A DNA stretch of 64,000 nucleotides from Candidatus Gastranaerophilales bacterium (lineage in GTDB: Bacteria; Cyanobacteriota; Vampirovibrionia; Gastranaerophilales; Gastranaerophilaceae). The translations under genes were made by a program, and so were the position numbers. The first letter of the stretch is position 1, and every line of letters begins with the position of its first letter. The notes under the pieces are model-generated. The model was given only the letters and a program-made list of their open reading frames with translations. It was not told the DNA's origin and made no database searches. The stretch covers positions 446 through 64,445 of the forward strand of contig CANPYW010000008.1 in assembly GCA_947588745.1 (NCBI GenBank), in the 5' to 3' direction. Positions 1 to 64,000 of this stretch are shown here, one piece after another.

Positions 1-877
1 CCAGCAAATCGGCAAGTATTCCGAATATACACGTTTGAAAACCCGTTATAACAAGTATTGAAGCAAAAATTAATGATTGAATATGCCCGCTGCCATTATC
101 TATCAGATAATAGATTATAAATCTGGTTAACAATGTAAACCCGCATAACAATATAAAGCCGCCTATCATTGCAAAAAATCTAAACGGTCTATATATTATA
201 AACATCCTTAATATTGTAAAAGAATTTTTTTGTATATATGAAAAAATATTTTTTACCAATCTTGATTTTCTGTAACAGGAATTAACCCTTACAGGAACAG
301 AAACAATATGCAATCCTTTTGTTTTAGACTGAATTACCGTTTCTATTGTATAAGTATAATTATCAAATACGTTTATGGACAATGCGGCATCTCTTGAAAA
401 TGCCCTAAATCCGCTTGGTACATCATCTGTTGCAGTAGAACTCAATAAACGAACTACTTTTGAACCTAAAAACTGCAAAAACTTTTTTAGCGGAGAAAAC
501 TGTTTCATATCTTTTATGGGCCTTGCACCAATTACAATATCTGCCTTCTTTTCTAAAATAGGCTTTATTAGTTTTTCTATATCATCAGCACAATACTGGT
601 TATCTGCATCCGTATTAACGATTATATCAGCACCTTCCAATATCGCCTTTTGAAGCCCTGCAACAAAAGTTCTTGCCAACCCTCTATGATGAGTAGTTGT
701 AACTATATGTTTTACACCGTACTCTTTTGCTATTTCAACGGTTCTGTCACTACTTCCGTCATCAGAAATTAATACTTCAATTTCATCAATTCCTTCAATT
801 TTTTGAGGCAATTGAGATAATGTAACTGGAAGTGCTACTTCTTCATTATAACATGGTATCTGAATTATTAATTTCAT
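1..877 (-). CDS. Glycosyltransferase family 2 (polyprenyl-phosphate sugar synthase, Dpm1/ArnC-like); C-terminus runs off the left window edge
   Basis: Absent from the ORF track because no stop lies in the window. Manual reverse-strand translation from ATG 877-875 is open to base 1: MKLIIQIPCYNEEVALPVTLSQLPQKIEGIDEIEVLISDDGSSDRTVEIAKEYG...IVNTDADNQYCADD...PSGFRAFSRDA...RFFAMIGGFILLCGF... This is the GT-A/GT2 layout (CYNEE, DDGSSD, TDAD) followed by C-terminal hydrophobic helices. Confidence 0.75.
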   Translation of the reverse strand, partial: MKLIIQIPCYNEEVALPVTLSQLPQKIEGIDEIEVLISDDGSSDRTVEIAKEYGVKHIVTTTHHRGLARTFVAGLQKAILEGADIIVNTDADNQYCADDIEKLIKPILEKKADIVIGARPIKDMKQFSPLKKFLQFLGSKVVRLLSSTATDDVPSGFRAFSRDAALSINVFDNYTYTIETVIQSKTKGLHIVSVPVRVNSCYRKSRLVKNIFSYIQKNSFTILRMFIIYRPFRFFAMIGGFILLCGFTLLTRFIIYYLIDNGSGHIQSLIFASILVITGFQTCIFGILADLL

Positions 878-936
878 ACTATCCATTCATATATATGATA
901 AAATTATTTTGTAAATTTATAATACTATACTTTATC

Positions 937-2613
937 ATGAAAAATAATACTTTTTTTAATCTATTTATTATACTATCTATTGCAATTTTATTCAGATTTT
1001 ACTTTTTGGATAAACCGGAAGGGCTTTGGAATGATGAATACGTAAGCTGGTATATTGCCTCAATTAAAGATATTAATCTTTTTATTCAAAAAATGCTTCA
1101 AAATTGTCATACCATATTTTACTATCTCTACCTTAAATTATGGATGTTTATATTCCCCGATACGGATTTATCATTAAGAATTTCTTCAGTTGTTCCTTCT
1201 TTAATAAGTATTCCCGTTATGTACCTGATAGGAAAAGAATTAAATGACAAAAAAACGGGAATATTATGTGCTTTTCTTACTGCGATAAGTTCTTTTCACA
1301 TATATTTTGCACAAGAAGTAAGATTATACAGCATTTTGTTTTTATTCACAGCTTTTTCAGTTTTATACTTCATTAAATCCGCTAAATCACCCGATAAAAA
1401 AAATATTCTATTATTCATACTTTTTCAATCATTAATAACTATTACGCATACACTGGGAGTTATATATTCATTCTTTTCCATTTTCGCTCTTATTATATAT
1501 CTGCACAAATATACAGATTTTTATAAAAACAAAACTACTATAATTAAATATATTCTTCCTTATACTATTGCCGTTATATTATTAATTCCCACTGTTTATT
1601 CAATAATTAAATTAAATTCCATTTCTCAGTTTTGGTCAGGATTTTCTTTTGCAAAAATAATATTTAATTTTGTTGATTATTTTTCTCCAATACAAACAAA
1701 TATCATTAACACTCCAAATTCTGCACTCTCTTTCATATATAAAGATAATTCAGTTAAATACATCTTCATAATATTCGGGCTTTTACCCGCATTTTTAGCA
1801 TTCATAGGTCTTTACAACGGCATAAAGCAAAAAAATATTATACTTAACAATCTTTTAGTATCATCTTTTTTATTTTTTCTTACGCTTATTATACTTTCAG
1901 CTTTCCATAAAATGATTTTAATTACAAAATACTCAGCAGAAATTTACCCTTCGCTACTGCTCGGATTATCCTTCGGACTCATTTCCGTAAAAAAACAAAA
2001 GCTCAAAATAGCTGCTACAGTATTATTTATCTTCCTTAATTTATTTTATCTTCTAACTGCCTCTGATGCCGTACATAAAAGAAACAGACGTGAAGGCAAC
2101 AAAATTGTAGCCGAGCTTATTAAACAATCAAGACTTAAAAAGAATGATATTATACTTTTAACCTATTATGACGTTGATAAATTCGAAAGATATCTGGATA
2201 ATAAAGACCAATATCGTTTTCTTTCAATCAGCAAATATAATTTTAATTACTTTTTATTTGACGGAGAAGACTACAAACAGCTTCAAAAAAACGGCAAATA
2301 TGAACATATTGATTACTTTAGAGAATTTCCAAACAGTCAAATACTTGATTTTTCAAAGAATTTTATTTCAAATAAAATGGAACTAGGAGACAGAGTTGGT
2401 ATTGTATTTTTAAATACCGTTTCTTTTCTGACAAATGAAACTATTCAAGATATATTATCTGATGAAAAGAAACTTAAATATACTCCCTTTATATTTCTGG
2501 TATTCTCTACATTTAAAAACAATATAATGTACTCGCTGAAAGACAGATATAAAATAGACAGCATTACGGATTACGGCGATTGGACGCTCGTTGTATACGA
2601 AAAAATTTACTGA
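937..2613 (+). CDS. Polytopic GT-C superfamily glycosyltransferase (GT39 / ArnT / PMT-like)
   Basis: ORF 832..2613 trimmed to the first ATG (937, MKNNTFFNLFIIL...), since 832 is a GTG. It has about 10-12 hydrophobic helices in the first ~400 aa, a DE motif in the first loop (GLWNDEYVSWY) and a soluble C-terminal ~170 aa. It is divergently paired with the GT2 gene. Confidence 0.65.
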   Translation: MKNNTFFNLFIILSIAILFRFYFLDKPEGLWNDEYVSWYIASIKDINLFIQKMLQNCHTIFYYLYLKLWMFIFPDTDLSLRISSVVPSLISIPVMYLIGKELNDKKTGILCAFLTAISSFHIYFAQEVRLYSILFLFTAFSVLYFIKSAKSPDKKNILLFILFQSLITITHTLGVIYSFFSIFALIIYLHKYTDFYKNKTTIIKYILPYTIAVILLIPTVYSIIKLNSISQFWSGFSFAKIIFNFVDYFSPIQTNIINTPNSALSFIYKDNSVKYIFIIFGLLPAFLAFIGLYNGIKQKNIILNNLLVSSFLFFLTLIILSAFHKMILITKYSAEIYPSLLLGLSFGLISVKKQKLKIAATVLFIFLNLFYLLTASDAVHKRNRREGNKIVAELIKQSRLKKNDIILLTYYDVDKFERYLDNKDQYRFLSISKYNFNYFLFDGEDYKQLQKNGKYEHIDYFREFPNSQILDFSKNFISNKMELGDRVGIVFLNTVSFLTNETIQDILSDEKKLKYTPFIFLVFSTFKNNIMYSLKDRYKIDSITDYGDWTLVVYEKIY

Positions 2614-2614
2614 T

Positions 2615-5035
2615 TTAATCGGGTGATGTTAAATTTTCAATTGCACTTAATTGAGAATTTATATAATTTTGCAGGTTTATAGGATAATTCTTTTTATCAG
2701 TTGATTTAACGTATACTTTGGCATCTTCCCTTGCTAATTCCAGTATATACAAATCTTTTGTCAAATCGGCAAGATGTAATTCGGCAAGACCACTTTGTCT
2801 TACACCTAATACTTCACCCGGGCCTCTTATTTCCAAATCTTTTTCAGCAATTACAAATCCGTCATTTGTTTGAACAAGAACGTTTAATCTGTGCAACGTA
2901 TCTTCATTCTTTGTTGAGGATACAAGTAAACAATACGATTGAATACTGCTTCTTCCAACCCTTCCTCTTAACTGATGCAATTGCGATAAACCAAAACGTT
3001 CGGCATTTTCTATTACAATTACAGTCGCATTAGGAACATCAACCCCAACTTCTACTACAGTTGTACATACAAGAACATCATATTCTTTATTTTTAAAGTC
3101 CTGCATTACTTTATCTTTTTCATCTGTTTTCATTTTTCCATGCAATAATCCGACTTTTAAATCCGAAAACACACCCGATTGAAGCTCTTCAGCTTCTTTT
3201 GTTGCCGCTTTTGCGGATAATGTTTCCGACTCGTCAATCAACGGGAATACAATATATGCCTGATGTCCTTTTTCAACTTCTTCTCTTATAAGATTTAAAG
3301 CTTTTTTTCTTTGAGATAAAGGCAATAATGCCGTTTTTACGGGTTTTCTTCCCTTCGGAAGCTCATCTATTATAGTTAAATCCAAATCACCATGCACAGT
3401 TAAAGCAAGTGTTCTCGGAATAGGTGTAGCTGTCATTGTGAGCATTTGAGGAATTTTTGCTTTTGTTTTCAACATATTACGCTGTTTCACGCCAAATCTG
3501 TGTTGTTCGTCAATTACTATAGCACCTAAATTCTTAAATTCTATATTATCCTGTATCAATGAATGAGTGCCGACTGCAATATTTATTTGTCCATTTCTCA
3601 AATCCTGTTCGAGCTTTAATCTTTGTTTTTTTGTATTTGACGATGTAAATAATGCACAATTTATACCCATAGGAGCTAACCAGTTTATAAAATTATTAAA
3701 ATGCTGCTGTGCCAATATTTCAGTCGGTGCCATGATAGCTGCCTGAAAACCGTTTTCGATGGCGGCTAAAAGCATTATACACGCAACCACTGTTTTTCCG
3801 CTTCCGACATCACCCTGCAATAATCTTTGCATGGGTTTATCGGAGTTTATGTCATTTAATATTTCGTTTACCGCTCTTTTCTGTGCAGAAGTTAATTCAA
3901 ACGGCAAACCATTTATAAACCTTTTTACAAGTCCGTCATCTTTTATATTTAAAGCTACAGTTTCTATACTTCCCGTATTATAATCTCTTATTGAAAGAAG
4001 CTTTATCTGCATTAGAAAAAGTTCTTCATACACAAGAGTAAATCTTGCCTTTTCAAGCTCTTCCTGATTAGCCGGAAAATGAATAATTTCTATTGCATCT
4101 TTTCTGTTATACATCTGATATTTTTTTATAAATTCTTCCGGAACGATATTTTCTATTTTATTTTTATATATTTCTATAGCATTATAAATCGCCTTTCTCA
4201 ATGCTTTTATGTTCAAATTTTCAACAAGAGGGTAAACAGGAACAATTCTTCCCAAATTAAGGTTATCATTTCCCGACATTTCTTCATTTACTATCTGAAA
4301 TTGAGGCTTATCTATCGTTATTTGTTTTGCATAATCATCATATTTGACACAGCCCGAAACAATTATCCCGGATCTTAACGGGAACTGAGATTTATACCTT
4401 TCAATTGAATATCTGTTAATTTTTGAATAGAAAAAATTGAGTTCAAATGAACCTGATTCATCAGCTATTCCGACTTTTATAATCGTTAAGTTTTTTTTAG
4501 TTGTATAAGTTTTTAAAGAGGAAATTCGTCCGTAAACCGTTACATTTTGTCCGATTTTTAAATCCCTTATCAAAGAACGGGATGAATAATCTATATATTT
4601 TTTTGGGAAATAACTTATTAAATCAAAAACGGAAAATATTCCCAATTTATTTAATAAATATCCGAATTTAGGGCCAACCCCTTTCAACATGATAACATCG
4701 GCATCATATAAAGAAATATTTTCATTGAAACTCTCTTTTTTATCATTTTGTACAGCATTGCCGTTAATTTCTTTTTTTAATACTGTCACAAATTGCATAA
4801 TTGTCTTTTTTCGTCTAAGCATATTTTCTTGAGAATAATATTCAAATGCCTCTATTACAGGAAGCCATTTTGCATTTTTTCCGGATAATTTATATATTTG
4901 ACGAAGCTGTTTAAGCATAAATCCCGAAAAAGCATTCTCTTTACCCATTATGTTTATGTATTTATATTTTTCTTCTACCTGAATGGCACGTTTTATCTGT
5001 TCTACATCAATTTTATCTAAATAATTATCTTTCAT
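2615..5035 (-). CDS. recG: ATP-dependent DNA helicase RecG (long form with ~115 aa N-terminal extension)
   Basis: 806 aa. Contains LKGVGPKFGYLLNKLGIFSVFDLISYFPKKY (RecG N-terminal signature), an OB wedge region, Walker A GDVGSGKT, DEQHRFGV, TATPIPRT and HQLRGRVGR. Confidence 0.9.
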   Translation of the reverse strand: MKDNYLDKIDVEQIKRAIQVEEKYKYINIMGKENAFSGFMLKQLRQIYKLSGKNAKWLPVIEAFEYYSQENMLRRKKTIMQFVTVLKKEINGNAVQNDKKESFNENISLYDADVIMLKGVGPKFGYLLNKLGIFSVFDLISYFPKKYIDYSSRSLIRDLKIGQNVTVYGRISSLKTYTTKKNLTIIKVGIADESGSFELNFFYSKINRYSIERYKSQFPLRSGIIVSGCVKYDDYAKQITIDKPQFQIVNEEMSGNDNLNLGRIVPVYPLVENLNIKALRKAIYNAIEIYKNKIENIVPEEFIKKYQMYNRKDAIEIIHFPANQEELEKARFTLVYEELFLMQIKLLSIRDYNTGSIETVALNIKDDGLVKRFINGLPFELTSAQKRAVNEILNDINSDKPMQRLLQGDVGSGKTVVACIMLLAAIENGFQAAIMAPTEILAQQHFNNFINWLAPMGINCALFTSSNTKKQRLKLEQDLRNGQINIAVGTHSLIQDNIEFKNLGAIVIDEQHRFGVKQRNMLKTKAKIPQMLTMTATPIPRTLALTVHGDLDLTIIDELPKGRKPVKTALLPLSQRKKALNLIREEVEKGHQAYIVFPLIDESETLSAKAATKEAEELQSGVFSDLKVGLLHGKMKTDEKDKVMQDFKNKEYDVLVCTTVVEVGVDVPNATVIVIENAERFGLSQLHQLRGRVGRSSIQSYCLLVSSTKNEDTLHRLNVLVQTNDGFVIAEKDLEIRGPGEVLGVRQSGLAELHLADLTKDLYILELAREDAKVYVKSTDKKNYPINLQNYINSQLSAIENLTSPD

Positions 5036-7001
5036 TATTTTTTATTCTTAAAACTTCATATATATCAATATGTTTTGATTTTCCCTTGAAACCTATATCA
5101 GTTAATTTTACTACTTCAACATAATCTTTTACATAATTATATGTATATTCTGAAATCAAAAACTGAGTTCTTAATATATGATTATACGACTCAATTCGAT
5201 ATGCAAGATTTACGTTATCACCAATTACGGTATATTCCAAACGGTCATCCGTACCTATATTACCAGCAAAAACCTCACCGGTATTTACTCCTATTCCAAC
5301 GGATATTACAGGTTTTCCTTCTTCTTGAAATTTATTTCTCAACACTTTGACACTTTCAAGAATTTCAAACCCGCACTTTACAGCATTTATTGAATGATTT
5401 TTATCTTCTATAGGTTCACCAAAAATTGCAAGCACTCCGTCACCCATATATTTATTCACTATTCCGTTATAACTTTCTATTATCGGTTCAATTGTGGAAA
5501 AATATTCGTTTAATATGGCTGATACTTCCTGTGGTGATATATTTTCCGATATTTGAGTAAAATTACGAATATCAACAAATAAAAGCGTAACAACCGTTCT
5601 TATTCCACCGGGTTTTAATTTATCTACATCAGCTATTACTTTTTTCATTACATCTTTTGATAAATATTTACCCATTGCATTTTTTATCATCTCAGTTGTT
5701 TTATCAACTGTAACGATTGAATATATATGTTTAAAAACAGCAACAAAAAATATTGTTATTACAGGTGTAATTGAAGATATATAAATTCCGTTAATATATT
5801 CATATACATAATAGAGCAAATATATTAAAGATAAAATGCCCGCAAATAAAAGATTATAAGAAAATCTTCTAAACCCTCTTATTACAAACATACAGAATAC
5901 AAATGTTATAACGATTGTAAAATCTTTATTTATAAGAGTTCGAAAAGAGTTATTAAGCATATTATCAATAGTAGTTGCAAGAACATCAATATCTGCAGTT
6001 TTTGCTGAAACAGGAGTTTCACTCCACTGTTCCCATATATTATTATCAGCATTCAAACCAACAATTACAATTTTGTCTTTGAACGCATTCAAATCTATTA
6101 CCGGTTCTTCACCATTTTTTATATTCTCATAAGATTTTAAAACATCATAAGCAGAATAAGTTTTATGTGAATAATATTTTTTTATAGGCTTATACCAATC
6201 ATAAAAAGTTTGATATGAATATATTGAATTTCCCATATAATCCGTAATTTTTCGATAAGTCAAAGGAATTTTCAGAGTCTTACAATCATCGTTTGAACAT
6301 AAATAATTATCAGTCAAAACAAATTCATTTTGATTTACAGCAGCAGAATACGCTTTTAAAGCAAGTGAGGGATAAAATTTATCCTCCAATTTTACAACAG
6401 GAATAGCACTTCTAACAATTCCGTCATCATCTTCGGGCAGAATAGAAGCAGCAAGATTATTTGTATTTTCAAGATATTCCTTTGGCAGCTTTATTACCGC
6501 CTTATATGCAGGTGTTTTTTTATAAACTCGTTCATCAATTATCTTTATATTATTTTTTAAATCAAATATTGATTTGTATTCTTTTGGAAGAATTTCGCCC
6601 GATAAAGGTGAATTTAAAAGTACATAACTGTTTATAAGCTTTTTTTGATTTTTTAAACGATTATAAAATTCAATATCACTATCTAAATTATAAGTATCCG
6701 GAAACAATATTAAATTATCAAAAACAATAACTTTTGCACCCGCATCATTTTCCAAGAAATCAAAAATATTTGAATATAAATTTTTAGTCCATGGCCAGGG
6801 TATTTTACTGACAGATTTATCATCTATAACAACTAAAACAACATCATTATTATTTTTTGAGTTCTTTACATAAGTCAGCATTTTAATAAATTTGTCATTC
6901 ACTTTAACATCTATATACCGCAACGAAAAACAGTATACAAAAACTGTCAAGACAAGAAAAATGATAAAAATTATGAACTTTGAGCCAAATAAATCTTTCA
7001 T
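5025..7001 (-). CDS. CHASE2-domain membrane sensor fused to a class III adenylate/guanylate cyclase
   Basis: 658 aa. N-terminal TM helix, ~330 aa extracytoplasmic region, three TM helices, then a cyclase domain (LLFVDIRNFTQISE, YMGDGVLAIFG, GVNTGEVFAGNIG, YTVIGDNVNLAYRIES). The stop overlaps the recG start by 11 nt. Confidence 0.85.
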   Translation of the reverse strand: MKDLFGSKFIIFIIFLVLTVFVYCFSLRYIDVKVNDKFIKMLTYVKNSKNNNDVVLVVIDDKSVSKIPWPWTKNLYSNIFDFLENDAGAKVIVFDNLILFPDTYNLDSDIEFYNRLKNQKKLINSYVLLNSPLSGEILPKEYKSIFDLKNNIKIIDERVYKKTPAYKAVIKLPKEYLENTNNLAASILPEDDDGIVRSAIPVVKLEDKFYPSLALKAYSAAVNQNEFVLTDNYLCSNDDCKTLKIPLTYRKITDYMGNSIYSYQTFYDWYKPIKKYYSHKTYSAYDVLKSYENIKNGEEPVIDLNAFKDKIVIVGLNADNNIWEQWSETPVSAKTADIDVLATTIDNMLNNSFRTLINKDFTIVITFVFCMFVIRGFRRFSYNLLFAGILSLIYLLYYVYEYINGIYISSITPVITIFFVAVFKHIYSIVTVDKTTEMIKNAMGKYLSKDVMKKVIADVDKLKPGGIRTVVTLLFVDIRNFTQISENISPQEVSAILNEYFSTIEPIIESYNGIVNKYMGDGVLAIFGEPIEDKNHSINAVKCGFEILESVKVLRNKFQEEGKPVISVGIGVNTGEVFAGNIGTDDRLEYTVIGDNVNLAYRIESYNHILRTQFLISEYTYNYVKDYVEVVKLTDIGFKGKSKHIDIYEVLRIKNNER

Positions 7002-7104
7002 ATTTACATTTTATAATGAGCTTTTCATTTTGCAAAAAAGTTAAGAAATCATAATTGCTATTTAAGCTATAGCTTTGATATAATAAAAATGATTGGAGAT
7101 TTTA

Positions 7105-7863
7105 ATGACAATTACTATTGCAGTTACAGGAAAAAGCGGAAGCGGGAAAACAACTGTCACAAAAGCATTGTGGCGTGTTATTAAGGAAAAAAATCCTCAA
7201 AAATCAGTTCTGCTTTTTGATAATGATTTAACTTCAGAACTTGCACACAGCTTCGGTAAAGACATCAGGCAGACCATTTACGGCATAAGAAGCGGCAAGC
7301 ACGAATACAAAACCGGCATTCCCGAAAACATGACAAAACAGGAATATATAGAATGGGCTCTTGAAGATATTCTGGTATCTATTGATGATACAACAGACAT
7401 TATAGTTTCTTGGCTGATAGGTTCAAAAGATTGCAGATGCCCTATCACAAAGCAAATTAACGATGCCCTCGTAAAACTTTTTAAACGATATGATTATGTT
7501 ATATTTGACTGCGAATTTGATTTAAAATATCTTCACCAGCTTGTTGATACACCTATAAACGTTACTCTCGTAATCGCAAGACCGAATGAAGCTTCTATAC
7601 ATCTTGCTAAACGTATTGAAGAATACAGCGAAAAATATGCGGCAGGCGAACAATTAGGCGTTGTTCTAAATAAAGTAAGCAAGCAAGATACAGAACCACT
7701 GTTAAGCATGCTTCACAAATATGATTTAACGACATTAGGCACAATTCCGAGAGATGACGAATTAAAATTAAACAGAATTTCCAAGAATTCCAAAGTAGTT
7801 GAAAATGCTATAGAACAGTTATATTTCAGGTTAAATATTCCTCAAAATGAGGATTTGAGATGA
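7105..7863 (+). CDS. CooC/MinD-family P-loop NTPase with a CxC motif (putative metallocentre maturation ATPase)
   Basis: ORF 7093 (TTG) trimmed to ATG 7105, with GGAG 7 nt upstream. Deviant Walker A AVTGKSGSGKTT. CRC motif at 7432-7440 (GSKDCRCPITK) in the position of the CooC Ni-binding CxC. Walker B-like YVIFDCE. The stop overlaps the folD start (ATGA). Confidence 0.55.
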   Translation: MTITIAVTGKSGSGKTTVTKALWRVIKEKNPQKSVLLFDNDLTSELAHSFGKDIRQTIYGIRSGKHEYKTGIPENMTKQEYIEWALEDILVSIDDTTDIIVSWLIGSKDCRCPITKQINDALVKLFKRYDYVIFDCEFDLKYLHQLVDTPINVTLVIARPNEASIHLAKRIEEYSEKYAAGEQLGVVLNKVSKQDTEPLLSMLHKYDLTTLGTIPRDDELKLNRISKNSKVVENAIEQLYFRLNIPQNEDLR

Positions 7864-8711
7864 CAACAATTTTAAACGGCAAATTATACGCTGATATAAT
7901 AATTGAACAACTTAAAACAAAAGTTGAAAAAGAACAAAAAAAGCCTAAACTTGCAGTTATACTTGTCGGAAATAATCCAGCAAGCGAAATTTATGTTAGA
8001 AATAAACAAAAAAAAGCACAATATATAGGTTTCGAATCTGTTGTAATAACTCTTGAAAATAATATTTCAGAAGAAAATTTATTAGAACAGATATACATCT
8101 TAAATGAAGATACAAACATTAATGCAATATTAGTCCAGCTTCCGCTCCCGCAGCACATACAAACAAAAAAGATAACAGAAGCCATTGACCCGATTAAAGA
8201 TGTTGACGGTTTCACATCATATAACTTTGGACGACTTATACTCGGATATAAACCCTACTCAATTCCTTGCACCCCAAAAGGGATTATCAAGCTTTTAAAA
8301 TATTACAACATTGATATGGCCGGGAAAAATACAGTTGTAATAGGGCGTTCTAATATTGTCGGGAAACCCGTTTCAATCCTTTTAGAGCAGGAAAATGCAA
8401 CTGTTACCGTTGCACACAGTCACACAAACAATTTAAAAGATTTAACCTTACACGCAGATATACTTATTAGTGCTATAGGCAAAGCTAAATTCATCACTTC
8501 TGAATTTATAAAAAACAATTCAGTTATAATCGATGTAGGTATAAATAGAACTGAAAACGGACTTTGCGGTGATGTAGATTATGAAAATGTATATAAAAAA
8601 GCGGCATTTATCACCCCCGTACCCGGAGGTATAGGCCCTATGACGATCGCTATGCTTATGGAAAATACTTTTGAATTATTTAAACTTCAGCAGAATTATT
8701 TAGTTTTGTAA
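7860..8711 (+). CDS. folD: Bifunctional 5,10-methylene-THF dehydrogenase / methenyl-THF cyclohydrolase
   Basis: 283 aa. Contains LAVILVGNNPASEIYVRNKQK, LVQLPLP, KDVDGF, GRSNIVGKPV and PVPGGIGPMT. Confidence 0.92.
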   Translation: MTTILNGKLYADIIIEQLKTKVEKEQKKPKLAVILVGNNPASEIYVRNKQKKAQYIGFESVVITLENNISEENLLEQIYILNEDTNINAILVQLPLPQHIQTKKITEAIDPIKDVDGFTSYNFGRLILGYKPYSIPCTPKGIIKLLKYYNIDMAGKNTVVIGRSNIVGKPVSILLEQENATVTVAHSHTNNLKDLTLHADILISAIGKAKFITSEFIKNNSVIIDVGINRTENGLCGDVDYENVYKKAAFITPVPGGIGPMTIAMLMENTFELFKLQQNYLVL

Positions 8712-8865
8712 ACTGTTTATAATAACTATGAATACTGGTATTCCGAATTAGCTATATCTAAATTATTTTTATTTTATATATAAATAGGTTTAAAAAATCA
8801 AATAAACTGGCATTATAAAATTGTGTTATGCGAGATGTGAACTTGCAAACAAAAGTCAGGAAATT

Positions 8866-9138
8866 ATGATATTAGAATACAAAGTTAATGATTTACACGT
8901 ACAAGCAGCATGGCTCAAAACATTATATGATTTGGTTGAAGAACTGAATTGCAAATGCCAAACATATATAGATGAGTCGTACAATCGAAAGAACAAAAAT
9001 TTTGACAGAATGCGAACAATCAAAATTTATGGTTCTGATACTATGCTAAGCTGGTTTAAGTTAAGAATGGAAAGATATGCACACTTCATTTTTAACTTTA
9101 ATGAACAGCCTGATATAAAAAGTGAATTTATAGAATAA
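8866..9138 (+). CDS. Hypothetical protein (90 aa)
   Basis: ORF 8821 (TTG) trimmed to ATG 8866, preceded by AGGAAATT. No recognisable motif. Followed by a strong terminator hairpin. Confidence 0.3.
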   Translation: MILEYKVNDLHVQAAWLKTLYDLVEELNCKCQTYIDESYNRKNKNFDRMRTIKIYGSDTMLSWFKLRMERYAHFIFNFNEQPDIKSEFIE

Positions 9139-9156
9139 AATAGATAGTTGTTTAGT

Positions 9157-9184
9157 AAAACTCAAGAAATTTCTTGAGTTTTTT
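9157..9184. terminator. Bidirectional rho-independent terminator between convergent genes
   Basis: AAAACTCAAGAAATTTCTTGAGTTTTTT. Perfect palindrome CTCAAGA/TCTTGAG extended by A4/T4 and flanked by A and T runs on both sides. Confidence 0.65.
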
Positions 9185-10445
9185 AATTAGATTTTAATTG
9201 TATTTTAAACAAAGTAAAATTATCATCCGAACTAACCAGCTGAATATCCCCCTGTATCATTTCAAGCTGTTTTTTACAAATAGCAAGCCCTAAACCGTTA
9301 CCGGTTGATTTTGTTGTAAATTCGGATTCAAAAATTTTGTTATAATACTGTTCCGGAATTTTTGCACCATCATTTTTTATATAAATATTATAAAAATCAT
9401 CTTCTTTTTTTGTATAAATCTCTATTTTTGAACCTTTATGACAAGCTTCTATTGCATTATAAATAACATTTATTAATGCACATTGTATTTTGATTTTATC
9501 AGACATCAAATCTACATTTAAAATATCTTCAGACGATATATTAACACCGGATTTACTAGCTTTCTCTTTACAAAGTAAAACCGTATCATCAATTAAATCT
9601 TTAATGTTAATAGAAATAATATAAGGAGAAGATAAACATCTTAAATCCGATATTAAAGAAGAAATATTTTCAGAAGAATTTTTTATATTTTTTAATGAAT
9701 TATTAACAGAATCTAATGTGTCATTATCTAAAGAAATTTTTGATAATCGCTTTTCTAGAATTGTAGAATATAAATTTATTACAGATAAACAATTTTTTAT
9801 CTCATGGGAAATAAATTTTGCTTTATCAGCAACAATTTGAGCGACTTCAATTTTATCGTCAAAATTTTCCATTATTTTCTTTTCAACGGCATTAAATATA
9901 ATTTCTTCATTTTTATTATTCAAAACATCTGCAATATTTTCTGTAGCTATGTTCAACAATCTATTTTCACGTCGTTCTGCACTATACATAGATGCAATTT
10001 GCTTATAATCAAAACTTGAATTATCTAAAATTACTCTTGTAATTTCAGAAATAATTTTGGAATTAAATAATAAACAGGCTTTTGCATAATCCGGTTTTTC
10101 TGAAATAGAATAATCCCAAATTAATGCAGAAGAATATCTTTGAGTAAGTATAACAACAAATTGGGTAGATTTCCAAATATTTTCAATCTGTATATTCTCT
10201 ATACCAAAATTTTTTAACTCATCACAAAAAGCATAAATTTTACATTGCGAAAATTTTAAACGGGTTAACAAAGATTTATTTTCGTCAGGATTTTGAAGTT
10301 TTAATAATATACAGCCTTGCGTTTCCTGAAAAGATAAAATTGGGGCTAAAACCGAACTAAAGAGACTATTAATAGTCTCTTTAGCATATTCTCTGTCTGA
10401 AATGTGGAAAATGTATTTATGGAGTGTATTAAATTTAGTTTTCAT
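9183..10445 (-). CDS. Cytoplasmic sensor histidine kinase (HisKA + HATPase_c) with an unassigned ~190 aa N-terminal sensor region
   Basis: 420 aa with no TM segment. H-box FISHEIKNCLSVI, N-box VIYNAIEA, G-boxes KNDGAKIP and STGNGLGLAICK. The N-terminal region looks DICT-like to me, but that is only an impression. Confidence 0.8.
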   Translation of the reverse strand: MKTKFNTLHKYIFHISDREYAKETINSLFSSVLAPILSFQETQGCILLKLQNPDENKSLLTRLKFSQCKIYAFCDELKNFGIENIQIENIWKSTQFVVILTQRYSSALIWDYSISEKPDYAKACLLFNSKIISEITRVILDNSSFDYKQIASMYSAERRENRLLNIATENIADVLNNKNEEIIFNAVEKKIMENFDDKIEVAQIVADKAKFISHEIKNCLSVINLYSTILEKRLSKISLDNDTLDSVNNSLKNIKNSSENISSLISDLRCLSSPYIISINIKDLIDDTVLLCKEKASKSGVNISSEDILNVDLMSDKIKIQCALINVIYNAIEACHKGSKIEIYTKKEDDFYNIYIKNDGAKIPEQYYNKIFESEFTTKSTGNGLGLAICKKQLEMIQGDIQLVSSDDNFTLFKIQLKSN

Positions 10446-10448
10446 AAA

Positions 10449-11159
10449 TTATATAGCCATCTTTAATTTTTTTCTGTTTAAAAAGCCATTATTAATAGCA
10501 TATAAAACAGCTTGTGTTCTATCATTAACCTGTAATTTTTGGAAAATATTATTAACATGAGTTTTAACAGTAGTTTCACTTATAAATAACTGTTTTGCAA
10601 CCCCCTTATATGTAACCCCTTGAGTTAATAGTTCAAGCACTTCTTCTTCTCTTTGTGTAAGATATTGCAATAAATTTTCTTCATTCTGAGCATTTGCAGC
10701 TTCATCTTTGAACTTTTTCTGGAAATATTCAAAAAATCTGGAAGATAGTCCTGAAGGAAGATAAATTTTTCCTTGCATTACTTCTTCAATTGCATATACC
10801 AATTGTGCAGAAGCCATAGTTTTTAAAATATAACCTCTTGCACCAAGTTTTATTGCTCTAAAAATCAAATCAGGATCATCATATCCCGTTAAAGAAATAA
10901 TTTTTGTACCCAAATTCAAATGTTCAATTTCACTTATAGCCGTCAAACCATCCTTTTCCGGCATATTAATATCCATTAAAACTATATCAGGTTGATATTT
11001 TTTAATTAAATTAATAGCGATATTAACATTTGCGGCAGTAGCTATAACATCAAAATCCGTTTCTAAATTAATAAGTTCCCTTATACCCAGTAAATGATCT
11101 AAATTATCATCAACCAATAATATCTTTGTTTTTTTATTAAGCTCTCCGTTTCTTCTCAT
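10449..11159 (-). CDS. Response regulator, NarL/FixJ (LuxR-type HTH) family
   Basis: ORF 11171 (GTG) trimmed to ATG 11159 (MRRNGELNKKTKILLVDDN). Receiver domain with DD, phospho-acceptor VLMDINMP and KLGARGYILK. C-terminal LTQREEEVLELLTQGVTYKGVAKQLFISETTVKTHV. Confidence 0.85.
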   Translation of the reverse strand: MRRNGELNKKTKILLVDDNLDHLLGIRELINLETDFDVIATAANVNIAINLIKKYQPDIVLMDINMPEKDGLTAISEIEHLNLGTKIISLTGYDDPDLIFRAIKLGARGYILKTMASAQLVYAIEEVMQGKIYLPSGLSSRFFEYFQKKFKDEAANAQNEENLLQYLTQREEEVLELLTQGVTYKGVAKQLFISETTVKTHVNNIFQKLQVNDRTQAVLYAINNGFLNRKKLKMAI

Positions 11160-11461
11160 ATACACACTCACGCTCCCTTATAAATACATTGCTTACATTA
11201 TTTATATTACTTATTTTTAGCCCCGACTACATCAATAAAACGATGAATTATTGTAGTTAAAAAGTTCTATATATAGATGTAAATCTTTAGATTAATATAA
11301 AACCTTTATATTTAGTACCGCAAGGATTTTAAGCTTTAGCACTCTTTTATAATTAACAAGAAATAAACCGTTGATAAATACATAAAAAAGCTTATTTTAT
11401 AATTTATCTATTAATATGTTTTTGTTAGAATAAATTTGATATGTATTTAGAAAGGGAGAGT

Positions 11462-12787
11462 ATGGAACATTTCTATGAATTAGTTCAAAATCATTCTATA
11501 GCTATTTCTGCTATTATCTTAATACTTGCATATATATTTATAGCACTTGAAAAAATTCCAAAAGTTACAATAGCACTTTTAGGTGCGGCAGTTGTTGTTT
11601 TTTCGGGGCTTGTAAGTCAGGATAAACTTGCAGACAGTGGCTTAAATGAATTATATTTCATTAATTTTATTGATTTTAACGTAATCTTCTTATTGGTTTC
11701 AATGATGATTATCGTTAATATTACAACAAGATGCGGAGTGTTTAAGTGGGTAGCCATTGAACTTTTAAAAATGACAAAAGGTAAACCTCTTTTAGTTTTG
11801 ATTGCTTTATCATTTTTTACGGCTATACTATCAGCATTCCTTGATAATGTAACAACAGTTATACTTATAATGCCGATTACCTTTGTTGTTGCAAAACAAC
11901 TTGACTTAGATCCCGTTCCATTACTAATTTCAGAAGTTTTTGCTTCTAATATAGGAGGTACATCTACCTTAATCGGAGACCCTCCAAACATTATTATTGG
12001 AAGTGCAGCAGGATTTTCATTCTCTGATTTTCTGTTTGAACTAACAATTATTTGTTTAATTATTATGGTTGCAGTTTTGGCTTTTCTTTACAGCTGTTTT
12101 AAAAAGAAACTTATAACAACTGAAGAGAAAATGGCAAGTATTCAAAATATTGATAATTCAAAAACAATTACAGATTATGCACTTCTGAAAAGAAGTATGC
12201 TAATATTGGCACTGGTTATTATAGGTTTTTTAACTCACGATATTACACACATACAAACTTGCATTATTGCATTCATAGGGGCAAGTATCTTATTATTGTT
12301 TGAAAAACCGGAAGAAACATTTAAAGAAGTTGAATGGAATACCATTTTCTTCTTTATAGGTTTATTCATTATTATAGGTGCTTTTGAAGCAGCTGGCGGC
12401 ATTAAATTAATGGCTGATTGGTTATTAAAAGTTACGGCTGGTTCCCAAAAAATCACAACTTATGTAATTCTTTGGGCTTCAGGAATATTATCAGGAGTAA
12501 TAGATAACATTCCTTATACAGCAACTATGGCACCTATGATTCAAACCATTGAAGAAGCAAAGGGCAGAGATTATGTACTTCCTTTATGGTGGGCTTTATC
12601 TCTCGGAGCTTGTTTAGGTGGAAATCTCACAATGATTGGTGCTGCCGCAAATGTTATCGTATCCGAAAATTCAGCAAAACAAGGTCACCCCATTAAATTT
12701 CTTTCGTTTATGAAATATGGTGTTGTTGTAGTATTTATATCACTAACATTATCATCAGTTTATTTATATATCAGACATTTCATATAA
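11462..12787 (+). CDS. ArsB/NhaD-superfamily (SLC13/citrate-transporter-like) anion permease
   Basis: ORF 11441 trimmed to ATG 11462 behind AAAGGGAGAG. About 12 TM helices. Contains FLDNVTTV and GGTSTLIGDPPNIIIG, plus a second-half repeat SGVIDNIPYTA and GGNLTMIGAAANV typical of this superfamily. Confidence 0.75.
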   Translation: MEHFYELVQNHSIAISAIILILAYIFIALEKIPKVTIALLGAAVVVFSGLVSQDKLADSGLNELYFINFIDFNVIFLLVSMMIIVNITTRCGVFKWVAIELLKMTKGKPLLVLIALSFFTAILSAFLDNVTTVILIMPITFVVAKQLDLDPVPLLISEVFASNIGGTSTLIGDPPNIIIGSAAGFSFSDFLFELTIICLIIMVAVLAFLYSCFKKKLITTEEKMASIQNIDNSKTITDYALLKRSMLILALVIIGFLTHDITHIQTCIIAFIGASILLLFEKPEETFKEVEWNTIFFFIGLFIIIGAFEAAGGIKLMADWLLKVTAGSQKITTYVILWASGILSGVIDNIPYTATMAPMIQTIEEAKGRDYVLPLWWALSLGACLGGNLTMIGAAANVIVSENSAKQGHPIKFLSFMKYGVVVVFISLTLSSVYLYIRHFI

Positions 12788-12801
12788 TCGTATTAAAATC
12801 G

Positions 12802-12830
12802 AAAATACCGGCTAATGCCGGTATTTTTTT
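12802..12830 (+). terminator. Rho-independent terminator of the permease gene
   Basis: AAAATACCGGC-TAAT-GCCGGTATTTTTTT, an 11-bp stem plus T7. Confidence 0.7.
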
Positions 12831-12898
12831 ACCCGTTCACCTTTATTTACGTTTAAAATTTCATAAAAACGGGAATACTACAATTGTAGGAGTTAATT

Positions 12899-13408
12899 AT
12901 GAAAAAGGTATTGTTACTTGATATTCACAATCATCCTATAAATATATGTAGCTGGAAAAGAGCATTAATTTTATTACTTAAAGGGAAAGCAGAAAATGCA
13001 AGGCATCTTAATGACATTGAAAGCATGATAAAAATAGAAAATATTTTAATACCCTGTGTCATAAAGTTAACTTATGAACTGGCAGTTCCGTATCAGGAGC
13101 TGCCTTTTTGCAGAGAAAACATTCTGGTAAGAGATAATTTTGTTTGTCAATATTGCGGAAAGCAGTTTAGTCCGGAAGAACTTACTTTAGACCACGTTTA
13201 TCCGAAATCAAGACTGGGGCCGGATATATGGGAAAATATAGTAGCGTGTTGCAAGGAATGTAATCAAAAAAAGGCTGACAGAACCCCCAGAGAAGCAAGA
13301 ATGAAACTGTTAAGACGACCATATAGACCCAAAGATTATCTTTCATTCGAAATCAAAAAGTATCCGAAAGATGTTACTAAATATTGGCTTGATTATATAG
13401 AAGCATAA
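12899..13408 (+). CDS. Small HNH endonuclease-domain protein
   Basis: 169 aa. CQYCGKQ...LTLDHVYPKSRLG...WENIVACCKECNQKKADRTP (CxxC...DH...N...CxxCN HNH zinc-finger core). SD TAGGAG upstream. Confidence 0.85.
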   Translation: MKKVLLLDIHNHPINICSWKRALILLLKGKAENARHLNDIESMIKIENILIPCVIKLTYELAVPYQELPFCRENILVRDNFVCQYCGKQFSPEELTLDHVYPKSRLGPDIWENIVACCKECNQKKADRTPREARMKLLRRPYRPKDYLSFEIKKYPKDVTKYWLDYIEA

Positions 13409-13410
13409 AA

Positions 13411-13854
13411 CTAATTTTGCGAATAATTTTGCATAGTTTTTTGAGTTAATTTTGTTAAATATGGTACATTATATATTTTGGATAAACAAACTCCCGTACA
13501 AATATACAATAATAAAGATATTACACAAATCTCAAAAAATGAAAAAGACATTCCAAGTGATGAGAAAGTGATAATTTTAAAGAATAGTATTAAGTTCAAT
13601 AATGCTACTATAAAATCAAGAAAAGATATAAGCGAAATCAAATAGAAAATCAATTGCACCGATATTCCAAACAAAAATAAAATTACTCCGATTATAATTG
13701 ACTGTTTTACATTGTACATAAGGAAATATCTTAATCTTCTGCGTGTCAAACGTGAAATAATACATAATATCAAACCGAATATGCCCATTGTAAAATAGGA
13801 TATTATAGACATTATCTTTTCGGCAGGCAAGACTTTTATTTCACTATGCGGCAT
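13411..13854 (-). CDS. Small four-helix membrane protein (possibly Tic20/DUF4870-like)
   Basis: ORF start 13866 trimmed to ATG 13854 (GAGGG 5 nt upstream). Four hydrophobic helices. The segment RRRLRYFLMYNVKQSIIIG resembles the Tic20-family loop. The start overlaps the stop of the TPR gene. Confidence 0.45.
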   Translation of the reverse strand: MPHSEIKVLPAEKIMSIISYFTMGIFGLILCIISRLTRRRLRYFLMYNVKQSIIIGVILFLFGISVQLIFYLISLISFLDFIVALLNLILFFKIITFSSLGMSFSFFEICVISLLLYICTGVCLSKIYNVPYLTKLTQKTMQNYSQN

Positions 13855-14911
13855 CTTCGCCCTCATTATTTTTATTATTTATATATTCCTGAACAATTTC
13901 CAAATAAATTAATTTCAATTCGTCATTATCAGGATTAATATCAACAGCCTGCTTATATACACTGATAGCACTTCTTAAATCTTTTTGCATTACATAAGTA
14001 TTCCCCAAAAGAGTAAACACATTTGAATTAGCAGGTTCAAGCTCTAAAACTTTTTTATACTGTTCAATTGCTTCGTCATACTTTTGGATATTTGAGTACA
14101 TATTACCAAGTAAAATGTATGCATTGGATAAATCAGGATACAATGCAATAGCATTAGTATATATTTCTAAAGCTTTTTCGATATTTTCCTGCTCAACTAA
14201 AGAAATTCCATAACACAATAAAGCCTGATAAGAATTTTTTGACAATTTGATGGCTCGCTCAAACAATACATTTGATTTTTCAACTTTGCCTTGAGCTGCA
14301 AGAGAATTTGCATAATATACCATATAATTTTCATTGTTAGGCTGTAAATCTAAAGCTTTTTTAAAATATTCGCCTGCTTCGGCATATCTATACAACTGCC
14401 TTAATACGAGAGCCGCATTTATATAGTTTTCAGGCAATTTATCATTTAGCATAATAGCTTTTTCGTAATATATAAGTGCCTCATCATAATTTTGCTGGTC
14501 TTGATACAAAAGCCCTATTGCGTTGTATATTTGATAATTATTTTTATCTATACTTAACGCTTTTAGATAGTTATAATTTGCCTGTTTAAAATCGCCGATT
14601 TCAGCATAAGCATTACCTAGGTTATAATAAACCGATACATTATCCACCCCTAAATTGGCAGCCCTTGAATATAAGTTTATAGCATTATGATAATCAGATT
14701 TATAGAAATATACACTTCCTAAATTAGTTAATGCAATAAAATTCTCAGGCTCAAATTCTAAAAGACTGTTATATACGTTTATGACTAAATCATATTCATT
14801 ATTTTTTAAATATATATTAGCCAGCTTTAAATAGTTAACAGACTCATAAGGATTATCAACTATTTCTTTAATTAATTTTTTAATTATTTCTTTATCATCA
14901 ATCTTTTTCAT
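13844..14911 (-). CDS. Tetratricopeptide-repeat (TPR) protein
   Basis: ORF 14947 starts at TTG, and the first ATG is 14911 (MKKIDDKEII...). About 9 consecutive 34-aa TPR units (for example YYNLGNAYAEIGDFKQANYNYLKALSIDKNN). No signal peptide. Confidence 0.75.
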   Translation of the reverse strand: MKKIDDKEIIKKLIKEIVDNPYESVNYLKLANIYLKNNEYDLVINVYNSLLEFEPENFIALTNLGSVYFYKSDYHNAINLYSRAANLGVDNVSVYYNLGNAYAEIGDFKQANYNYLKALSIDKNNYQIYNAIGLLYQDQQNYDEALIYYEKAIMLNDKLPENYINAALVLRQLYRYAEAGEYFKKALDLQPNNENYMVYYANSLAAQGKVEKSNVLFERAIKLSKNSYQALLCYGISLVEQENIEKALEIYTNAIALYPDLSNAYILLGNMYSNIQKYDEAIEQYKKVLELEPANSNVFTLLGNTYVMQKDLRSAISVYKQAVDINPDNDELKLIYLEIVQEYINNKNNEGEDAA

Positions 14912-14924
14912 ATTAGATATTATA

Positions 14925-16073
14925 CTAAATAATAAATCTTGTAGCAAACAAAATCATATCTGTATCTGAAGTAGTTGAATTTATTCTTTTTACATAATTC
15001 ACCATGATTTTAAAATTTTTAAACACATAGTATGTTATACCTGCAGTATATTCATTAGTATGCAAATTATTCTGATTTTTATCGGGGGTAAAATAATCGT
15101 ATCTGCCTATCAATTTTAATTTTGGAGTCAAACTATAAGATAGCAAAGTATAAAATCCGTCTGCTTTATTAGGTGATTCAGAAACGGCATTATATCCGTC
15201 AGAATTTGCATACTCTGCTTTTATGTTAAATTTTTTATAATTACCCAAAGCATATACAGAGTACATATTATAACTTATATGATTTTTGCCGTTTGCATAA
15301 CCTGCACCAAATTTGATATTTGGTTTATTTTCATCCGTTTTAGGAAAGGGTTTAAACATTACATTACCTGTAAAATCAAATCCCTCGCCAAAATCTTTCA
15401 TATATTGCGTACTATCGTAAAAACCAATATCGTAATCTAAATAATCATAAGTAGCAATATTTCTTATACCAACTGAAACTCTATCACCAAAAGTTCTGCC
15501 TAATTGTGATTTTAATATTAAATCAAGCCCATAAGTAGGAAGACTTCCATCATACGAAGAAGGAAGCCTCGCCCCTTGTCCGATTAATATTGTTTGATTT
15601 GGTGTAATTTGATGTGCCACATAAAAACGGGATACCTTTTGGGTAAATTTATTTGAATATCCGGGAATTTCCCTCGTAATATTATAATCAGCCATAAAAC
15701 TTGACTTATTATCATTAAATTTCACGCTTAACATCGGTTCAACAATAGGGAAATTATGTTTTAAACTTTGTCCTTCTCCTCTTATATGTTCATAACTCAT
15801 ATTTTGAGAATATAAAAAATTAGCTTTAATTGAATTTATTGGCGAATTTTCAAACTTTAATCCTTCTTGAGAAAATAACCTTAAAACAATGGGAACATCT
15901 TCTGTTTGCTCAACTTTTCCGTAATATACATCAGATAAATAGTCAAAATAATTTTTTTCGTCATTTTCAAGAACAATTTCTTCTATACACAAGGCAGGTT
16001 GTTTAAAACAAATTAAACAAACAATAAGTATAATGTACTTTACACATAATTTATTCATTAATTTTCTTTTCAA
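14925..16073 (-). CDS. Putative outer-membrane beta-barrel (porin-like) protein
   Basis: 382 aa. Signal peptide ([22 protein letters not shown]). Alternating aromatic/polar strand pattern throughout ([40 protein letters not shown]) and an aromatic-rich C-terminus. The start could instead be ATG 16058. Confidence 0.5.
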
Positions 16074-16986
16074 AGTATTCTATCGTCTTTTTCAATCCGT
16101 ATTCAATATCAGTATGAGGCTGCCACCCCAGTTTTTCTTTTGCCAATGTTATATCCGGATTTCGCTGCAATGGGTCATCCTGCGGCAATTCTTTATATAC
16201 TATTTCCGATTTAGAATTTGAAAGTTTTACAATTAATTCCGCTATTTCCAAAATAGTTTTTTCGTTCGGATTACCTAAATTAACAGGCCCAATAAAATCA
16301 CTATTCATTAATTTTATAAGAGCCTCAATCATATCATCAACATAACAAAAAGCCCTTGTTTGTTTACCGTTTCCATATACAGTTATTGGTTCATTTTTTA
16401 ACGCCTGAAGTATAAAATTAGAAACAACTCTACCGTCATTTATCGCCATTCGTGGGCCATAAGTATTAAATATTCTGCCAATCCTTATATCTACTTTATT
16501 TATTCTGTAATAATCCATCATTAGTGATTCGGCACAGCGTTTTCCCTCATCATAACAGCTCCTTATACCTATCGGATTTACATTTCCCCAATACGACTCA
16601 ATTTGCGGATGAATTTTGGGATCACCGTATACTTCACTTGTGCTTGCTTGCAATATTTTCGCCCTGCACCGCTTTGCAAGCCCCAGCATATTTATTATTC
16701 CCATGACGGATGTTTTCATAGTCTTTATTGGATTATATTGATAATGAATGGGAGAAGCCGGGCATGCCAAATTGTATATTTCATCAACTTCTACCAAATA
16801 CTCTTTTATGACGTCATGCCTGACAAGTTCAAACTTATTATTACCTATTAAATGCCTTATATTATCTTTATTTCCGGTAAAAAAATTATCTAAACATATT
16901 ATATCATTACCTTCATTTAGCAATTTTTCCGCTAAATGTGAGCCAATAAACCCTGCCCCGCCGGTTATTAAAATTCTTTTCACCAA
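16051..16986 (-). CDS. UDP-glucuronate decarboxylase (UDP-xylose synthase), SDR family
   Basis: 311 aa. [29 protein letters not shown] and YDEGKR, all typical of UXS/ArnA-decarboxylase enzymes. TTG 16986 or GTG 16983 start behind AGAGG. Confidence 0.88.
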
Positions 16987-16997
16987 TACTACCTCTT

Positions 16998-18812
16998 TTA
17001 TGCCAACACACTATCAGATTGTTTAAACTGCATATCATACAAATGTCTATAATGACCGTTTTCTAAATTTAACAGACTTTCATGCGAACCTTCTTCTACA
17101 ATATTACCATTATTTATTACAATTATCCTGTCTGCATTTTTAACTGTAGAAAGTCTGTGAGCAATTACAAATACAGTTTTATTTTTTGTTAAATTATCAA
17201 GTGCTTTTTGAACTACCGCTTCAGATTCATTATCCAATGCAGATGTAGCCTCATCCAGCACTATTATGGGAGTATTTCTTATCATTGCACGTGCTATCGC
17301 AATTCGTTGTCTTTGACCGCCGGATAAAGAAGTTCCTCTTTCACCAAGCAATGTATCAATACCATTAGGAAGCATTGCAATTAATTCGTTTAAATGAGAA
17401 GCCTCTATTACATTTGCCAACTCTTCTTCAGATGCATTATGATTTCCAAGCAATATATTTTCCCGTATTGTACCTGTAAACAAAAAGTTATCCTGAAAAA
17501 CTACAGAAATTATACTTCTCAAGTCCTTTAACTTAAAATCTCTTATATCCGTTCCGTCAAACTTTATACTTCCCTGTGTTACATCGTAAAATCTTGTTAA
17601 AAGATTTACAAGCGTAGATTTGCCACCGCCGGAATTGCCGACGATAGCAACTGTTTCACCTTTATTAACAACTAAATTTATATTATTAAGAACAGGTTTA
17701 TTGGGTTCATAATAAAAACATACATCATTGAATGATATATTAGAATTTAAGTCTTTTAACTCAACAGTTTCGAGTTTATCTTTTATAGACGGTACATAAT
17801 CAAACAGCTCAAAAACTCTGCCTAATGAAACAAATATATTTTGAAATTTTGTCAGGGTATTTCCAAGGGTTTTTATAGGTTTATACAGTAATAATAATGA
17901 TGTTACAAAAGAGGCAAAAGAACCAGCTGTTATAGTTTCGTCATGAATTAACTTAGTACCGTAAAAGAGTACAAAGGCAATCCCGAATGAAGCTATCAGA
18001 TACATAACAGGCGACATCCAGCCCGCACGTTTTGTAAGCGAAATTAATACATTAAAACTATTATCCAAAGATTTATTGAATAATTTTATTTGTCTTGATT
18101 GAAGATTATAGCCCGATACAACTTTGTTTCCGGAATATGTTTCATTCATAATCGTTGTTATATCACCATTAATTACTATATTTTTATTTGAAGCGGATTT
18201 TATTTTTTTTCGTATAAAAATAATAGGAACAAACGCAAGTGCCAAAACAACAACACCAACAACGGCAAGCTGCCACGAACTATAGAGCATAACAATAATT
18301 AATGATATTGCACCAAACAAACTAACAACAAAACTTTTTATTTGATCGACCAGCATTTTAGCTGCTTCATCGGAATCTGTTAAATATCTGTTTATGACAA
18401 TTCCTGAGGAATTTTCATCAAAAAAAGCAGAATCCATATAAACAAGATTTGCAAATAAATCTTTCTTTACGGCATTTGTCATTTTAAAGCTAGTCCAATC
18501 AGTCAAATATGCGTTTAAATACCTTAACACGCCCTGAAATAGAGCAAAAAATATTATTGCAAAAGGCATTAAGACAGCCAAAAATGAATAAGATATCTCA
18601 TATCCGTTAATAATAAGATTTTGTTCCCCCACAACATAATCCATATAAGGTTTTATGGCAAATGATACTATACCATCCAACAGTCCTACGGGAACAGCTA
18701 TAACAAACCCCAATAAAACACGCCCCATTATTGGTTTTATATATGGGAATATTCTGTTTAAAAGCCACCCGTAATTAAATGATGTTAAAGCATCGGTTTC
18801 TTTTAATTTCAT
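16998..18812 (-). CDS. msbA: ABC transporter, fused permease/ATPase, MsbA-like lipid A/lipid flippase
   Basis: 604 aa. Six-TM ABC exporter domain, then GNSGGGKST (Walker A), [14 protein letters not shown] and [11 protein letters not shown]. Confidence 0.8.
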
Positions 18813-18899
18813 CTACACTCCTAAATACCATATAACTATATTCTATAATGAATATAATTTAGTTTGTAGTTTGATACATAAATTTACGAACTGAAATTA

Positions 18900-18928
18900 T
18901 TGTTTAATAAATTTTTTTTAAGTAAAAT
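18900..18928 (+). promoter_or_regulatory. Candidate sigma70-type promoter for kdsA
   Basis: TTGTTT-N17-TAAAAT, 24 nt upstream of the kdsA ATG. AT-rich background makes chance matches likely. Confidence 0.3.
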
Positions 18929-18951
18929 AGTTTTACATTCGGAGGTTAAAT

Positions 18952-19770
18952 ATGGTAAATGAGGTTAGTTTAAATAATTTTAAAATAGGTTCCGGTAAAA
19001 TAACCATTCTAGCAGGGCCTTGTGCTATGGAATCTAAAGATATTCTTTTTAAAACAGCCGAATACCTCAAAAATTTAACTAATGAATTAAATATCAACTT
19101 TATTTTCAAATGTTCTTTTGACAAAGCAAACAGAAGTTCTATTAACTCATACAGAGGTTTAGGAATAGAAAAAGGACTGGAACTCCTCGCTGCTGTAAAA
19201 AAAGAATTCAATGTTCCTATCGTAACTGATATTCACGAAACCAATCAGGCTCAAATAACTGCTGAAGTTGCTGATATTATTCAAATTCCGGCATTTTTAT
19301 GCCGTCAAACCGATTTACTTGTTGCCGCAGCCAAAACAAATAAAATTGTAAACATAAAAAAAGGTCAATTTCTTGCACCTTCACAAATGAAATCAATTGC
19401 GAATAAAGTTAAAGACTCCGGCAACAACAAGATTATTCTTACTGATAGAGGTGTAACCTTTGGATATAACAATCTTGTTTCAGATATGAGAGCAATCCCA
19501 ATAATGCAAGAAATGGGTTACCCCGTTATATTTGATGCAACCCACAGCGTTCAACTTCCGGGCGGCGGAAACGATTGTTCATCAGGCGAAAGAAAATTTG
19601 TTCCCGTTTTAGCAAAAGCTGCTGTTGCCGCAGGTGCTGACGGGCTATTCTTCGAAGTACACCCCACCCCGAATACAGCTTTATGCGACGGTGCAAATAT
19701 GATTGATTTTCATCAGGCAAAAGAAATATTTACAATTTGCAGAAATATTTTTGATTTAATAAGGCAATAA
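18952..19770 (+). CDS. kdsA: 3-deoxy-8-phosphooctulonate (KDO-8-P) synthase
   Basis: 272 aa. ILAGPCAMES, KCSFDKANRSS, QIPAFLCRQTDL and FDATHSVQLPGG. SD GGAGG upstream. Confidence 0.92.
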   Translation: MVNEVSLNNFKIGSGKITILAGPCAMESKDILFKTAEYLKNLTNELNINFIFKCSFDKANRSSINSYRGLGIEKGLELLAAVKKEFNVPIVTDIHETNQAQITAEVADIIQIPAFLCRQTDLLVAAAKTNKIVNIKKGQFLAPSQMKSIANKVKDSGNNKIILTDRGVTFGYNNLVSDMRAIPIMQEMGYPVIFDATHSVQLPGGGNDCSSGERKFVPVLAKAAVAAGADGLFFEVHPTPNTALCDGANMIDFHQAKEIFTICRNIFDLIRQ

Positions 19771-19780
19771 TTAAACAGCT

Positions 19781-20515
19781 TTATTTTACACCGTATCTTG
19801 CTTTTGCCCATGGATATTCAAGCTTGATTTTCCAATCATCTTGAAATATCAAAGAAGAACAATAATTACCATTTTTTGTACTGTTACAGTTATTTTCGTT
19901 ATTGTCGGAAATTAATTCCTTCCTTGAATACTCATGCCCGTATGGGAAAAATCTGCCTACATAAGAGGGATTTTCATCATTTTGAATCCAATACTCGAAC
20001 ATAAAAATATCACGTGCAACAACATTTAAATGTTTTTTTCCGTTTGTATCAACATAAAAATACAAAACCTTATACATTGGATTAACCATAGCCTGCATAG
20101 CTATAAACATGCCATTATTAAGATAAAATCTAGTCCAAGTTGAATTTAAAGACTTTTCATCACCATTTAACTCTTTAAAACTAAAATCACATTTTTCAGA
20201 AGTAGAATTTTTACAATCTTTTAATATAATTAGCTGAGGTTTTAAGTAAGATTCAAATACATCATTAGAAACAGTTTCCGAAAAATTATCCGAAACATCC
20301 CAATCATAAGGAGAACCATTTTTCGCTATTGAAGCATTAAACGCCTGAGTTAATAATGAATATACACTTTTTATTTTAACAGCAGTTTGATTTTTCTTTA
20401 AATCAGCGAAAAAGACACCTATACATAATATAAATACTATTCCTATAATAGACAATACAAGCATTGTTTCCATTAATGCCGCACCTATTTTTATATTTAG
20501 TTTCTTTTTTTGCAT
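19781..20515 (-). CDS. Type IV pilin-like / pseudopilin protein (prepilin-type N-terminal methylation motif)
   Basis: ORF 20527 (GTG) trimmed to ATG 20515. MQKKKLNIKIG|AALMETMLVLSIIGIV matches the G|FTLIELMIVIAIIGIL prepilin consensus (L3, E5, M7, V9, IIGI). Followed by a ~200 aa globular domain with 4 Cys. Confidence 0.6.
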   Translation of the reverse strand: MQKKKLNIKIGAALMETMLVLSIIGIVFILCIGVFFADLKKNQTAVKIKSVYSLLTQAFNASIAKNGSPYDWDVSDNFSETVSNDVFESYLKPQLIILKDCKNSTSEKCDFSFKELNGDEKSLNSTWTRFYLNNGMFIAMQAMVNPMYKVLYFYVDTNGKKHLNVVARDIFMFEYWIQNDENPSYVGRFFPYGHEYSRKELISDNNENNCNSTKNGNYCSSLIFQDDWKIKLEYPWAKARYGVK

Positions 20516-20535
20516 AGATTTATACACAATTCCAA

Positions 20536-21420
20536 TTATTTTAGATAATTATTTAAAACCGAAAACAAATCTTTTTTTTCTTCATCATCTAAAATAACCA
20601 ACGGTTTTCGTACATATTCCTTAATAATTCCCATTTTTGCAAGTGCTGCTTTAACAGGAACCGGATTAGGGGCCATAAAAAGCTTTCTAAACAAAGGATA
20701 CAAATATAAATGCGTTTTCAATGCGTCTTGATTTTTGCCTGATTTAAAATAATTTATCATTTTTTTCATATCAAGCCCTATAATGTGAGAAGCAACACTT
20801 ATTACGCCATTTGCCCCCAAAGACATCATAGGTATAGTAAGACTGTCATCACCAGAATATATAATAAAATCTTCAGGACACAAATTTTTTAAATCACTAA
20901 TTAAATCTAAATCGGAATTACTTTGCTTTAATGCAACAATATTTTTAAAGTTTGAAGCAAGTTCTGCAACCGTTTTTGGCTGCATATTAACGCCTGTTCG
21001 TCCGGGAATATTATATAATATAATAGGTAAATCAACGGACTTTGCAATAGATGAAAAATGCTCATACATCCCTTTTTGAGATGGTTTATTATAATAAGGA
21101 ACTACAGTAAGTATTGCATCTGCACCTAATTTTTGAGCTTTTATTGAAGACTCAACCGCTGTTTGAGTGGAATTCGAACCGGCACCCATTATTATTTTAA
21201 CCCGTCCTGCCGCAATCTTTTTTACAAATAAGAACAATGCGGTTTCTTCATCATGCGATAAAGTAGGAGTCTCACCGGTCGTACCAGCAACAAGGATTGC
21301 ATCCGTTCCGGTTTCAATCAAATGATTAATCAACTTTTCAAGAGAAATATAATCTATGCTTAAATCCTCATTAAAAGGAGTTATCATCGCCGTTATTATC
21401 TCACCCGCATCATATCTCAT
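20536..21420 (-). CDS. dapA: 4-hydroxy-tetrahydrodipicolinate synthase
   Basis: 294 aa. ITAMITPF, VAGTTGE, YNKP, LYNIPGRTG and VALKQS (catalytic Lys context). Confidence 0.92.
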   Translation of the reverse strand: MRYDAGEIITAMITPFNEDLSIDYISLEKLINHLIETGTDAILVAGTTGETPTLSHDEETALFLFVKKIAAGRVKIIMGAGSNSTQTAVESSIKAQKLGADAILTVVPYYNKPSQKGMYEHFSSIAKSVDLPIILYNIPGRTGVNMQPKTVAELASNFKNIVALKQSNSDLDLISDLKNLCPEDFIIYSGDDSLTIPMMSLGANGVISVASHIIGLDMKKMINYFKSGKNQDALKTHLYLYPLFRKLFMAPNPVPVKAALAKMGIIKEYVRKPLVILDDEEKKDLFSVLNNYLK

Positions 21421-21433
21421 TTCGTTACTCTCC

Positions 21434-22450
21434 TTAAAATACCTGCATGTCTATGACTTTTTCCGCAATTCTTACGGTATTTAATGCAGCCCCTATTCTC
21501 AAATTATCAGCTACACACCAAAATGTTATTGCGTTATCAAATGCAATATCTTTTCTTATCCTTCCAACATAAACAGGATTTGTTCCCGCAGCCTCAACCG
21601 CAGTCGGGAATTCATACGCTTCAGGATTATCAATAACCTTTACACCCCAGGCTTGATTAAGTAATTCTCTTACTTTTTCGGGTGTAATTGTTTTTTCAAA
21701 CTCCACAGTAACAGCCTCTGAATGACCTATAAATACTGGCACTCTGACTGCCGTACATGAAATAGGCGTATCAGGTTTTAAATGAAGTATTTTTCTTGTT
21801 TCGTTTGTTACCTTCATTTCTTCCTTCGTATAGCCGTTTTCACAAAATACATCTATTTGCGGAATACAATTATAGGCAATTGGCTTTTTAAATACTTTAT
21901 TTTGAAAGGTTTTACCGTCATTTACGGCAATTGTATTTTCTTTTAGCTCATTTATTGCAGCAAGCCCTGCCCCAGATACGGACTGATATGTACTTACTAT
22001 CATCCTTTTTATAACAGCAAAGTCATGTAACGGTTTTAACACAAGCATTAACTGAGAAGTAGAACAATTAGGATTTGCGATTATTCCCTTGTGAGTTCTT
22101 ATATCTTCATCATTTACACCTGCAATAACTAAAGGTACATCCTTTTCCATTCTAAAAGCACTAGAATTATCAATATATACGCACCCTCTTTTAACCGCTT
22201 CTTTTGCTAATGCCAAACTTGTTGAACCGCCGGCTGAGGCAAGCACAATATTTATTCCTTCAAAAGCCTCAGGAACTGCTTCCAGCACTGTATATTTCTT
22301 TCCTTTAAATTCTATTTCTTTACCGGCACTTTTCTTACTTGCAAGAAACTTTATATCTTCGTATACAACATTATTTTCTTCCAAAATTTTTAAAATATTG
22401 CGACCAACAACACCTGTTGCACCCAATACACCTAATACCGGTTTTTTCAT
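21434..22450 (-). CDS. asd: Aspartate-semialdehyde dehydrogenase
   Basis: 338 aa. GATGVVG, IANPNCSTS (catalytic Cys), YQSVSGAG and VPVFIGHS. Confidence 0.92.
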   Translation of the reverse strand: MKKPVLGVLGATGVVGRNILKILEENNVVYEDIKFLASKKSAGKEIEFKGKKYTVLEAVPEAFEGINIVLASAGGSTSLALAKEAVKRGCVYIDNSSAFRMEKDVPLVIAGVNDEDIRTHKGIIANPNCSTSQLMLVLKPLHDFAVIKRMIVSTYQSVSGAGLAAINELKENTIAVNDGKTFQNKVFKKPIAYNCIPQIDVFCENGYTKEEMKVTNETRKILHLKPDTPISCTAVRVPVFIGHSEAVTVEFEKTITPEKVRELLNQAWGVKVIDNPEAYEFPTAVEAAGTNPVYVGRIRKDIAFDNAITFWCVADNLRIGAALNTVRIAEKVIDMQVF

Positions 22451-22540
22451 ATTTCCCTCACCTTTACTATTAAATGATTATCAAATATATTTATTATTCG
22501 CACAAATTATACACATTTGTTAATGTTTGAACGAACCAAA

Positions 22541-23500
22541 TTAATCTGATTTTAAATTTAAAGCTTTTACTAAGCCCATAGCAACATCATGGAATGCTGC
22601 ACCGTTTGGATGTTCTTTATCTTCGGGTATTCTCCATTTTTCACTTTCTAACTCATGACCTGCTAATTTTTCAGCATCAAAAATTAAGAAATCGTTAGCT
22701 TTTAATTTTTTCATTAACTCATCTGGCATTAACAAATGGCCGCCGTCTTTATAATCTATAATAATGAACTTTGCACCAGGATAACGTTCTGCAGCCATGT
22801 GTCTTGCTAGTACAAACAAATCATACATTACATCAGGAGCTTTTTTATCATTAAATTTTGAAGCATATAAATAGTAGAACGCTTTAACTGAATACAAACT
22901 TTTAAAGAATAAATTAAGTTTTGAATACTTTTTAAATTTAACATGCTCATTTTCAATCTCATATTTAGGATTAACTTCATAATAAGGATTATCAGCACTG
23001 CGAATTATTCTTCTGTACGGTACAACAACTCTATTTAAGTGATCGGTTATAAACATGAATATAACATACTTAGGTTTAGGAACTTTTTTCATATAATTGT
23101 AAAATTCCGGATTTTCCATTGTATCAATCGCATCTACTATACTTCCTCCCGGGAAAGCTCTATTGACAGTTGTTATTCCTGTTTCTTTTGCTACTATGTA
23201 AGGAATGGTATTTTCATATTTTTCCTTATAACCATACATATATGAGCATCCGAAAAATATTATACTTTCATCTCTATCGCCTTTTGTTGTCGGACGGAAT
23301 TGCTCAGACCTTAAATCAACGTGAAAAACTCTTACAGGTGCATATTTTAAAGACCAGGTCGGAAGCTTATTTTGTTTTGCGAAATTATTTACATCAGTCA
23401 AATAATCTCCAACTTTATTTCTTAAGTAAATATAAGAAGCACCTTCAACAATTCCAAATAACAACAATAAAATCAACAAATTTACTAAAATTTTCTTCAT
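22541..23500 (-). CDS. Secreted or membrane-anchored SGNH/GDSL-like hydrolase (putative)
   Basis: 319 aa. N-terminal hydrophobic helix. Block I-like IIFFGCSYMYG (Ser nucleophile context) and C-terminal block V-like EDKEHPNGAAFHDVA (DxxH). Confidence 0.45.
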   Translation of the reverse strand: MKKILVNLLILLLLFGIVEGASYIYLRNKVGDYLTDVNNFAKQNKLPTWSLKYAPVRVFHVDLRSEQFRPTTKGDRDESIIFFGCSYMYGYKEKYENTIPYIVAKETGITTVNRAFPGGSIVDAIDTMENPEFYNYMKKVPKPKYVIFMFITDHLNRVVVPYRRIIRSADNPYYEVNPKYEIENEHVKFKKYSKLNLFFKSLYSVKAFYYLYASKFNDKKAPDVMYDLFVLARHMAAERYPGAKFIIIDYKDGGHLLMPDELMKKLKANDFLIFDAEKLAGHELESEKWRIPEDKEHPNGAAFHDVAMGLVKALNLKSD

Positions 23501-23501
23501 T

Positions 23502-24935
23502 TTACTTTCCTTTATATCTTAAATCGGGTTTTCTTGCAGCAAGAACTTCATCTGCCTTTTTAATAGGTGTACTTTGGGGTGATTTTAAAACTTCTTGCGG
23601 ATTTTGCTTTATTTCTTCCGAAATATTAATCATCGCAGCAATAAAATCATCAAGCCTTTCTTTTGTTTCAGATTCAGTCGGTTCAATCATAATTGCCTCA
23701 TGAACTATTAACGGAAAATATATTGTAGGAGGATGAAAATTATAATCCATCAACCTTTTTGCAATGGCTAATGTATTCACACCCATTTCTTTCTGATGTT
23801 CGCCTGATAAAACAAACTCATGCATACATTTTCTGTCATAAGGTAGATTATAATATTTTTTTAATTTATTCATCATATAATTAGCATTTAAAACAGCATT
23901 TGAACTTACGTCTTTTAACTCTTTTCCCATCAACAAAATATAAGCATAAGCCTTTACAAGCACAGAAAAATTACCGTAAAACGCCTTGACTTTTCCGATT
24001 GAATGCCGTAAATTATAATTTCTTCTGTAATTTCCATCAACATATCCAATTGAAGGAACAGGCAAATACTCTTTTAATTTTTCAACAACCATTACTGGGC
24101 CGGCACCCGGACCGCCGCCGCCATGCGGAGTCGAAAATGTTTTATGTAAATTCATGTGAACTATATCAAATCCCATTAATCGTGGATTTGTATGCCCCAT
24201 TACGGCATTCATGTTAGCACCATCATAATACAGTAAACCGCCCGCTTTATGAACAATTTCGGAAATTTCCAAAATATTTTCTTCAAACAGACCTAAAGTA
24301 TTCGGATTTGTTAACATTATTGCCGCCGTTTTCTCGTCTACGACAGATATTAATTCTTCAATATCAACAAGCCCTTTTTCATTTGACTTGACTTCAATTA
24401 TTTTAAATCCACACATAGCAGCACTTGCAGGATTTGTACCATGTGCCGAATCGGGAATTATAACATTTGTTCTTTCTTCTCCGATTGTTTCAAAATATTT
24501 TTTTACAATCATCATGCCTGTAAGCTCGCCGTGAGCACCTGCTGCAGGCATTAATGAAACGGCATCCATTCCGCTTATCTTTTTAAGAGCTTCCTGCAAA
24601 TTGTACATCAATTTTAAAGCCCCCTGGCAATCAAAATCATCCTGAAGCGGATGAAGTTCAATAAAGCCTTCCAACGATGATAAAAGTTCATTAACTTTAG
24701 GATTATATTTCATAGTGCAAGAACCTAAAGGATAAAAACCTTTTTCTATACAAAAATTTTTATCGGAAAGTTCTTTATAATGACGCATAACTTCTAATTC
24801 AGATATATTAGGCAAAATAGAACTTGTTTGTTCGCTTAAATATTTTTTATCCAAAAAATCAAAATCGACATGTTCATCTGTTATATTAATTCCGTTTAAA
24901 TCATCCGATGTTTTTTCAAAAATCAACCTCGTCAT
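23502..24935 (-). CDS. gcvPB: Glycine dehydrogenase (decarboxylating) subunit 2 (P-protein beta)
   Basis: ORF start 24947 trimmed to ATG 24935 (GAGGGA upstream; MTRLIFEK... matches the usual LIFE start). Contains GSCTMKYNPK, HGTNPASA and NLHKTFSTPHGGGGPG (PLP-Lys). Confidence 0.9.
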   Translation of the reverse strand: MTRLIFEKTSDDLNGINITDEHVDFDFLDKKYLSEQTSSILPNISELEVMRHYKELSDKNFCIEKGFYPLGSCTMKYNPKVNELLSSLEGFIELHPLQDDFDCQGALKLMYNLQEALKKISGMDAVSLMPAAGAHGELTGMMIVKKYFETIGEERTNVIIPDSAHGTNPASAAMCGFKIIEVKSNEKGLVDIEELISVVDEKTAAIMLTNPNTLGLFEENILEISEIVHKAGGLLYYDGANMNAVMGHTNPRLMGFDIVHMNLHKTFSTPHGGGGPGAGPVMVVEKLKEYLPVPSIGYVDGNYRRNYNLRHSIGKVKAFYGNFSVLVKAYAYILLMGKELKDVSSNAVLNANYMMNKLKKYYNLPYDRKCMHEFVLSGEHQKEMGVNTLAIAKRLMDYNFHPPTIYFPLIVHEAIMIEPTESETKERLDDFIAAMINISEEIKQNPQEVLKSPQSTPIKKADEVLAARKPDLRYKGK

Positions 24936-24960
24936 TATATCCCTCATAATCCCTTTTAAT

Positions 24961-25575
24961 TTATTGGTTTAGCTGTTCGCAAGCATACTGTGCTCTTTTT
25001 GTTATTTGTGCATAATTAGCATCTTTATACAAATCACGACCTATTCCTACCGCTTTTACACCTGCTTTAATATACGACGGAATATCATTTAATTTTATAC
25101 TTCCCGCTGCAATTACGTTTAAGAATTTCATAGGCCGCAATAAATCTTCTATATATACAGCCCCTCCCATCGGATTAGCGGGAGATATTTTTATTAAAGG
25201 TGTTCTGGATTTCCAGGCACTGTATGCTTCGTTTGGTGTCGTAGCAGTCATTATTAAAGGAGTTTTTCTATCCTGACAAAACTTTACCAAATTCATCTGT
25301 AATATAGGTGATACAATTACATCACACCCTGCATTTATTGCTATTTCTGCCTGTCTTTGAGTTATTATTCCACCGCCTAATATTAACGGATTATATTCTT
25401 TATTGTTTTTAATTTCCTTTATTACATTTACTATTTCAGGAGTTTCAATAACTATTTCGACAATTTTTATTCCACCTTCATACAATGCTTTAATCTTATT
25501 TTTTACATTTTCAGGTTCCTGCATTCTTAATACGGCAAAAATTCTTTCTGTCTCTATTCTGTTTAAAGGGTTCAT
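24961..25575 (-). CDS. KDPG / KHG aldolase family protein (Eda-like)
   Basis: 204 aa. IFAVLRM, GGIKIVEIVIETP, GGGIITQRQAEIAINAGCDVIVSP, TPNEAYSAW and IKISPANPMGG (Schiff-base Lys context). Confidence 0.7.
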   Translation of the reverse strand: MNPLNRIETERIFAVLRMQEPENVKNKIKALYEGGIKIVEIVIETPEIVNVIKEIKNNKEYNPLILGGGIITQRQAEIAINAGCDVIVSPILQMNLVKFCQDRKTPLIMTATTPNEAYSAWKSRTPLIKISPANPMGGAVYIEDLLRPMKFLNVIAAGSIKLNDIPSYIKAGVKAVGIGRDLYKDANYAQITKRAQYACEQLNQ

Positions 25576-25576
25576 T

Positions 25577-26473
25577 TTATCTCTTTCTTAACTTCAACAA
25601 ATTTTGTATGAAAATATTTTCTATTTTTTCCTCGTTATTAACATGCAATAATGCATTCAAATCTTCTTTAAACTTAGATATATCTTCATATTTTTTTAAT
25701 ATTCCGTCTATTGCAATAGAAATATCTCCAGTTTCTTCGGAAACTACAATACAGGCAGAATCCGATATTTCACTTGCACCTATTGCTGCTCTATGTCTTG
25801 TTCCGTATCTCCAGCTCAATTTAGGGTCTTCCGTTAACGGCAACAAAACACCGGCAGCAAGAATTTTATCCCCATGAATTACCATAGCTCCGTCGTGCAA
25901 AGGTGTATTAGGGAAAAATATCGTTAATATTAACTCCGTTGATATATCCGCATTAATAGTTGTTCCAACCTCATTATAAAAAGAGGAATCCTCATCTTTT
26001 TGAAGAACTATTAACGCTCCTCTTTTAACTCTGCTGCAATATTTTACAGCTTCCGTTATTTCTTTTACAACATTAGTCTTATTTTCTGTATTTTCTCTTT
26101 TAAAACTAAAGAAATTTTTCGCAAAAAAGTTCGTTTGTCCCAAATGAACCAATAATTTACGTAATTCTGGCTGAAACACAATTACTAATGATAACAGAAT
26201 ACCGGTTAATAAATACTGTGCTATCTGACCCAACACCCTGAATTCAAGTGCAATAAGAACCCCGGATACAATCCACGCCGTAATTATAAACAGCAAAATA
26301 CCTCTAACTAATTTTTCAGCCTGAGTATTTTTTATAAACCTTATGTAAAAATAACAAACAATTAATATTACAATAAGAACCTGTGCAAAATCTTTCATGG
26401 TAAATGTTGCAAAGTTCATTATCGCATCTTTTGCAAAAAAATTTTCATATAAATTCAATATTGCATCAATCAT
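25577..26473 (-). CDS. cdaA: Diadenylate cyclase CdaA (DisA_N/DAC domain, membrane-anchored)
   Basis: 298 aa. Three N-terminal TM helices, then GALIVLQ, PLHDGAMVI and YGTRHRAAIGASE. Confidence 0.88.
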   Translation of the reverse strand: MIDAILNLYENFFAKDAIMNFATFTMKDFAQVLIVILIVCYFYIRFIKNTQAEKLVRGILLFIITAWIVSGVLIALEFRVLGQIAQYLLTGILLSLVIVFQPELRKLLVHLGQTNFFAKNFFSFKRENTENKTNVVKEITEAVKYCSRVKRGALIVLQKDEDSSFYNEVGTTINADISTELILTIFFPNTPLHDGAMVIHGDKILAAGVLLPLTEDPKLSWRYGTRHRAAIGASEISDSACIVVSEETGDISIAIDGILKKYEDISKFKEDLNALLHVNNEEKIENIFIQNLLKLRKR

Positions 26474-27806
26474 CTGCTGTTTTGTTCAATCTAGCGGGTA
26501 CTACATCTGATTCACATAACTGTTCATAAGTTTGTCTATTTATTATAATATCAGATTTTCCATTATTTACAAGTAGTGCTGAAGGTCTTAACACTCTGTT
26601 ATAATTACTCGACATAGAATACCCGTATGCACCTGTCGTATAAAAACACAAGATATCACCTTCATAAATTTCAGGTAATTCTATATCTTTAGCCAAAATA
26701 TCACCAGATTCACAATGTTTACCGGCAATTGTTACAATCTCATTGTTTCTTCCGTTTGCATTATTGGCTATTTCGACCGTATATTCAGCTTGATACAAAC
26801 TAGGTCTTGCATTATCAGACATTCCTCCGTCAACGGCTCTGTATTTTCTGCCATTCGGCACTTGCTTTGAACTTCCTGCAGTATATATTGTAACCCCCGC
26901 AGTTCCGACTATACTTCTTCCAGGTTCAATATACAAAACAGGTTCTTCAAGTTCATATTTTTTGGTATGTTCTTCTACGGATTTTATTATCACTTCCGCT
27001 ATTTCATAAATAGAAATCGGTTTATCATCTTTTGTATATTTAATTCCGAGCCCGCCGCCTATATTTGCCTCTTTTAAAGTAATACCGAATTTATCTTTAA
27101 TACGTTTTATTTCCTTTAAAATTACACCAATTTCATCATAATAGACCTGCTTTTCAAATATTTGTGAACCTATATGAGCATGAAGCCCCGCAAGTTCAAG
27201 ATTACTGTATTCATCTTTTAAAAGTTCCAAAACTTCATCAGTCTGTGATAAATCGAAACCGAATTTAGAATCTAAATGTCCTGTTTGTATATACTCATGC
27301 GTGTGACATTCAATTCCGGGAGTTATTCTCAACAATATTTTTACTTTTTTATTATGAGATTTAGCACAGTTATTCAAAAGAGCCAGTTCAAAAAAATTAT
27401 CGACGGAAAATCTTTCTATACCGCATTCAATAGCATAATTTATCTCATCGTAAGATTTATTATTTCCGTTAAATAATGTTTTTGACATATCAAAACCGGA
27501 TGATTTTGCCGTATATATTTCACCTCCGGAGCATAAATCAAGCCCAAAATTTTCCTGCTGCATGATTTTGCAAATTGCCTTAGTCATAAATGCCTTTGCA
27601 GCAAACATCATATTCATTTTCGGATAATTTTTAAAGGCTTTTTTATAGTCATTTAATACTGAACGTATTGTTGCTTCATCATAAATATACAGCGGAGTAC
27701 CGTATTTATCGGCAAGCTCAGTTAAATCACATCCGCCTATTTCAATATTACCTTTTTCATTTATTTTCGTCGTTACAGGCTTTATACTCTGATTTGCAGT
27801 TTTCAT
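26466..27806 (-). CDS. lysA: Diaminopimelate decarboxylase
   Basis: 446 aa. TPLYIYDE, FAAKAF (PLP-Lys), HAHIGSQ, IGGGLGI, EPGRSIVG, CESGD and GAYGYSMSSNYN. The stop overlaps the cdaA start by 8 nt. Confidence 0.92.
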   Translation of the reverse strand: MKTANQSIKPVTTKINEKGNIEIGGCDLTELADKYGTPLYIYDEATIRSVLNDYKKAFKNYPKMNMMFAAKAFMTKAICKIMQQENFGLDLCSGGEIYTAKSSGFDMSKTLFNGNNKSYDEINYAIECGIERFSVDNFFELALLNNCAKSHNKKVKILLRITPGIECHTHEYIQTGHLDSKFGFDLSQTDEVLELLKDEYSNLELAGLHAHIGSQIFEKQVYYDEIGVILKEIKRIKDKFGITLKEANIGGGLGIKYTKDDKPISIYEIAEVIIKSVEEHTKKYELEEPVLYIEPGRSIVGTAGVTIYTAGSSKQVPNGRKYRAVDGGMSDNARPSLYQAEYTVEIANNANGRNNEIVTIAGKHCESGDILAKDIELPEIYEGDILCFYTTGAYGYSMSSNYNRVLRPSALLVNNGKSDIIINRQTYEQLCESDVVPARLNKTADD

Positions 27807-27852
27807 GCCATCTCCCTCGTTTTAATTATTTTAACATAAATATCCGGAGATT

Positions 27853-28128
27853 TTATAAAATAGCACGTCCATCATACATATATTTTGTACGTTCATACTC
27901 AGATTCTGCGTAATCTTTGTATTCTTTTTCTTTTTCAAATTGAGTTGACTGTTCTCTTGGTTCAATAAATGGCTGACTTTTATCTTTTCTTTTCCAATTT
28001 ATTTTAAACCCGTCCAAAAGTCCGTATTCAGTTTCTGTTTTATATGTTCCGATGTTAACGGCAAAACAAGGTGCAGTATACATAAACATTAATATTGATA
28101 ATATCAGTAATGAAATATACTTTTTCAT
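27853..28128 (-). CDS. Small secreted protein (91 aa), function unknown
   Basis: Signal peptide MKKYISLLILSILMFMYTAPCFA|VN. SD GGAGG upstream. Charged Lys/Glu/Tyr-rich mature part. Confidence 0.45.
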   Translation of the reverse strand: MKKYISLLILSILMFMYTAPCFAVNIGTYKTETEYGLLDGFKINWKRKDKSQPFIEPREQSTQFEKEKEYKDYAESEYERTKYMYDGRAIL

Positions 28129-28190
28129 ATTTTTCCTCCAAGGTACTTATATTTTACAATATTTTAATTTATTTATTCAATACATTATAT

Positions 28191-31100
28191 TTATTTAAAA
28201 GCAAGAACATTGTTTTTGTATGCCGTTTGTTTTATATCATCAAACTTTTGAGAAATATATAATTGAGTATCTTCATACTTTTGTCTGAATTCTTCACGTT
28301 CTTTCGACACCTCGGAGTCATTCGGAACATCAATCGTATATAAAAGCATCATCCTATCGGATAACATTTGTGATAATTTATCAATATAATCTATACCAAC
28401 ATTAATATTTTCTTCCAAAATTGCCTGCAAGATATCATCATTTACAGCATTAAAATATGTCAAAATCATTGATGGAGCTATATTATAATGAGTATCTTCA
28501 AATTGTATGGAATTAAGATAATCAATATATTGTTTTGCAATATTATTATTCTTCAATGCAAATTTTCGTTTCATATATTTTCCTAATTGCTCTGTTATTT
28601 CGGGGAATGACTTATATTTTATTTTGCTTGAGTTTATATATTTAGTAATTTCATCATTAACTTTTTTAAACTCTTTAAGATTTAATTTTATATTTTTACA
28701 TTTTTCATCAACAAAATCTTTTGATTGATTAATATCAAATGTACTAATAAGAGCTTCCAATGCTCCTTGCGAGAGTCCTGACTGTTGCAGAAACAAATTT
28801 AAAGTCTTATTATCATCATTAGAATTTTTTAACTGTTCAACAAGATAAACTAAACCGACAGTATCAGACATTGGAAGTGTTCTTCCGTCACTTAATGTTA
28901 CGTGGAACATTTCAAGCATATCCTTTAGCTTTGAGCCTATTGACTCATGCTGATTTTGAACAAGTTTATATTGAACTCTTGTCTGTAATGCGACTTGAAG
29001 TGCTTCTTGCAAATATGTTTTTCTTACCTGATAATCATCTTTTTCAATATCACCATTCTGAACATCTTTTACACATTCAACAAGTAACTTTACTGGATTT
29101 TTTACAATATGCTTATCCGTTATATTTTCACTTATTTCATTTTCAAGCTGTTTTATAACTTTTTCATCTGCATCTTTTTTATATAAAACAACTAATTTAT
29201 TGAGCTTATTATATACATCATTTCTGTATTTTTCTTCAACATTAGTATTTACAAGCAATTTTATTTTATAACGGATTTGATTAAGTGTATCTTTATTAAC
29301 CTGTATAAATCTTTCTTTAGTAAACGAACTCTTTTCCCAATCAGAAACTATTTTTCTCATAGCTTTAATATCTTTTGATAATTCAAAGCAAGTAGTGTTT
29401 TCATCCTCATTTTGAAGTTTATGCATTATTGCGTTCACTGCTTTAATGAGTCCTTTAAATTCATCATCAGCTTCACCTATACAATCAAGTAAAACCTGTA
29501 ATGATTGTTTCATTTGCTCGATTTCTTCGGGATTCTCATCTTTTAAAAGTTTATTCTTATTTTGATTTATATCTTTCATAAGTTCGGTATTGGAAGTTTT
29601 ACGTTCAAAATCTTCATAATTTTCAAACATATTTATATAATAATTACCGCCTTTTATATTTGAAACGTCTTCTTTTAATGATTCAAACACAGAGAAAACA
29701 ACATCTTCAATTTTTTCATCTTTTAGAACCACAGGATTGGGGAATGCCTGTCTAACTTGATATTTTTGGAACGCTTCAGCCTTAAACGCCTTAATATATT
29801 TTTGAACATCCAAATCCGAAAGTCTGATTAAAAGTGTTCTGAAAAGTTCATCAGGGGTTTCGTTTTCATCATCATCTTTTGAAAGATTAAGTTCCGAATA
29901 TATTATGCCGGATGTTATAACACTTGATAATTCTCTTATAACATCCATATTTCCTTCTTTATATTTCAAAATATAATCATAAGCAGGCTTTATGTGTATT
30001 CCTATTTCTTCATCACTTAATAAATCAAACAATTTATCAACGGTATCATCATCTGCTTCTTGAAGTCCCTGAATTACTTTTAGCATTTCTTCATCTGAAG
30101 CCGGGTTAAAATACTTGTCTATAATTGACAAAAATTCATCTCTGAGCGGAGAATTATCAATCAAGGGACTATCTAAAGAACTAATCCTGATATTATTGTC
30201 AAATACTTCTTTTATAATTTTCTGAGCCCGGGGAATAAAATATCGTGCCGCTTTTTCATCATCCAAATAATCGCAAGCACCTTCAGCTATTTTATTCAAG
30301 TAGAAATTTTCCATTGAAGATATAGAACCGTCGACTTCAAACACACCTTCTTCATCATAAATAATATATTTTATGAGTTGCTCTTTATCTTCTTTAGGTA
30401 TTTGAATACTTAAATCCTTTTCTAATTGATTAAATAGATTTTCAAATTTCGGTCTTGCAGCTTCTTCAATAACCGCAATATTATCGTCAGATTTACCTAA
30501 TATAGTCAAAAGTACATTAATATGTTCGTCTTGAATTTCTTTATATCTTTTATCCAAATCATCCCTTGTAAGTGCAGAAAGGACATTATCAGCCCAAGCG
30601 GGATTATCCGTTGACATATATAATGCAAACTTATCCATGATAAATTTCAACGAATCATTTTCATCAAGTTTATCGTAATCTTCTTTTGTTTTAATTTCTC
30701 TATCAAGCCTTTTATAGATTTCATCCTCGATTGCTGAAGCTGTTTCATCTATACCGACCAATAAATCCAAATTTAATTTTGAACCAGATTTTAATTTTTC
30801 TTCCAAAGTTTCATAAACACGCTCCGCTCCCTGCATTGTGCATATATTATTAAACATTTTGTATAATTTTTGATATGCATCAACGGGTATTCCGGGCAAT
30901 ACCACATCGGTAAATAAACCAAAACTTTCTGTTTCATCAGGTACATCCTGTTTTGAAACGGGATTTTCTTTATGTAACCCTACTGCACCTGCTATATCTT
31001 TCAAAGGAAGCCCTATACGATAAGCATCATCGATTATAAACCCGTCTTTCCAACCGTATCCGCTTCCGTAATCAGTATGTTCAATGCCGTTTTCATCTTC

Positions 31101-34016
31101 CCAATAATAATCTTTTTCTATTCTTCCCCAGGAATTATCAGTCCATACAATACCTGAATTATCATCAGGAATATCAGTCCTATTTTCATTTAAGCCTGAT
31201 ACAAAGGGAATATATTGAGCGTGAAAAGCGTAATCGGAATCACTGACACTCATGGAAATAACTCCGCTGCCTTCACCTTTGGCTATTTGTTTAGCGGCTT
31301 CTTTTATATCATATACCATGTGATAGGGTCGGCCTGTCATTTGCTCGAATATTCTTATTTGTTCATTTGATGTTAACCCCGTAGAACCTTCTTCTCTAAC
31401 CCAAAACTGACCGTTTAACATTCCGATATCTGAATATTGCTTATCCAATTCTTCTTTTAAGCCTTTATTCATTGCCTGATATTCCAATGTGCAATATTTC
31501 TTCATTTGCGGAATACTTTTTTCTATTTTATTCAAAATCGCTATTTCTTCATCAGAAAAGACATACAACTTTTTATCTGCCTTTTCTCGTTCTTTTACAC
31601 TCTTTATTTGAGAATTCTTCCGCTTTTGACTCTGGATATAATCAAATTTTGCCTGTAGAATATTCAATTGATTTCTTGTTAATATATTTCCGGCTTTTTC
31701 AAGTTTTTCGAGTATTAAAATTCTTGGTGAAGGAATTTGCCATTTTTCAACAATTTCTTCCTGCATAGAAGCGAGTTTTAAAAATTTATCTCTCTGATTG
31801 CTGACACCTTCCGCTATATTTTCTTCACCGCCGAATTGTTTCGAAAGGAAATCGTATGTTTCTTGTGTTATTCCGGTTTGAAGCGAATTTATGAATGTAT
31901 TTATGAATGATGAAGCGAAATGCATACTATCCTGATAGCCCAATAAACGAATTGCCTCGTTTCTTACCTGTTTAGAGGGTGAAAACTTAAGTTTAGTCTG
32001 CCACTTTTGTAATTCATCCAAAACCGACATTTTATCATTGCTAACATTAAGCATAGAAGCAATCGTTTGAATTTTATCGGATTTTCCGTCTTTTACAGTA
32101 TTATATACATTTTCATACATTTTTTCGGCTAATTGAGTAGTATCCATACCGTACAAGCTTTTTAATATATTATCAACCTGTGCAGGAATTTGTGTATCAA
32201 TTAAATACATATCTTTTATAACGGATTTAGAAAGATTTTCTGCTGTTTTATCCCCTTGAATATTATCAATAAAAAGATTTTGCATTACCTCAGACTTTGC
32301 ATTTCTTTCTATTGTTTGCAGATAATTTAGAATTTGAGTTTCTCTTTCTTTTAAGCCGGATATTTTCTCAAACCGGACTACACCATCTTGCATATTTACA
32401 TCGGCTTCCATGGCAAGCCTGTGTGCAGCTGCCAAATTATACAGCTTTTTATAATAATCAAACTTACCTCTGCCCGTATCAAACCTATGCAATTTTTTCA
32501 AATTTTTATCCAAAATTGTATACTCATCAACCATTCTATAAATTTTATCGGAATTTTGAGAGAGTACTTCGCTTTCTTTCGCCGTAATTTGAGGATTAAT
32601 ATCTTTTATATATTTTTCTAATCTTGACTGTTTCTGTGATACGGGAAGCTGCGACGGTACATTTACTTCATTATTATCTTTTGTACCCGAATAAAATTCG
32701 TAAAGCCCTTTTTCCAGTTTAATAATTTCCTTGTCAGATTTATTAGGGAATACTTCACATAACACATTTCTTAGCACAGCTGATATTTTTGACTGTGTTT
32801 CAATTGTATCTTTTTTTGCGTATATTATATTCAAATGAGCAGATTTAATCCTGTTTTGGGTCCTTTGTAAGGATAATAATGACTCTTTTTCCTTTATCAA
32901 TGCTTTTAACAAATCTTTTTCTTCATGAGTTTCAACATCTAAATTTTCATACCAGCTTGTATCATCATATATACCGTAACTATCTTTATCAAAAGCACTG
33001 TACCATTCGGTTTGAATAGTTCCATCCCCGCTTGCGTGTGCATTATGCATCCAGTTATGAGCCGAAGCATCAACTATTCTATAACCTTTTTCCAATGCGG
33101 TATCATAATCTATATCGGTTTTGGGGATACTAACCTTTTTCCCCGTACCCAATTCCGTTACGTCAAATACTTCCATAACAGGAGAATTTTTAAGTTCTTC
33201 CAATATTAAATTTACATAACCCGTTTTATCTTCATAAGCCATAGCTTTTCTGCATATTGATATGGCGGCACACATGCCCGAATATTTTTGGTCGATTTCC
33301 TTTGTTGTTAATATTTCACTTTCGGGAGATTTAACGAGCAAATCATTCAGCATTTCATCAAGAACCCGGGGTTTTTTATCCGAAAGCTGCGGATTAATTT
33401 TATAGTCATCACTTAATAAATACAAAAATTTTTCAAGACATTCCCGTTTTTGTTTAAAAGATATTTCGGATGAGGAGATAAAATAATCGAGATTTTTTCT
33501 TATATTTGCACTGATTATTAACGAATCAACATCTTCAACTGATGTTTCAGAACATATTTTATCGGTTAATTGACGTCTTAATTCTAATATTTGTTTTTGT
33601 TCATTGGTCAAAGGCTTCGAATTTAAAAATATCCGCTCGTATTCTTGTTCTAAATCTTCCGTTTTATCACACGAAGCATTCAAAGCTCTTTTAATAGTAT
33701 CCGCAAGTAATTTAGACCAATCAGTATTTTCTCTTTGGGTCGGTGTATTAGCATCTAAATCCAGAATTTTTTTAAATTCGGACTCTCCGTTCTGACCGTA
33801 AGTCAAATTATCAGCCAAATCAAGCAAAAACTCTATGCTTTTTCTGTCCGTTTGACTGCCGACATTATTTAATGCGGCGTATATATTTTGTTTATTGTTT
33901 TCAATTAAGGGTTTTTCACCGTTTTTTAACTGTGTAAGCGTATTTTTATCCGTTCTTAAACTTTTAAAGCTGAATTTATATCTGTTATCAGTATTAAGAT
34001 TGCTTTGTATTCTCAT
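28191..34016 (-). CDS. Giant orphan protein (~1,941 aa) with a split papain/PepC-like (C1-type) cysteine-peptidase signature and long helical regions
   Basis: ORF 34058 starts at TTG, and ATG 34016 has AAGGA 6 nt upstream (MRIQSNLNTDNRYKFSFKSL...). Uninterrupted 5.8-kb frame. DQKYSGMCAAIS (Cys at 33270-33272), YAFHAQYIPFV (His at 31221-31223) and VWTDNSWG...YGSGYGWKDGF (Asn at 31134-31136). No signal peptide or TM segment seen. Confidence 0.7.
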   Translation of the reverse strand: MRIQSNLNTDNRYKFSFKSLRTDKNTLTQLKNGEKPLIENNKQNIYAALNNVGSQTDRKSIEFLLDLADNLTYGQNGESEFKKILDLDANTPTQRENTDWSKLLADTIKRALNASCDKTEDLEQEYERIFLNSKPLTNEQKQILELRRQLTDKICSETSVEDVDSLIISANIRKNLDYFISSSEISFKQKRECLEKFLYLLSDDYKINPQLSDKKPRVLDEMLNDLLVKSPESEILTTKEIDQKYSGMCAAISICRKAMAYEDKTGYVNLILEELKNSPVMEVFDVTELGTGKKVSIPKTDIDYDTALEKGYRIVDASAHNWMHNAHASGDGTIQTEWYSAFDKDSYGIYDDTSWYENLDVETHEEKDLLKALIKEKESLLSLQRTQNRIKSAHLNIIYAKKDTIETQSKISAVLRNVLCEVFPNKSDKEIIKLEKGLYEFYSGTKDNNEVNVPSQLPVSQKQSRLEKYIKDINPQITAKESEVLSQNSDKIYRMVDEYTILDKNLKKLHRFDTGRGKFDYYKKLYNLAAAHRLAMEADVNMQDGVVRFEKISGLKERETQILNYLQTIERNAKSEVMQNLFIDNIQGDKTAENLSKSVIKDMYLIDTQIPAQVDNILKSLYGMDTTQLAEKMYENVYNTVKDGKSDKIQTIASMLNVSNDKMSVLDELQKWQTKLKFSPSKQVRNEAIRLLGYQDSMHFASSFINTFINSLQTGITQETYDFLSKQFGGEENIAEGVSNQRDKFLKLASMQEEIVEKWQIPSPRILILEKLEKAGNILTRNQLNILQAKFDYIQSQKRKNSQIKSVKEREKADKKLYVFSDEEIAILNKIEKSIPQMKKYCTLEYQAMNKGLKEELDKQYSDIGMLNGQFWVREEGSTGLTSNEQIRIFEQMTGRPYHMVYDIKEAAKQIAKGEGSGVISMSVSDSDYAFHAQYIPFVSGLNENRTDIPDDNSGIVWTDNSWGRIEKDYYWEDENGIEHTDYGSGYGWKDGFIIDDAYRIGLPLKDIAGAVGLHKENPVSKQDVPDETESFGLFTDVVLPGIPVDAYQKLYKMFNNICTMQGAERVYETLEEKLKSGSKLNLDLLVGIDETASAIEDEIYKRLDREIKTKEDYDKLDENDSLKFIMDKFALYMSTDNPAWADNVLSALTRDDLDKRYKEIQDEHINVLLTILGKSDDNIAVIEEAARPKFENLFNQLEKDLSIQIPKEDKEQLIKYIIYDEEGVFEVDGSISSMENFYLNKIAEGACDYLDDEKAARYFIPRAQKIIKEVFDNNIRISSLDSPLIDNSPLRDEFLSIIDKYFNPASDEEMLKVIQGLQEADDDTVDKLFDLLSDEEIGIHIKPAYDYILKYKEGNMDVIRELSSVITSGIIYSELNLSKDDDENETPDELFRTLLIRLSDLDVQKYIKAFKAEAFQKYQVRQAFPNPVVLKDEKIEDVVFSVFESLKEDVSNIKGGNYYINMFENYEDFERKTSNTELMKDINQNKNKLLKDENPEEIEQMKQSLQVLLDCIGEADDEFKGLIKAVNAIMHKLQNEDENTTCFELSKDIKAMRKIVSDWEKSSFTKERFIQVNKDTLNQIRYKIKLLVNTNVEEKYRNDVYNKLNKLVVLYKKDADEKVIKQLENEISENITDKHIVKNPVKLLVECVKDVQNGDIEKDDYQVRKTYLQEALQVALQTRVQYKLVQNQHESIGSKLKDMLEMFHVTLSDGRTLPMSDTVGLVYLVEQLKNSNDDNKTLNLFLQQSGLSQGALEALISTFDINQSKDFVDEKCKNIKLNLKEFKKVNDEITKYINSSKIKYKSFPEITEQLGKYMKRKFALKNNNIAKQYIDYLNSIQFEDTHYNIAPSMILTYFNAVNDDILQAILEENINVGIDYIDKLSQMLSDRMMLLYTIDVPNDSEVSKEREEFRQKYEDTQLYISQKFDDIKQTAYKNNVLAFK

Positions 34017-34176
34017 TATATATCCTTCTAATATCTCAAAGATATTAAAATCGGACAAGATAATTTTTGTTATGAAACAAATCTTTCAAGAACAAAATTT
34101 ACTTTAGTTAACATATTTAAAGAGATATCCTCACAAAAATACATTTATACAATCATCCGTAATACAATTATAAGTA

Positions 34177-36837
34177 ATGAGAAAAGTAAGACTTGTAATT
34201 TTAAAAGTGATACTTGCCGTAATAATTTTTATGGCGGTATTTTATGCTCTGTTTTTATATGCACTTCCTCCGGTTTTAAATTCATCAAAAGTAAGGTTTA
34301 AAGCGGAACGATTGTTAAAAGAAAAAACAAATCTTGATTTAATTACAAAACACTTATATTTTAGAACCCACCCCGACTTATCAATCAGTATTAATGCGGA
34401 TAAGATTTATTTGGAAAACAAGGATAAAAAACCGGTTTTTAAAACAGACAATATTTCGGCATATTTTAATCTGCCCGAGCTTAAATTCAAAAATATTTAT
34501 ACGGATTATGTATATCTTGATGAATTTGAATTAAAAAGCTTAATTAAAAGCAATCAAACTAAATCGCACAACAAAGTTTTTAATATTGATACATCATACA
34601 TTCCGAACATCATTATTAAAAATGCGGAAATTTGGATTGACAAAGAAAGCATTAACAGCATCTTTATCGTAATTGATGACTTTAACATTATTAAAGCAAA
34701 ACACATGAAAGTATATTGTACATTTAAAGCCGACATTATATCGGCTATGCTGAAAAATCTTATACACATAGGCGACGGCGGTTGTTTATATATCGAAAAC
34801 AATAATATTTATGCAAAAGACCTCAAAATTAAAGTAGGATATCCCGATATCAAAATAAACGGACTTATTTCTAACAAAAATAGGGAAAACGATTTTACGA
34901 TAAAAGGAGATAATCTTCCCGTTAATGATATCGAATCATCACTGCTTTACTTTTTAAAATTAAGAAAAAAAGGAAAACAGTTCCTTGAAAATTTCAAAGA
35001 TTTTAACGGAAATATAGATATAAATTTAAACGTTAAAAATTGGGGTTTTTACGGAATGTGTTTTGCGGATGATTTAGAGGCAAAATCCGTTTTGTTTGAT
35101 GTTCCAGTTAAGTTTAAAAAAGTATTTTTTAAATTTAATAACAGAGAAGTAACTTCTAAAGCAATAGGCACTCTTGGCGGCGAAAAAGTGTTTAATACCT
35201 TTAAAATGACTGATATGGCAACGGATTTACAGGAAGTAACGGGGCATATTAATTCGTTTATAACAAACAAACTTGCTTCCGAATATCTCGATAATTCATC
35301 CGTAACGGGAGGCATGGATGCTTCGGTGGATTACAGAGTTAAAGACCATAAAATTTATGTTGATTATATGTTAAACATAAAAAAAGGCTCGGCATTTATT
35401 TATAAAAAATCATTTATAGGTATAACGAATAAAGACAGAAGAATTTTGGTTAAAACATTAAAAGACAATGATGAATTATATATCAGGCACTATGATTATT
35501 CAACGATAGAAAACAACAAAGTAAAAAACATAGTTCTCGGCACCGGATTGTTTAAGAAAAAAGACAATCATTTCACACCCGAATATATAACCTGTGCCAC
35601 CAACGGATTTGTTCCCGTTACCATAGCGGGTTCGTTCGGACAGGTTATAGACGGCGGGGTTTTCAGCGGTGATATTAAATATATTTTTAAGAAAAATCTT
35701 GTAACGGGTAATTTTACGGTAAAAGATACCGCATATAAAAACTTTTATGTTAATACCGCAAAAATTTTAGCAGATGAGAACAAAATCCGCATTGAAGCAA
35801 ACGGTGATTTTAAAAATTCGCCTTATGAATGTACGTTTGATGCAAAAAACGATATTACCGACAAAATACACATATATAATATGTATCTTATGCTCGAAGA
35901 ATACATTATAAATCCCGCTTTAAGCAAAAAAACCAAAATCAGCAAAAAAGTCGTAAACAAAATAAAAAACAAAGCAAAAGAACTGGATATCACAATTGAT
36001 AAATGGACGGTTAAAATTAACAAAATTCAAAGAAACAAGTTTGAATTGAAAAATATTATGCTTACGGGAAGTTTAAAAAACAATGTTTTCAAATTTTTAA
36101 TGCCGCATACGGAATTTTCAGACGGAATTCTTTGTGCTAACGGGGTTTATAACATAAATAATCTTTCATCCGAAATAAACTTTTCGGCACATAAAATAAA
36201 TTCAAATAAAGCTGCGGATATATTCTTCAATTTAAAAGACCAAATCGAAGGTATTGCGGACGCTTCTTTAAACTTAAAATCAAACAACAATTTTAAAGAT
36301 ATACAAGGGCTTATAACTTTTAAAGTGGAACAGGGTTATCTGCCAAAATTAGGAAGCACCGAATTTATCATAAAAAAATCAAAAAAAATAAAAAGAGAAT
36401 TGAAATTTAAAATTTCGGACATAATTAACATCGATATTAAAAATATGAAAGCATTGGCTTCCGATATTAACGGCAGTCTTTATATAGATAACGCAGAAAT
36501 TAAAGATATAGAAATCACATCACGTCAAAAATATTTATCTTTGCTTATAGAGGGCGATTATAATGCCGACAGTTGCGAAGCCGATTTGAATTTATACGGT
36601 AAATACAGCAATAAAGCACAGAAAAAAATAAAAATATTATTCATTCCGTTATCCTGGATTGTCAATATAATATTTAAACCCGAACATACGTTTGATAAAT
36701 ATATAAATGAAATTAATCGCATTCCGTCCATCCAAGCACAACAAAACGATGAAAACACTTTCAGGGTTAAACTTAAAGGTAACCTGAATTCCGACAACAT
36801 TGACGTTGAATTAAAAAGAATTATCAAAAATCATTAA
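34177..36837 (+). CDS. AsmA-family protein (TamB/AsmA-like envelope protein), paralogue 1
   Basis: 886 aa. Single N-terminal TM anchor (VILAVIIFMAVFYALFLYAL), a long beta-rich body and an AsmA_2-like C-terminus (DINGSLYIDNAEIKDIEITSRQKYLSLLIEGDYN...ADLNLYGKY). Both termini are clearly paralogous to 38864..41653. Confidence 0.6.
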   Translation: MRKVRLVILKVILAVIIFMAVFYALFLYALPPVLNSSKVRFKAERLLKEKTNLDLITKHLYFRTHPDLSISINADKIYLENKDKKPVFKTDNISAYFNLPELKFKNIYTDYVYLDEFELKSLIKSNQTKSHNKVFNIDTSYIPNIIIKNAEIWIDKESINSIFIVIDDFNIIKAKHMKVYCTFKADIISAMLKNLIHIGDGGCLYIENNNIYAKDLKIKVGYPDIKINGLISNKNRENDFTIKGDNLPVNDIESSLLYFLKLRKKGKQFLENFKDFNGNIDINLNVKNWGFYGMCFADDLEAKSVLFDVPVKFKKVFFKFNNREVTSKAIGTLGGEKVFNTFKMTDMATDLQEVTGHINSFITNKLASEYLDNSSVTGGMDASVDYRVKDHKIYVDYMLNIKKGSAFIYKKSFIGITNKDRRILVKTLKDNDELYIRHYDYSTIENNKVKNIVLGTGLFKKKDNHFTPEYITCATNGFVPVTIAGSFGQVIDGGVFSGDIKYIFKKNLVTGNFTVKDTAYKNFYVNTAKILADENKIRIEANGDFKNSPYECTFDAKNDITDKIHIYNMYLMLEEYIINPALSKKTKISKKVVNKIKNKAKELDITIDKWTVKINKIQRNKFELKNIMLTGSLKNNVFKFLMPHTEFSDGILCANGVYNINNLSSEINFSAHKINSNKAADIFFNLKDQIEGIADASLNLKSNNNFKDIQGLITFKVEQGYLPKLGSTEFIIKKSKKIKRELKFKISDIINIDIKNMKALASDINGSLYIDNAEIKDIEITSRQKYLSLLIEGDYNADSCEADLNLYGKYSNKAQKKIKILFIPLSWIVNIIFKPEHTFDKYINEINRIPSIQAQQNDENTFRVKLKGNLNSDNIDVELKRIIKNH

Positions 36838-36924
36838 GAATTATTAAACCGATTTAAAAATAATCGGAAAATTTAAGCCGACAAAATACTTTATATTATT
36901 AAAACATTTGGGAGGAAATAATAT

Positions 36925-37938
36925 ATGAATGATAATTTAGGCTTTAATCCGGTTAGTATAAATAAGGTTTATCAGACGGAAGGAGTAAAGTTACCCCAAA
37001 AAGCCAAAACTGAGCCGGTAACAGATACGGTTGAAATTACAAAACAAAAAAGCGGCAAAAGTAAAAGAAATAAAATTTTGGCAGGATTAGCAATTGCCAC
37101 AACGGCACTTGTTATAGGTATATCGGTTTACAAAAAGAAAAAAGCATTAAACAGTATTCCTCCCGAATTAAAAGAACTGTTTAATTCTCTTAAAGAGAAA
37201 TCGGGAAAAGAATATATTGATGATGCATATTCGGGTCTTGTTAAACACATGGGGCTTGACGATATAGCACCGAAAAGCGTTAATTTAACCGACAATGCCG
37301 ATGGAATCTTTTCCATCACAGGAGGATATAATCCGCTTGAGAATACGATTGAATATTCGAAAGGTTTTTCAAAACGCCTTAATAAAGAACAGCAATTCAA
37401 CATGTTAAGTCATGAACTGACTCACTGCAAGCAATTCACACAAGTTATAAGGACCGAAGGACTCGGTGTTGAAGCACTTGCGGAAGGCATAGCGGGAAAT
37501 GCCACAAAAAAAGACGTGTTTGGGCAGGACAGAGTAAGCGTTCTTGCGGAAACTTTAGGGGAAGAAGGAGCAAAGGAAATATTAAAAGAGCAAAAAGAAA
37601 AATTAATAAAAGAAATTCTCCCGAAATTAAAAGAAGCTCACGAAAAAGCATTATCATTACCAAAATTTGCGGCCGATTCGCCGGAGGGTATACAGGCAAA
37701 AAAATACATTGAAGCATATAAAGACTATGAAGGACTCGGTTTATTGGGGTTCGGAAGCGATAAATACAGAAGTAATTTATTGGAAGAAGAAGCTTATAAA
37801 TACGGTTCGAAAATGGAAAAATTATTTAACACTTATACTTTAAACCAACCGTCAAAATTATATACACGTGCAAAAGATTCCATACAAAGATTAAAAGACT
37901 CGCTATCAAAAAAACATATCAGCCAAGCTGCAAACTAA
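36925..37938 (+). CDS. Membrane-anchored HExxH protein (putative Zn-metallopeptidase, DUF4157-like motif)
   Basis: 337 aa. SD GGGAGG. Polar N-terminus, a single TM (ILAGLAIATTALVIGISVY), then ...GGYNPLENTIEYSKGF...FNMLSHELTHCKQF (HELTH at 37411-37425) with downstream Glu-rich segments. Confidence 0.5.
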   Translation: MNDNLGFNPVSINKVYQTEGVKLPQKAKTEPVTDTVEITKQKSGKSKRNKILAGLAIATTALVIGISVYKKKKALNSIPPELKELFNSLKEKSGKEYIDDAYSGLVKHMGLDDIAPKSVNLTDNADGIFSITGGYNPLENTIEYSKGFSKRLNKEQQFNMLSHELTHCKQFTQVIRTEGLGVEALAEGIAGNATKKDVFGQDRVSVLAETLGEEGAKEILKEQKEKLIKEILPKLKEAHEKALSLPKFAADSPEGIQAKKYIEAYKDYEGLGLLGFGSDKYRSNLLEEEAYKYGSKMEKLFNTYTLNQPSKLYTRAKDSIQRLKDSLSKKHISQAAN

Positions 37939-37968
37939 CATATAAAATATAATCTCAACCGGAACGAT

Positions 37969-38838
37969 TTATTTCTTCTTGTGTTTGAGGTTATTTCTCA
38001 AATCGATAAAAGGCCCGTTGTACGGATTTCGAACATATCTGTAGTAGTTTCTCGCATAAGTAAACGGATATTTCGGAAGCCAGCTGAATTTCAACAAAAT
38101 AGATACGGTTTCCGCACCTTGAGAAAACATTAACTGGTCAATTGTTTCTTCATGTGCCGGTGATATGGATGAAATTAACTTAACTAAATAATCGGTAAAA
38201 GTAATAACGGAATATCCGGACATTACCCCCGTATTAACAACCAAATCCGATATTCTGAACTTTGATGTATCATCAAGCTCCGTTAAATCTTTTGATAAAG
38301 AAAGTGTTTCTTTGGAAATATTTTCTATTTCAAACCATTCACCCATATATTGTAATCTCATCAGGTTTGGTTTAGGCATATATATATCTTCATATTCATT
38401 TTCAAGAATAATATTTCCCTTAAAGTCGGCTACACCGTATTTATAATTATCATAAGTTAAAAGCATTCCGCCGAAAAGCAATTCAATGGCATCATATACG
38501 GGAGGCAATATCGTTTCGCCCGTTTCGTCATACATTCCGTAATCACCGTAATTGCCTAATTTTGCGTATTTCCCCAGCACTCTTTCCGCATGCCTGTATT
38601 TTAGCGGCACAAGCACGTTACCGCACAAATCAACAATTCCGTATTTATTCTTTTTTTGAACGAGGTAAGATTTATCGCCCAAGCGGATTATTTTTGAATA
38701 AATCGGTTGTATTACGACATTTTGATTTTCATCTTTAACTCCAAACTTTTTATCCTCGGAAAAAACAGTATCTTGTGCAAAAGATGAATTTTGAAATATT
38801 AAAAATATAAAACAAACAATATATAAAAACTTTTTCAT
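37969..38838 (-). CDS. Secreted WG-repeat (KWG / WG_beta_rep) protein
   Basis: 289 aa. Signal peptide ...FQNSSFA|QD. Repeats KFGVKDENQNVVIQPIYSKI, KYGIVDLCGNVLVPLKYRH, YGMYDETGETILPPVYDAI and KYGVADFKGNIILENEYEDI. Confidence 0.7.
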   Translation of the reverse strand: MKKFLYIVCFIFLIFQNSSFAQDTVFSEDKKFGVKDENQNVVIQPIYSKIIRLGDKSYLVQKKNKYGIVDLCGNVLVPLKYRHAERVLGKYAKLGNYGDYGMYDETGETILPPVYDAIELLFGGMLLTYDNYKYGVADFKGNIILENEYEDIYMPKPNLMRLQYMGEWFEIENISKETLSLSKDLTELDDTSKFRISDLVVNTGVMSGYSVITFTDYLVKLISSISPAHEETIDQLMFSQGAETVSILLKFSWLPKYPFTYARNYYRYVRNPYNGPFIDLRNNLKHKKK

Positions 38839-38863
38839 GATTTAATTATATCATGGAGATATT

Positions 38864-41653
38864 ATGTTTAGATTAGTTGTTAAAATATTATTATGTGCTG
38901 TAATTATATCCATATTTGCAGTTTGTGCCGCAACAATCGGATATTTAAAAATATTACCAAAAGTTGTCGAAAACAATAAAGTAATTAATAAAGCCGAACA
39001 ACTTGCAAATAAATACACTGATTTAGATTTGGAGATAAAATCGCCCAAACTTGTAACAAGTTTATCACCCGTTATCGAATTTTCCGTCGGCACTTTAAAA
39101 ATGAGCAAGGATAATAATCTCCTTCTTGATTTGGAAAACATTGAAACTTCAATTTCATTTAAAGAAATTTTTCAAAAAAAGATTATTATAAATAAACTTG
39201 GTGCGGATAAAATTTATGCCGACATAAACAAAGTTATAAACGCTTTTTCAAAAGAAGATAATGAAGAACCGATAAAATCGGATTGGATAATTGACTTTTA
39301 CAATTCGATTTTATTCATAAACGACAGCCATATTATATATAAACCCGATAAAAATACAAAAATACGGCTTAAAGCTTCAGGTATCAAACTTGATAATACA
39401 ATAAGCGATAACAAACACCTTCATTTTAATTTGGATGCAAATATTTCGAATGCAACAAGCAATGTTGATATTGCATTTAATGACGAAAATAAGGTCATTG
39501 TGAATGATGACCATATATCAATAAAAGATTGTCCATTTATTATCAATAAATCAAAAATGTTTTTTGATGCAATAATCAATCAGGATAATACATTTAATGT
39601 TGAAGTATATGCGAATAAATTTTTTATTCCCGACGTTATAAAACTTTTACAAACAAATATTGTGCCCAACAACATTAATGACATACTTTTATACTTAAAA
39701 GACATAAAAGGTGATTTTGATTTCAGAGTAAAGATTACCGATAAATCCTTAACCGGAAACGTGAATATTAACAAATGTTCTTCTTTACTTGTACCGCTAG
39801 CGGATATGCCCGTTGCCATTTCCGGCGGAAATATTATAATCAAAGAAAAAGATATCGATTTAAAGAATTTTAAGGGTTATTACGCTAATAAAAAGAGCAA
39901 TGAAATTTCTTTTGACGGAAAAGTTAAAGACTATATGAAAACCGCCGAAACAAATATTGATATGAAAGCCCGACTCACAAGTGACTTTGTAGACAAATAT
40001 TTGTCAAAAACGGCAAAGTTAAAACTGGCATTAAAAGGAAGCTCAAATGCTTTAATTCTTATTCATACACTGGGAACCAACGTTGATGTATCTTTAATGG
40101 GTAAAATAGCCAAAGGATATGATATTCTTGCAGAAGGTGCATCGTTTAGCCCCATAAACTATGACAGAGCTTTAAGAGCGGATATTCACGTTAAAGGCGA
40201 TAATCTTAATATTGAAGAAATAAAATATTTTATCGGAAAAGAGCTTAATAAAGACTCTAAAGGGAAAGTTAAACCTATTTTAACATTGGACGGGAACATA
40301 AGAATTTCGGACGGCAAAATTTTGGATTTGGGCTTTGACGTAAAAAATCCGCTGCCGAGTGAATTTTTAAATATATTAATAAGTCAAAAATTATTCAGAG
40401 GCGGTAAATTTTCGGGTTATTTGAAAATGCTCAACGCAAAAGGCGACTATCCCAAAATAAAAGGTAATATTATTGCCGATAAAATAGGTATTCCGAGCCA
40501 AAGATTATTCCTTAATCATGGTGAATTTTCAACCGATAAAGAAGAACTTCACGTTAATGCGGACGGTAAATACAGAAGATGCCATTATACATTTAACGGA
40601 AATGTCTTAAACGAAATTAAATTTCCGATTGTTATAACATCAACAAATCTTACAATTGATGACGTAAATATAGAAAAAGTTATGAAATCACTTTCAAAAC
40701 CGCCAAAACCCGTTGAGAAAATAAGTAATGTTTATGTGGAAGAAGCAGCTTTGGAAGATAACGAAAGCGATGAAAGTGATGAAGAACCGTTTGAGTTTGA
40801 TTTTGATAATATCATTGTTCAAAATGCGGTTGTGAAAATATTAAAAGGCGAATATAAAGACATTAAATTTTCAAATGTTATCGCAAATATGTCATTAAAA
40901 GAAAGTATTTTCAAATTAAAATCGAACAGGTTTGAAATAGCCGACGGACACTCATCTGCCGATATTAACTGTGATTTAAAAAAACAGAAATACGATGTTA
41001 AATTGGGAATTAAAGATGTTAATTCGGATATCATGTCCACAACTATTTTAAATCTTCCCAAAGAAATTTCGGGCAAAGCAAGCGGATTAATTCATTTATA
41101 TACGGATGCTTCACTAAAACTTAACGGTAATATTAAATTCGCAATAAAAGACGGTACAATACAAAAAATCGGACTGGTCGAATATGTACTTAAATTTGCC
41201 GCACTTTTCAGAAATCCTTTTGCAATGATTAGTCCCTCCGTATTTGCGGATTTGGTTAATATCCCGGAAGGAAATTTTGATAAAATTACCGGTGATTTAA
41301 TAATGAAAGACAATGTAATACAGCTTATGAAAATAAAATCCTATTCACCTTATCTTAGTGCGTTTATAATCGGCAGCTATAACCTTGAAAATTGCGATGC
41401 CATTTTAAGAATTTATACTAAATTCACAAATAAAAAGAAAGGCTTTGCGGGATTTTTAAGATATATTTCACTAAGCAGCCTTGCAAACAGAATTCCTTTA
41501 AACAGCAGAAATGACAGCAACTATTATGAAGCCGAATTATCCCAGCTTCCGGATATTGAAGCCGACGAGAAAGACTGTCAGGTATTCTTAACCAAAGTTG
41601 ACGGAGATATCGAACATAACAACTTTATATCTTCTCTAAAGAAAATAAAATAA
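38864..41653 (+). CDS. AsmA-family protein, paralogue 2
   Basis: 929 aa. SD GGAG. N-terminal TM anchor (ILLCAVIISIFAVCAATIGYL). N-terminus LPKVVENNKVINKAEQLANKYTDLDLEIK parallels LPPVLNSSKVRFKAERLLKEKTNLDLITK of paralogue 1. C-terminus KITGDLIMKDNVIQLMKIKSYSPYLSAFIIGSYNLENCDAILRIYTKF. Confidence 0.6.
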   Translation: MFRLVVKILLCAVIISIFAVCAATIGYLKILPKVVENNKVINKAEQLANKYTDLDLEIKSPKLVTSLSPVIEFSVGTLKMSKDNNLLLDLENIETSISFKEIFQKKIIINKLGADKIYADINKVINAFSKEDNEEPIKSDWIIDFYNSILFINDSHIIYKPDKNTKIRLKASGIKLDNTISDNKHLHFNLDANISNATSNVDIAFNDENKVIVNDDHISIKDCPFIINKSKMFFDAIINQDNTFNVEVYANKFFIPDVIKLLQTNIVPNNINDILLYLKDIKGDFDFRVKITDKSLTGNVNINKCSSLLVPLADMPVAISGGNIIIKEKDIDLKNFKGYYANKKSNEISFDGKVKDYMKTAETNIDMKARLTSDFVDKYLSKTAKLKLALKGSSNALILIHTLGTNVDVSLMGKIAKGYDILAEGASFSPINYDRALRADIHVKGDNLNIEEIKYFIGKELNKDSKGKVKPILTLDGNIRISDGKILDLGFDVKNPLPSEFLNILISQKLFRGGKFSGYLKMLNAKGDYPKIKGNIIADKIGIPSQRLFLNHGEFSTDKEELHVNADGKYRRCHYTFNGNVLNEIKFPIVITSTNLTIDDVNIEKVMKSLSKPPKPVEKISNVYVEEAALEDNESDESDEEPFEFDFDNIIVQNAVVKILKGEYKDIKFSNVIANMSLKESIFKLKSNRFEIADGHSSADINCDLKKQKYDVKLGIKDVNSDIMSTTILNLPKEISGKASGLIHLYTDASLKLNGNIKFAIKDGTIQKIGLVEYVLKFAALFRNPFAMISPSVFADLVNIPEGNFDKITGDLIMKDNVIQLMKIKSYSPYLSAFIIGSYNLENCDAILRIYTKFTNKKKGFAGFLRYISLSSLANRIPLNSRNDSNYYEAELSQLPDIEADEKDCQVFLTKVDGDIEHNNFISSLKKIK

Positions 41654-41657
41654 GCGG

Positions 41658-41909
41658 TTAATCAATAACGGCTTCAAAAGCAATTATATGGTCATCACAA
41701 ATGCAGACACTATCTCTGTGTTCGGTCCGTTTGCAATCGTTCGTAAACATCATATCAACATTTTCAAGGCATACAATATCTTCGTCATCATAATCTTCAA
41801 CAAGACAGCCTACGGCACAAAATTTAGAAGTACATATTCTGACCTTTTTGGTACATTTTTTATTCATTAAATCAATCAGCGATTTCTTTTTATTTCTCAT
41901 TTCATTCAT
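41658..41909 (-). CDS. Small Cys-rich protein (83 aa), function unknown
   Basis: 8 Cys in 83 aa (CTKKVRICTSKFCAVGC...C...C...CIC) and an acidic DYDDED stretch. No signal peptide. Confidence 0.35.
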   Translation of the reverse strand: MNEMRNKKKSLIDLMNKKCTKKVRICTSKFCAVGCLVEDYDDEDIVCLENVDMMFTNDCKRTEHRDSVCICDDHIIAFEAVID

Positions 41910-42047
41910 TCCTAACCCTATTTATACATACAGGACTATAGACCAAAATTTAAAATAAAACATTATATTAAAGTATTAATCGGTTTATCTGATGTTTTCT
42001 TTTGTAAATTTTTAAATAATATATGAAGATATCAAAAAGGAGAATGT

Positions 42048-42599
42048 ATGGCTATTATAAATTATGATAATTCCGAAAAAATATTTTTATCAGAGGGAAC
42101 ATTTCTTATTGCCATCGGTTTAATGACAATATATTTATCCCAAATTTCGGAATTCCTTTTCGCTACCCTGTTCAGCTTAGGTTTGGTTTTTATCGGTTTA
42201 TACAAACTTATTAATTCGATTATAACGGGAAGAAATATCGTTAACCCTTTTTTATCAATAATTTCTGCATTGTTTCTTATGCTGACGGGAATTTATTTAA
42301 TATTAAATCCGATATTTGAAATCGTATTTCTCATAATCGGAACCATGATGTATCTTTTGATTGACAGTCTTGTTTCTTTTACCGCAGCGGTCGAAGCTAA
42401 AAGTCAAAAACCAATATTTTGGATAAGTGTATTTACAGGTCTTATTCAATTGGCACTTGCCGTTGCGGTATTTTATGCTTCACCCTTTTACGCCCTATGG
42501 ATTAGCGGGCTTGCTTTGGGTATTGATTTTGTTTTTGCGGGAATTTTGTACATTGCAAAATACTCATATTCAAAAAAACTCGCATACTGCACTTGCTAA
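42048..42599 (+). CDS. Multi-pass membrane protein, DUF308/HdeD-like (tentative)
   Basis: 183 aa. SD AAGGAG. Six evenly spaced hydrophobic helices with short loops, as in the HdeD family. Confidence 0.45.
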   Translation: MAIINYDNSEKIFLSEGTFLIAIGLMTIYLSQISEFLFATLFSLGLVFIGLYKLINSIITGRNIVNPFLSIISALFLMLTGIYLILNPIFEIVFLIIGTMMYLLIDSLVSFTAAVEAKSQKPIFWISVFTGLIQLALAVAVFYASPFYALWISGLALGIDFVFAGILYIAKYSYSKKLAYCTC

Positions 42600-42627
42600 A
42601 AAAACACACAATTTCAATACCTCTAAT

Positions 42628-42655
42628 AAAAGAGCCTGATAAACAGGCTCTTTTT
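42628..42655. terminator. Bidirectional rho-independent terminator
   Basis: AAAAGAGCCTG-ATAAA-CAGGCTCTTTTT, an 11-bp stem between convergent genes. Confidence 0.65.
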
Positions 42656-43431
42656 CATTTGATTTCAAGAAGTAAATTGGTAAATTCAATATCATCAAAA
42701 TCTATTGCGGATGTTTTATATAAATTACGCCCCGTCTTAATTGTTATATTATTTGGTTGATTAAATTTTATTAAATTATATGGAATATTAATTTTTTGAT
42801 TATCGCCATTTATTTTGACATCCGCTATCTTATTATTGTTGAAAAATATCTCCGGCGAACTTGAATATGCGGTTAATACGTTCGACTGCCCCAATCTTTG
42901 AGCCTGAATTGTATCTATTCCGATTATTGAACCGATAACTAACGATAAAGTATCTTTTGGAGAAAATTGTTTAATATTAAAATCTTTTGAATAAAACGAC
43001 CCCATTGACTTAATACTAAATTCGGAAGCATTTGCACTTCGATGAGAAAAAGAATTATCACCAATATGAATCATATCCGTATCAACAATAATATCCTTAT
43101 TCGTCGTTTTTTCTATTCCGATATTTATCGTATCTTTAAAATCTTTTCCGAGTGTCATTGAATAAGGCTTGTAACCGGATTTTTCAAGCGACATTATTGT
43201 AGGTGCATTTATCTTTGTACCAAGTTGAAACGAACCGTTTTTATCCGTTTTTACGGAAAAATTTTTTGCAGGAATTTTTATTAATACACCTTCTATAGGT
43301 ATATGTGTATTTGCATCATATATCTGATTTATATCGGTTCTTATCCGTTTTGAAACTTCGCCCGTTATCGTCTTTGCGAAACAAGGCATTACTGACATCA
43401 TAAACACCGTTAATAATACTATACTCTTCAT
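42655..43431 (-). CDS. Secreted protein with CarboxypepD_reg-like beta-sandwich N-domain
   Basis: 258 aa. Signal peptide ...SVMPCFA|KT. ITGEV...IPIEGVLIKIPAKNFSVKTDKNGSFQL matches the carboxypeptidase-regulatory-like fold pattern. Confidence 0.45.
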   Translation of the reverse strand: MKSIVLLTVFMMSVMPCFAKTITGEVSKRIRTDINQIYDANTHIPIEGVLIKIPAKNFSVKTDKNGSFQLGTKINAPTIMSLEKSGYKPYSMTLGKDFKDTINIGIEKTTNKDIIVDTDMIHIGDNSFSHRSANASEFSIKSMGSFYSKDFNIKQFSPKDTLSLVIGSIIGIDTIQAQRLGQSNVLTAYSSSPEIFFNNNKIADVKINGDNQKINIPYNLIKFNQPNNITIKTGRNLYKTSAIDFDDIEFTNLLLEIK

Positions 43432-43497
43432 CTTTTCACCTTTTTTTACAGTGTAGTAAAGAATATAATATTTTTTATTAACGAACCGAATATAACT

Positions 43498-44577
43498 TTA
43501 AGCTAATATATTAGATGTTATAATATCACCTATTTGAGAAGTACCCGCAAGTTTTAAACCGGGTTCATAAATATCTTTTGTTCTGTACCCGTCTTTTAAT
43601 GCTTTTCTGACGGCATTTTCCACATCTTTATACGCATTATCCATATTAAACGAATACTTTAACATCATAGCACCCGATAATACGGCTGCAATCGGATTAA
43701 CAACATTTTGACCTTTTAAATCCGGAGCACTGCCATGTATCGGCTCATACATTGCCGATTTACCATCGGATAACGAAGCACTCGGAAGCAGCCCCAACGA
43801 ACCCGGCAACATCGAAGCTTCATCGGATAAGATATCTCCGAATATATTTCCTGTTAATATTACATCAAATTGCTTGGGATTTCTTATTATCTGCATGGCG
43901 GCGTTATCAACGTACATAAAAGAAAGCTCAACTTCCGGATACTCTTTTGATACTTCCGTTGTAACTTCTCTCCATAATCTTGATACATCAAGAACGTTTG
44001 CTTTGTCTACGGAACACAATTTTTTATTACGCTGCATGGCAACACGAAATGCAACATGTGCTATTCTTCTTATCTCGCTTTCGTAATAGCACATATTATT
44101 AAATCCGAATTTTTCGTTATTCCTTATTTCTATCCCTTTTGGAGTTCCGAAATATACATCACCCGTTAACTCACGCACTATCATTATATCCGTACCCGAT
44201 ACTATTTCAGACTTTAAAGGTGATATATGTGTCAATTCCGGATAAACTACGGCAGGACGGAGATTGGAAAAAAGATTTAATTCTTTTCTTATGCCCAATA
44301 AAGCTCTTTCGGGACGCACCTCGGGAGGAAGTTTATCATATTTCCAATCTCCTACGGCACCCAATAATACGGCATCAGCCTCTTTGGCGGTTTCAAGAGT
44401 AACATCGGGCAACGGAGTTTTATATACATCATAAGCACACCCGCCGATTAATTGAGGTTCAAACTCAAAATCAACGGAATATTTATTACCTACGGCTTTT
44501 AATACTTTTACCGCTTCGTCGGTAACCTCTTTACCCGTACCGTCACCGGCAAGAAGTGCTATTTTATATGATTTCAT
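43498..44577 (-). CDS. leuB: 3-isopropylmalate dehydrogenase
   Basis: 359 aa. [49 protein letters not shown] and GSAPD. Confidence 0.92.
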
Positions 44578-44596
44578 TTTGACCTCCGCACCAAAT

Positions 44597-45634
44597 TTAT
44601 CTTCTGTATGACATATTTTTACTCTTATCGTTTTTTAAATTAAAAAATACATTATACAAAAATCTATTCTTAATTAAATCTGATTCCCCGACTTGCCTGT
44701 TTTGAAGTACATAGGAAAAAAAGCTATAAGTAAGTAAATTTACATTAAATTCTTTCGCCTTATATTTAAAATAGTCATCTAATAAAAATATATGCTCTGA
44801 TACATCCTTATTATTGTATTTTTGTGCATATTGTACTTCAATATCAACGGCAACGGTAGTTATACCATAATCTCTTACCAGAAAGAAGAATTTGTCCACT
44901 TCATCAAGATTATCATTATACCCAGGAACTATTACATATTTTAAAATAAAATTTTCTTTATTACTACCCACAGCTTCAATATACCTTTTTATGGTATTTA
45001 ACACATTATCAAAAGCATCAACTTGTTTTATTTTTTTGTAAGTTTCTCTGCAACCGGAATCAATTGAAATTACAACCGAACCATTATTATGCTTTAATGC
45101 TTCTACAACTTTATCACTGCATTTTATCCCGCTTGTATGGACACGAATTTTTGTTCCGTTTGTAATAAATAAGTCAACAAGATTATCAAAATTAAGCATT
45201 ATTGTAGGCTCCCCGCCCTGCATGGTTGCCTCACCGCCCGGTTCATAATAACCTTTGTCAATTAAATCTTTTATTACCGGATATGTATCATAATTTTTTG
45301 TGCCTGAACTGTACAAATCAGAACAATAAACACATTTTGCATTACACATTCTGCTATGTGAAAAATGAAACTCTTTTATCTTCTTTTCACCTGAAAACTG
45401 ATAATCATTAAGATGATAGCAGCCTTCACAATCATATATTGTTTTTTCCTGTTGCATTTTTATTCTGCGGGCTTTTACTTCAAAAAGTTTTTCCCAATCA
45501 ATTAGCTCACCATGATAATTTTTGATTAACTTTGGAAGCCCTCTTCCGTCATTATGAGAAATACAACAGTCACAAACTGTATCTAAATCAAAATTTATAC
45601 CTTTTTCTAAAAAACTGCATCCAAATTTATTCAT
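44597..45634 (-). CDS. Radical SAM protein with an N-terminal Cys-rich extension, function unknown
   Basis: ORF 45664 (TTG) trimmed to ATG 45634 (GGAG 7 nt upstream). CNAKCVYCS (CxxxCxxC) plus GGEPT. About 95 aa before the cluster carries 7 further Cys (CSF...CDCC...CEGC). Confidence 0.75.
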
Positions 45635-45643
45635 TTTTACTCC

Positions 45644-45678
45644 AATAAAAAAAGAACAACCCAATTGGTTGTTCTTTT
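45644..45678 (-). terminator. Rho-independent terminator after rplU-rpmA
   Basis: On the minus strand: AAAAGAACAACC-loop-GGTTGTTCTTTTTTTATT, a 12-bp stem, 15 nt after the rpmA stop. Confidence 0.65.
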
Positions 45679-45692
45679 AGTTAAATTGCAAT

Positions 45693-45950
45693 CTATTCAG
45701 CGGCATATACGCTGACTTGTTTTCTGTCACGTCTGTTAGGTTCAAATTTCACCACGCCGTCAATTAACGCAAATAAGGTATAATCTTTTCCCATACCTAC
45801 ATTAACTCCCGGATGTATTTTTGTACCTTTTTGACGCATAATTATATTTCCTGATGTAACAAATTCACCACCGAATTTTTTTACACCTAATCTTTTACTT
45901 TTACTGTCACGACCGTTCTTTGTCGAGCCGCCGCCCTTCTTATGTGCCAT
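45693..45950 (-). CDS. rpmA: 50S ribosomal protein L27
   Basis: 85 aa. [24 protein letters not shown]...[15 protein letters not shown]. Confidence 0.95.
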
Positions 45951-45976
45951 TTTATATTCTCCTTATATTATGCTTT

Positions 45977-46330
45977 TTATTCTTCTTCAGAAGCAGCTTC
46001 CTCTGCTTTACCTTTCGCACTGGTTCTGATTTTGTTTATCATCACCCTTGTAAAGTTTTGTCTGTGACCTTGTTTTTTTCTGTAGCCTTTTTTAGCTCTT
46101 TGCTTATATACTATAACTTTTTTTGCTTTGCCATGTTTTACTACAGTACCTTCAACACTTGCATTTTTTACATAAGGTTGACCTACTTTAGATTTTTTTC
46201 CATTAACAAGCATAATAATGTTTTCAAAAACAACTTTAGACTCTGCTTCATCTTCAAGTAATTCAATATCAACATAACGACCTTCCGTTACTTGATATTG
46301 CTTACCGCCTGTTTCAATAATTGCAAACAT
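45977..46330 (-). CDS. rplU: 50S ribosomal protein L21 (with short acidic C-terminal tail)
   Basis: 117 aa. [17 protein letters not shown]...[21 protein letters not shown]. Confidence 0.93.
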
Positions 46331-46421
46331 TTTATATTCCTTTCACTTGAGGTAATCGTAGCTTACGCATTTATTAACGATATACCTATCTACATACATG
46401 TACACTATGTACACTAATTTT

Positions 46422-46450
46422 AGTTTAACTTGCTGAAAAACCATTGTCAA
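46422..46450 (-). promoter_or_regulatory. Candidate sigma70 promoter for rplU-rpmA
   Basis: Minus strand TTGACA-N17-TAAACT, about 90 nt upstream of the rplU ATG and directly downstream of the rpsA terminator. Confidence 0.45.
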
Positions 46451-46503
46451 TAAGATTTTTAACAGGAAACCAAAAGTGTTTACACATTTAATTCGAATTT
46501 TTT

Positions 46504-46534
46504 AGAAAAAAAAGAGAAGATTTTTATCTTCTCT
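46504..46534 (-). terminator. Rho-independent terminator of rpsA
   Basis: Minus strand AGAGAAGAT-AAAA-ATCTTCTCT followed by T8, beginning right after the rpsA stop. Confidence 0.7.
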
Positions 46535-47590
46535 TTATTCACTTTGAAAACTTAAACTTATTCTTCTGTCATCAGGGTTAAACTTTAATATCTTAGTTTG
46601 AACAACATCTCCGACTTTCAATATAACTTCTTTTTTATTTTGGTATTCAATTAAATCTTTTTCTTGGAGCAAAGCCTCAACCCCCGGATATACTTCAACA
46701 AACGCACCAAAATGTTTTAATCTGGTGATTGTACCGTTTACAATATCTCCGTCTTTAAACTTATCTTTTGCTTCCAGCCAGGGATCTTTTTCAAGATTTT
46801 TTAAACTTAAACTTACTCTTTGTTTATCTTGATCAATAACAATAACTTCGACATTAATTATATCACCGACTTTTAATATATCAGACGGATGATCAACCCA
46901 TCTCCACGATAATTGAGAGAGAGGAAGCAATGCATCAACACCCCCGATATCAATAAATGCACCGAAATCTGTAATTCTTACTACTTCACCTTTAACAACC
47001 TGTCCGACTTCAAGCGTATCAAATAAATCTTTTTTGTTAACATCTTTATCATCGGCATAAACTTTTCTGTTGGATAATATAAAATTCCCCTGTGAAACAT
47101 CCATTGTAAGGATTTTCAACTCTAACTTTTCACCGATTATATTTTCATTTGATTTTAGTTTTAAGTGGCTTGAAGGAACAAAACCTCTTACACCTTTAAC
47201 ATCAACCAACACTCCGCCTCTGACGGAAGAAACAACAACACCTTCAACCGTAGCATCTTCAGCCTTAAGTTGTTCAAGTTCACGCCAGCTGTATGCTTGT
47301 GCAACTTTTTTATACGAAAGCATAAACCTTCCATCTTCATCTTCTTCTTTTATGATTAAAAATTCATACTGTTGGTTTTTCTTTAAAGTATCCTCAATAG
47401 ATGTATTCTTATCCATAACTGCTTCTTTTTCGGGTACGTAAGCGGAAGTTTTAGCACCTATGTCTACAATCGCACCGGATGAGTCATAAGAACAGACAAT
47501 TCCTTTAACCAAATCGCCTTTTTGAAAACTATAATCGTAATTAGCTAATAATGCTTCAAATTCAGCATCGGAATAATTTTTTTCTGTCAT
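46535..47590 (-). CDS. rpsA: 30S ribosomal protein S1 (short, four S1 domains)
   Basis: 351 aa. Four S1/OB repeats (GDLVKGIV..., VEGVVVSSVRGGVLVDVKGVRGFVPSSH, GQVVKGEVVRITDFGAFIDIGGVDALLPLSQLS, GDIVNGTITRLKHFGAFVEV). Confidence 0.88.
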   Translation of the reverse strand: MTEKNYSDAEFEALLANYDYSFQKGDLVKGIVCSYDSSGAIVDIGAKTSAYVPEKEAVMDKNTSIEDTLKKNQQYEFLIIKEEDEDGRFMLSYKKVAQAYSWRELEQLKAEDATVEGVVVSSVRGGVLVDVKGVRGFVPSSHLKLKSNENIIGEKLELKILTMDVSQGNFILSNRKVYADDKDVNKKDLFDTLEVGQVVKGEVVRITDFGAFIDIGGVDALLPLSQLSWRWVDHPSDILKVGDIINVEVIVIDQDKQRVSLSLKNLEKDPWLEAKDKFKDGDIVNGTITRLKHFGAFVEVYPGVEALLQEKDLIEYQNKKEVILKVGDVVQTKILKFNPDDRRISLSFQSE

Positions 47591-47964
47591 CTTTTTCTTA
47601 CCTCTTTACTCTGTAGACATTTATTTATTATTCACTTATTTTACAATTTTTTCTACATTTTGTAAACCTTTTGAGAATTTTATATTCTATAAACCGAATA
47701 ATTACAAGTATTATTAGTTTACAATATAAAAAACAATCATTATTAAGTAAATACCCACGCTTTTTTAAAGTACATTACAACGGTTCTTATCCTTTTTAGC
47801 TCTAATTTTTTTTAATTAAAGGATACTATTTAATACTTTTATCGTTTTAATCTTCATAAAATTTAACATTTATATTTGCTTAAATTAAAATTAAAAAAAT
47901 ACAGAATTAATCATTAATTTATTACCAAAATTTTTCGTAATATAATACGGGAGGGGTAGTTTTT

Positions 47965-49329
47965 ATGAATAAGCAAGAAATTTTAGATGACGATTTTAAA
48001 TATATTTGGCGACCTTTTACGCCCATGAAATCTTTGGAAAATCCCGAGAATAAACCGATAATAATAACAAAAGGCAAAGGTATTTATTTAGAGGATATCG
48101 ACGGCAACAAATACATTGATTCCGTTTCTTCCTGGTGGACAAATACGCTCGGGCATGCTAACGAAAGAATTAACAAAGTTATAACCAATCAAATTAATGA
48201 TATAGAACACGTTATATTCGGCGGTTGCACTCATATTCCTGCCGTTAAATTTGCAAAAAACATCATAAATTTAACAAACAACTCTCTTAAACATGTGTTT
48301 TTCTCCGATAACGGTTCAACATCAGTAGAAGTTGCACTAAAAATGGCATACCAATATCAGGTTTTAAAAGGTCACAGCGAAAAAAGGAAATTTATTGCAC
48401 TAAAAAATTCATACCATGGTGATACGCTGGGTGCGGTATCTGTAGGCGGGGTTAATATGTACCATAAAGTATACAAGCCGCTTCTTTTTGATATCATGCA
48501 GGCAGAAAGCCCGTACTGTTACAGATGTCCTATGAATTGCAAAAAAGAAACCTGCGATACGGAATGTTTAAACTCCGTTGAAGAAATACTTAAATCAAAT
48601 TCAAAAGAAATTGCGGGCATAATAATAGAACCGCTTGTTCAGGCTGCGGGAGGAATGATTATGTATCCTCCGAAATACATCACAAAATTAAAACACCTTT
48701 GCACAAAATATAACATACTGCTTATCGACGATGAAGTTGCAACGGGTATGTATAGGACAGGTAAATTATTTGCTTATGAACACGCAGGTATAGTACCTGA
48801 TATTGTATGCAGTGCAAAAGGTTTAACCGCCGGTTATATGCCTTTTTCAATCACGCTTACAACCGATGAGATATATAATGCTTTTTATGTGGATGATACA
48901 GATGGATACAGGACTTTCTATCACGGTCACACTTTTACGGCATACCCCTTAGCTGCGGCGGTTGCTAATGAAACACTTGAAATATACAAAGAAATGAATA
49001 TTGAAGAATATCTGAAACCCAAAATCGCAAAATTTAAACAAGAACTTGAAAAATTCCGCAAACATCCGAATGTGGGTGATATCCGACAAACAGGCATGAT
49101 TTCCGCAATCGAACTTGTAAAGAATAAATCAACAAAAGAGCCGTTTAAATACGAAGAAGGTGCAGGCAAAAAAATATATATTGAAGGCTTAAAGCTTGGT
49201 GCAATATTAAGACCGATGTGGAACTGCATATATTTTCTGACACCGTATATAATAACGGAAGAAGAAATTAAAAAGCTTACGGATATAGCTTATGAAGCAC
49301 TTACTAGAGTTCTTCCGTATAAGGAGTAA
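47965..49329 (+). CDS. bioA: Adenosylmethionine-8-amino-7-oxononanoate aminotransferase
   Basis: 454 aa. SD GGGAGGGG. WRPFT, SSWWTNTLGH, YHGDT, LIDDEVATG and CSAKGLTAGYMP (PLP-Lys). Confidence 0.92.
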   Translation: MNKQEILDDDFKYIWRPFTPMKSLENPENKPIIITKGKGIYLEDIDGNKYIDSVSSWWTNTLGHANERINKVITNQINDIEHVIFGGCTHIPAVKFAKNIINLTNNSLKHVFFSDNGSTSVEVALKMAYQYQVLKGHSEKRKFIALKNSYHGDTLGAVSVGGVNMYHKVYKPLLFDIMQAESPYCYRCPMNCKKETCDTECLNSVEEILKSNSKEIAGIIIEPLVQAAGGMIMYPPKYITKLKHLCTKYNILLIDDEVATGMYRTGKLFAYEHAGIVPDIVCSAKGLTAGYMPFSITLTTDEIYNAFYVDDTDGYRTFYHGHTFTAYPLAAAVANETLEIYKEMNIEEYLKPKIAKFKQELEKFRKHPNVGDIRQTGMISAIELVKNKSTKEPFKYEEGAGKKIYIEGLKLGAILRPMWNCIYFLTPYIITEEEIKKLTDIAYEALTRVLPYKE

Positions 49330-49331
49330 AC

Positions 49332-49997
49332 ATGGAATATTTTATTACGGGCATTGATACAGATATAGGTAAAACATTCATAACAAAAGGGTTAGCACTT
49401 GCATACCTTAAAGCTGGCAAGAAAGTAGGAGTATATAAGCCGCTTCAATCTGGAGCAATTAAGACAGAACAAGGCTTTTTAGCTCCGGATTTGGAAGCCG
49501 TTAAGGAGTTATCGCCACAAATAAAAACAAGATGTTCGTATTTACTTGAAGGTGAAGTTTCTCCCGCTTTAGCGGCAAGACTTAGCGGAATTGAAATTGA
49601 TATAAAAAAAATCAAAACCGATTTTAAGTCGTTTACAAAAGGAAATGATATCACTCTAGTTGAAGGAGCAGGCGGCATTTTAGCTCCTGCAACGGATAAC
49701 ATGCTTTGTGCTGATTTGATAAAATCACTTAATCTACCTGTTATAATTGTTGCAGTGCCATATTTGGGACGTTTAAATCACACTTTATTAACCGTTTATT
49801 ATGCAAAAACGAACAGAATACCGATAAAAGGCATAATAATAAATAAAATTCCGTCAAATACAAACGATTTGGCAACAAAAAACTTTATAAAAGAACTTAC
49901 AATGTATACGGATGCCGAAATATTAGGAACAATAGGCGAAATGCAAAATTACACAACAGATGAAATAACAAAAGTTTTTTCTAAATTTGTGAAATAG
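49332..49997 (+). CDS. bioD: Dethiobiotin synthase
   Basis: 221 aa. FITGIDTDIGKT, YKPLQSG, VEGAGG and GIIINK. Starts 2 nt after bioA. Confidence 0.9.
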   Translation: MEYFITGIDTDIGKTFITKGLALAYLKAGKKVGVYKPLQSGAIKTEQGFLAPDLEAVKELSPQIKTRCSYLLEGEVSPALAARLSGIEIDIKKIKTDFKSFTKGNDITLVEGAGGILAPATDNMLCADLIKSLNLPVIIVAVPYLGRLNHTLLTVYYAKTNRIPIKGIIINKIPSNTNDLATKNFIKELTMYTDAEILGTIGEMQNYTTDEITKVFSKFVK

Positions 49998-50053
49998 TAA
50001 ATATAAAAGGAAATAAGCTACAAAATAAAACCTGAAAACGAACGAGTTTTTGG

Positions 50054-50101
50054 GTATGTGCGTGCGTGTATGTATATATATATGTGTGTGTGGGGGGGGG
50101 G
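50054..50101. repeat. Low-complexity tract: 39-nt perfect purine/pyrimidine alternation ((GT)n/(AT)n/(GC)) ending in a G10 homopolymer
   Basis: GTATGTGCGTGCGTGTATGTATATATATATGTGTGTGTG (50054-50092) with GGGGGGGGGG at 50092-50101, then A6. It lies between the convergent 3' ends of bioD and the CoA-transferase B gene. Confidence 0.85.
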
Positions 50102-50124
50102 AAAAAAGAGGAAAAAATACAACG

Positions 50125-50805
50125 CTATATAATCATTTCAGAAAGATTTCTGCTTTCTATAAAATCAGCAGCCGTTGAATTTCTTATTTCTCTAACGGAA
50201 AACATAGGATTAATTTCAGTAAGAACAAGTCCGTTTGGTGCAACCTGAAAAACACATCTTTCTGTAACAATCATATCAACTTCACCAAATGCAGTTAAAG
50301 GCAAAGTACATCTTTTAACGATTTTTGGTTCATTATTAGAGGTATGAGTCATTGCTACAATAACCTTTTTAGAACCGACAATCAAATCCATAGAACCACC
50401 TATTCCGGGAACAAATTTACCCGGTATCTGCCAGCTTGCGATACTGCCCTGTTCATCAACCTGCAATGCTCCTAAAACAGTTGCATCTATATGCCCGCCT
50501 CTCATGATTGTGAAAGCCATTTGAGAGTCATAAAAAGAAGCACCAAGATTAACATACACATAAGCACCGCCGGCATTAACTATTTTTTTATTATAATCAG
50601 GGCCCTTCTGTGTCCGTCCGAGTCCTAAAATTCCATTTTCAGACTGAAAAATAATTTGCATATCTTCTTTTACATAATTAGCGGCCTCGGTCGGCAAGCC
50701 TATGCCTAAAGTGACTATATCATTTTTTTTAAATTCTTTAGCTATTCTTCTTGCTATAATTTCTTTTATTTCATCTTTTGATAAAGATTTTAAAGTTAAA
50801 GACAT
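50125..50805 (-). CDS. 3-oxoacid / acetate CoA-transferase, subunit B
   Basis: 226 aa. LGIGLPT, FQSENGILG (catalytic Glu in the SENG motif) and GGMDL-like GGSMDL. Confidence 0.88.
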   Translation of the reverse strand: MSLTLKSLSKDEIKEIIARRIAKEFKKNDIVTLGIGLPTEAANYVKEDMQIIFQSENGILGLGRTQKGPDYNKKIVNAGGAYVYVNLGASFYDSQMAFTIMRGGHIDATVLGALQVDEQGSIASWQIPGKFVPGIGGSMDLIVGSKKVIVAMTHTSNNEPKIVKRCTLPLTAFGEVDMIVTERCVFQVAPNGLVLTEINPMFSVREIRNSTAADFIESRNLSEMII

Positions 50806-51456
50806 TTATAACTCCCTGCGTTCAACAATATAATCAATAAAAATTCCGGGGATAACAACTTCATCAGGATTTAAACATTCAACAATTTTATCGGCCTGAA
50901 CAATAACGACATCAGCCGCTGTAGCCATAGAAGTATTAAAGTTTCTTGTTGTACCTTCAAACTTGACATTACCGAATTTATCAGCAACAGTACCGTATAT
51001 TATAGCGAAATCAGCCCCCAGAGGCTCTTCAAAGATATACTTTTTTCCTTTAATTTCAACTATTTTCTTGCCGTTTTCAAGAATTGTTCCTATACCTGTA
51101 GGGGTAAGGACACCGCCTAATCCCGAACCTTTTGCGTGAATTTTTTCGACTAAAGTTCCCATTGGATAAAATTCAACTTCAATCTGACCGGCGTGCATCT
51201 TTTCACCGGTAACGGGATTTGTGCCTATATGAGTTGTAATAACTTTTTTTACAAGATTATTAGAAATAAGCTTGCCTTTATCCGCCTCAGGAAAAGACGT
51301 ATCATTACAAATCATAGTTAAATTATTTATTTTCAGAGAAATCATAGCATCAATAATTTTATCAGGGACGCCGCAACTTAAAAAACCACCTACCATAATT
51401 GTAGAATTGCTTTTGATTAATTTTGCAGCTTCCAGTGCCGATATTATATTTTTCAA
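50806..51456 (-). CDS. 3-oxoacid / acetate CoA-transferase, subunit A
   Basis: 216 aa. TTG start behind AAGGGA, since the next in-frame ATG would remove the conserved N-terminus. IMVGGF, GTLVEKI, GGVLTPTG and YGTVADKFGN. Abuts subunit B with no gap. Confidence 0.88.
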   Translation of the reverse strand: MKNIISALEAAKLIKSNSTIMVGGFLSCGVPDKIIDAMISLKINNLTMICNDTSFPEADKGKLISNNLVKKVITTHIGTNPVTGEKMHAGQIEVEFYPMGTLVEKIHAKGSGLGGVLTPTGIGTILENGKKIVEIKGKKYIFEEPLGADFAIIYGTVADKFGNVKFEGTTRNFNTSMATAADVVIVQADKIVECLNPDEVVIPGIFIDYIVERREL

Positions 51457-51468
51457 AACATAAATCCC

Positions 51469-51542
51469 TTAACAGATTACTCTATAAGTAAATACTATCA
51501 CAGATTATTTTTTTTGTATACAAATCAACTGTTTAACAGATT
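51469..51542. promoter_or_regulatory. Exact 10-bp direct repeat TTAACAGATT (x2) plus a third ACAGATT copy in the divergent intergenic region
   Basis: TTAACAGATT at 51469-51478 and 51533-51542, and ACAGATT again at 51500-51506. Located between the CoA-transferase A start and the P-loop/TPR gene start. Confidence 0.3.
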
Positions 51543-51566
51543 TCAAAACGGGCATAATATAATAAT

Positions 51567-54104
51567 ATGACGAATATGAATTATAATTTTATAAAAGATA
51601 TCTATACACCCATTGCACAAGGATTAAACTCGGATGTTTCAATTCTTAACAGTTTTATTGAGGAAAAAGAAAATCGTTTTATTTTAAAACATAATATTTA
51701 TGCCGTATCTCAAATAATAAACTTTCTAAATTCGCCGGAAAATAACATTTTTATTCTCAACGGATTTATGGGTTCAGGTAAAACATCCGTCACAAATTTT
51801 ATTCTTGATTTTGTAAATGAAGATGTTTTAATATTCAAAAATGAATACAAAGATGCAATTAATCTTGATGATGTACTGCTTTCTTTGTTTAAAGATTTTT
51901 CAGTATATCATAATGAAGGCAAAATAATTTTACCGAAAGCAGAAACATCAATCTTTTCGGAAAAAATTAATGCATACATAAAATACTGCAATATTCCGAT
52001 GTTATTCATTTTTGACTCTTTTGAAATAAATACAAAAAGCAAAGACTCGCAAAAAGATATACTTGATTTTATAAATTATTTATCGAGATTTGAAAAGGTT
52101 AAAATTATAATTTCATCAAGAAGCTTTAAGCAAGAGGATTTATATAATTATGACTCAACATTTTCTTATACTTTAAGCGGCATAACAAAAGAAGAAATGT
52201 ATGATTATCTTGAAAATAACAAGGTTGAAAGCAGCAATTATATAACAGAAGACCTCTATAAAGAAACAAGAGGGCATTATCTTTTACTTGAATATTCAAT
52301 ATTAATCATAAAATTGTTAAATATATCCTTAACCAGTTTTTCGACGGAATACAAAAAATCAACCAAAAATTTTCTGGAATTTGTAGTTTCAAAAATGCTC
52401 TCACTTTCAGCCGAAAGATTTCTAAAACCGCTAATTTTATTAACCGCAGTAAGACATGGTTTGAGTGAAAAATTTATTATTGAACAAAATTTTGCTACTG
52501 AAGATGAGTTATCTTTTTTGAAACAGAAACATATAATATCGGAAAAATACGGTAAATATTACATAAAAGAGTATATCAAACACGAATTCATCAAATCTAT
52601 CAATATTGAAACTCAAATAAAAATACATAATTATTTGCTTGAAGTATATGAATCCGAATTGCCTTTAAAACCGTTTGAAAGAAATTTATTCTTATCAAGA
52701 CTTACAATGCGACAGGAAATTGCCTACCATACAAAAAAAATCGAAAGCCTTGAAGAAGAACTTACAAGAACAGGAAAAACCGCTGTATTAGGAAGCAACG
52801 AGCTTTCTTATATGACATACAGCAGAACTAGCGGATACAACAATCAAAACGACAAACAACCGCAAAAAAAACGCTATATTGATAAACTAAGAAATAAATC
52901 GGAAAAGAATAAAAGATTTCAACTTACAAACGAGGACTCGCTTATCTTAAATTCAATATCTGCCGCTGATGCAGTAACTAAAGAATTTGAAACCATTGTA
53001 AATGAAGAAGATATAAAAGAGAACTACGAAAGCAATATAGCTGATATTGTTCCGAATTCATTAAATGAATATATCGATATAGCTCAAAATTATGAAAATG
53101 CGTTTAATTTTTCTAAAGCAATCGTATACTACAAACAAGCTTTAACATACTCAGATGATGAAAATTTCAATATAAAAGAACCAATAATATATACTAAATT
53201 GGCAATATGTTATAAAAAAATACAAGATATTGAACAGGCAATACAATATTATGAAAAAGTATATGAAATCTATTTCAATTTGAAATCGGAAAAAGCAAAT
53301 GATACTTTATTAAGCATTGCGGAAATTTACACCGAAAGCTATAAATTCGACAAAGCAAAAGAAATCTATAACAAAATTTTATATTCGCCCATAACAGCAA
53401 GAGAAGAACTAAAAGGACGTATATACCTTGATATGGCTGAAATAGAAGACAACAGTCTTAACCCGAAAGAAGCTGCAAAATATATTCAAAAAGCACTTAT
53501 AATAGCGGAAAAAAGCTCTGATATTAAATTAATTTCGGAATGTTACTTTAAATATGCACTGTTATTAGACGATAACGATGATATAGATTTGGCACAAAAG
53601 TATTATCTAAGATGTATACAATCATCAGATAACCCTGAAAATAATACATATCTTGCATCCGCATATTCAAATTTAGCTGAAATTTCATTAGAAAAGAGCA
53701 ATATTAACTCAGCAAAAATGTATTATGAATTATCTATAGAAGCAGATAAAAAAATAAATAACTATGAAGGGTTATACTATTCTTATACAAAGCTTTCAGA
53801 TATATACAAACACGAAGATAATGAAAAAGCCTATGATTATCTGGTAAAGGCATTATCTGCGTCAAAACGTTTTGACGATATAAACTATTCTGTTACAATA
53901 TATCTTAAAATAGGAAACTGGTACGAATCTAAAAATAATTACAAAAAAGCTTTAAAAGCTTATATTCTCGCAAAAAAATTAAATCCTTCTCAAATAAATT
54001 CAGATAAACTCAGAAATATCAACATCTCTATAAACAAAATAAAACATACAATCGGAGAATTTGAATTTTCCAGATTATTAAACGAAATAAAGAAACAAGT
54101 ATAA
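51567..54104 (+). CDS. STAND-like P-loop NTPase with C-terminal TPR array
   Basis: 845 aa. Walker A GFMGSGKTS (51762-51788), Walker B-like MLFIFDSFE, and a C-terminal ~330 aa of TPR-like repeats (YENAFNFSKAIVYYKQALTY..., YTKLAICYKKIQDIEQAIQYYEKVYEIY...). Confidence 0.6.
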   Translation: MTNMNYNFIKDIYTPIAQGLNSDVSILNSFIEEKENRFILKHNIYAVSQIINFLNSPENNIFILNGFMGSGKTSVTNFILDFVNEDVLIFKNEYKDAINLDDVLLSLFKDFSVYHNEGKIILPKAETSIFSEKINAYIKYCNIPMLFIFDSFEINTKSKDSQKDILDFINYLSRFEKVKIIISSRSFKQEDLYNYDSTFSYTLSGITKEEMYDYLENNKVESSNYITEDLYKETRGHYLLLEYSILIIKLLNISLTSFSTEYKKSTKNFLEFVVSKMLSLSAERFLKPLILLTAVRHGLSEKFIIEQNFATEDELSFLKQKHIISEKYGKYYIKEYIKHEFIKSINIETQIKIHNYLLEVYESELPLKPFERNLFLSRLTMRQEIAYHTKKIESLEEELTRTGKTAVLGSNELSYMTYSRTSGYNNQNDKQPQKKRYIDKLRNKSEKNKRFQLTNEDSLILNSISAADAVTKEFETIVNEEDIKENYESNIADIVPNSLNEYIDIAQNYENAFNFSKAIVYYKQALTYSDDENFNIKEPIIYTKLAICYKKIQDIEQAIQYYEKVYEIYFNLKSEKANDTLLSIAEIYTESYKFDKAKEIYNKILYSPITAREELKGRIYLDMAEIEDNSLNPKEAAKYIQKALIIAEKSSDIKLISECYFKYALLLDDNDDIDLAQKYYLRCIQSSDNPENNTYLASAYSNLAEISLEKSNINSAKMYYELSIEADKKINNYEGLYYSYTKLSDIYKHEDNEKAYDYLVKALSASKRFDDINYSVTIYLKIGNWYESKNNYKKALKAYILAKKLNPSQINSDKLRNINISINKIKHTIGEFEFSRLLNEIKKQV

Positions 54105-54105
54105 T

Positions 54106-54807
54106 ATGCAATTAATAGATTTAAACATTGATTTAGATAATATCAAAACAGAAAAATTTAAAAACTATATAAAATTTTTTTCTGAATATAATGAAAAAAT
54201 TAATCTAATTAGTAAAAATGATATAAATTTAATATTTCAAAAACATATTTTCGACAGCTTATCAATAAATTTATTTTTTGAAAAATATTTAAAAAAAAAT
54301 ACGAAATTGAATATTATAGATATAGGTACGGGAGGCGGTTTTCCCTCTGTACCACTTGCTATTAATTATCCCGAATTTAAAATTACGGCAATAGACTCAA
54401 TCAATAAAAAAATTAACTTTTTAAAACTTGTAAAAGAGGAATTTGACCTTCAAAATTTTTATCCGCAATCCTGCAGAATAGAAAATTTACCGGCAAATAT
54501 GCGTCGAAATTTTGATATAGCAACCGCAAGAGCATTAGCTGAACTTAAAATTCTGCTTGAATACTCAATTCCCTACGTTAAAACGGGAGGCTATTTCATA
54601 GCATATAAATCTAAAAAAGCAGATGAAGAACTTAAAAATGCACAAAATGCATTAAAGATTTTAAACACAAAATTAATTGATAAAATAGAATATAAATTAC
54701 CATTAAGCGAAGAAAATAACAGAGTTTTATTGGTTTTCAAAAAAATGAAAAATACTGACAACAAATACCCCAGAACGAATAATTTAATAAAAAATTCTCC
54801 TTTATAG
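54106..54807 (+). CDS. rsmG: 16S rRNA (guanine527-N7)-methyltransferase
   Basis: 233 aa. HIFDSL, IIDIGTGGGFPSVPLAI and ARALA. Starts 1 nt after the preceding stop. Confidence 0.88.
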   Translation: MQLIDLNIDLDNIKTEKFKNYIKFFSEYNEKINLISKNDINLIFQKHIFDSLSINLFFEKYLKKNTKLNIIDIGTGGGFPSVPLAINYPEFKITAIDSINKKINFLKLVKEEFDLQNFYPQSCRIENLPANMRRNFDIATARALAELKILLEYSIPYVKTGGYFIAYKSKKADEELKNAQNALKILNTKLIDKIEYKLPLSEENNRVLLVFKKMKNTDNKYPRTNNLIKNSPL

Positions 54808-54918
54808 TTTTTTTAGCAAAATTAAATTATAATAAGAATTCTAATACATCAAAAGCAACACATATAACACAACATAATAATTTTTTATTATGCTATACTT
54901 TTTCTAAAAGGAGTTAAT

Positions 54919-55545
54919 ATGGAACTAAAAAATTATGTAACAGGGCCGCTTAAAGTAAATACTTATGTGTTAAAAGATGATATTTCAAAAGAAGCTATAA
55001 TTATAGATTTAGGAGGTTCCTTCAGTCAAATAAAGAATGAGCTGGATAAAGAAGGATATAAAATTAAATTTATATTAAACACACATGGCCACTTTGACCA
55101 TATACTGGGAGAAATCGAAGTGCAAAAAAACTTTCCAGAAATTCCGATATTAATTAATAAATCAGACAGTATTCATTATAACAACATGCATAACGAATTA
55201 AAGATGTGGGGGTTTAACATCGAAACTAACATTTTAACTCCAACAGATTATATTGATGAAAATTCAAAAATTACAATCGGAGATAAAGAAATTAAAATTT
55301 TTGAAACGCCGGGACACTCAAAAGGAAGCCTGAGTTTCTATATCGATAATAAACTTTTCTCAGGAGATACACTATTTCTTATGTCCATAGGCAGAACCGA
55401 TTTCGTTGACGGTGATTACGAAGCAATAATATCATCCATAAAAGAAAAATTATTTACACTTCCTGATGAAACAAAGGTATATCCCGGACACGGGCCATCA
55501 ACAACAATATTAAATGAGAAACAAAAAAACACTTATTTACGCTAA
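54919..55545 (+). CDS. MBL-fold metallo-hydrolase (glyoxalase II-like)
   Basis: 208 aa. SD AAGGAG. LNTHGHFDH, TPGHSKGS, SGDTLF and PGHG. Confidence 0.85.
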   Translation: MELKNYVTGPLKVNTYVLKDDISKEAIIIDLGGSFSQIKNELDKEGYKIKFILNTHGHFDHILGEIEVQKNFPEIPILINKSDSIHYNNMHNELKMWGFNIETNILTPTDYIDENSKITIGDKEIKIFETPGHSKGSLSFYIDNKLFSGDTLFLMSIGRTDFVDGDYEAIISSIKEKLFTLPDETKVYPGHGPSTTILNEKQKNTYLR

Positions 55546-55549
55546 ATAA

Positions 55550-55675
55550 TTATAAAATTTCATAAACCGGCGTATTTCCATTTAAATAATCTTGTAAGCC
55601 TTTAATTACATCATCTTTAAATGAAAGTAAAAACATTCCTAAATTGACGGCTAAGTTTTGATTTTTTTCGTCCAT
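55550..55675 (-). CDS. Speculative 41-aa small ORF
   Basis: Found by eye and below the ORF-track cutoff: MDEKNQNLAVNLGMFLLSFKDDVIKGLQDYLNGNTPVYEIL, with AGGA 8 nt upstream. There is no other support. Confidence 0.15.
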   Translation of the reverse strand: MDEKNQNLAVNLGMFLLSFKDDVIKGLQDYLNGNTPVYEIL

Positions 55676-55920
55676 AAAAAATCCTTTAAATATATACATA
55701 ATATATATCGTAAGATAAAAGAAAAAACTTTAGTACAAATAATAAAGTTTAATTTTTTTGTAACAAAAATATAAAAAAACTCCTATAAAAAGAGTAAAAG
55801 GTGTGAAATTAATTTCAAATGTGAATTAAAATTTCAACCAAAAGAATGATATTTGTATTGAACAAATATGATAATCTAAATGTACAAAAAAGAGGAATGT
55901 AGAAAATAGAAAGGGCTGTT

Positions 55921-56421
55921 ATGCAAATAGGAAAACTAAATTTACAAAGGACAAATACAGTACAAAACACAACTGCACAGAAAAAAGGCAACACAAATAA
56001 ATTAACGACAAATCCGTTTGGAGTAAGCTTCAAAGGAAATGTTATTCAAGCTGATGTGTTTGTAAACGAGAAGGTAAATAAAGATAAAAATTCAAATGGA
56101 ATAGTGGAGAAAAGCAAACTATTTGCAAGTGCGGTAGTAAGTGGCATTAACAACTTTAATGAATCATTCAAATCAAGAATAAATTCAATTGTATCGTTCG
56201 GTAAAAAAATAACAACAGATGTTTGTGATTCTTTAGAAAGAATAGGAAATACAGAAATTTCATTCGATATGGAAGGAATAAAAAATAAACTATTCCCTGA
56301 CAGACAATACAGTGTTAAAAACTTATCAAAACAGCCGGTAGAAGATTTAAAAACAATGTGGCAGGAATTAACACCGGAAGAAACTGAAAACGAAACAGAA
56401 ACAGAAGAAAATGCAGCATAA
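55921..56421 (+). CDS. Hypothetical protein (166 aa) with polar N-terminus ...NPFGVSFKG and acidic TE-rich tail
   Basis: SD-like AAAGGG upstream. The frame is Lys/Asn/Glu-rich and consistent with local codon usage. The antisense ORF 56046..56540 looks like a shadow. Confidence 0.45.
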   Translation: MQIGKLNLQRTNTVQNTTAQKKGNTNKLTTNPFGVSFKGNVIQADVFVNEKVNKDKNSNGIVEKSKLFASAVVSGINNFNESFKSRINSIVSFGKKITTDVCDSLERIGNTEISFDMEGIKNKLFPDRQYSVKNLSKQPVEDLKTMWQELTPEETENETETEENAA

Positions 56422-56437
56422 GAGTGGGAGATAAAAA

Positions 56438-56806
56438 ATGGAAGACAGCAAAAAAATAAAGAATATAATACAAGCATTAGGGGAACATCAAGATTCAAAA
56501 GCTGCCATAGAAGTATTAACAGAGCTTGGAACGAATTCACCTGATGATGAAATCAGAGAAATGACCGCACAAACTTTAATTAAAAAGAATACTCATGAAT
56601 CATTAAGAGTTGTGCTAATTTCAAAAGGAAAAGGCATAAACGATTTAAGTGCAAGAGTTGCAATGGCTTCAATAAATGAATTATTATCATTAAAAGATAA
56701 AACAGAAGCTATTAAAATATTAGATGATACAATTAAACTTCATTCTGATGAAGAAGTTAGAAATACAGCCCGCTCAGTAAGAGCATTGATGACATTTTCA
56801 GCATAA
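56438..56806 (+). CDS. Hypothetical HEAT-repeat-like protein (122 aa)
   Basis: SD GGGAG. Two helical repeats ending in DDEIREMTAQTLIK and DEEVRNTARSVRAL, a HEAT/PBS-lyase-type pattern. Confidence 0.45.
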   Translation: MEDSKKIKNIIQALGEHQDSKAAIEVLTELGTNSPDDEIREMTAQTLIKKNTHESLRVVLISKGKGINDLSARVAMASINELLSLKDKTEAIKILDDTIKLHSDEEVRNTARSVRALMTFSA

Positions 56807-56840
56807 AATTATTATCCTAAATTGTTAGGTTTTTATATAA

Positions 56841-56866
56841 AAAAGCTCCACTCGTTGGAGCTTTTT
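56841..56866 (+). terminator. Rho-independent terminator
   Basis: AAAAGCTCCA-CTCGT-TGGAGCTTTTT, a 10-bp stem plus T-run. Confidence 0.7.
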
Positions 56867-56910
56867 AGCATGTGAATTATTTGTAAATTTTTGTAAATAG
56901 GAAAATACGT

Positions 56911-56940
56911 TTGAAAAAATCATCTTAGAAGTTCTATAAT
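56911..56940 (+). promoter_or_regulatory. Candidate sigma70 promoter for the 73-aa ORF / proB-proA unit
   Basis: TTGAAA-N18-TATAAT, ending 18 nt before the ATG at 56959 (SD GGAGG in between). Confidence 0.45.
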
Positions 56941-56958
56941 AGAATTTGGAGGTAAAAA

Positions 56959-57180
56959 ATGGATAATAACTTTAACAATGAAAAACTACAGCAAAAAATT
57001 ACTCAACTAAACATCAACATCAAAACAATTGAATGCATAATCAGATACATTGATAACGAATTTAATAACAAACTTTCATACAAGCATAATGATATTTCAA
57101 ATCTGATTGGAATTCTTATTTACTTAATTAATGACTACAAACAAAAACTTTATAAATTTGATAACTCTTTTAAATTATAA
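56959..57180 (+). CDS. Hypothetical small helical protein (73 aa)
   Basis: Strong SD (GGAGGT) with 7-nt spacing. Asn/Ile/Lys-rich sequence with no motif. Confidence 0.35.
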   Translation: MDNNFNNEKLQQKITQLNINIKTIECIIRYIDNEFNNKLSYKHNDISNLIGILIYLINDYKQKLYKFDNSFKL

Positions 57181-57203
57181 TATTTTTTATTATAATTTTA
57201 TCT

Positions 57204-64000: not shown

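What the first reader, a model, noticed from the sequence alone, without database searches (positions are those of the whole stretch)
28191..34058. Giant (~1,940 aa) orphan protein with a split papain/PepC-type Q-C-H-N catalytic signature
This is by far the largest ORF in the window, one uninterrupted 5.8-kb frame. I see no signal peptide or TM helix, and most of it is Lys/Glu/Asp/Asn-rich and looks helical. Two short blocks stand out. DQKYSGMCAAIS has its Cys codon at 33270-33272. The Gln sits six residues upstream, as in papain Q19/C25, and the block resembles the NQK-SG-C block of aminopeptidase C (bleomycin hydrolase). About 680 residues later comes YAFHAQYIPFV (His codon 31221-31223). Another 29 residues on is VWTDNSWGRIEKDYYWED...YGSGYGWKDGF (Asn codon 31134-31136), which mirrors the H...NSWG...G-GY block of C1 peptidases. 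So a C1-like active site appears to be interrupted by a ~600-aa helical insertion and followed by ~930 aa of unassignable sequence. I do not know of a characterised peptidase with this layout. The gene sits directly upstream of the lysA-cdaA operon, on the same strand, and is divergent from an AsmA-family gene.
Basis: partly seen in the sequence, partly recalled or inferred. Interest (0 to 1): 0.8.

Follow-up and report, generated by a model that had tools for sequence, protein, structure and literature searches.

The report
Giant split papain-like cysteine peptidase family
This 1,941-residue protein is not an orphan: it belongs to an unannotated family, confined to the gut bacterial order Gastranaerophilales, that very probably carries a papain-type cysteine-protease active site cut in two by a ~500-600-residue helical insert, with substrate and role unknown.

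Summary
There is one uninterrupted frame at 28191-34058 (-), with the true start at ATG 34016 (1,941 aa).

"Orphan" is wrong. I found 238 close homologues and 171 clusters at 50% identity, essentially all from Candidatus Gastranaerophilales metagenome-assembled genomes.

In 191 family members (down to 20% identity) only 10 of 1,941 columns are invariant. Five of them are Q243, C249, H932, N961 and W963, which match the papain Q19/C25/H159/N175/W177 set.

In the AlphaFold models, C249 caps a helix, H932 opens a strand and N961 closes the neighbouring strand. Of the top 50 PDB matches to the His/Asn lobe alone, 44-45 are papain-fold (clan CA) cysteine peptidases from at least five families. None is individually significant (best E 0.036). 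Coevolution links the Cys helix and pre-Cys loop to the His/Asn lobe.

Sequence profiles (Pfam, NCBIfam, PDB, hhalign against C1A) find nothing, so membership of family C1 or PepC is not supported.

lysA-cdaA adjacency is not conserved. A 91-aa secreted protein immediately downstream is conserved.

Verdict: a new, architecturally unusual papain-fold family of unknown function.

The parts
28191..34016 (-). Coding sequence of the giant protein (1,941 aa plus TAA stop). The mechanical ORF extends to TTG 34058, but ATG 34016 is the start.
   Evidence: M1 aligns with the start of the homologues.
33540..34016 (-). Residues 1-159: a disordered N-terminal ~20 residues with a conserved F17/R21/D23 motif, followed by a helical domain (helices 20-157) that holds invariant W100.
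   Evidence: AF2 model pLDDT and secondary structure; conservation.
32937..33539 (-). N-lobe, residues 160-360, the best-conserved block. It holds Q243 (33288-33290) and C249 (33270-33272), and C249 is the first residue before helix 250-262. Two small beta-hairpins and invariant D352 and M323 follow.
31434..32936 (-). All-helical insert, residues 361-861. It begins with a 62-residue helix and is basic (pI 8.8), unlike the acidic rest of the protein. It separates the Cys-bearing part from the His/Asn-bearing part.
   Evidence: C-to-H spacing is 461-777 residues in 189 homologues.
30879..31433 (-). C-lobe, residues 862-1046. It contains the conserved loop GQFWVREEGSxGL (G880 invariant), helix 883-894, H932 (31221-31223) at the start of a strand, D960-N961-S-W963-G (N961 = 31134-31136) at the end of the next strand, and the GYGWKDGF block.
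28194..30878 (-). C-terminal ~895 residues. They have conserved patches (for example around 1411-1440 and 1681-1710), no detectable domain, and were not modelled beyond residue 1150.
27853..28128 (-). A 91-aa gene 62 bp downstream on the same strand, with a GGAGG ribosome-binding site. It has a Sec-type signal peptide (cleavage after CFA) and a 68-aa mature protein. It is a conserved partner of the giant gene.

Best explanation
The gene encodes a lineage-specific (Gastranaerophilales) 224-kDa protein with no export signal. Its core is a papain-fold (clan CA-type) thiol hydrolase, most probably a peptidase or isopeptidase.

Proposed mechanism:
- C249, at the N-terminus of helix 250-262, is the nucleophile.
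- H932, at the start of a beta-strand, is the general base.
- N961, at the end of the adjacent strand and helped by D960, orients the His.
- Q243, six residues before the Cys, forms the oxyanion hole.
- W963 shields the His-Asn pair.

The catalytic domain is split. The N-lobe supplies the equivalent of papain's Gln loop and Cys helix. A ~500-residue basic helical module is inserted. The C-lobe then supplies roughly the last three-quarters of the fold: a Gly-rich loop, a helix, and the beta-barrel with His and Asn. About 160 N-terminal and 895 C-terminal helical residues form a scaffold, presumably for substrate selection or regulation.

Shown: invariance of the residues, their secondary-structure context, the papain-fold character of the C-lobe, and coevolutionary contact between the lobes. 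Inferred: catalytic activity, peptide-bond specificity, intracellular location, and the role of the insert.
For: (1) Conservation. Q243, C249, H932, N961 and W963 are five of only ten invariant columns in 191 homologues down to 20% identity. They are also invariant in 100/100 closer homologues. Conservation peaks at residues 181-360 and 871-990, exactly the two lobes.

(2) Model of residues 1-1150 (AF2, pLDDT 86, pTM 0.77). C249 immediately precedes helix 250-262. H932 opens strand 932-936. N961 follows strand 956-959.

(3) Fold search. An AF2 model of the C-lobe alone (pLDDT 81) was searched with Foldseek against the PDB. 44-45 of the top 50 hits are clan CA cysteine peptidases of at least five families: staphopain, calpain-5 and calpain-2 cores, a Josephin-type DUB, the StbD C39 peptidase, and cathepsins S/V/K/H/L. 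Cathepsin alignments span ~165 of ~217 residues. 8SSM is a C39 peptidase with Q177/C183/H258/D275, the same Gln-x5-Cys spacing as here.

(4) Coevolution. In a mean-field DCA on 190 sequences, six inter-lobe pairs exceed every one of ~44,000 control pairs (control maximum 1.18): T353-T879 2.05, I254-V919 1.88, E240-R965 1.47, S246-Y987 1.33, V228-I966 1.29 and E234-D997 1.29. These tie the Cys helix and pre-Cys loop to the strand that pairs with the His strand (920-936) and to residues right after N-S-W-G. The His and Asn strands also pair (934-959).

(5) Register. The top hhalign alignments, though not significant, place Q243/C249 on papain Q19/C25 and DNSWG/GWKDGF on NSWG/GENGY.

(6) Fixed split. 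The split is present in every member, with C-to-H spacing of 461-777 residues.
Against: - No statistically significant similarity to any peptidase. Pfam, NCBIfam and PDB HMMER searches were negative with the protein, the family profile and a lobes-only profile.
- hhalign against C1A gave probabilities of 0.2-2.9%.
- The best Foldseek E-value is 0.036, with TM-scores of 0.3-0.4 and high rmsd.
- Foldseek with the 1,150-residue model gave only helical noise.
- The Cys-His distance could not be measured.
- pLDDT around 241-250 is only 68.
- The N-lobe could not be fold-searched on its own.
- DCA used an effective sequence number of only about 140-150.
- No biochemical data exist.
Confidence: 0.6

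Rival explanations
1. The fold and the Cys-His-Asn triad are as proposed, but the chemistry is not peptide-bond hydrolysis. The protein would be a transglutaminase, deamidase, acyl- or amidotransferase, or an amidase acting on a non-protein substrate, as seen in other papain-fold superfamily members (transglutaminases, NAT, NlpC/P60/CHAP, Cif/CNF-type deamidases).
For: The evidence for the fold does not distinguish between chemistries. BFVD hits include endolysin and 'lysozyme' entries whose matched domain I did not check; they might carry CHAP-type amidase domains. There is no detectable sequence membership of any peptidase family.
Against: The invariant Gln six residues before the Cys and the Asn-Ser-Trp after the His strand form the peptidase-type signature of C1, C2, C10, C47 and C39 (from knowledge of those families). 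Transglutaminases and NlpC/P60 enzymes normally use Asp or His as the third residue and lack this Gln. The best PDB matches are all peptidases or isopeptidases. The lack of a signal peptide argues against a cell-wall amidase.
Confidence: 0.2
2. The papain resemblance is convergent or coincidental. On this view the invariant Cys, His, Asn and Trp serve another purpose, such as a metal or cofactor site or a structural core of a novel scaffold protein, and the protein is not a thiol hydrolase.
For: No individually significant profile or fold match was found. TM-scores are 0.3-0.4. Most of the protein is a helical scaffold without enzymatic hallmarks.
Against: Five canonical positions are simultaneously invariant out of ten invariant columns in total. 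They occur in the canonical order, with canonical spacing and on the canonical secondary-structure elements. 44-45 of 50 top fold matches fall in one fold class spread over at least five sequence-unrelated families. A Cys/His metal site would normally need more conserved ligands, and no other Cys or His is conserved.
Confidence: 0.1
3. The protein is an exported toxin or effector, secreted by a non-Sec route, and the downstream 91-aa secreted protein is its extracytoplasmic inhibitor, chaperone or partner. This would be analogous to protease-inhibitor gene pairs such as staphopain/staphostatin or StbD-CT/StbI.
For: The small gene is adjacent and conserved in ~41 of ~58 loci and has the same taxonomic range. 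The giant protein is acidic (pI 5.0), Cys-poor, and has a conserved disordered N-terminus. The top fold hits come from protease-inhibitor systems.
Against: The gene has a stable length, was seen at one place on each related contig examined (copy number was not checked), and was found in 69 representative genomes with no mobile or polymorphic-toxin context. It gave no PADLOC or PHROG match. It has no RTX or other secretion-related repeats or domains. In the known pairs the inhibitor is cytoplasmic and the protease carries the signal, the reverse of what is seen here. The more distant family members lack the small gene.
Confidence: 0.1

Closest known systems
Papain family C1 (C1A cathepsins/papain; C1B aminopeptidase C / bleomycin hydrolase)
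   Same: The order and local motifs of the catalytic set are the same: Q-x5-C at a helix N-terminus; a helix-strand-His-Ala strand; N-S-W-G followed by a G-x-x-G-aromatic block; and a Gly-rich loop before a helix (compare papain G65-G66 and helix 67-78, from my knowledge of papain). Cathepsins S/V/K/H/L make up most of the C-lobe fold hits, with ~165 aligned columns.
   Different: There is no Pfam PF00112 or PF03051 match and no significant hhalign score. Cys and His are 683 residues apart, against ~134 in papain and ~290 in PepC. There is no prodomain, signal peptide or disulfide pattern. The protein is nine times larger. The N-lobe has extra beta-hairpins.
Staphopain (C47) and the staphopain-staphostatin operon
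   Same: It gives the best single Foldseek match (1pxv_A, E 0.036, probability 0.84; also 8oig and 1y4h). It is a minimal papain-fold enzyme with a small conserved gene immediately downstream.
   Different: Staphopains are ~174-residue secreted enzymes with cytoplasmic inhibitors. Here the large protein has no signal peptide and the small partner does. There is no sequence similarity.
Calpain protease core (C2)
   Same: The active site is built from two subdomains, with Cys on one and His/Asn on the other, embedded in a large multidomain regulatory protein. It shares the Q-x5-C, H-A and N-x-W-G motifs. The calpain-5 and calpain-2 cores are among the hits.
   Different: The two calpain subdomains are contiguous (about 157 residues from Cys to His). 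There is no Pfam C2 match, and no EF-hand or C2-like domains.
C39 bacteriocin-processing-type peptidases (e.g. StbD-CT, PDB 8SSM)
   Same: It shares the Gln-x5-Cys spacing and the C-(G/A)-A-A motif after the nucleophile. 8SSM is the only hit with a fair probability in the whole-model search, and it is found again with the C-lobe alone.
   Different: C39 domains are ~140 contiguous residues with Asp as the third residue, and they cleave after Gly-Gly. There is no Pfam C39 match.
USP-type deubiquitinases (C19) with domain insertions
   Same: They set a precedent for a papain-fold catalytic domain whose Cys box and His box are separated by inserted domains of hundreds of residues (from my knowledge of the family).
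   Different: They are eukaryotic, have a different finger-palm-thumb elaboration and different motifs, and there is no detectable similarity here.

Membership tests
Clan CA / papain-like fold | Nucleophilic Cys at the N-terminus of an alpha-helix | tested here: met
   C249 immediately precedes helix 250-262 in the AF2 model. It is invariant in 189/189 sequences.
Clan CA / papain-like fold | Catalytic residues in the sequence order Gln, Cys, His, Asn/Asp, with Gln ~6 residues before Cys | tested here: met
   Q243, C249, H932 and N961 occur in that order and all are invariant.
Clan CA / papain-like fold | His at the start of a beta-strand, with Asn/Asp on the neighbouring antiparallel strand | tested here: met
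   Strands 932-936 and 956-959 in two independent models. DCA pair 934-959.
Clan CA / papain-like fold | Significant structural similarity to solved clan CA structures | tested here: inconclusive
   With the C-lobe alone, 44-45 of the top 50 PDB hits are clan CA enzymes, but the best E is 0.036 and TM-scores are 0.3-0.4. The whole model gives noise.
Clan CA / papain-like fold | Cys S-gamma and His N-delta within ion-pair distance in one cleft | not testable with these tools
   No coordinates are returned. Indirect support comes from inter-lobe coevolution of the Cys helix and pre-Cys loop with the His/Asn lobe, above all controls.
Peptidase family C1 (Pfam Peptidase_C1 PF00112; C1B Peptidase_C1_2 PF03051) | Match to the family HMM or profile | tested here: not met
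   No hit even at E<=10 for the whole protein or for 39 lobes-only constructs. hhalign against a C1A alignment gave probabilities of 0.2-2.9%. PepC as a single sequence gave a spurious alignment.
Calpain C2, C39, C47, C10 (Pfam models) | Match to the family HMM | tested here: not met
   No such families were reported in the Pfam scans at E<=10. PDB sequence and profile searches found no peptidase.
Protease / cognate small-inhibitor operon (staphopain-staphostatin type) | Small gene conserved immediately downstream of the protease gene | tested here: met
   A 91-aa gene lies 21-85 bp downstream in ~41 of ~58 loci.
Protease / cognate small-inhibitor operon (staphopain-staphostatin type) | Inhibitor located in the compartment it protects (cytoplasmic, no signal peptide) and binding the protease | tested here: not met
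   The small protein has a canonical Sec signal peptide in all orthologues. Binding was not tested.
Anti-phage defence or phage protein families | Match to PADLOC or PHROG models | tested here: not met

The most novel reading that the evidence does not exclude
The giant protein and the co-conserved 68-residue secreted protein together form a Gastranaerophilales-specific system. In it, a calpain- or separase-like regulated thiol protease, whose two catalytic halves are held or gated by a ~500-residue basic helical module, carries out a lineage-defining function, for example regulated processing linked to envelope or export events. That would make it a new clan CA family with a new regulatory principle, not just another protease.
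Probability: 0.15. Interest if true: 0.7.

Novelty: new variant of a known kind. Interest (0 to 1): 0.55.

Why it matters
Gastranaerophilales are the non-photosynthetic, gut-dwelling relatives of cyanobacteria, known here only from metagenome-assembled genomes, so their biology rests on annotation. This is a ~224-kDa protein found in at least 69 species-level genomes. It has no Pfam or NCBIfam model and no relative of solved structure.

Recognising a probable papain-type catalytic centre gives the first testable handle on it: C249A and H932A mutants, and thiol-directed probes.

For protease biology it would add a new clan CA family in which the Cys-bearing and His/Asn-bearing parts are always separated by 461-777 residues. 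That is an extreme case of domain insertion, and it could show how the two halves of the papain fold can be gated.

It also identifies a conserved two-gene module (the giant protein plus a small secreted protein) that annotation has missed.

Tried and rejected
- HMMER against Pfam, NCBIfam, PADLOC, PHROGs and PDB sequences with the whole protein, with the 25-sequence family profile and with a lobes-only chimeric profile. Only designed helical bundles and noise came back.
The motifs align in the canonical register but nothing is significant.
- Foldseek with the 1,150-residue model. It was swamped by long-helix matches.
- A chimeric N-lobe-linker-C-lobe construct for AlphaFold.
- Foldseek against BFVD. 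The results were weak and mixed.
- An exhaustive profile search of 1.84 billion representatives for relatives with contiguous lobes. None of the 150 listed hits was one (the 21 weakest of the 171 were not shown); the listed hits were the same giant family or its fragments.
- Synteny as a clue to function. The neighbours differ between clades and lysA-cdaA is not conserved.
- H320 as an alternative catalytic His within the N-lobe. It is rejected: only 61% conserved and located in a helix.
- S878/T879 or helix 883-894 as an alternative nucleophile site in the C-lobe. They are rejected because those positions are variable (sequences).
- Promoter and terminator scans. They were uninformative in this AT-rich DNA.
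- Literature searches. They found no description of this family.
Full report
OBSERVATION

The frame 28191..34058 (-) is uninterrupted and is the largest ORF in the window: 1,955 codons from the first TTG, against 929 for the next largest. The biological start is ATG 34016. A GAAGGA ribosome-binding site lies 7-8 nt upstream, and all homologues align from this Met. This gives 1,941 aa, 224 kDa and pI 5.0.

I verified the codons directly: Q243 at 33288-33290, C249 at 33270-33272, H932 at 31221-31223 and N961 at 31134-31136. No 19-residue window exceeds a Kyte-Doolittle mean of 0.9, so there is no TM helix or signal peptide.

NOT AN ORPHAN

A word-indexed search found 238 homologues. Nearly all are 1,880-1,970 aa and aligned over 98-100% of the query, at 66% down to 28% identity. 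The few that carry a name are Candidatus Gastranaerophilales.

An exhaustive HMMER profile search (residues 160-1046) of 1.84 billion cluster representatives found 171 clusters, 159 of them at E<=1e-10. All 150 listed were the same giant family (up to 2,478 aa) or contig-end fragments of it. None of the listed hits was a shorter relative with contiguous lobes or a relative from another family.

A scan of one genome per GTDB species returned 69 loci. Where the records carry an informative name it is almost always Gastranaerophilales, Gastranaerophilaceae, Avigastranaerophilus, 'Vampirovibrio sp.' or 'Cyanobacteria bacterium', from gut and rumen metagenomes. The rest are titled only 'bacterium' or 'uncultured bacterium', or carry titles ('uncultured Muribaculaceae', one 'Gammaproteobacteria') that I take to be mislabels.

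CONSERVATION

In 100 close homologues, Q243, G247, C249, H932, D960, N961, W963 and G964 are invariant. I then aligned 191 sequences of at least 1,500 aa, including members only 20-25% identical. The counts are:
- Q243 188/188
- C249 189/189
- H932 191/191
- N961 191/191
- W963 191/191
- D960 189/191

Only ten of 1,941 columns are at least 99.5% invariant: W100, Q243, C249, M323, D352, G880, H932, N961, W963 and Y983. No other Cys exceeds 66% conservation and no other His exceeds 77%. Five of the ten invariant positions are therefore the equivalents of papain Q19, C25, H159, N175 and W177.

Column conservation peaks at residues 181-360 and 871-990, which are the two blocks that carry these residues. 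The Cys-to-His distance is 461-777 residues (median 683) in all 189 sequences where both could be read. The split is ancestral to the family.

STRUCTURE

An AlphaFold2 model of residues 1-1150, built with 40 homologues, is confident (mean pLDDT 86, pTM 0.77). Its features are:
- C249 directly precedes helix 250-262.
- H932 opens strand 932-936.
- N961 follows strand 956-959.
- Residues 361-868 are entirely helical and start with a 62-residue helix.

These are the secondary-structure positions of the papain-fold triad. pLDDT is lower (68) for residues 241-250.

Foldseek with this whole model gave only long-helix noise. The one hit with a fair probability (0.75, E 0.62) was 8ssm_A. According to bioRxiv 10.64898/2026.05.07.723447, that chain is the C39 cysteine-peptidase domain of StbD-CT, with Q177/C183/H258/D275.

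Its PDB search gave no hit below E 0.036. However, 44-45 of the 50 best matches are clan CA cysteine peptidases from at least five families without mutual sequence similarity:
- staphopain A/B/C
- the calpain-5 and calpain-2 protease cores
- a Parachlamydia Josephin-type deubiquitinase
- StbD C39
- cathepsins S, V, K, H and L

The cathepsin alignments span ~165 of ~217 residues. This fits the C-lobe corresponding to roughly papain residues 55-212. That mapping is my inference. It also rests on the local pattern G877-x-x-G880 followed by helix 883-894, which resembles papain G65-G66 and helix 67-78. I treat the enrichment as good evidence for a papain-type fold of this lobe, and the individual E-values as insufficient. 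The BFVD search was weak and mixed.

DO THE HALVES MEET?

No coordinates are available, so I ran a mean-field direct-coupling analysis on 190 sequences (effective number ~140-150). It recovers hairpins seen in the models: 282-294, 337-354, 920-936 and 934-959, the last pairing the His and Asn strands. The method is therefore working.

With a C-terminal segment (1620-1769) as control, the highest of ~44,000 control couplings is 1.18. Six N-lobe/C-lobe pairs exceed it:
- T353-T879: 2.05
- I254-V919: 1.88
- E240-R965: 1.47
- S246-Y987: 1.33
- V228-I966: 1.29
- E234-D997: 1.29

I254 lies on the Cys helix, five residues after C249. V919 lies in the strand that pairs with the His strand. S246 lies between Q243 and C249. 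R965 and I966 directly follow N961-S-W-G. A258 and I254 also couple with F890 (1.1). This is what is expected if the Cys helix and the Gln loop pack against the His/Asn sheet. It is indirect support, not proof.

SEQUENCE-PROFILE TESTS ARE NEGATIVE

- Pfam and NCBIfam gave nothing for the whole protein.
- PDB sequences gave nothing with the protein, with the family profile or with a lobes-only profile.
- Pfam scans of 39 lobes-only constructs at E<=10 gave no peptidase family shared by members.

The top hhalign alignments do put Q243/C249 on Q19/C25 (pairwise E 0.015), and DNSWG...GWKDGF on NSWG...GENGY.

Membership of family C1 or C1B is therefore not supported. The protein is best described as a new family with a clan CA-type fold and active site.

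CONTEXT

Neighbours differ between distant members. lysA (26466-27806) and cdaA (25577-26473) are correctly identified, but they follow the giant gene only in this window and in other assemblies that carry an identical copy of the 91-aa gene (L073 shows both; L074 is cut off after one unannotated downstream gene), so presumably the same or a near-identical organism. They follow it in none of the 69 related genomes. The divergent 886-aa gene has no AsmA or any other Pfam match and is shared only with the closest relative.

- It lies 62 bp downstream on the same strand and has a GGAGG ribosome-binding site.
- It is found 21-85 bp after the giant gene in ~41 of ~58 loci that include the 3' end.
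- It is 62-82% identical in all but the two most distant of those loci (45-49%), which makes it better conserved than the giant protein.
- It has a Sec-type signal peptide.
- Its mature sequence is almost invariant: NxGTYxTExEYGLLDGFKxNWKRKxK...FIEPRE...EY..T...Y.G.
- Its 182 homologues are all 76-112 aa, have no Pfam domain, and carry names only from the same clade.

The more distant giants lack it. Its relation to the giant protein is unexplained.

INTERPRETATION

The most likely reading (confidence about 0.6) is an active papain-fold thiol hydrolase, probably a peptidase or isopeptidase, built into a giant helical scaffold. C249 and H932 would form the ion pair, N961 would orient the His, Q243 would form the oxyanion hole and W963 would act as a shield. 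The basic helical insert (pI 8.8, against 4.3-4.8 for the lobes) and the ~1,050 flanking helical residues presumably select substrates or gate the site. The location is probably cytoplasmic.

The rivals are:
- the same fold with non-peptidase chemistry (about 0.2);
- a coincidental motif in a non-enzymatic scaffold (about 0.1);
- a non-classically exported effector paired with the small secreted protein (about 0.1).

Defence-system or phage origin is unlikely. The gene was seen at one place on each related contig examined and has a stable length; copy number per genome was not checked.

NOVELTY AND SCORE

The catalytic principle is known. The family, its size, the obligatory 461-777-residue interruption of the catalytic domain and the conserved small partner are not described in Pfam, NCBIfam, the PDB or the searchable literature. 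I rate it a new variant of a known kind, with interest 0.55.

Noticed in passing
window 27853-28128 (-): A 91-aa gene with a Sec signal peptide and a near-invariant 68-aa mature sequence lies 62 bp downstream of the giant gene. It is conserved in that position in ~41 of ~58 related loci and has 182 homologues, all clade-restricted and without Pfam domains. It forms a co-conserved two-gene module of unknown meaning.
   Followed up: partly
window 31434-32936 (-), residues 361-861: The helical insert between the two catalytic lobes is basic (pI 8.8), while every other segment of the protein is acidic (pI 4.3-5.7). This might point to binding of nucleic acid, membrane or an acidic partner.
   Followed up: no
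window 33957-34016 (-), residues 1-20: The N-terminal ~20 residues are predicted to be disordered (pLDDT 25-42) yet carry conserved F17, R21 and D23. They could be a degron, a docking motif or a non-classical export signal.
   Followed up: no
window 34177-36837 (+) and 38864-41653 (+): Two further large ORFs (886 and 929 aa) have no Pfam match at all. The 886-aa gene is shared only with the closest relative (L004).
   Followed up: partly
window 36925-37938 (+) and 37969-38838 (-): A 337-aa protein has weak matches to the metallopeptidase-like families BSP and DUF6782 (E ~1e-4, below the Pfam cut-offs). A 289-aa WG-repeat protein lies next to it.
   Followed up: no
L073 2-5239 (another assembly carrying an identical copy of the 91-aa gene, so presumably the same or a near-identical organism): In a 3x-coverage assembly the giant gene is called as two pieces (915 aa, cut off at the contig end, plus 800 aa). 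This is presumably a sequencing frameshift and shows how such giant genes get fragmented in MAG annotation. L004, the closest relative, has a GC-rich, junk-like sequence directly after the gene, which suggests a chimeric contig end.
   Followed up: no
loci L004, L014-L016, L038, L044, L052, L063, L064, L069: Several public MAG records that carry this Gastranaerophilales-specific gene are titled 'uncultured Muribaculaceae bacterium' or 'uncultured Gammaproteobacteria bacterium'. These are probably taxonomic mislabels in the deposited records.
   Followed up: no
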